Positions 1 to 30,524 of a DNA stretch of 30,524 bases are shown piece after piece. Source of the stretch: Erysipelotrichaceae bacterium (GTDB lineage Bacteria; Bacillota_I; Bacilli_A; Erysipelotrichales; Coprobacillaceae); assembly GCA_028698185.1 (NCBI GenBank), contig JAQVDW010000022.1:1-30524 (forward strand), given 5' to 3'. Below the pieces are notes generated by a model. It made no database searches. It had not been told where the DNA came from and was given only the letters and a program-made list of their open reading frames with translations. Within the stretch, counting starts at the first letter, position 1, and each line of letters opens with the position of its first letter. The position numbers and the translations under genes were made by a program.

Positions 1-9423: not shown

Positions 9424-10106
9424 AAGAATTGAAAAAAATAGTGTATGAAGCCAACATGGAGCTGCCTAGATATAATCTTGTTACCTTCACCTGGGGCAAT
9501 GTCAGCGCCATCGACCGGGAAAGCAACCTTATTGTCATCAAACCAAGCGGGGTCGACTACGACAAGCTAAGCCCCGGTGACATGGTTGTTGTCGATCTTG
9601 ATGGCAATGTGGTCGAAGGCAAATACAATCCCAGCTCGGATACGCTGACCCATATCGAGCTGTACAAGGCGTTCAAAAACATCGGCGGGGTGGTTCATAC
9701 CCACTCGCCATGGGCGACTTCATGGGCCCAGGCCGGTCGCGAAATTCCATGCTATGGGACTACCCATGCCGACTACCTTTACGGCGAAGTCCCTTGCGTT
9801 CGCAACCTTTCCAAAGAGGAAATCGACGAGGGCTATGAGATGAACACCGGCAAGATCATCGTGGCGGAATTCGCAAACCGCGATTACGAAGCGATGCCGG
9901 CGGTCGTTTGCAAGAACCATGGTCCTTTCACCTGGGGCAAGGATGCGATGGATGCAGTCCACAACGCTGTTGTCCTCGAGGAAGTCGCCAAAATGGCGAC
10001 CCAGACTGAAATATTGAACCACCATGTGCAACAAGCCCCTAAGGTGCTCCAGGACAAGCACTACTTCCGCAAGCACGGGGCCAACGCCTACTATGGTCAA
10101 AAGTAA
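9417..10106 (+). CDS. ulaF: L-ribulose-5-phosphate 4-epimerase (class II aldolase fold)
   Basis: [39 protein letters not shown]...DMVVVDL.G..VEG...PSSDT.TH..LY..F..IGG.VHTHS is typical AraD/UlaF/SgbE. GGAGG RBS. Overlaps the ulaE stop. Confidence 0.92.
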
Positions 10107-10116
10107 GGAGAGCTTA

Positions 10117-10941
10117 ATGAATAATAATGACTTGAAAATAGCGGCCAACCAGATCCGCCAGTCGATCGTCCAGATGGTCCACTGCGCGAGTTCCGGACAT
10201 CCCGGCGGATCGCTGTCGGCGGCCGACATACTCACATACCTTTATTTTGTCGAAATGAACATCGACCCGAAAAATCCGAAAATGGAAGAAAGAGACCGGT
10301 TCGTCCTGTCAAAGGGCCATGTAACTCCGGCTTACTATTCGACCTTAGCCCAGCGCGGTTACTTTGATATTGCCGAACTTGAAACATTCAGAAAAGTCAA
10401 CAGCCGTCTTCAGGGTCATCCGGCGATGCAGTACATCGAAGGGATCGACATGTCATCGGGGTCGCTTGGCCAAGGCCTTTCGACCGCGGTGGGAATGGCC
10501 AAGGCCTTCAAGATGGATGGCAAAGAGAACCGGGTCTATGCCCTTTGTGGTGACGGGGAACTTCAGGAAGGTCAGATCTGGGAGGCGGCAATGTTCGCCG
10601 GTTCCAACCTGCTTGACAACCTGACGGTCATCGTCGACAACAACAATCTCCAGATTGACGGTTCGATTGAAGAGGTCAACTCGCCATATCCGATCGACAA
10701 GAAATTCGAGGCCTTCAATTTCAACGTGATCGTGATCGACGGCCACAATTTCGATGCGATCGCCGAAGCCTTCAAACAGGCCCGTCAAACCAAATGTATG
10801 CCAACCGCCATCATCGCCAAGACGATCAAAGGCAAGGGCGTATCTTTCATGGAGGACAATGTGGCATGGCATGGCAGCGCGCCAAATGCCGCCCAATGTC
10901 AGCAGGCCCTGGCCGATCTTAAGAAAGTTGAGGTGGAATGA
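10117..10941 (+). CDS. Transketolase, N-terminal (TPP-binding) subunit
   Basis: The internal ATG at 10117, after AAGGAG, gives MNNNDLKIAANQIRQSIVQMVHCASSGHPGGSLSAADIL.. (split-transketolase N subunit, GDG..EG TPP motif). The ORF-track start at 10024 overlaps ulaF and is unlikely. Confidence 0.9.
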   Translation: MNNNDLKIAANQIRQSIVQMVHCASSGHPGGSLSAADILTYLYFVEMNIDPKNPKMEERDRFVLSKGHVTPAYYSTLAQRGYFDIAELETFRKVNSRLQGHPAMQYIEGIDMSSGSLGQGLSTAVGMAKAFKMDGKENRVYALCGDGELQEGQIWEAAMFAGSNLLDNLTVIVDNNNLQIDGSIEEVNSPYPIDKKFEAFNFNVIVIDGHNFDAIAEAFKQARQTKCMPTAIIAKTIKGKGVSFMEDNVAWHGSAPNAAQCQQALADLKKVEVE

Positions 10942-10943
10942 CG

Positions 10944-11876
10944 ATGGCTGAAAAAATAGCGACAAGAATATCCTACGGTGAGACTCTGGTCGAACTGGGG
11001 AAAATCCATGACGACCTGGTTGTCCTCGATGCCGATCTGGCAGCGGCCACCAAGACCGACATGTTCAAAAAAGCGTTCCCGGATCGGTTCATCGATGTGG
11101 GAATCGCCGAATGCAATCTGATGGGTATCGCTGCGGGAATGAGCACCTGTGGCAAGGTTCCTTTCTGTTCGACCTTCGCGATGTTTGCATCGGGACGGGC
11201 GTTCGAGCAGGTCCGCAACACAATCGGATACCCCCACCTGAATGTGAAAATCGGGGCGACCCATGCCGGGATCACCGTCGGTGAAGACGGGGCATCCCAT
11301 CAGTGCAACGAGGACCTTGCCTTGATGAGCACGATTCCAGGAATGACAGTCATCGTTCCAAGTGACGATATCGAAGCCCGGGCGGCAGTAAAAGCGGCCT
11401 ACGAGACTTATGGTCCGATGTATCTCCGTTTCGGCCGGGCCCCGGTGGATATCATCAACGATTTCGAAGGCTACAAGTTCGAAATCGGCAAAGGTGTCAG
11501 ACTCAAAGAAGGAAAAGACATCACCATCATCGCGACCGGAATCTGCGTTGGCAATTCCCTGGAAGCGGCCAAGATGCTTGAAAATGATGGCATCAGTGTC
11601 GAAGTCATCAATATCCATACGATCAAACCGCTTGATACAAACATCATAATCGAATCGGCCAAAAAGACAAACCGCGTCTTCACGGTCGAAGAACATTCGG
11701 TGATCAACGGTCTTGGTTCTCAAGTTGCCAGCACCCTGGCTGAAAATTATCCGGTCAAGGTGACCAAACTGGGGATGTACGATCTCTTCGGGCAGTCGGG
11801 ACCGGCCAATGAGCTTCTGGTCAAATACCAGCTTGATCCGACCGGAATCTACAACCAGATCAAAGAAAAACTATAA
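10944..11876 (+). CDS. Transketolase, C-terminal (pyrimidine-binding) subunit
   Basis: MAEKIATR.SYGE.LVELG......VVLDADL..ATKT..F...FP.RFIDVGIAE.N..G.AAG is the typical split-transketolase C subunit. GAGGTGG lies 7 nt before ATG 10944; ATG 10938 is also possible. Confidence 0.9.
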   Translation: MAEKIATRISYGETLVELGKIHDDLVVLDADLAAATKTDMFKKAFPDRFIDVGIAECNLMGIAAGMSTCGKVPFCSTFAMFASGRAFEQVRNTIGYPHLNVKIGATHAGITVGEDGASHQCNEDLALMSTIPGMTVIVPSDDIEARAAVKAAYETYGPMYLRFGRAPVDIINDFEGYKFEIGKGVRLKEGKDITIIATGICVGNSLEAAKMLENDGISVEVINIHTIKPLDTNIIIESAKKTNRVFTVEEHSVINGLGSQVASTLAENYPVKVTKLGMYDLFGQSGPANELLVKYQLDPTGIYNQIKEKL

Positions 11877-11917
11877 GATCCTAAATTCTGATTTGTTTAC
11901 ATATCCCTTATCTAAGC

Positions 11918-11948
11918 AAAAACCCAACCATCGCCAGGTTGGGTTTTT
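11918..11948 (+). terminator. Rho-independent terminator ending the ula-like operon
   Basis: aaaaacccaacc / loop atcgcca / ggttgggttttt: a perfect 12-bp stem with a trailing T run. Confidence 0.85.
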
Positions 11949-12034
11949 GCGGTTTTTACAAATTAATCGAAAGCAAACCAGGTTGCTTTTGAAAGTATTG
12001 TGTGTTATTCTTTCTTTAGAAATGGGTGAATGAC

Positions 12035-12787
12035 ATGAACAAAAGACAGGCAAAAATATTGGAATTGCTTAGCGAACAGAAAAAAATAGAAGTGGCGAAA
12101 CTCTCGGAGCTTCTCGGGGTTTCCCAGGTGACGATCCGCAAGGATCTTGTCCAGCTTGAAACAAGCGGGATGCTTGTAAGGGAACACGGGTTTGCGACCT
12201 TGAACGAAAGCGACGACATCAACAACCGGATGGCTCATCATTACCAGACAAAACAAAAGATTGCCGCCCTGGCTGCCAGCTCGATCCAGAACGGGGAGAC
12301 AGTCATGATCGAATCGGGATCATGCTGCGCCCTGGTGGCCCTGGAAATCGCTGCGACAAAAAAGGATGTCACCATCATCACCAATTCGGCTTTTATCGCC
12401 GATTACATCAGGAAGACCGGCAACGTCAAGATAATCCTGCTTGGCGGAGAATACCAGAGAGAATCCCAAGTCATGGTGGGGCCGATAACCAGGAAGTGCG
12501 TCGAGAGTTTTTATGTCGCGAAGTTTTTCATCGGCACCGACGGTTTCTCGATTGACTCGGGATTCACGGGAAACGACTATATGCGGGCCGAAACGGTCAA
12601 GGATATGGCTAGACAGGCCAAGGATGTCATCATCGTATCCGACTCGTCCAAGTTTGCCAAGATTGGGGTTGTCAACCTGTTGCCAACCAGCGCCATATCC
12701 AAGGTGATCACCGACAGCAATATCCCGATGGCCGATGAGGAGTATCTGGCCGGGGTGAACATCGCCGTTGAAAAAGTTGCCGGATAA
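12035..12787 (+). CDS. DeoR-family transcriptional regulator (GlpR-like)
   Basis: MNKRQAKILELLSEQKKIEVAKLSELLGVSQVTIRKDLVQLETSGMLVREHG wHTH plus a DeoR C-terminal domain. ATG 12035 is preferred over the GTG at 12026. Confidence 0.85.
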   Translation: MNKRQAKILELLSEQKKIEVAKLSELLGVSQVTIRKDLVQLETSGMLVREHGFATLNESDDINNRMAHHYQTKQKIAALAASSIQNGETVMIESGSCCALVALEIAATKKDVTIITNSAFIADYIRKTGNVKIILLGGEYQRESQVMVGPITRKCVESFYVAKFFIGTDGFSIDSGFTGNDYMRAETVKDMARQAKDVIIVSDSSKFAKIGVVNLLPTSAISKVITDSNIPMADEEYLAGVNIAVEKVAG

Positions 12788-12926
12788 TTCTCCAACTCGC
12801 AAAATCTTCATATAATTGAACCAATCATCCAGACACGCTTACTATTGATGTGGGCGTTTTTTTTACGCAAAAGCATAATGAATTATGTTTCGAATGAAAT
12901 TAAAATCATTTATTTATGAAATGATG

Positions 12927-12954
12927 TTGACATTCATCCTTGTTGTGATAATAT
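12927..12954 (+). promoter_or_regulatory. Sigma-A-like promoter (extended -10) of the glycyl-radical-enzyme operon
   Basis: TTGACA (12927-12932), 16-nt spacer ending in TG-n, TAATAT (12949-12954). Flanked by two copies of TTTCGAATGAAAT. Confidence 0.55.
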
Positions 12955-13006
12955 TTATTGTGTAATGAAACAATAAATGGTTTCGAATGAAATCAAGGAG
13001 AAGAAT

Positions 13007-15418
13007 ATGAAAAATGTGGAACATTTCGGCGACCTGACCCAAAGAATGAACGAATTCCGGGAAAAGGTTTTGGAGAAGAAACCTTACATCGATGCCCAGC
13101 GGGCCCTGTTGGCGACTGAGGCGTACCAGGCCAACCAGCACCAGAGCGCGGTGATGAAACGGGCCCTGATGCTAAAAAACATCCTGGAGAAAATGGATAT
13201 CTATATCGAAGATGAGACATTGATTGTCGGCAACCAGGCGGCATCGAACAAGGATGCCCCGGTATTTCCCGAGTATACCCTCGATTTTGTGATCAACGAG
13301 CTCGACCTGTTTGAAAAGCGGGACGGCGATGTGTTCTACATAACCGAAAAGACCAAAGAGGACTTGCGTACGATCGCACCTTTCTGGAAGAACAACAACC
13401 TCCGGGCCAAGGGCGGGGCGCTGCTGCCCGACGAGGTGGCAGTGTTCATGGAGACTGGCTTCTTTGGAATGGAAGGGAAGCTCAATTCCGGTGATGCCCA
13501 TCTGGCGGTCGACTATCAGACGATGCTCGAGACCGGCCTTAAAGGTTACCAAAGGCGGGTCGAAAGGCTCAAAGGGGAACTTGACCTTTGCGACGTTGCA
13601 AGCATCGACAAGTACCAGTTCTACAAGGCCGTGCTTATTGTCATCGAGGCGGTAAGGACGTTCGCATCCCGCTATGCTATCCTGGCCCGGGAGATGGCAG
13701 ATACTGCCAGTGGCCAAAGAAAAGAGGAACTGCTTGAAATCAGCCGGATCTGCGACAAGGTACCTTATGAAGCGGCGGAAACATTCCAGGAAGCGCTCCA
13801 GGCCACCTGGTTTATCCAGCTGATCTTGCAGATCGAATCGAACGGCCATTCCCTTTCGTACGGCCGCTTCGACCAGTATATCTATCCTTATTACAAGGCG
13901 GACAAAGACAATGGGAAAATAACCGATGACCAGGTGGTCGAACTGCTTAACAACCTGTGGATCAAGACCTTGACCATAAACAAGATCCGCTCGCAATCAC
14001 ATACGTTCTCAAGTGCGGGCAGCCCGATGTACCAGAACGTGACCATCGGCGGCCAGACTCCGGACAAAAAGGATGCGACCAATGAGCTTTCCTACCTGAT
14101 TTTGAAATCGGTTGCCCAGACCAGGCTGCCCCAGCCCAATCTGACAGTCCGCTATCATCGCAACATGCCAAAAGAATTCATGGATGAGGCGCTGGAAGTG
14201 ATGAAGCTGGGAACCGGGATGCCGGCATTCAACTCGGATGAAATCATCATCCCGTCGTTCATTGAAAAGGGTGTCAGCGAAGAGGATGCCTACAACTACT
14301 CGGCAATTGGCTGTGTCGAAACGGCGGTTCCGGGAAAATGGGGCTACCGCTGCACCGGGATGAGCTACATGAACTTCCCGCGGATCCTGCTTATCGTGAT
14401 GAACGACGGCATCGATCCGACCACCGGCCGACGCTTTGTCGCGGGGCGGGGGCATTTCAAGGACATGACCAGCTTCGATCAGCTGATGGAGGCCATCAAT
14501 GATGTGATGCGCGAGCTGACCAGGATGAGTGTCATCGTTGAAAACGCAATCGACCTGGCTTTGGAACGTGATGTTCCCGATGTGCTATGCTCAACACTGA
14601 CCCAGGACTGCATCGGACGGGGAAAAACCATCAAGGAAGGCGGAGCAATCTACGATTTCATTTCCGGATTGCAAGTCGGAATCGCCAACATGGCCGACTC
14701 TTTGGCGGCCATCAAGAAGCTGGTTTTCGAGGAAAAAACAATCACCACCCAGCAGCTTTTCGATGCGCTTCAGGACAACTTCGAAAGTGAAGAAGGCAAG
14801 AAAATCCAGATGCTGCTCATAAACGATGCTCCCAAATACGGCAATGACATCGATTATGTCGACAACCTGGTTGTCGCTGTGTATGACACCTATCTTGACG
14901 AGATGAAAAAATACCCGAACACCCGGTATGGCCGGGGTCCGATCGGGGGTATCCGCTACGGTGGGACTTCGAGCATTTCTGCCAATGTCGGTCAGGGCTT
15001 TGGCACCATGGCCACACCGGACGGCCGCAAGGCGCGAACCCCGCTGGCCGAAGGCTGTTCACCGGCCCACAACTGTGACAAGTCCGGGCCGACTGCGGTG
15101 TTCAAGTCGGTGGCCAAATTGCCGACCCATGAAATCACCGGCGGGGTCCTGCTCAACCAGAAGGTAACTCCGCAGCTGTTGCAGGATGAAGGAAACAAGC
15201 AGAAACTGTCAATGATGATCAGGACATTCTTCAACCGTCTTGACGGCTACCATGTCCAGTACAATGTCGTTTCCGGGGATACCCTGATCGAAGCGCAAAA
15301 ATATCCGGAAAAACACCGCGATCTGATTGTCCGGGTTGCCGGCTATTCGGCATTCTTCAATGTGCTCTCGAAAGCGACCCAGGATGACATCATCGAGCGG
15401 ACCGAACAAACTTTATAG
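13007..15418 (+). CDS. Glycyl radical enzyme, PFL2 / PflD-YbiW-like (putative sugar-phosphate C-O lyase/dehydratase)
   Basis: C-terminal glycyl-radical fingerprint RVAGYSAFF. Single catalytic Cys loop AIGCVETAVPGKWGYRCTGMS, with no PFL-type Cys-Cys. Blocks LILQIESNGHSLSYGRFDQYIYPYY, SAGSPMYQNVTIGGQ and ATPDGRKARTPLAEGCSPA resemble E. coli YbiW/PflD as I recall them. AAGGAG lies 7 nt before ATG 13007. Confidence 0.93.
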   Translation: MKNVEHFGDLTQRMNEFREKVLEKKPYIDAQRALLATEAYQANQHQSAVMKRALMLKNILEKMDIYIEDETLIVGNQAASNKDAPVFPEYTLDFVINELDLFEKRDGDVFYITEKTKEDLRTIAPFWKNNNLRAKGGALLPDEVAVFMETGFFGMEGKLNSGDAHLAVDYQTMLETGLKGYQRRVERLKGELDLCDVASIDKYQFYKAVLIVIEAVRTFASRYAILAREMADTASGQRKEELLEISRICDKVPYEAAETFQEALQATWFIQLILQIESNGHSLSYGRFDQYIYPYYKADKDNGKITDDQVVELLNNLWIKTLTINKIRSQSHTFSSAGSPMYQNVTIGGQTPDKKDATNELSYLILKSVAQTRLPQPNLTVRYHRNMPKEFMDEALEVMKLGTGMPAFNSDEIIIPSFIEKGVSEEDAYNYSAIGCVETAVPGKWGYRCTGMSYMNFPRILLIVMNDGIDPTTGRRFVAGRGHFKDMTSFDQLMEAINDVMRELTRMSVIVENAIDLALERDVPDVLCSTLTQDCIGRGKTIKEGGAIYDFISGLQVGIANMADSLAAIKKLVFEEKTITTQQLFDALQDNFESEEGKKIQMLLINDAPKYGNDIDYVDNLVVAVYDTYLDEMKKYPNTRYGRGPIGGIRYGGTSSISANVGQGFGTMATPDGRKARTPLAEGCSPAHNCDKSGPTAVFKSVAKLPTHEITGGVLLNQKVTPQLLQDEGNKQKLSMMIRTFFNRLDGYHVQYNVVSGDTLIEAQKYPEKHRDLIVRVAGYSAFFNVLSKATQDDIIERTEQTL

Positions 15419-15428
15419 GAGACAAAAA

Positions 15429-16109
15429 ATGGAATTCATTATCGATACAGTAAATCTAGAACAGATCGCCAGGGCGATCGAATACCTGCCAATTTGCGGG
15501 GTCACCAGCAATCCTTCGATTGTCAAAGCTACAGCGCCAGAGAATTTCTTCGACCATATGCGTGAGATACGCAAGATGATCGGAATGGAGCGCAGTCTCC
15601 ATATCCAGGTCATCGGACGCGACTGTGCGAACATGGTTGCACAGGCCCATCGGATTTTAAGCGAGATCGACGACCAGGTCTATGTCAAGGTCCCGGTCTG
15701 CCATGAAGGGATCAAGGCCATCAGGATTCTAAAAAAACAGGGGATCAGGGTGACCGCGACAGCAGTCTACGATCTGATGCAGGCGTACCTTGCGCTGGCG
15801 GCGGGGGCCGACTATATCGCACCTTATGTCAACCGGATCGGCAATCTCGGGGGCGATCCGATGACATTGATTGACGAGCTGGCCCACCGGATAGCACTTG
15901 ATGGAGCAAAGACGAAGATTGTCGCCGCCTCGTTCAAAGGCGTGGCGCAAGTCAGGGATTCGCTCAACCACGGGGCCCAGGCAGTGACCGTTCCCACCGC
16001 CATCCTCGACCAGATTTTCGTCAATCCCAGCATTGAAAAAGCAATGAGCGATTTCAACTCCGACTGGTACTCGATGTACGGTCAGGGCGTTGGTATTTGC
16101 GACCTGTGA
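15429..16109 (+). CDS. fsa: Fructose-6-phosphate-aldolase-type class I aldolase (transaldolase family), paralog 1
   Basis: MEFIIDTVNLEQI...LPICGVTSNPSIV...VYVKVPV (Schiff-base Lys context)...ADYIAPYVNRIGNLGGDP...ASFKG.. resembles E. coli FsaA/FsaB. Starts 10 nt after the GRE stop, with a TAGGAG RBS. The ORF-track start at 15327 overlaps the GRE and is unlikely. Confidence 0.88.
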   Translation: MEFIIDTVNLEQIARAIEYLPICGVTSNPSIVKATAPENFFDHMREIRKMIGMERSLHIQVIGRDCANMVAQAHRILSEIDDQVYVKVPVCHEGIKAIRILKKQGIRVTATAVYDLMQAYLALAAGADYIAPYVNRIGNLGGDPMTLIDELAHRIALDGAKTKIVAASFKGVAQVRDSLNHGAQAVTVPTAILDQIFVNPSIEKAMSDFNSDWYSMYGQGVGICDL

Positions 16110-16115
16110 TATCCG

Positions 16116-16150
16116 CCTCCCATAAGGATTCTTATGGGAGGTTTTGTTTT
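16116..16150 (+). terminator. Rho-independent terminator after GRE-fsa
   Basis: cctcccataag / gatt / cttatgggagg (11-bp perfect stem) followed by ttttgtttt. Confidence 0.85.
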
Positions 16151-16163
16151 GACTCCATCACGC

Positions 16164-16186
16164 AAAAAAGACCAGCTAGGCTGGTC
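16164..16186 (-). terminator. Rho-independent terminator of the convergent activase gene
   Basis: On the minus strand: gaccagc / cta / gctggtc followed by TTTTTT, directly after the activase stop. Confidence 0.7.
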
Positions 16187-17083
16187 TTAGAAGAAACAAT
16201 CGATGCCATTTTGGATGAAGATTTCCTGGTAATCCTTTAGATCTTCCTTGTAAAGCGCCTTGATGTTGCCATAGGCGTATTTGCGGTTGAGCAGATCGTA
16301 TTTGCCCTGGCCAAACTGGTGGAAAGGCAGCAGCTGGACCTGGAAAATGTTTAGCTTCCTGAACAGGGCGACAAAACTCCTGGCGTCATCGAGGGAATTG
16401 TTGAAATCGGGGATAACCGGAATCCGGGGCAGGATTTCCAGCCCGTTCTTGCAAGCCCACAACAGGTTGGCTAGAATCTGCTCATTGGTCACTCCGGTCA
16501 TCTCCCTGTGTTTGATCGAGTCATGGTGCTTGACATCGAAAAGCAGCAGATCGAAAAGCGGGGCGATTTTCTGGAATGTTGCCGCGCTTGCGAATCCGGT
16601 CGTCTCCAGGGCGACATGGATATCGTGGGCTTTTAACGCTGGGAGGAGTTTTTCCAAAAATGCCGGTTGGAGCAGCGCCTCGCCGCCCGACAGGGTCACG
16701 CCGCCGTTGGATTCTTCATAGAAGTCCTTGTCCTGGAGACACAAAGCGACGATGTCTGCCACGCTTCTGGATTCGCCCTCTCTGGTCAAGGCGTGCTGCG
16801 GACAGAAGGCGAGACATTCCTGGCAGCCGTCGCATTTGTTGCGGTCGATCACGATCCGGCCTTCTTGAAAGGAAATGGCACCTTTTTTGCAGCCCGGGAT
16901 GCACTTTTTACAGCCGCTGCATTTCTTGGCATCCCACAGGATTACGATTTTGCCTGATTGCGATTCGGGATTGGCGCACCAGCGACAGTGCAGCGGGCAA
17001 CCCTTGAAAAAGACGGTCGTGCGGATGCCCGGCCCGTCATGGATTGAGAATTTCTGGATATTGAAGATAAGACCTTGGTCCAT
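16187..17083 (-). CDS. Glycyl-radical-enzyme activating enzyme (radical SAM, with two auxiliary ferredoxin-like clusters)
   Basis: N-terminal FSIHDGPGIRTTVFFKGCPLHCRWCANPES (CX3CX2C) plus CSGCKKCIPGC and CDGCQECLAFCP motifs. AAGGAG lies 8 nt before the ATG. Confidence 0.93.
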   Translation of the reverse strand: MDQGLIFNIQKFSIHDGPGIRTTVFFKGCPLHCRWCANPESQSGKIVILWDAKKCSGCKKCIPGCKKGAISFQEGRIVIDRNKCDGCQECLAFCPQHALTREGESRSVADIVALCLQDKDFYEESNGGVTLSGGEALLQPAFLEKLLPALKAHDIHVALETTGFASAATFQKIAPLFDLLLFDVKHHDSIKHREMTGVTNEQILANLLWACKNGLEILPRIPVIPDFNNSLDDARSFVALFRKLNIFQVQLLPFHQFGQGKYDLLNRKYAYGNIKALYKEDLKDYQEIFIQNGIDCFF

Positions 17084-17315
17084 TGTTGATCAGCTCCTTA
17101 CCCGGATATGATAACATGAATTGATTCGAATGTAAATAATATACTTTCATATGAAGCTCAAATTGGATGCGGACTGCCTCGTTCCCGCCGGTTCGGGCAT
17201 GACTGTCAGCGGTTGAGTCCATAAGTCGTCAAGTTAGGGTTTCCATGTGTTGATTTGTGGTTGGCCCGGGAGTATAATGGTTACATGTATAAATTAACCA
17301 GAAGAGGGGAACATT

Positions 17316-17999
17316 ATGGAAATACTGATTGACACAATCGATCTCGACCAGATCAAAGAAGCGGTCGAATACCTGCCGGTTGCCGGCGTTACAAGCAATC
17401 CTTCGATCGTCAAGAAAACAGCGCCAGCGGATTTTTTCAAGCATATGAACGAAATCCGCGCCATCATCGGCCAAAAGCGCAGTCTCCACGTCCAGGTCAT
17501 CGCCACCGATGCCCCGGGCATGGTCGCAGAGGCGCTGGAGATTCTTGAAAAAATCGACAAGAACGTCTATGTCAAGATTCCGGTGAGCTACGAAGGGATC
17601 AAGGCAATCAAGATCCTCAAGGAAAAAGGAGTCCGGGTGACTGCGACGGCCATCTATGACCTGATGCAGGCCTATCTTGCCCTGGAAGCGGGAGCCGACT
17701 ATCTCGCACCTTATGTCAACCGGATCGGCAATCTTGGGGGTGACCCGATGGAACTTATCGACAACCTGGCCATGAAGATCGCCAGCGACGATTACGATGC
17801 GAAAATCGTGGCAGCCAGCTTCAAAGGAGTGGAGCAGGTCAAACAGTCGCTCAATTTCGGGGCCCAGGCCATCACCGCACCAGTGGAGGTCCTCAAGGCG
17901 GTGTTCGCCAATCCCAATATCGCCAAGGCAATCAAAGATTTCAACAGCGACTGGCAGGATGTCTATGGGGCCAATGCCGGCCTGGTGGATTTGAAATAG
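17316..17999 (+). CDS. fsa: Fructose-6-phosphate-aldolase-type class I aldolase, paralog 2
   Basis: MEILIDTIDLDQI..LPVAGVTSNPSIV..VYVKIPV..ADYLAPYVNRIGNLGGDP.. is colinear with paralog 1 and transcribed divergently from the activase. Confidence 0.88.
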   Translation: MEILIDTIDLDQIKEAVEYLPVAGVTSNPSIVKKTAPADFFKHMNEIRAIIGQKRSLHVQVIATDAPGMVAEALEILEKIDKNVYVKIPVSYEGIKAIKILKEKGVRVTATAIYDLMQAYLALEAGADYLAPYVNRIGNLGGDPMELIDNLAMKIASDDYDAKIVAASFKGVEQVKQSLNFGAQAITAPVEVLKAVFANPNIAKAIKDFNSDWQDVYGANAGLVDLK

Positions 18000-18045
18000 G
18001 AGAACTATCCCCTGCCATGAAGATGGCCTTACAGGTCATTGGCGG

Positions 18046-18072
18046 TTCCACCTTTCCCGGTGGAATTTTTTT
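18046..18072 (+). terminator. Rho-independent terminator after fsa paralog 2
   Basis: ttccacc / tttccc / ggtggaa followed by T7. Confidence 0.75.
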
Positions 18073-18206
18073 ACGCCGGCATGGAGGCATCCGGCTTGGA
18101 AACCATAGCCAAAGTGGCATCATATTTGGTTGAACTTGGCCTTGATTTTTGGTACCTTATAAATGGAATGGGATTTTGATAATCAAGGAGCAGGGGGCGG
18201 CAAATT

Positions 18207-18722
18207 ATGAAAAAGGTGATCGTGATCGGTTCTCCGGGAAGTGGCAAGAGCACATTTTCACGGGAACTGCAGCAAATAACGGGAATAAAGCTGTTTCATC
18301 TTGACTTGTTGTTCCACCGGCCGGACCGGACAACCTGTCCGATGGAAAAATTCGATGATAAGCTCACAATGATCATGGATAGGGATGAGTGGATAATCGA
18401 TGGCAACTATGCCCGGACGCTTCAAGCCCGGCTTGAAAGATGCGACACCGTCTTCTAGCTCGATTATCCGGTTGATTTGTGTCTTGCAGGCATCCACGCC
18501 CGGATTGGCCGGCCCCGGCCGGACATGCCCTGGATCGAGACGGAGGCAGATGAGGAGTTTTTAAAATTTGTGCAAAATTTCAAGACTGATGTCGAACCGG
18601 AGATGGCCAAACTGATCAAAGCGTGCCAGCCCCATAATGTCCGCCGCTTCAAATCCCGCAAAGAGGCAGCCGATTATCTTGAAAACCTGAAGATCCAGGC
18701 AAGTGGCTCAAACGCGCTGTGA
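18207..18722 (+). pseudogene. P-loop kinase-like ATPase (adenylate-kinase / topology-modulation-protein family) split by an in-frame TAG
   Basis: Walker A VIVIGSPGSGKST. ORFs 18207-18458 and 18477-18722 share one frame and are joined by ..CDTVF-TAG-LDYPVDLCLAGIHARIGRPRPDMPW.., which is colinear with intact family members (..D.IIFLD.P...C..R). The TAG is at 18456-18458. Confidence 0.72.
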
Positions 18723-18809
18723 TCATGATACTAGCCAAGCCCGCTTTGGGGCGGGGATGGATGGCTTCTGGCAAACGGAGCTAAAAAATGGAAAAAATGG
18801 AGAAATACA

Positions 18810-19601
18810 ATGAAGATAGGTTTTTTTGATTCGGGAATAGGGGGCGTCACCGTTCTTTACGAAGCGGTGAAATTGCTGCCCGGGGCTGATTTCATCTATT
18901 ATGCGGATACAAAAAATGTCCCTTATGGTCCCAAGGCCAAGGAAGAAGTGTTCAACTATATCGCCATGGCGATGGAGTTTCTGGTAAGCCATGAGGTGGA
19001 TGCCATAGTGATCGCCTGCAACACCGCCACAAGCATCGCCATCGAGCGGATTCGAAGCAAATACGCGATCCCCATCATCGGGATGGAACCGGCGGTCAAA
19101 CCGGCGCTCGAAAATGTGCGCGGAACCGACCGGAGTGTCCTGGTGACGGGAACGCAGCTGACCCTCAAGGAGGAAAAGCTCCACAACCTTATCGCCCGGC
19201 TCGAAAGCGGCAATGTCGTCGAACTGCTGCCCTTGCCGGGGCTTGTGCAATTCGCGGAACGGCTGGAGTTCAACAGCGAAGCTGTAACCGCCTATCTCAA
19301 GGAACAGTTTGCAAGATTCGACCTGGAAAACTGCGACACCATAGTGCTGGGGTGCACCCATTTTCCTTACTTCAAGGACACCATCAAGGAGCTGGTGCCA
19401 GCCCATATCTCCATCATCGACGGGAGCATCGGGACGGCCAAGAACCTCAAACGGATCATGGAGCAGCGGGGCTTCGACCTTGCCGGTAAAAAAACCATCA
19501 CCTTCTACAATTCCGGTGTTGAAGCGGATTGCCAGGAGCAAGCCAAATTCGACAAGCTGTTCGCCCGGCTGAGGATGCTCGATGAAAAGATGAAGCCTTG
19601 A
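18810..19601 (+). CDS. murI: Glutamate racemase
   Basis: MKIGFFDSGIGGVTVL.., with catalytic Cys motifs IACNTAT and LGCTHFP. Confidence 0.93.
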   Translation: MKIGFFDSGIGGVTVLYEAVKLLPGADFIYYADTKNVPYGPKAKEEVFNYIAMAMEFLVSHEVDAIVIACNTATSIAIERIRSKYAIPIIGMEPAVKPALENVRGTDRSVLVTGTQLTLKEEKLHNLIARLESGNVVELLPLPGLVQFAERLEFNSEAVTAYLKEQFARFDLENCDTIVLGCTHFPYFKDTIKELVPAHISIIDGSIGTAKNLKRIMEQRGFDLAGKKTITFYNSGVEADCQEQAKFDKLFARLRMLDEKMKP

Positions 19602-19654
19602 TTGTGGTTTTAAAGGATAAGGCATAATGCAACAAACATAATAAACGCCAAACT

Positions 19655-19683
19655 AAAACAGGCTGAACATATCAGCCTGTTTT
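19655..19683. terminator. Bidirectional rho-independent terminator between murI and the YjzC-like gene
   Basis: aaaacaggctga / acata / tcagcctgtttt: a perfect 12-bp stem flanked by A and T runs on both sides. Confidence 0.8.
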
Positions 19684-19687
19684 AGCG

Positions 19688-19855
19688 TTATTTGTGTTCC
19701 CACTTATTGCCATGTTTTGACGTAGGCGGTAAGCGGTCACCCTTGTCAATGTGAACAACGCGGGGTTTGTCTAGTTTGCCACCACGAGGACCGGTTTCAA
19801 CCCATTCACCAGGTTCAACATTGTCAGTACCAGGGGTTGCAAGGTTCTTTTTCAT
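19688..19855 (-). CDS. Small YjzC-like protein
   Basis: ATG at 19855 lies 8 nt after AAGGAGG. The 55-aa product ..PGEWVETGPRGGKLDKPRVVHIDKGDRLPPTSKHGNKWEH resembles the B. subtilis YjzC family. Confidence 0.6.
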   Translation of the reverse strand: MKKNLATPGTDNVEPGEWVETGPRGGKLDKPRVVHIDKGDRLPPTSKHGNKWEHK

Positions 19856-20258
19856 AAAGATGACCTCCTTTTTATTATCTTTATCTCTACCTGTATTATA
19901 CACCTGATTTTAATTTGTGCCCATAAAAAGAGAGCTTTTTCAAAACTACGAAATTGTTTTTCATCTCCTGAACAAAATGTTTTTTATTCATGGAATAAAA
20001 ATTTCAATGGGTTCCACCGGTGCAATATATCCAGCTTTCCAATATGGCCCGGGCCATTACTCATGTGAAATGGCCCGGAACTCCGGCATCCAGATTTGGC
20101 AAGGGGCTGGAATTGTCAAGTTTGGTTGGCTGATGGATAGATAATCCGATAATGAAAGGCCTGCGAAACTGATTTTGTTTTCAGATTTTAAAATTATCTC
20201 CGATAATCCCCGGTTCTTGTTATAATCACCCTAATACGGATGACAGGAGGATGACAGG

Positions 20259-20954
20259 ATGGATTTCAAGATCGGTTTGACCACGAAAAACCGCAATTAT
20301 CACAGGAAGGTGTTTTTCTGCCTTTTGGGTCTGTTCATCTCCGCCTTTGGGATGAGCTTGCTGATAAAATCGGCCCTGGGCCAGAGCACGGTCTCGGCTT
20401 TGGCTTACAATCTTTCCCTGGTTTCCGGAATCAGGACCGGGACGATCGTCGCCTATGTCAATTACCTTTGTCTTGTCGGCCAGATTGTTTTGCTCAAGAA
20501 GGATTTCAAGCCATTCCAGCTGCTGCAGCTGGGGATCACCTTTGTCTTCGGGGCGATGGTCAACTTCTTTCTCTATGATTTCTTTTTGACAGCCAATCTC
20601 GTCTTGGCGGACTACCCCTTGCAGGCGGCAACCTTCCTGGTGGGGATTGCCATCATGGCTTTTGGGGTGGCGCTGGTATTCGTGGCTGATTTTGTATTTT
20701 TGCCCTTCGAAGGATTCTGCAAACTGCTCGCCAGCCATTTGAATCTGCCATTTGGCAAGTTGCGCGTGGCAATCGATTCGTCACTGGTGGTCATATCACT
20801 CGTCCTGATCTTCACCCAGAGCCTGCCCAACACCTCAATCAGGGAAGGGACCCTTCTCTATGCCCTGGCCTTTGGCTTTTTGATCAACTTCTTTTTAAGC
20901 CAACTCAACAAGATGCAAATATTCCAACAAGAAGACCAGATTAAAAGCAGCTGA
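20259..20954 (+). CDS. Polytopic membrane protein (YczE/YitT-like)
   Basis: 231 aa with about 5-6 hydrophobic helices and an AGGAGG RBS. The N-terminal ..RKVFFCLLGLFISAFGMSLLIKSALGQSTVSAL.. is reminiscent of YczE-type proteins. Confidence 0.6.
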   Translation: MDFKIGLTTKNRNYHRKVFFCLLGLFISAFGMSLLIKSALGQSTVSALAYNLSLVSGIRTGTIVAYVNYLCLVGQIVLLKKDFKPFQLLQLGITFVFGAMVNFFLYDFFLTANLVLADYPLQAATFLVGIAIMAFGVALVFVADFVFLPFEGFCKLLASHLNLPFGKLRVAIDSSLVVISLVLIFTQSLPNTSIREGTLLYALAFGFLINFFLSQLNKMQIFQQEDQIKSS

Positions 20955-20974
20955 AACACTCAGCTGCTTTTGTG
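20944..20974. terminator. Bidirectional terminator between the membrane-protein and pilin-like genes
   Basis: aaagcagctga / aacac / tcagctgcttt: a perfect 11-bp stem that overlaps the stop codon at 20952-20954. Confidence 0.7.
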
Positions 20975-20975
20975 G

Positions 20976-21860
20976 TTATTTGACGATCTTCCAGTAACCC
21001 TGGCTGGCAGGGGTGCAGGCGACAGTGGAACCGACTCCCGTGATACTGCCAAGTAGCTCATAATCGGTGCCTTTGTGGGAAACCGTGGCGTCACCGACTG
21101 TATTGTCATTTCGATAATGGACATAATAGACACCATTGATGCAGACCATGCTTGATTGGATATCGCCCGCTTTCACGTCGTTACTGCCATAGGCGGCAAA
21201 GTAGACGGTATTGGTGTCCTGTGAAACAACCGGAACCCAGTATAGATCTTCTTCGCTGGATATCAGGTCTTTTTCGGCTGCTGTGACATCCTGGTATTGA
21301 CTGTTGGCCAAAACAAACTCCCGGAAATTCTTGGTTGTGCTGTTTTTGTTGACCAGGTCGGTCTTGTTGTCGGTATACATCTTGATGATATCGGTCGGGT
21401 CGAGATATGTCGCAACCGGATTGGCGCCATCGAAGATGACCACTTGCTTGTTGACCTTGACCAAAGCCACCTTGGCTGAACCGTCAAGGGCGGTGAAGTC
21501 GAACAGGAAAGAGTTGGCCGGCACGTCTTCGTCGTGGTAGCTGTTTGCTTCGCTGTAGTAAAGCAGGCTGTTGAGATTGAGCTCGCTGTCAAGCTGGTCG
21601 TTGACGTTGGCGATTATGGAGGCATTGGCCGTTTCATCCTGGTAGGTCATTTGGGCGTTTTCAAGCTTGTTGTCGATGGCATAGCGTGCCTGTTCGACCT
21701 GGAGAACCGAGTAGATGCTTTGGGCCTGCTGGATGTACTTGGCGTTGAGCGCGTCGGATACATAGCCCAATAGCACCGGAAAGGCGATTGCCGCGAGCAC
21801 AGCCATGATCAGGATGACGACGATCAGTTCAACAAGGGTGAATCCTTTATTGTTTTTCAT
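20976..21860 (-). CDS. Prepilin-type N-terminal cleavage/methylation domain protein (type IV pilin / pseudopilin-like) with a ~250-aa C-terminal domain
   Basis: MKNNKGFTLVELIVVILIMAVLAAIAFP is a class III signal (G|FTLVE, Glu at +5) followed by a hydrophobic helix. Confidence 0.8.
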   Translation of the reverse strand: MKNNKGFTLVELIVVILIMAVLAAIAFPVLLGYVSDALNAKYIQQAQSIYSVLQVEQARYAIDNKLENAQMTYQDETANASIIANVNDQLDSELNLNSLLYYSEANSYHDEDVPANSFLFDFTALDGSAKVALVKVNKQVVIFDGANPVATYLDPTDIIKMYTDNKTDLVNKNSTTKNFREFVLANSQYQDVTAAEKDLISSEEDLYWVPVVSQDTNTVYFAAYGSNDVKAGDIQSSMVCINGVYYVHYRNDNTVGDATVSHKGTDYELLGSITGVGSTVACTPASQGYWKIVK

Positions 21861-21933
21861 GATATCAACTCCCTTTGACTATAATTATACTGGTGGCAAG
21901 CAAATTAGACAAGAACTAAGCAACATAATCAAT

Positions 21934-21958
21934 AAAAAAAGGGGAGTTGGTTACTCCC
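21934..21958 (-). terminator. Rho-independent terminator of the MerR-family gene
   Basis: Minus strand: gggagt / aacca / actccc followed by T7. Confidence 0.7.
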
Positions 21959-21962
21959 GCTT

Positions 21963-22415
21963 TTAATTTGTTTGTTCCTCGTGATGCAGTCTGCTGTTTT
22001 GTTTAAGCTCGATGACCTTTTGCGGTGTCAGGCTGTGATCGAAATCGGTCGTCCCTTCGTTGCAGGCTGTCTCATAAAACCAGCACTTGTACAGGATCGC
22101 GTTATATGTTTTTTCCATTTCGGCCATCTTTTTTTCCATATGGGCCTTCTGGCGGTGGAACATGTCACGCCGCTCCTCGATTGTCTCATCGCCCAAAAGG
22201 GTCCAGTCGACAAACTGCTTGATGTCCTTGATTGAAAGTCCCGAAGCCTTGAGGCATTGCACCAGGCGCAACAGGTTAAGATCGTCCTGGTTGAATGTCC
22301 GGATGCCGCTTGGAGTCCGGTTGACCAAAGGCAGCAGGCCTTCCTTGTCGTAATAACGCAAGGTGGATGGGGTGATACCTAAGATTTTCGCTACTTCTCC
22401 GATTGAATATTCCAT
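21963..22415 (-). CDS. MerR-family transcriptional regulator
   Basis: MEYSIGEVAKILGITPSTLRYYDKEGLLP is the MerR HTH, followed by a coiled-coil dimerisation helix. ATG 22415 lies 7 nt after GGAGG. The TTG start at 22427 in the ORF track is unlikely. Confidence 0.88.
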   Translation of the reverse strand: MEYSIGEVAKILGITPSTLRYYDKEGLLPLVNRTPSGIRTFNQDDLNLLRLVQCLKASGLSIKDIKQFVDWTLLGDETIEERRDMFHRQKAHMEKKMAEMEKTYNAILYKCWFYETACNEGTTDFDHSLTPQKVIELKQNSRLHHEEQTN

Positions 22416-22428
22416 AGTTTCCTCCAAA

Positions 22429-22446
22429 CTTAAAGTTAACTTTAAT
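22429..22446. promoter_or_regulatory. Near-perfect palindrome CTTAAAGT-TA-ACTTTAAT, candidate MerR-family operator
   Basis: TTAAAGTTAACTTTAA (22430-22445) is a perfect 16-bp palindrome, 14 nt upstream of the merR-family start codon. It shares 13/18 positions with the inverted repeat inside the 19-bp-spacer promoter at 27349-27379. Confidence 0.45.
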
Positions 22447-22749
22447 AGTTATGGAATTTATTTTATCATTTATCGCCATAATGTCAAGCAAACATTAGCC
22501 AAAGAAGATGCCCGGGTTTTCTTATGCCAGGCAGGGGCGCGGGAGGGGTTATGAATTCCGGTTATCATGACAGATGTCGCACCTTCTTGATAAAAAAAGG
22601 AATAAAAGTTCAGGATTTATGGCTCTGGATTCGATATTGCGGACTTTAGCTCCCCAATGGTCCACGGACCTTTTATTTGTGGGGAAATATGCTATTATTT
22701 TTTTGCCAGGAACAAATGATTCCTGAAAGAAAACACGGAGGATTCAGTT

Positions 22750-23235
22750 ATGGAATTTAAAAGCATCATGCACGTTTCATTCTTCACCGACCAGATGGAT
22801 GTGATGCGGGATTTTTATGAGAACAAACTTGGCTTGAAAACCAAGATCGTTACCCGCGCCCGCCTTTACGAAGGATTGAACCGTGGGGCCTACAGCGAAG
22901 TGGCAAAAATCGATCCTGATCGGATCATCATCGTCTACATCGAGATCGCTCCAGGCCAGTTCATCGAACTTTTCCCCAAAAACGAGGGTCAAAAGGAACA
23001 TGACCAATGGAATGAACGGGTAGGCTATTCGCATTTCGCCCTGCTTGTCGATGATATCGAAGACACAAGAGACCAGCTTGTCGCTGCCGGAGTGGAAATC
23101 GACACGCCCCTTTCAAAAGGGCCTTCGAACACTTGGCAGATGTGGGTTCACGATCCCGATGGGAATAAATTCGAAATCATGCAATACACGCCCGAATCGT
23201 TCCAGTTGGTTGGAAGCATCATGGAGTCCAAATAG
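22750..23235 (+). CDS. VOC (glyoxalase/bleomycin-resistance/dioxygenase) family protein
   Basis: 161 aa with two beta-alpha-beta-beta-beta-like modules (..HVSFFTDQMDVMRDFYENKLGLK.. and ..YSHFALLVDDIEDTRDQLVAAGVEI..). GGAGG RBS. Confidence 0.75.
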   Translation: MEFKSIMHVSFFTDQMDVMRDFYENKLGLKTKIVTRARLYEGLNRGAYSEVAKIDPDRIIIVYIEIAPGQFIELFPKNEGQKEHDQWNERVGYSHFALLVDDIEDTRDQLVAAGVEIDTPLSKGPSNTWQMWVHDPDGNKFEIMQYTPESFQLVGSIMESK

Positions 23236-23299
23236 TCAACCCGCTTGATCGAAGCAACTTGTATTAATCGCAAAATGAAAATCCAATGAGGTGGAAAAA

Positions 23300-24283
23300 A
23301 TGAAACTAGGAATTTTAGGAACCGGCATGATTGTCCAGGATTTGTTCAGGACAATCGACCTGATTCCAATTGAAAAAAAATATCTGCTGGGAACTCCAAG
23401 TACGAAGGACCAAACCGCAGAGCTTGCCAATAAATACAATCTTGACGGCTATGATCTCGATTATGATGCATTGCTTGCCCGCGATATTGACACTGTCTAT
23501 GTGGCCTTGCCAAACTACCTGCACTATTCTTTTGCCAAAAAGGCTCTCGAGAGCGGGAAACATGTCATCATCGAAAAGCCGGTGACTGCCAATGCGACCG
23601 AGCTTAAGGAGCTCATGGCCATCGCCAGGGAAAAGGACCTGTTTATCCTCGAAGCGATGAACATCCACTACCTGCCTACCTACAAGGCGCTTAAAGAAAA
23701 AGTTGAGGAAGTGGGAGCAGTCAAGATTGTCAGCTTCAACTACTCGCAATATTCATCACGCTACAATGCGTTCAAAAACGGGGACATCCTGCCGGCATTC
23801 GACTGCCATAAGGCCGGTGGGGCACTGATGGATCTAAATGTCTACAACCTCCATGGCATCATCGGCATCTTCGGCCGGCCCCAGAACATCATATACCAGG
23901 CCAACATTGAACGGGGCATCGACACCAGCGGAATCATGTTGCTTGACTATGGAACGTTCAAGGCTGTTTCAATCGGTGCGAAAGACTGCAAGGCACCGGT
24001 CATGCTGACAATCCAAGGTGATCAGGGGGTGATCCGGGTTGACACGCCAATCAACCAGCTCAAATCTTTCGAATATCTCACCAACACCAATGAAAGTGAG
24101 ACTGTCGCGATCGACAACGACAAGCACCGCCTGTACTATGAGTTTGTCGAATTCGGCCGCATCATCGACAGCAATGACCAGACAAAGGCGAAACAGATGC
24201 TTGAGTTGAGTTTTGTTGTCAGCGAAGTTATGGAAGAGGCCCGCAAACAAGCCGGTATCGTCTTCGACAACGATTTGAAATAA
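23300..24283 (+). CDS. Gfo/Idh/MocA-family NAD(P)-dependent oxidoreductase
   Basis: N-terminal Rossmann MKLGILGTGMI, the conserved EKP motif (HVIIEKPVTAN), and a C-terminal alpha/beta domain. Confidence 0.82.
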   Translation: MKLGILGTGMIVQDLFRTIDLIPIEKKYLLGTPSTKDQTAELANKYNLDGYDLDYDALLARDIDTVYVALPNYLHYSFAKKALESGKHVIIEKPVTANATELKELMAIAREKDLFILEAMNIHYLPTYKALKEKVEEVGAVKIVSFNYSQYSSRYNAFKNGDILPAFDCHKAGGALMDLNVYNLHGIIGIFGRPQNIIYQANIERGIDTSGIMLLDYGTFKAVSIGAKDCKAPVMLTIQGDQGVIRVDTPINQLKSFEYLTNTNESETVAIDNDKHRLYYEFVEFGRIIDSNDQTKAKQMLELSFVVSEVMEEARKQAGIVFDNDLK

Positions 24284-24346
24284 TGCTTTTGTGCATAGTT
24301 CGAAACTTCCACAAATTTCAAATCATCCACACATCCAAAGGTTTCA

Positions 24347-24375
24347 TTGACAAAATGATGGGCCTGAGGTATATT
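24347..24375 (+). promoter_or_regulatory. Sigma-A-like promoter driving the riboswitch leader
   Basis: TTGACA (24347-24352), 17-nt spacer, TATATT (24370-24375). A second candidate is TTGACT at 24380-24385 with CATAAT at 24401-24406. Confidence 0.5.
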
Positions 24376-24429
24376 GTTATTGACTTGAGGATGATTGTTA
24401 CATAATGAAATAGAATATATTCAAAAGTT

Positions 24430-24517
24430 ATCTAGGGTTTTGCAGTTTTAATGGGCAGCGACCAAGAGATAACTCACAGTTGAAACTGTGTCACGGAAGG
24501 ACAAAAGCCTGGGAGAT
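24430..24517 (+). promoter_or_regulatory. ykkC-family (guanidine-I-like) riboswitch aptamer, variant sequence
   Basis: Three conserved blocks occur in the right order and spacing. These are CUAGGGUU (24432-24439), GACCAAGAG (consensus GGUCCGAGAG), and CACGGAAGGACAAAAGCCUGGGAGA (consensus ACGGCGGGAnAAAAGCCCGGGAGA). There is an internal hairpin CACAGU-UGAA-ACUGUG. The CGGG/CCCG to AAGG/CCUG change is partly compensatory. Confidence 0.7.
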
Positions 24518-24553
24518 ATTATGACGATATCTTTCAGGCTTATTTTGATTTTT
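24505..24553 (+). terminator. Intrinsic terminator forming the riboswitch expression platform
   Basis: AAGCCUGGGAGAUAU / uaugacg / AUAUCUUUCAGGCUU, followed by auuuugauuuuu. The 5' arm is the conserved 3' strand of the aptamer, so the two folds are mutually exclusive (ON-switch logic). Confidence 0.75.
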
Positions 24554-24591
24554 GATGATATTTGTGTTTTCTGGAAGAAAGGATGCTCAAA

Positions 24592-25079
24592 ATGTTTAGA
24601 ACTATGAGAAGAAAAAAACAATTATTATCAACGGAAGAAATAGAGGTGATAATGAAAAGATGCACAAACGGCGTCTTGGCCTGTTTGGGTGATGATGACT
24701 ATCCGTATGCCGTCCCGGTGAGTTTTGTTTACTTTAACGATAGAATATATTTCCACACGGCAAAAGCAGGCCATAAGATCGATGCGATAACAAGATATTC
24801 AAAAGTATCATTTTCGGTGGTTGATGAAGATACTGTAGTAAGCGAAGAGTATACAACATACTTCCGCAGTGTTATCGCTTTTGGGAAAGCTAGAATAGTT
24901 GGGGAGAATGAAAAATTGGCGGCCTTTAAGGAATTGGTGAAAAAGTATTCCGGCGATCAACCGATGGATGCCCAACATAAGGAAATTGAAGGTGTGTTCA
25001 TGCATATATAGTTGCGATAGATGTTGAGCATATAACAGGTAAAGAAGCTATCGAATACAGCAAAGCAAAAAAACAGTGA
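24592..25079 (+). pseudogene. Pyridoxamine 5'-phosphate oxidase family (Pyridox_ox_2 / NimA-like flavoprotein), C-terminus displaced by a frameshift near 24990
   Basis: MFRTMRRKKQLLSTEEIEVIMKRCTNGVLACLGDDDYPYAVPVSFVY..IYFHTAKAGHKID is typical of the family. Frame 1 stops at 25009-25011. Frame 0 continues ..CVHAYIVAIDVEHITGKEAIEYSKAKKQ with a stop at 25077-25079, and that is the expected family C-terminus (..IEHxTGKE..). Confidence 0.78.
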
Positions 25080-25604
25080 CGATATATGGAGATTGGGACG
25101 AATCCTGATCCTGTTGCACCTGCCGAACAATGAGATATTACCAGTCCGCCATTTTTCATATCGGAAGAACCTGAGCGAAGCAAATTCAAATATCAATGTT
25201 TGCTCAACAATTTGAGAACCGAGGACCCCAAGTGGCGAGAATGGATCCGATATTTCATCGAGGTTCCAATCAATCAGGCAATACATATATTGATACACCT
25301 GTTTAACTCGAACTGCTTCATCGTGAAACCGGGGTCCATGGCCTTAGTCAAAATATTGATTTGAGGCAGTGAATCCAATATTCAGGAATGCGGTTTCCAC
25401 CATCAATTATGAGGGGTTACACAAAGGTAGTACCAATGCCTCAAGAAGGTCCGTCGATGCCTTTGTAGCACCGTTAGGGTTTATCCTGATGACAGGAAGA
25501 ATAACAAGGTGGCGTTTCTATGACTTGGAGGGTCCAATGCGCCAATTGCCTGTATTCATGTTCGACTGGAAAGCTGGCTATGGCCGGCTTTTTTGATTTG
25601 ACAG

Positions 25605-25635
25605 ACAAAAAGACCCGGTCCATAATCTGGACCGG
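25605..25635 (-). terminator. Rho-independent terminator downstream of the EIIC gene
   Basis: Minus strand: ccggtcc / agattat / ggaccgg followed by gtcttttt. Confidence 0.6.
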
Positions 25636-25725
25636 AATCTTGAAGGTCGAATCATTGTTCAGTTGGGATGAATCAGGTAAAGGTGAGCAAACCTGATCCC
25701 ATAAAGAATATGTCAGGTTGTTGGA

Positions 25726-27048
25726 TTAAGCAGCTTCCAATGCTTCTTCTACTTGTACTTGAGCCTGTTGTCTTTCATACATTTTCACAAACGGCAGATA
25801 GACGGCCATACCCACGACAATACCCAACAGCTGGAACAATCCGCCCATGAAGTTTCCACCGCTTGCCAAAAATCCCATCAGGAATGGTGGCATTGTCCAA
25901 GGCACCTGGATGAACATCACCGGGCAAAGACCCATTGCGGTTACCACATAACCGAAGATAACGCTGGCGATTGGAGCCAGGATAAACGGAATGATCAGTA
26001 AGGGGTTAAGAACTACCGGGAAACCGAACATGTTGACTTCCCCGATGTTGAACATGTTTGGCACGATTGCCAGACGGGCTACTGATTTGTTTTCATCACG
26101 ACGGGCAAGCAAGAACATCGCCAAGGTCAATGAAAGCATCGCACCGGTACCGCCGGTAGCCATGAAAGCACGGTAGAAAGAATAATTGATGATGTTCGTT
26201 GGAGCTAATCCGGCTTCAACTGCAGCTGTGTTTTCAAGCATCAAGGTGACGATGATTGGTTCGAGCACCCCGCCGATCATATTGTCGCCATGGAGACCGA
26301 CAGACCAGAACATGCAAGATACAGTAAGGAAAACCAGGATACCCGGCAACGAACCACCGATTTTAAGTAACGGCTGCTGCACGAGGTTGAAAATAAGGTC
26401 ATTCAGGTAGTTTCCAGTCAGGTTGACGCATGCAAGTCCAAGCAGTGCGGTAACAAGCAGCACCAAAAAAGCGGGAATCAGGTATTCGAATGAGCGGGCA
26501 ACCCCAGGAGGCACCTGTTCAGGCATCTTGATTTTCAAAGCGTCAACGGAATAAAGCTTGCTAAAAAGCTCCACGGCAATAACCGCCATGATCATGGCAG
26601 TGAACATCCCGGTACTTCCCAAAGAGCCGCTGAAAATTCCGCGGACCGTCGCAATTACATTTCCCGCTTCGTCAGATACTACTGTAGCTGTATTTGTGAC
26701 ACTGATAAAAGCGATGAAAGCCAGGATCCCACCGAAAGTTCCGGACTGTTTGTTCTCCTTTGCCAGTTCCGAACCGACCAGGAACACGATGCCGGCTGAG
26801 ATGCAACCGATTGTACAGAAGTTCAAGGCATTGAATGCCGGGTTTAAAAATTGCAGTGCCATAACTTGGGGAATCAAAGCACCCAAACCAGTGTTGGCAT
26901 TGACGATAACGTGCGACCACAGCACCCCGATGGCACCGATGATGGTGAATGGCAGGAATGTCTGGAAGGCGTTCTTGATGCATTTCAAATATTTGTTTTC
27001 ACTTGCAGCCGTACCGAATTTGATCAGTACTTCTTGAAATCTCTCCAT
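25726..27048 (-). CDS. PTS EIIC permease, lactose/cellobiose (Lac/Chb) family, orphan
   Basis: 440-aa polytopic protein. The N-terminal MERFQEVLIKFGTAASENKYLKCIKNAFQTFLPFTIIGAI is typical of CelB/ChbC-type EIIC. AAGGAG lies 7 nt before ATG 27048. No EIIA, EIIB or glycosidase is adjacent. Confidence 0.88.
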   Translation of the reverse strand: MERFQEVLIKFGTAASENKYLKCIKNAFQTFLPFTIIGAIGVLWSHVIVNANTGLGALIPQVMALQFLNPAFNALNFCTIGCISAGIVFLVGSELAKENKQSGTFGGILAFIAFISVTNTATVVSDEAGNVIATVRGIFSGSLGSTGMFTAMIMAVIAVELFSKLYSVDALKIKMPEQVPPGVARSFEYLIPAFLVLLVTALLGLACVNLTGNYLNDLIFNLVQQPLLKIGGSLPGILVFLTVSCMFWSVGLHGDNMIGGVLEPIIVTLMLENTAAVEAGLAPTNIINYSFYRAFMATGGTGAMLSLTLAMFLLARRDENKSVARLAIVPNMFNIGEVNMFGFPVVLNPLLIIPFILAPIASVIFGYVVTAMGLCPVMFIQVPWTMPPFLMGFLASGGNFMGGLFQLLGIVVGMAVYLPFVKMYERQQAQVQVEEALEAA

Positions 27049-27348
27049 TGTTTTCTCCTTATAAATTCTATGTTTCATAAACTGCTTTGTTTAAGACGGG
27101 CAATCAGCTTTGGATTCTGGCCAGATACATCCTTCTATTTGCGATCCGTAAAGCGTTTACAGGTCAACTATAGCACCCGCTTGTAAGAGATTCAATCAAT
27201 CGCTGGCAACTGAAAGCAAAGTACCAAAAAGTGTCAAATAAGCTAGAAATCCTGAACTTTTAGTCCAAAAAGCGGCATATTTTTGTTGCCGCAATTAAAC
27301 CGTATCTTCATTATGTCTGGTGTTCTCCGGATATATTGGAAAAATCCG

Positions 27349-27379
27349 TTGACTTAGAGTGGACTTGAAGGTTTATGAT
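27349..27379 (+). promoter_or_regulatory. MerR-type promoter with a 19-bp spacer and internal inverted repeat
   Basis: TTGACT (27349-27354), 19-nt spacer, TATGAT (27374-27379). The inverted repeat CTTAGAGT-GG-ACTTGAAG spans the -35 and spacer. Confidence 0.55.
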
Positions 27380-27452
27380 TAAGTTACCGGTAATGATAAA
27401 TATGGTTTCAAGTAAGAGGCTAAGTTATGTCCATGAAAAGGCGGATTTTGAA

Positions 27453-27950
27453 ATGAAGTCGAAAAAGATAATATCATTCTTTCTGGCCGGTGTCATCCTA
27501 GGCGGGCTGGCATTTGGGTTTCGATTGCAATCGGGCAACGAGAATAAAGAAACTATCGAAAGTCAAATTGATGCCCCGGCTGAAACTATAAGAGGTGAAA
27601 AAATGATGAAAATTACAGTTGGCGACACAGTTCTTGAAGTCGCCGTGGAATCGAATTCTTCAACGGCGGCATTGCTCGCCCGGCTTGAACAGGGTCCGGT
27701 GACCATATCCATGCGCGATTACGGCAACATTGAAAAGGTTGGAAATCTTGGTTTCAACCTGCCCCAGAACAATGAAATGATGAATACCAGGGCCGGCGAT
27801 GTTATCCTGTACCAGGGCAATTCGTTCGTGATATATTATGACACCAACGCCTGGAGCCTTACGCCAATCGGCAAGGTGAGCAACGTGGCGCCCGAAAAAC
27901 TAAAAGACATATTAAAAGGCGACCGGATCATAGCGACTCTGTCTTTGTGA
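27453..27950 (+). CDS. Cyclophilin-like-fold protein with N-terminal signal/anchor
   Basis: MKSKKIISFFLAGVILGGLAFG hydrophobic N-terminus. The C-terminal ~115 aa (MKITVGDTVLEVAVESNSSTAALLARLEQGPVTISMRDYGN.EKVG..G..LP.NN....T.AGDV.LYQGN.FVIYY..N.WS.TPIGKV) match the cyclophilin-like small-protein family commonly found next to CMD genes. The start codon is uncertain. Confidence 0.6.
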   Translation: MKSKKIISFFLAGVILGGLAFGFRLQSGNENKETIESQIDAPAETIRGEKMMKITVGDTVLEVAVESNSSTAALLARLEQGPVTISMRDYGNIEKVGNLGFNLPQNNEMMNTRAGDVILYQGNSFVIYYDTNAWSLTPIGKVSNVAPEKLKDILKGDRIIATLSL

Positions 27951-27977
27951 GGGCCGGTTGATAAAGGAGATAAGACA

Positions 27978-28679
27978 ATGGAAAAATACGAGATGTTCGA
28001 TGATTTGTTGCAACAATATGATGGGGAGTACGCCAAGCTGTTCGAACGGTTCGCCCAGGAAGAAGCGAAAGCGAACGTAAAGCTCGAGGTGGCAAGCCAG
28101 TTCATGGTCCAGATTGGGGCGATCATGGCGGCCCAGGGAATCGACTGCTACAAGCAGATTCTCCCTGCGGCTTTGAAGGTGTTGGGTCCCGTCGCAATCA
28201 AGGAAATCATCTACCAGGCCGGGGCTTATCTGGGTCTAACTAAAGTCTATCCGTTTTTAAGCGTGACCAACGAAATTTTCCTGGCAAACAATATCGCCTT
28301 GCCACTGGAATCGCAAAGCACCACCGACCAGTCCAGCCGGCAACCGGAAGGGACAAATGCCCAGGTTGCCATATTTGGAGAGGGCATGGCTGAGTTCTAT
28401 CAAAAGGGCAAGATGAACTATCTCTTGGCTGCGAACTGCTTTGGGGATTATTACACCCGGACCGGTCTCGATCTCAAAAGCCGCGAGCTGCTGACGTTCT
28501 CGTTTTTGCTTGGTCATGGGGGCTGCGAATCCCAGCTGGCCAGCCATGTCAACGGCAATCTGAAAATGGGCAACGATTATTCGACAATGATGGATGTCAT
28601 CTATGTCTGTCTGCCTTATGTGGGCTATCCCCGTTCTCTTAATGCCGTGGCTGTACTCAACCAGGTCACCAGCAAATGA
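27978..28679 (+). CDS. Carboxymuconolactone decarboxylase (AhpD-like) family protein
   Basis: The C-terminal ..YTRTGLDLKSRELLTFSFLLGHGGCESQLASHVNGNLKMGN......VI..CLPYVGYPRSLNA is characteristic of the CMD fold. AAGGAG RBS. Confidence 0.82.
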   Translation: MEKYEMFDDLLQQYDGEYAKLFERFAQEEAKANVKLEVASQFMVQIGAIMAAQGIDCYKQILPAALKVLGPVAIKEIIYQAGAYLGLTKVYPFLSVTNEIFLANNIALPLESQSTTDQSSRQPEGTNAQVAIFGEGMAEFYQKGKMNYLLAANCFGDYYTRTGLDLKSRELLTFSFLLGHGGCESQLASHVNGNLKMGNDYSTMMDVIYVCLPYVGYPRSLNAVAVLNQVTSK

Positions 28680-28696
28680 TATAGTTTCCAACCTTG

Positions 28697-28722
28697 CCGG
28701 AGTTGCCATGCTCCGGTTTTTT
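28697..28722 (+). terminator. Rho-independent terminator after the CMD gene
   Basis: ccggag / ttgccatg / ctccgg followed by T6. Confidence 0.75.
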
Positions 28723-28867
28723 GGGCATCAATTGTGCAAGTGAACCCAATAAAAAGATACAGCTGTAAAATTGGTGGCTATGTGTCGCTAAAAAAAACAT
28801 TAAACACCACACAATCATGGGAAAAGTATGGTATAATTTCCTGAGAATAGATTCAAGGAGTCCCCCA

Positions 28868-29650
28868 ATGAAACAAGTGAATTTGCCCCTAGATTACATA
28901 ATCAAGATTGCCAACAATAGTGAATTCCCCGATGATGATGTCCAGATAGCCCGGGCCCTGGTGCATCATCTCCACGTTTTGCCCGAGATGAATATTGATG
29001 GTTTTGTGTTTGTCAGCTCGCTTTCCAAATCGGCGCTGATCAAATTTTACACGAGGCTAGGGTATCTTAGCTTCGCTGAGTTTGTCGTTGATCTGTTTAT
29101 CGGAGTAAATGCCCGCAAAAGACAGATGTCACAGCGCTACGGCAACTACGATATCAATGCGGCCATCACCCGCTTCGATAACTTCACCGAATGCAAGTTC
29201 GAGGATATGGATGTCGTTGATGAAATCTGCGCCAAGATCCACCGGGCAGGCCGGGTTGTCTGTTTTGGTGCGATCGGCCAGACCACCTTGCTCCAGGATT
29301 TCCAGCAGGACCTGCTTTTGATGAAAAAGGAGGTTAAGGTCGATTCACTGATCGAAGGCCACGATGCCCATCTTCTTGACGATGACCTGGTTTTCCTTTT
29401 CTCGGCTTCGGGCCGGATCTTATACCTGGCCCCGACCCAGTTCAAACTCGATGTTCTTGCCAGTTCCAATGACAAGGTGCTGTTTTGCCAGAAAAAGGTG
29501 GTCGCCCCGGCAGACACATTGTTGCTCGCGACCAACGCCCCTGATGATCACTTCACCCACCGGTTTGTGGTCCAGCATCTTCTCGATCTGATCCGGGTGC
29601 GCTACTTCGGCCTATACGGCCACGTTCATATCGAGGAAAATATCGGATAA
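28868..29650 (+). CDS. MurR/RpiR-family transcriptional regulator (HTH_6 + SIS domain)
   Basis: HTH region ..VFVSSLSKSALIKFYTRLGYLSFAEFV.. and SIS-like ..GRVVCFGAIGQTTLLQDFQQDL... ATG 28868 follows AAGGAG. An extended -10 (TGgTATAAT) lies at 28829-28837. Confidence 0.75.
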   Translation: MKQVNLPLDYIIKIANNSEFPDDDVQIARALVHHLHVLPEMNIDGFVFVSSLSKSALIKFYTRLGYLSFAEFVVDLFIGVNARKRQMSQRYGNYDINAAITRFDNFTECKFEDMDVVDEICAKIHRAGRVVCFGAIGQTTLLQDFQQDLLLMKKEVKVDSLIEGHDAHLLDDDLVFLFSASGRILYLAPTQFKLDVLASSNDKVLFCQKKVVAPADTLLLATNAPDDHFTHRFVVQHLLDLIRVRYFGLYGHVHIEENIG

Positions 29651-29660
29651 GTAGCCAAAC

Positions 29661-29686
29661 AAGCCCCTTTTTTGAGGGGCTTTTTG
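29661..29686 (+). terminator. Rho-independent terminator after the RpiR-family gene
   Basis: aagcccct / tttttg / aggggctt followed by a T run. Confidence 0.75.
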
Positions 29687-30045
29687 CATGGATTCACATA
29701 AGTAACCACAACCGGGACAATGCGGCTTGTATTTGCCGTTGTCATCCTGGGTAGAGTGCGGCCAATCCGTTGGATAACCCGATGGTTCATAACAGCCATT
29801 TTCGTTGTTTTTATTGTTGTGAGACAACAGTAACGACATTCCTGTAATCGGAAGGATCCAATGACAAAAATAGCTGGAAACAAGGGCTTTGTAATGGTAC
29901 ATGGCACAAAGTGCTGTTGCTGTAAAAATTTCCGGAAATTTAGGAAATGACTGTGCCGGATTGGGAATGGGTTTTGAAATTACCGAAATTGACAATTGTC
30001 AGGCTCATGGAAAGAGGGTTGGGGTTGGGATAACCACAAACCGAA

Positions 30046-30074
30046 TTGACGAAATTTCCTTGCGGGCATATACT
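30046..30074 (+). promoter_or_regulatory. Sigma-A-like promoter upstream of the GDSL-hydrolase gene
   Basis: TTGACG (30046-30051), 17-nt spacer, TATACT (30069-30074). Confidence 0.45.
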
Positions 30075-30126
30075 TGACTTAGAGAAGAAAATTCAAATTA
30101 TTATGTGGTTTTTAGAGGGAAATACT

Positions 30127-30423
30127 ATGAGAAAGACTTTTAAATTCCTGACAATCTGGCTTACAAGTTTTGCGTTTTTATTTATAGGCATAACACCAGT
30201 TGCTGCGGCACCTAAGCATTTGAGGATCGATTATGTCGCGTTGGGTGACTCGGTAGCATCTGGAGCTTTGGCGGTTGCGGGGTTGTTACCGGGAACTATT
30301 ACTTCTTCCGATTATGGTTACACTGATTTGGTGGCCCAAAGTTTAGATAATCTTGGAGTACTTCGTAAATTCAATGAAAATTATGCAATCTCTGGGAGGC
30401 CTTTCGCTGTTTACTATGGGTAA
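30127..30423 (+). pseudogene. Secreted SGNH/GDSL hydrolase, apparently 3'-truncated (only block I retained)
   Basis: Signal peptide MRKTFKFLTIWLTSFAFLFIGITPVAAA, then the block I motif YVALGDSVASG. The ORF ends after 98 aa, shortly after ..ENYAISG. Blocks II, III and V of the family are missing. Confidence 0.55.
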
Positions 30424-30503
30424 GCAGGTAAATAGCCTATTGTGGTTATTGTGAAAATGACCTAAAATTGTATCCATATACTACTAACGATTGCGAGGTA
30501 ATT

Positions 30504-30524
30504 ATGATGGATACTTTGAACTTA
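30504..30524 (+). other. Start of an unidentified ORF running off the window (possibly the gene of an inserted element)
   Basis: GAGGT (30495-30499), then ATG 30504 encoding MMDTLNL... Only 7 codons are visible. Confidence 0.2.

What the first reader, a model, noticed from the sequence alone, without database searches (positions are those of the whole stretch)
12035..17999. DeoR-controlled glycyl-radical-enzyme cluster with two FSA-type aldolases: a candidate radical sugar-phosphate ('anhydroglycolysis'-like) pathway with undefined substrate
Seen in the sequence:
- An 803-aa protein with the RVAGYSAFF glycyl-radical fingerprint and a single-Cys GCVETAV loop. This marks it as a PFL2-type enzyme, not a true pyruvate formate-lyase.
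- A convergent activase with CX3CX2C plus two ferredoxin-like Cys clusters.
- Two paralogous ~226-aa transaldolase-family aldolases. One starts 10 nt after the GRE stop; the other is divergent from the activase.
- A DeoR regulator upstream.

Established, as I recall it: the two orphan PFL-like GREs of E. coli (YbiW, PflD) each lie next to fsaA/fsaB. They were recently reported to ring-open 1,5-anhydroglucitol-6-P and 1,5-anhydromannitol-6-P to 1-deoxy-fructose-6-P, which FSA then cleaves.

Inference: this cluster encodes a related GRE-plus-aldolase route. It differs in three ways. It has two aldolase paralogs, it has no gldA-type reductase, and it has no dedicated transporter or kinase. It also sits directly downstream of an SgaT-type PTS operon that carries a third transaldolase-family gene. 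The substrate cannot be read from the sequence.
Basis: partly seen in the sequence, partly recalled or inferred. Interest (0 to 1): 0.78.

Follow-up and report, generated by a model that had tools for sequence, protein, structure and literature searches.

The report
YbiW-type radical anhydro-sugar glycolysis cluster
This is a gut-Firmicute copy of the 'anhydroglycolysis' genes described in E. coli in 2024 (a YbiW-like glycyl radical enzyme, its activase, two fructose-6-phosphate-type aldolases and a repressor); it most likely lets the bacterium ferment the sugar analogue 1,5-anhydroglucitol without oxygen, so it is real but an ordinary new member of a known pathway.

Summary
The glycyl radical enzyme (GRE, 13007-15418) is not an orphan. 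It is 50% identical to E. coli YbiW, the 1,5-anhydroglucitol-6-phosphate (AG6P) C-O lyase. It scores far better against YbiW structures (843 bits) than against any other solved GRE (glycerol dehydratase 625, PflD 472). It groups with YbiW in 97 of 100 bootstrap trees. It also shares the YbiW-specific active-site segments that PflD and glycerol dehydratase lack.

Both linked aldolases carry the fructose-6-phosphate aldolase (FSA) catalytic signature (Gln59, Lys85, Ala129, Tyr131), not the transaldolase one. The third aldolase-family gene, in the upstream PTS operon, is a true transaldolase.

Eighty related loci from gut Firmicutes (73-90% identical GRE) show a compact cassette of DeoR regulator, activase, GRE and FSA in changing surroundings. 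A conserved operator-like box (TTWCRAATGAAA) lies about 123 and 29 nt upstream of the GRE start. The lack of gldA and of a transporter matches the E. coli ybiW locus.

Only the second aldolase and the relocated activase are unusual; one close relative shares them. Verdict: a new member of a known, already 'widespread' pathway. Activity is untested. Interest is low to moderate.

The parts
12035..12787 (+). DeoR-family transcriptional regulator, the presumed repressor of the cassette. The ORF opens at GTG 12026; the ATG is at 12035.
   Evidence: HTH_DeoR and DeoRC domains. Best NCBIfam matches are YciT, AgaR, GlpR and SrlR, all below their cut-offs. A homologue lies next to the GRE in 58 of 80 related loci.
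12835..12857 (+). Terminator-like hairpin after the regulator gene
12887..12900 (+). Distal operator-like box GTTTCGAATGAAAT, upstream of the -35 hexamer
   Evidence: It is an exact 14-nt repeat of the proximal box. A matching box lies 105-140 nt upstream of the GRE start in 56 of 75 related loci, against 0.7 expected from shuffles.
12927..12954 (+). Promoter-like site for GRE-fsa1 (TTGACA, 16 nt, TAATAT, with an extended TG)
   Evidence: consensus match only.
12980..12993 (+). Proximal operator-like box GTTTCGAATGAAAT, between the -10 hexamer and the ribosome-binding site
   Evidence: A matching box lies 24-47 nt upstream of the GRE start in 38 of 75 related loci, against 0.4 expected from shuffles.
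13007..15418 (+). YbiW-type glycyl radical enzyme, 803 aa: Cys436 and Glu438 in the Cys loop, glycyl radical site in RVAGYSAFF
15429..16109 (+). Fsa1, an FSA-type aldolase (226 aa), apparently translationally coupled to the GRE
   Evidence: 282 bits against NCBIfam PRK12656 (cut-off 214). FSA signature Q/K/T/A/Y. An FSA gene sits directly downstream of the GRE in 41 of 63 related loci.
16115..16188 (.). Two back-to-back terminator-like hairpins between the convergent fsa1 and activase genes
   Evidence: 16115-16142 on +, 16188-16168 on -
16187..17083 (-). GRE-activating radical SAM enzyme (298 aa) with CX3CX2C and two ferredoxin-like Cys clusters
   Evidence: 336 bits against TIGR02494; Radical_SAM and Fer4 domains; Cys motifs read from the translation.
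17108..17156 (.). Activase promoter-like site on the minus strand (-35 at 17136-17131, -10 at 17113-17108) with two degenerate operator-like boxes: ATTCGAATGTAA at 17124-17135 (2 mismatches) and TTTCATATGAAG at 17145-17156 (1 mismatch)
   Evidence: The assignment as operators is inference.
17250..17278 (+). Promoter-like site for fsa2
17316..17999 (+). Fsa2, a second FSA-type aldolase (227 aa), 66% identical to Fsa1
   Evidence: 291 bits against PRK12656; FSA signature. A second copy is seen only here and in L001.
18044..18067 (+). Terminator-like hairpin after fsa2, marking the end of the cassette

Best explanation
The region is a Firmicute version of the YbiW branch of 'anhydroglycolysis'.

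1. Inferred: 1,5-anhydroglucitol enters the cell and is phosphorylated to AG6P by a general glucose-type PTS or kinase encoded elsewhere.
2. Inferred from family membership: the activase uses S-adenosylmethionine and its [4Fe-4S] clusters to place a radical on the Gly of RVAGYSAFF in the GRE.
3. Inferred by homology to YbiW: the radical passes to Cys436, which abstracts the C2 hydrogen of AG6P. Glu438 deprotonates the C2 hydroxyl and the ring C-O bond breaks. The product is the isomer 1-deoxyfructose-6-phosphate.
4. Inferred by homology to FsaA/FsaB: Fsa1 and/or Fsa2, class I Schiff-base aldolases with the FSA Gln/Lys/Tyr triad, cleave it to glyceraldehyde-3-phosphate, which enters glycolysis, and hydroxyacetone. 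No reductase for hydroxyacetone is encoded in this window.
5. Inferred: the DeoR-family protein represses the GRE-fsa1 promoter, and probably the activase promoter, through paired TTWCRAATGAAA boxes about 93 bp apart, until a sugar phosphate inducer binds it.

Shown here: gene content, family and clade membership, catalytic signatures, the conserved cassette and the conserved boxes. Not shown here: any activity, the inducer or the uptake route.
For: - Similarity. The GRE is 50% identical to E. coli YbiW, against 36.5% (blastp; 37% in the multiple alignment) to PflD and 42% to C. butyricum glycerol dehydratase. Against all PDB chains it scores 862 and 843 bits on YbiW-type structures. Every other solved GRE scores lower: GD 625, diol dehydratase 565, CutC 497, PflD 472, HypD 455, HplG 410, IslA 392, PFL 151.
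- Phylogeny. In a neighbour-joining tree of 80 GREs, including 50%-identity cluster representatives from a scan of 1.84 billion proteins, the window GRE, its relatives and YbiW form one clade in 97 of 100 bootstraps.
- Active site. The YbiW-specific pocket segments are shared and differ in PflD, GD and the sister clusters: SGDAH, SAGSPxYQNVT, GCxETAVxGKWGYRCTGMS, SGLQVGIAN, the RYGRGPxGG insertion with GTSSISANV, and GGVLLNQK. ESNGHS is also shared but is common to GD and the sister clusters. The Cys-x-Glu pair aligns with YbiW Cys441/Glu443, the residues named for AG6P catalysis in PMC13450708 section 5.7.
- Aldolases. All 48 aldolase genes found in the related loci, and Fsa1 and Fsa2 themselves, carry the FSA signature Q59/K85/T109/A129/Y131. 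They fall into two FSA subfamilies only about 40% identical to each other.
- Cassette. An FSA gene lies directly downstream of the GRE in 41 of 63 loci. The activase lies divergent upstream in 66 of 70. DeoR is present in 58 of 80. The flanking genes are unrelated housekeeping genes. A ROK-family sugar kinase follows the FSA gene in 3 loci.
- Regulation. Operator-like boxes are conserved in position, in 56 and 38 of 75 loci against fewer than 1 expected.
- Literature. YbiW/PflD chemistry, FSA cleavage, and growth of many gut bacteria on 1,5-anhydroglucitol are reported in PMC13450708 and PMC12441222, both citing Ma et al., JACS 2024;146:26187.
Against: - 50% identity does not guarantee the same substrate among GREs.
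- The residues that contact AG6P in structure 8ID7 could not be read, because neither the primary paper nor coordinates are held. The pocket comparison therefore rests on segments homologous to the known glycerol dehydratase pocket and on the Cys loop.
- No NCBIfam equivalog model exists for YbiW; only the broad PFL2-3 subfamily model is passed.
- No transporter, kinase or hydroxyacetone reductase is in the window.
- The activase is no closer to YbiY (38%) than to PflC (36%).
- Promoters, terminators and operators are pattern matches only.
Confidence: 0.7

Rival explanations
1. The chemistry is the same (GRE ring-opening isomerase followed by an FSA aldolase), but the substrate is a different anhydro- or deoxy-sugar phosphate. 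Examples are 1,5-anhydromannitol-6-P or another 1,5-anhydrohexitol phosphate. On this reading the Firmicute clade is a sister specificity to YbiW rather than an isofunctional orthologue.
For: - Identity to YbiW is only 50%.
- E. coli YbiW sits on its own long branch, outside the tight Firmicute group.
- YbiW and PflD show that the family has already split on a single C2 epimer (PMC13450708).
- The two FSA paralogues could hint at more than one ketose phosphate product.
Against: - The pocket segments are shared with YbiW and differ from PflD.
- Of 232 clade-conserved columns where YbiW and PflD differ, the window GRE matches YbiW at 121 and PflD at 35.
- The nearest sister clusters (P0003-P0006) already differ in these segments, while the window GRE does not.
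- Fsa1 and Fsa2 have identical catalytic and donor-site signatures.
Confidence: 0.2
2. The GRE is a glycerol/diol-type dehydratase (1,2-eliminase) acting on a small polyol, and the aldolases are linked to it only by coincidence.
For: - Glycerol dehydratase is the second-best solved relative, at 625 bits and 42% identity.
- The CxE Cys loop and the His164, His281, Ser282 and Tyr339 equivalents are shared with GD.
- YbiW itself has been crystallised with glycerol bound (PMC13450708 section 4.4).
Against: - The GD pocket residues Asp447 and Tyr640 (numbering recalled from the GD literature and mapped) are replaced, in the same way as in YbiW: GYRCTGMS and GTSSISANV, plus a 6-residue insertion.
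- The GRE falls outside the GD clade in the tree.
- No aldehyde dehydrogenase, 1,3-propanediol dehydrogenase or microcompartment genes were recognised among the window ORFs scanned.
- FSA linkage is conserved across two FSA subfamilies.
Confidence: 0.05
3. The GRE is a genuine pyruvate or 2-ketobutyrate formate-lyase, as database names such as 'formate C-acetyltransferase' suggest.
For: Homologues and PDB entries carry that name. The PflD-type NCBIfam model is named formate C-acetyltransferase.
Against: - The Cys loop has a single Cys followed by Glu (GCVE), not the adjacent Cys-Cys pair of PFL.
- It scores only 151 bits against PFL structures and 169 bits against TIGR01255, whose cut-off is 994.
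Confidence: 0.01

Closest known systems
E. coli ybiW-ybiY / fsaA locus (YbiW = 1,5-anhydroglucitol-6-phosphate C-O lyase; Ma et al., JACS 2024, as summarised in PMC13450708 and PMC12441222)
   Same: - The GRE is in the same clade (97/100 bootstraps), 50% identical, and shares the Cys-x-Glu loop and the YbiW-specific pocket segments.
- It has a dedicated activase with two extra ferredoxin-like clusters.
- An FSA-type aldolase is adjacent.
- The locus has no gldA, transporter or kinase.
   Different: - The host is a gut Firmicute; the closest relative is a Coprobacillaceae MAG with a 90% identical GRE.
- A DeoR-family regulator with conserved paired boxes is part of the cassette, whereas none is adjacent in E. 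coli.
- There are two FSA paralogues of the PRK12656 type, only 35-39% identical to FsaA/FsaB.
- The activase is convergent and downstream, rather than directly after the GRE.
- There is no YbiV-type phosphatase.
E. coli frwCB-pflD-pflC-frwD / gldA-fsaB-ptsA locus (PflD = 1,5-anhydromannitol-6-phosphate C-O lyase)
   Same: The pathway logic is the same: GRE isomerase, activase and FSA aldolase yielding 1-deoxyfructose-6-P, then glyceraldehyde-3-P and hydroxyacetone.
   Different: - Identity is only 36.5%, and PflD lies outside the window GRE's clade.
- PflD differs in every pocket segment compared.
- The PflD locus carries its own PTS components and gldA, which are absent here.
B12-independent glycerol dehydratase (C. 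butyricum, PDB 1R8W/1R9D) and propanediol dehydratase (5I2A)
   Same: They share the GRE fold, the CxE Cys loop, the ESNGHS motif and the pocket Tyr.
   Different: - The reaction is 1,2-elimination, not isomerisation.
- The equivalents of GD Asp447 and Tyr640 are replaced, and the YbiW-type 6-residue insertion is present.
- No downstream aldehyde-handling genes are present.
Short (about 220 aa) transaldolases such as B. subtilis Tal (PDB 3R8R)
   Same: They belong to the same TAL_FSA fold family as Fsa1 and Fsa2. The upstream gene at 5756-6409 is a member, at 271 bits against 3R8R.
   Different: - Fsa1 and Fsa2 have Gln, Ala and Tyr where transaldolases have Glu, Ser and Phe. The meaning of these positions comes from the FSA/TalB literature, cited from memory.
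- Their best PDB matches are FSA structures.

Membership tests
Glycyl radical enzymes (PFL-like division) | PFL-like barrel domain plus a C-terminal glycyl radical domain with the RVxG motif | tested here: met
   PF02901 at 697 bits and PF01228 at 112 bits; RVAGYSAFF is in the translation.
Glycyl radical enzymes (PFL-like division) | A cognate radical SAM activase encoded nearby | tested here: met
   TIGR02494 at 336 bits (cut-off 174); CX3CX2C plus two Cys clusters.
YbiW-type AG6P C-O lyase (GRE isomerase class) | Groups with E. coli YbiW to the exclusion of other characterised GREs | tested here: met
   NJ tree of 80 sequences gives 97/100 bootstraps. PDB ranking: YbiW 843 bits against 625 for the next family.
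YbiW-type AG6P C-O lyase (GRE isomerase class) | Cys-x-Glu on the Cys loop (YbiW Cys441/Glu443) | tested here: met
   Cys436 and Glu438 align with YbiW Cys441 and Glu443. The roles of these residues are given in PMC13450708 section 5.7.
YbiW-type AG6P C-O lyase (GRE isomerase class) | Conservation of the residues that contact AG6P in structure 8ID7 | tested here: inconclusive
   The contact list could not be obtained, because neither the primary paper nor coordinates are held. As a proxy, the active-site-lining segments match YbiW in their conserved positions and differ in PflD; all but ESNGHS also differ in GD and the sister clusters.
YbiW-type AG6P C-O lyase (GRE isomerase class) | Genomic linkage to an FSA-type aldolase that can cleave 1-deoxyfructose-6-P | tested here: met
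   Fsa1 starts 10 nt after the GRE stop. An FSA gene lies directly downstream in 41 of 63 relatives, and all carry the FSA signature.
YbiW-type AG6P C-O lyase (GRE isomerase class) | Converts AG6P to 1-deoxyfructose-6-P, and supports anaerobic growth on 1,5-anhydroglucitol | not testable with these tools
   This needs anaerobic enzymology and growth experiments.
PflD-type AM6P C-O lyase | Groups with E. coli PflD and shares its pocket segments | tested here: not met
   36.5% identity. PflD served as the outgroup and lies outside the clade. PflD has KGQGH, ESNASS, FAGFPTGY and GCVELSIPGR-TYGLHD where the window GRE matches YbiW.
Glycerol/diol dehydratase GREs (1,2-eliminases) | GD-type pocket (His164, Ser282, Tyr339, Asp447, Tyr640; numbering recalled from the GD literature) | tested here: not met
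   The His, Ser and Tyr339 equivalents are present. The Asp447 and Tyr640 equivalents are replaced, as in YbiW. The GRE lies outside the GD clade.
Pyruvate formate-lyase proper | Adjacent Cys-Cys pair in the Cys loop and a pass of TIGR01255 | tested here: not met
   Single Cys (GCVE). TIGR01255 scores 169 bits against a cut-off of 994.
Fructose-6-phosphate aldolase (FSA), as opposed to transaldolase | Schiff-base Lys85 with Gln59 and Tyr131 (transaldolases have Glu and Phe) and Ala129 (transaldolases have Ser); the roles of these residues are taken from the FSA/TalB literature, from memory | tested here: met
   Fsa1 and Fsa2 read D-T-N-Q-K-T-A-T-A-Y-R-S at FsaA positions 6, 26, 28, 59, 85, 107, 108, 109, 129, 131, 134 and 166. 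PRK12656 scores 282 and 291 bits against a cut-off of 214. Aldol cleavage itself was not tested.
DeoR-family sugar-phosphate-responsive repressors | N-terminal HTH_DeoR domain plus a C-terminal DeoRC sensor domain | tested here: met
   PF08220 at 64 bits and PF00455 at 149 bits. The operator and effector are only inferred.

The most novel reading that the evidence does not exclude
The Firmicute clade is not isofunctional with YbiW. It would open a different anhydro- or deoxy-sugar phosphate, and the two diverged FSA paralogues (66% identical, with separate promoters) would have split roles. For example, one could cleave 1-deoxyfructose-6-P and the other a second ketose phosphate, or act in the synthetic direction. 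A DeoR repressor would loop the DNA between the paired boxes about 93 bp apart. That would define a third branch of radical 'anhydroglycolysis'.
Probability: 0.15. Interest if true: 0.5.

Novelty: new member of a known kind. Interest (0 to 1): 0.25.

Why it matters
The result extends the YbiW branch of the radical 'anhydroglycolysis' pathway from E. coli to a tight, widely distributed cassette in gut Firmicutes (Coprobacillaceae/Erysipelotrichaceae, Anaerostipes and other Lachnospiraceae, Oscillospiraceae, Peptacetobacter).

It also supplies things useful for annotation and experiments:
- a sequence signature that separates YbiW-type enzymes from PflD, glycerol dehydratase and neighbouring uncharacterised clusters;
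- a likely dedicated DeoR-family regulator;
- a conserved candidate operator (TTWCRAATGAAA, in two copies) that could be used to predict the regulon.

1,5-Anhydroglucitol is a clinical marker and the precursor of a toxic metabolite in two neutropenias (PMC12441222), so knowing which gut bacteria can consume it has some medical relevance. None of this changes the known picture of the pathway.

Tried and rejected
1. E. coli origin: megablast of the region against 5,426 E. coli genomes found nothing, so this is not an enterobacterial locus.
2. Primary paper: Ma et al. 2024 is not held. The AG6P contact residues could therefore not be checked. The attempt to find phosphate-binding candidates (polar residues shared with YbiW and PflD but not GD) gave an uninformative list and was dropped.
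3. Link to the upstream SgaT-type PTS operon: rejected as part of the system. The adjacency is kept only in the closest relative, and even there 6.7 kb of other genes intervene. The operon has its own DeoR regulator. Its aldolase-family gene is a true transaldolase that fits the transketolase/epimerase pentose module.
4. Hydroxyacetone or anhydrofructose reductase in the window: there is no GldA homologue. The Gfo/Idh/MocA oxidoreductase at 23291-24283 matches only uncharacterised family members best, and nothing ties it to the cassette.
5. Conserved transporter or kinase next to the cassette in relatives: none is general, and flanks are housekeeping genes such as FeoB, ParAB, Pst and TyrRS. 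A ROK kinase occurs in only 3 loci.
6. Rfam scan of the window: no riboswitch or other RNA family.
7. Structure prediction was not run. It accepts only window sequences or proteins from a homologous-protein search, which I did not run, and a single-sequence model of an 803-aa protein would be poor. A fold match would also not discriminate among GRE families.

Full report
**Observation**

- A DeoR-family regulator lies at 12026/12035-12787, with HTH_DeoR and DeoRC domains.
- It is followed by a terminator-like hairpin, a good sigma-70-type promoter (12927-12954), and the GRE.
- The GRE ORF opens at 12977.
- The GRE has the PFL-like and Gly_radical domains. It passes only the broad PFL2-3 subfamily model (915 bits) and no equivalog model: HypD 590/1100, PflD-type 579/1109, CutC 517/1050, PFL 169/994.
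- RVAGYSAFF and the single-Cys GCVETAV loop are present.
- Fsa1 (15429-16109) starts 10 nt after the GRE stop.
- The activase (16187-17083, minus strand) converges on Fsa1, with back-to-back terminators between them. It carries CX3CX2C and two ferredoxin-type Cys clusters.
- Fsa2 (17316-17999) diverges from the activase and is 66% identical to Fsa1.

**What the GRE is**

YbiW and PflD of E. coli open 1,5-anhydroglucitol-6-P (AG6P) and 1,5-anhydromannitol-6-P (AM6P) to 1-deoxyfructose-6-P. FSA aldolases cleave that product to glyceraldehyde-3-P and hydroxyacetone. The pathway lets E. coli and many gut bacteria grow on 1,5-anhydroglucitol (PMC13450708 section 5.7; PMC12441222 section 5.1; both cite Ma et al., JACS 2024;146:26187, which is not held).

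Four lines of evidence place the window GRE with YbiW.

- PDB ranking. Against every PDB chain, the window GRE scores 862 and 843 bits on YbiW-type structures (6XS4, 8ID7). It scores 625 on glycerol dehydratase, 565 on diol dehydratase, 497 on CutC, 472 on PflD, 455 on HypD, 410 on HplG, 392 on IslA and 151 on PFL.
- Identity. With the E. coli genes fetched, identity is 50% to YbiW, 36.5% to PflD by blastp, and 42% to glycerol dehydratase.
- Phylogeny. An exhaustive HMMER scan of 1.84 billion cluster representatives found 2,327 relatives at E ≤ 1e-30. A neighbour-joining tree used the full-length representatives among the best 75 hits, nine related loci, YbiW, PflD and glycerol dehydratase. 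It puts the window GRE, its relatives and YbiW in one clade in 97 of 100 bootstraps.
- Pocket segments. These were located by mapping the known glycerol dehydratase pocket and the Cys loop. They match YbiW in their conserved positions: SGDAH, ESNGHS, SAGSPxYQNVT, GCxETAVxGKWGYRCTGMS, SGLQVGIAN, the six-residue insertion RYGRGPxGG followed by GTSSISANV, and GGVLLNQK. They differ in PflD and, except for ESNGHS, in glycerol dehydratase and the nearest sister clusters P0003-P0006.

Cys436 and Glu438 align with YbiW Cys441 and Glu443, the catalytic pair named in the review. AG6P is therefore the leading candidate substrate. This is an inference from clade membership and motif sharing, not from ligand contacts, which I could not read.

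**The aldolases**

Fsa1 and Fsa2 pass the FSA equivalog model PRK12656 (282 and 291 bits; cut-off 214). Their best solved relatives are FSA structures.

At the positions that separate FSA from transaldolase (FsaA Gln59, Lys85, Ala129, Tyr131; roles from the FSA/TalB literature, from memory), both read Q, K, A and Y. So do all 48 aldolase genes found in the related loci, although these belong to two FSA subfamilies only about 40% identical to each other.

The gene at 5756-6409 in the upstream operon has Glu, Ser and Phe at the equivalent positions. It matches B. subtilis transaldolase at 271 bits, so it is a true transaldolase. It belongs with the transketolase and epimerase genes of that ascorbate-like PTS operon.

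**Context in relatives**

One scan of species-representative genomes returned 80 loci whose GREs are 73-90% identical. They come from Coprobacillaceae/Erysipelotrichaceae, Anaerostipes and other Lachnospiraceae, Oscillospiraceae and Peptacetobacter, with single Streptococcaceae, Atopobiaceae and Bacteroidaceae-labelled records.

The conserved unit is DeoR, activase (divergent, upstream), GRE and FSA (directly downstream):
- the activase is divergent upstream in 66 of 70 loci with enough flank;
- an FSA gene is directly downstream in 41 of 63;
- DeoR is present in 58 of 80;
- all four genes are present in 32 of 55 loci with both flanks.

Beyond these genes the neighbours are unrelated housekeeping genes. 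No transporter is conserved, and a ROK-family kinase follows the FSA gene in three loci.

The E. coli ybiW-ybiY/fsaA locus likewise has no transporter, kinase or gldA. Those sit at the pflD locus. The window has no GldA homologue.

The real peculiarities are the second FSA gene and the activase moved downstream of fsa1. Among the 80 loci, these occur only in L001, a Coprobacillaceae MAG and the closest relative. The exact GRE sequence is on record in a single public run.

**Regulation**

A 14-nt sequence, GTTTCGAATGAAAT, occurs twice around the GRE promoter, at 12887-12900 and 12980-12993, 93 bp apart.

Scanning the 350 nt upstream of the GRE in 75 related loci finds a matching box 105-140 nt upstream of the start in 56 loci and 24-47 nt upstream in 38. 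Shuffled sequences give 0.7 and 0.4. The consensus is NTTWCRAATGAAAN, a near-palindrome.

Two degenerate copies lie at the activase promoter, at 17124-17135 and 17145-17156.

I infer these are operators of the cassette's DeoR protein. Characterised relatives of this family mostly respond to sugar phosphates (established knowledge). Binding and effector are untested.

**Mechanism proposed**

1,5-Anhydroglucitol is taken up and phosphorylated by functions encoded elsewhere. The activase installs the glycyl radical. The GRE isomerises AG6P to 1-deoxyfructose-6-P through the Cys436 thiyl radical and Glu438. Fsa1 and/or Fsa2 cleave that product to glyceraldehyde-3-P and hydroxyacetone. DeoR keeps the genes off until a sugar phosphate inducer accumulates.

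Gene content, clade, signatures, the conserved cassette and the conserved boxes are shown here. Every chemical step is inferred by homology.

**Rivals**

- A sister specificity for another anhydro- or deoxy-sugar phosphate remains possible at 50% identity (about 0.2).
- A glycerol/diol dehydratase role is unlikely: the pocket is replaced as in YbiW, the tree places the GRE elsewhere, aldehyde-handling genes are absent, and FSA linkage is conserved.
- A true formate-lyase is excluded by the Cys loop and the scores.

**Verdict**

However, this is a new member of a pathway published in 2024 and already described as widespread in gut bacteria. The additions here are modest: a YbiW-clade signature, the DeoR regulator with paired conserved boxes, and a lineage-specific second FSA. 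Interest 0.25.

Noticed in passing
window 7520-8560 (+): A 346-aa ORF sits inside the ascorbate-like PTS operon. Its start overlaps the stop of the operon's DeoR gene and its stop overlaps the start of the UlaE-like gene, so it looks translationally coupled. It has no Pfam, NCBIfam, PADLOC or PDB sequence match. The operon has no recognisable UlaD-type decarboxylase, so this unknown protein may fill a missing step.
   Followed up: partly
window 2725-11876 (+): An eleven-gene ula-like operon: UlaG-type lactonase, PTS IIA, SgaT-type IIC, a true transaldolase, IIB, its own DeoR regulator, the unknown ORF, L-ribulose-5-P 3-epimerase, L-ribulose-5-P 4-epimerase and a split transketolase (N and C halves). 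Pentose-phosphate enzymes built into an ascorbate-type PTS operon suggest a self-contained route from a lactone or acid sugar to glycolysis.
   Followed up: partly
window 18207-18722 (+): A DNA topology modulation protein (PRK08118 type, about 172 aa) is interrupted by a single in-frame TAG at 18456-18458. Both halves still match the family model. It is probably a recent pseudogene or a sequencing error.
   Followed up: partly
L059, L062, L071 (gene directly after the FSA gene): In three related loci a ROK-family sugar kinase follows the FSA gene. This hints that some species phosphorylate the anhydro-sugar with a kinase rather than a PTS.
   Followed up: no
related loci L035-L080 versus L001-L034 (gene downstream of the GRE): The GRE is paired with one of two FSA subfamilies, only about 40% identical to each other: a PRK12656-like type with T-A at FsaA positions 107-108, and a second type with I-G. 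This implies the aldolase partner was recruited or replaced independently.
   Followed up: partly
protein P0009: A 761-aa cluster representative inside the YbiW clade has Arg in place of the catalytic Cys (GRLE instead of GCxE) and several degraded motifs. It is possibly a decaying or non-catalytic paralogue.
   Followed up: no
window 24562-25011 (+): A 149-aa pyridoxamine-5'-phosphate-oxidase-fold protein resembles the NimABCDEF 5-nitroimidazole reductase family (175 bits, below the 260-bit cut-off).
   Followed up: no
window 24-341 (+) and 1194-2342 (+): The window starts with the C-terminal fragment of an IS110-family transposase. Two tandem, weakly ArsC-like (low-molecular-weight phosphatase fold) genes follow it.
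   Followed up: no

What the first reader, a model, noticed from the sequence alone, without database searches (positions are those of the whole stretch)
24430..24553. Variant ykkC-family (guanidine-I-like) riboswitch with an ON-type terminator platform in front of a PNPOx/NimA-like flavoprotein gene
Seen in the sequence: CUAGGGUU ... GACCAAGAG ... CACGGAAGGACAAAAGCCUGGGAGA reproduces the three signature blocks of the ykkC-yxkD (guanidine-I) aptamer. The consensus as I recall it is CUAGGGUUCCG / GGUCCGAGAG / ACGGCGGGAnAAAAGCCCGGGAGA.

The 3' block doubles as the 5' arm of a 15-bp terminator stem followed by a U-rich tract. This is the classic ligand-stabilised anti-termination layout.

Differences from the guanidine consensus sit in the central block and the P3 stem. 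The GGG/CCC to AGG/CCU change is partly compensatory.

Established: ykkC subtype 1 senses guanidine and controls carboxylases and SugE/Gdx exporters. Subtype 2 variants sense ppGpp, PRPP or nucleoside diphosphates.

Inference: a Pyridox_ox_2-type flavoprotein is not a gene class I associate with any of these. This may be a variant with a different ligand or a new regulon member.
Basis: partly seen in the sequence, partly recalled or inferred. Interest (0 to 1): 0.7.

Follow-up and report, generated by a model that had tools for sequence, protein, structure and literature searches.

The report
Guanidine-I riboswitch before NimA-like flavoprotein gene
This is an ordinary, slightly eroded guanidine-sensing (guanidine-I) riboswitch that switches on a small flavoprotein gene of unknown role, a pairing already listed in the literature and frameshifted in this particular genome.

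Summary
Window 24421-24517 (+) matches Rfam RF00442 (Guanidine-I) end to end at 62.0 bits, E 6.9e-11. That is one bit under the curated cut-off of 63. A terminator hairpin (24505-24541, then a U tract) uses the 3' half of P3 as its 5' arm, which is the classic ON layout.

The "different ligand" idea is not supported. Every nucleotide that contacts guanidinium in the crystal structures is unchanged. The adenosine that separates subtype 1 from subtype 2 is an A (24467). The same sequence variant (GACCAAGAG, A-U top pair of P3) sits upstream of Gdx/SugE guanidinium exporter genes in other genomes.

Of 80 species-level loci encoding close homologues of the flavoprotein, 22 carry RF00442 at 67-90 bits upstream on the same strand. 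Twelve are riboswitch-gdx-nimA operons, and all 22 share the same terminator design.

The NimA/PNPOx association was already tabulated by Lenkeit et al. 2020: 10.5% of guanidine-IV and 0.08% of guanidine-I riboswitches. The protein's function remains uncharacterised.

In this window the gene carries a 1-nt deletion (GGG to GG at 24991-24992) that truncates it. The aptamer also has two extra P1b substitutions relative to a 98%-identical sister contig, which has an intact gene and scores 65.1 bits.

The parts
24347..24375 (+). Promoter-like site: TTGACA, 17-nt spacer, TATATT. The inferred transcription start is about 24382.
   Evidence: 11 of 12 hexamer matches. This is a consensus match only; the region as a whole is not enriched over shuffles.
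24421..24517 (+). Guanidine-I (ykkC subtype 1) aptamer.
- P1: 24427-24432 with 24468-24473.
- P1a/P1b: 24435-24463.
- P2: 24475-24490.
- P3 and pocket: 24492-24516.
- Subtype marker A24467. Pocket nucleotides G24466, G24495, G24496, G24512, G24513, A24514, G24515.
   Evidence: -: RF00442, 62.0 bits, E 6.9e-11, full-length match.
- the fold is kept in 98.3% of pair cells across 24 related aptamers, with 7 compensatory pairs.
- Nucleotide mapping follows PMC5340920.
24440..24460 (+). P1b, the deviant part. U24440 and U24441 replace the consensus C-C, giving G-U wobbles. A24451 breaks the loop-closing pair with G24445. G24455 lies in the unpaired stretch.
   Evidence: -: sister contig L081 has C at both 24451 and 24455 and scores 65.1 bits.
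- only the window and L081 have UU at these columns.
24505..24541 (+). Intrinsic terminator hairpin. Its 5' arm (24505-24520) is the 3' strand of P3 plus GGGAGA.
   Evidence: -: 16 pairs, 5 G-C pairs, 5-nt loop.
- the terminator is part of the minimum-free-energy fold.
- the same design is present in all 22 related loci.
24542..24554 (+). U-rich tract after the terminator (AUUUUGAUUUUUG).
24578..24594 (+). Ribosome-binding site AAAGGA (24578-24583) and start codon ATG at 24592.
   Evidence: Read from the sequence. The N-terminus MFRTMRR aligns with residue 1 of the homologues.
24592..25011 (+). NimA-like PNPOx-family flavoprotein gene. It is truncated by a 1-nt deletion at 24991-24992, with a premature stop at 25009-25011.
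   Evidence: -: Pyridox_ox_2, E 9.9e-21.
- GG in the window against GGG in L081.
- the reconstructed 162-aa protein is 98% identical to intact P0001.
24990..25079 (+). Out-of-frame C-terminal remainder of the same gene (RCVHAYIVAIDVEHITGKEAIEYSKAKKQ*).
   Evidence: The C-terminus matches full-length homologues.

Best explanation
The element is a guanidine-I (ykkC subtype 1) riboswitch working as a transcriptional ON switch.

**Mechanism.** Without ligand, nucleotides 24505-24520 pair with 24526-24541. These nucleotides are the 3' strand of P3 and the GGGAGA pocket segment. The resulting intrinsic terminator stops transcription at the U tract before the gene. When guanidinium binds the pocket formed by G24466/A24467 (L1 bulge) and G24495, G24496 and G24513 (P3 S-turn), P3 is held closed. 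The terminator cannot form, and RNA polymerase reads into the NimA-like flavoprotein gene.

**Origin of the arrangement.** It descends from a widespread Firmicute operon of riboswitch, gdx (guanidinium exporter) and nimA-like gene. This lineage has lost gdx.

**State in this genome.** The copy here is at the weak edge of the family: UU for CC at the base of P1b and one broken P1b pair. The gene it controls is frameshifted, so the switch may be regulating a pseudogene.

**What is shown and what is inferred.** Shown: homology, fold, pocket identity, terminator overlap and recurrent gene context. Inferred: guanidine binding and read-through.
For: **Match and pocket**
- The full-length RF00442 match has E 6.9e-11.
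- The orthologous aptamer in a 98%-identical contig scores 65.1 bits, above the gathering score.
- All guanidinium-contacting and S-turn nucleotides defined in PMC5340920 are present and invariant in 24 relatives.
- The subtype-1 marker adenosine is present (PMC6031431).

**Fold**
- The crystal-derived fold is kept in 98.3% of pair cells, against 28-48% for slid controls. Seven pairs show compensatory changes.

**Expression platform**
- The terminator overlaps P3 and is part of the minimum-free-energy fold.
- The same platform is present in all 22 related loci.

**Gene context**
- 22 of 80 homologue loci have RF00442 at 67-90 bits upstream on the same strand.
- 12 of these have SMR genes between the riboswitch and nimA, and one has gdx after nimA.
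- The SMR protein matches Gdx-Clo (PDB 6wk5) at E 1e-44.
- A C14-to-U aptamer also precedes two SMR genes in L082.
- The published tabulation links NimA to guanidine riboswitches.
Against: - The score is 1 bit under Rfam's gathering threshold.
- C14U and C15U alter the G31-C14-U12 base triple seen in the crystal structure. U32A and G35A alter L1. Their effect on affinity is untested.
- G24445-A24451 breaks a P1b pair.
- The regulated gene is frameshifted in this window.
- No exporter or guanidine-degradation gene lies in the 30.5-kb window.
- No binding or termination experiment exists for this sequence.
Confidence: 0.8

Rival explanations
1. It is a relic. The aptamer and its gene are decaying in this strain, so the element no longer gives useful regulation even though it descends from a guanidine-I riboswitch.
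For: - A 1-nt deletion truncates the flavoprotein by about 27 conserved C-terminal residues.
- The window aptamer has two extra P1b substitutions relative to L081, one of which breaks a pair. This drops the score from 65.1 to 62.0 bits.
- Erosion of this operon is common elsewhere. Fragments of gdx lie upstream of nimA without a riboswitch in L009, L020 and L032. gdx is split into two frames in L024.
Against: - The deletion sits in a G run and could be an assembly or sequencing error.
- Two substitutions in 97 nt equals the 2% background divergence between the two contigs.
- The pocket, P1, P2, P3, terminator, RBS and start codon are all intact.
Confidence: 0.25
2. It is a specificity variant. 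The UU / A32 / A35 / A-U version of the ykkC fold senses something other than free guanidine, such as a substituted guanidine that is the flavoprotein's substrate.
For: - The score is sub-threshold and several conserved L1/P1b positions are changed.
- The first gene is an oxidoreductase rather than an exporter or carboxylase.
- The ykkC fold is known to change ligand with few mutations (PMC6031431).
Against: - None of the changed positions contacts the ligand.
- The marker adenosine and S-turn guanines are unchanged.
- There is no P0 extension.
- A32, A35 and the A-U pair occur in aptamers that directly precede Gdx exporters. U14 does too.
- The guanidine-I pocket leaves little room for larger ligands (PMC5340920).
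Confidence: 0.06
3. It is a chance resemblance, or a structure belonging to the minus strand.
For: A 57-aa ORF overlaps on the minus strand at 24448-24621.
Against: - E 6.9e-11 on the plus strand only.
- The element is conserved in 22 distant genomes with covariation.
- The minus-strand ORF has no support.
Confidence: 0.01

Closest known systems
Guanidine-I riboswitch (ykkC-yxkD motif, subtype 1; Rfam RF00442)
   Same: - Same P1/P1a/P1b/P2/P3 architecture, A-loop, S-turn and all ligand-contacting nucleotides.
- Same subtype marker adenosine.
- Same terminator-based ON platform.
- Relatives control Gdx exporters.
   Different: - The score is 62.0 bits against the cut-off of 63.
- C14U and C15U give wobble pairs.
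- U32A and G35A are changed, and the top pair of P3 is A-U rather than G-C.
- One P1b pair is broken.
- The first, and here only, gene is a NimA-like flavoprotein. Lenkeit 2020 found this for only 0.08% of guanidine-I riboswitches.
Guanidine-IV (mepA / GGAM-1) riboswitch operons with gdx and NimA genes (Lenkeit et al. 2020, PMC7736828)
   Same: Same regulated gene class. RNA, then EmrE/SugE, then Pyridox_ox_2 operons are listed in the supplement, and NimA is the first gene for 10.5% of members. It is also a transcriptional ON switch for guanidine.
   Different: The RNA fold is entirely different. A crude regex for two guanidine-IV sequence motifs found no co-occurring match upstream of the 58 homologue loci that lack RF00442.
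ykkC subtype 2 riboswitches (ppGpp, PRPP, ADP/CDP, orphan 2d)
   Same: Same overall ykkC scaffold and ON logic.
   Different: - Subtype 2 has a pyrimidine at the marker position, altered S-turn and pocket nucleotides, and a P0 helix. The window has none of these.
- The gene contexts differ: branched-chain amino acid and purine synthesis, NUDIX/HAD hydrolases, EamA/TauE transporters (PMC7266159).
NimA / Pyridox_ox_2 (PF12900, COG3467) FMN-binding split-barrel proteins
   Same: Pfam match at E 1e-20. The nearest solved structures are BH0577 (2hti, E 3e-11) and a Bacteroides 5-nitroimidazole resistance protein (2fg9, E 5e-6).
   Different: The relationship to characterised NimA is only distant. 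No substrate is known for this clade, and the copy here is frameshifted.

Membership tests
Guanidine-I riboswitch (RF00442, ykkC subtype 1) | Significant full-length match to the family covariance model | tested here: met
   model positions 1-107 of 107, 62.0 bits, E 6.9e-11, plus strand only.
Guanidine-I riboswitch (RF00442, ykkC subtype 1) | Reaches Rfam's curated gathering score of 63 bits. This is an operational cut-off, not a structural feature. | tested here: not met
   62.0 bits, 1 bit short. The orthologous aptamer in sister contig L081 scores 65.1. The 22 related aptamers score 67.4-89.8.
Guanidine-I riboswitch (RF00442, ykkC subtype 1) | P1, P1a, P1b, P2 and P3 helices plus the long-range C64-G84 and C66-G87 pairs | tested here: met
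   98.3% of pair cells form standard pairs across 24 sequences, 7 pairs have compensatory changes, and slid controls give 28-48%. In the window only G24445-A24451 fails to pair.
Guanidine-I riboswitch (RF00442, ykkC subtype 1) | Guanidinium pocket nucleotides (D. dadantii numbering G37, A38, G67, G68, G85), S-turn G84, and the A-loop | tested here: met
   The window has G24466, A24467, G24495, G24496, G24513, G24512 and A24503-24506, all invariant in the 24-sequence alignment.
Guanidine-I riboswitch (RF00442, ykkC subtype 1) | Adenosine, not a pyrimidine, at the subtype 1 versus subtype 2 marker position | tested here: met
   A24467. The criterion comes from PMC6031431 and PMC5340920.
Guanidine-I riboswitch (RF00442, ykkC subtype 1) | Guanidine-related gene context | tested here: met
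   - In relatives the same riboswitch clade precedes gdx, with or without the nimA-like gene.
- The gdx product matches Gdx-Clo (6wk5) at E 1e-44.
- NimA is listed as a guanidine-riboswitch gene class.
- In the window itself only nimA is present.
Guanidine-I riboswitch (RF00442, ykkC subtype 1) | Selective binding of guanidinium and ligand-dependent anti-termination | not testable with these tools
   This needs in-line probing or ITC and transcription assays.
ykkC subtype 2 (ppGpp / PRPP / NDP / 2d) | Pyrimidine at the marker position, altered pocket, and a P0 helix from conserved 5' and 3' tails | tested here: not met
   The marker is A24467 and the pocket is identical to subtype 1. The 3' tail after GGGAGA is the terminator arm, not a P0 strand.
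NimA-like PNPOx family (PF12900 / COG3467) | Pfam domain match above the curated cut-off | tested here: met
   PF12900 at 74.6 bits (cut-off 27) and PF01243 at 54.9 bits (cut-off 28.1).
NimA-like PNPOx family (PF12900 / COG3467) | Intact full-length reading frame of about 160 aa | tested here: not met
   a 1-nt deletion at 24991-24992 truncates the product to 139 aa, against 162 aa in P0001/L081.

The most novel reading that the evidence does not exclude
The riboswitch-controlled NimA-like flavoprotein is a dedicated enzyme of a still undescribed guanidine-related pathway in anaerobic Firmicutes, for example reductive conversion of an N-substituted guanidine such as hydroxy- or nitroguanidine.

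It is co-selected with the Gdx exporter under two unrelated guanidine riboswitch classes. Lineages like this one, which keep only riboswitch plus enzyme, show that it can act without the exporter.

A more radical version is that this UU/A-U aptamer variant senses the enzyme's substrate rather than guanidine. I put that at about 0.06.
Probability: 0.3. Interest if true: 0.55.

Novelty: new member of a known kind. Interest (0 to 1): 0.27.

Why it matters
For riboswitch biology this is a routine, low-scoring member of a well-characterised class. It shows that a family search at the curated threshold misses real, orthologous members by a bit or two.

The more useful point is the gene. A NimA-like FMN protein is repeatedly wired to guanidine sensing, here with guanidine-I and in the literature mainly with guanidine-IV, and often in one operon with the Gdx exporter. 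No function has been assigned. Sources and fates of guanidine in anaerobes are an acknowledged gap (PMC12186494), so this protein clade is a concrete candidate for experiments.

Tried and rejected
- **Whole-window Rfam scan at gathering thresholds:** no hit. A sensitive scan of 341 nt was needed.
- **Identifying the source genome** through an exact-protein look-up of the PTS EIIC gene: not on record.
- **Guanidine-IV upstream of the 58 homologue loci without RF00442:** a regex for GGUCUGAG and CCGGGAG found no co-occurring pair, and Rfam gave no riboswitch hit upstream of nimA there. The regex is crude, and I did not verify that Rfam 15 holds a guanidine-IV model.
- **Nelson et al. 2017 (PMC5360189),** the primary source for the subtypes, is not held. 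The subtype criteria were taken from PMC5340920 and PMC6031431 instead.
- **Literature searches** pairing guanidine riboswitch terms with pyridoxamine, NimA, PNPOx, nitroreductase, hydroxyguanidine or nitroguanidine found no functional study of the protein.
- **Metagenome scan for the UU variant:** zero hits. A relaxed U14 scan found one (L082), upstream of two SMR genes.
- **Subtype 2 Rfam models:** I could not confirm that they are in the library. Absence of such hits is therefore not used as evidence.
- **Structure prediction of the flavoprotein** was not run. It would not settle the substrate.

Full report

Yes. The three quoted blocks are at 24432-24439 (CUAGGGUU), 24460-24468 (GACCAAGAG) and 24492-24516 (CACGGAAGGACAAAAGCCUGGGAGA).

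Rfam at gathering thresholds reports nothing in the whole window. A sensitive scan of 24280-24620 gives a full-length match to RF00442 Guanidine-I at 24421-24517 on the plus strand. It covers model positions 1-107 of 107 at 62.0 bits, against a gathering score of 63, with E 6.9e-11. No other family comes near.

A terminator-like hairpin lies at 24505-24541: 16 pairs, 5 of them G-C, with a 5-nt loop and a U-rich tail. The 141-nt leader folds at -46.5 kcal/mol, z = -5.55 against dinucleotide shuffles. In that fold P1, P1b, P2 and the terminator are formed and P3 is not.

A promoter-like site, TTGACA-17-TATATT, lies at 24347-24375. The downstream ORF is a Pyridox_ox_2/PNPOx_N protein. Its likely start is ATG 24592, behind AAAGGA at 24578-24583.

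**2. Which ykkC subtype?**

I mapped the window onto the D. dadantii crystal structure numbering (PMC5340920).

| Structure position(s) | Role | Window |
|---|---|---|
| C6-G39 | base of P1 | C24432-G24468 |
| G37/A38 | bulge that docks into P3 | G24466/A24467 |
| G67 | pocket floor | G24495 |
| G68 | phosphate contact | G24496 |
| G85 | Hoogsteen contact | G24513 |
| C64-G84 | long-range pair | C24492-G24512 |
| C66-G87 | long-range pair | C24494-G24515 |
| A-loop | P3 loop docking into P1a | A24503-24506 |

All are present. The position used in the literature to separate guanidine aptamers from subtype 2 is A46 in S. acidophilus numbering, which is A38 here. It is a pyrimidine in subtypes 2a and 2b (PMC6031431; PMC5340920). 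In the window it is an adenosine.

The deviations from consensus are:
- C14U and C15U (24440-24441), both keeping G-U wobbles.
- U32A (24461).
- G35A (24464).
- G70-C82 to A-U (24498/24510), a fully compensatory change.

None of these contacts the ligand.

**3. Related sequences**

The downstream ORF stops early. The next frame continues with ...HAYIVAIDVEHITGKEAIEYSKAKKQ*. The reconstructed 162-aa protein finds thousands of full-length homologues of 160-162 aa, and the best (P0001) is 98% identical.

P0001's contig (L081, a Logan assembly of SRR29553507) is 98% identical to window 24150-25650 and has the same synteny. It has GGG where the window has GG at 24991-24992, so the window gene carries a 1-nt deletion in a G run. 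L081's aptamer differs at two P1b positions (C instead of A24451, C instead of G24455) and scores 65.1 bits, above the gathering score.

A scan of one genome per species returned 80 loci encoding homologues at 64-81% identity. The organisms are mainly Clostridia and Negativicutes, with a few bins labelled Synergistaceae or archaeal. A regex found a ykkC aptamer in 22 of them, and Rfam confirmed the same 22. All are upstream of the gene on its strand, at 67.4-89.8 bits.

- In 12 of the 22, one or two SMR genes lie between the riboswitch and the flavoprotein gene.
- In L073 an SMR gene follows the flavoprotein gene.
- In 8 the flavoprotein gene comes first.

The single-gene SMR protein matches Gdx-Clo (PDB 6wk5, 6wk8, 6wk9) at E 1e-44. 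To my knowledge this is the structurally characterised guanidinium exporter.

All 22 loci have a terminator whose 5' arm is AAAAGCCUGGGAGAUAU. On an alignment of the 24 aptamers, the crystal-derived structure is kept in 98.3% of pair cells. Slid controls give 28-48%. Seven pairs show compensatory changes, and no shuffle reaches the observed covariation.

- GACC for GUCC occurs in most members.
- CCAAGAG occurs in 9 of 22 loci, including aptamers directly upstream of gdx (L008, L018, L022).
- The A-U top pair of P3 occurs in 22 of 24 sequences.

Only UU at 24440-24441 is specific to the window/L081 lineage. A metagenome scan found no other UU example. It did find one U14 aptamer, again upstream of two SMR genes (L082).

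**4. Mechanism**

By homology and anatomy this is a guanidine-responsive ON switch. Ligand binding closes P3 and the S-turn pocket and sequesters 24505-24516. Otherwise that segment forms the 5' arm of the terminator.

The overlap, the default terminator fold and the conservation of this platform are shown. Guanidine binding and read-through are inferred.

The likely ancestral unit is riboswitch, gdx and nimA-like gene. It erodes often. Fragments of gdx without a riboswitch lie upstream of nimA in L009, L020 and L032, and gdx is split between frames in L024. The window lineage has no gdx within 30.5 kb.

In this genome the switch may be regulating a pseudogene. The alternative is that the single-base deletion is a sequencing error, and I cannot tell which.

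**5. Comparison with what is known**

The class is guanidine-I. The pairing with NimA/PNPOx genes is already in the literature. Lenkeit et al. [quoted passage not shown] Their supplementary file lists RNA, then EmrE, then Pyridox_ox_2 operons.

Their discussion treats these as uncharacterised genes implicated in guanidine biology. A 2025 review does not mention the protein. I found no paper assigning it a function.

The nearest solved structures are BH0577 (2hti) and a Bacteroides Nim-type protein (2fg9), both only distantly related.

**6. Verdict**

It is a ykkC-family ON riboswitch in front of a NimA-like gene. It is not a new ligand variant, and the gene association is not new.

This is a new, low-scoring member of a known class, in a locus that looks mildly degraded. 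The residual interest lies in the uncharacterised flavoprotein. It is tied to guanidine sensing by two unrelated riboswitch classes and by operon linkage to Gdx. My small survey (22 of 80 homologue loci) suggests the guanidine-I linkage is commoner within this protein clade than the 0.08% figure implies. That figure is computed over all guanidine-I riboswitches and counts first genes only.

Noticed in passing
window 24991-24992 (gene 24592-25079): The NimA-like gene has a 1-nt deletion in a G run (GG against GGG in the 98%-identical contig L081). This gives a premature stop at 25009-25011. The last 27 or so conserved residues are encoded out of frame. It is either a pseudogene or a homopolymer sequencing error.
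   Followed up: yes
L009 1042-1224; L020 2666-2902; L032 2827-2910; L024 2517-2823: Truncated or frameshifted gdx/sugE remnants lie just upstream of nimA homologues. In L009, L020 and L032 there is no RF00442 hit. The riboswitch-gdx-nimA operon seems to erode repeatedly from its 5' end.
   Followed up: partly
L006, L023, L042 (Negativicutes-type loci): Here the guanidine-I riboswitch precedes two adjacent SMR genes (a ykkC/ykkD-like pair) and then nimA. The aptamers have the canonical GUCC block, and L023 also has the G-C top pair of P3. The nimA linkage therefore spans both aptamer flavours.
   Followed up: partly
window 25080-25725: About 650 bp between the nimA-like gene and the convergent PTS EIIC gene have no long ORF, yet are 98% conserved with L081. 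Only short ORFs are present (for example 25369-25596 and 25520-25696). This may be a degraded gene or non-coding sequence.
   Followed up: no
window 20976-21860 (-): A 294-aa protein begins with MKNNKGFTLVELIVVILIMAVLAAIAFP, which is a type IV pilin / pseudopilin N-terminal motif. The rest of the protein has no family assignment that I checked.
   Followed up: no
window 21963-24283: A MerR-family regulator (minus strand) is divergent from a glyoxalase/VOC-family gene (22750-23235) and a Gfo/Idh/MocA oxidoreductase (23291-24283). This cluster lies directly upstream of the riboswitch promoter. The oxidoreductase-riboswitch junction is conserved in L081.
   Followed up: partly
window 5756-6409, 15327-16109, 17316-17999; 12977-15418; 16187-17083 (-): There are three paralogous transaldolase/fructose-6-phosphate-aldolase genes. 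They sit with a PFL-like glycyl-radical enzyme and a radical-SAM activase, a split transketolase, PTS components and two DeoR regulators. This is an anaerobe sugar or deoxy-sugar utilisation island unrelated to the riboswitch.
   Followed up: no
L049, L054: Close homologues of the flavoprotein (71-72% identity) sit on contigs binned as Methanomassiliicoccaceae and Methanosarcina MAGs. This is either horizontal transfer into archaea or mis-binning. Neither has an RF00442 hit.
   Followed up: no
L034 567-604; L051 6400-6486; L003 1558-1743; L072 239-358: Other Rfam elements lie in the flanks of homologue loci: SECIS_4, a NiCo riboswitch (cut by the locus end), a cobalamin riboswitch and a Moco riboswitch. 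None is positioned to control nimA.
   Followed up: no
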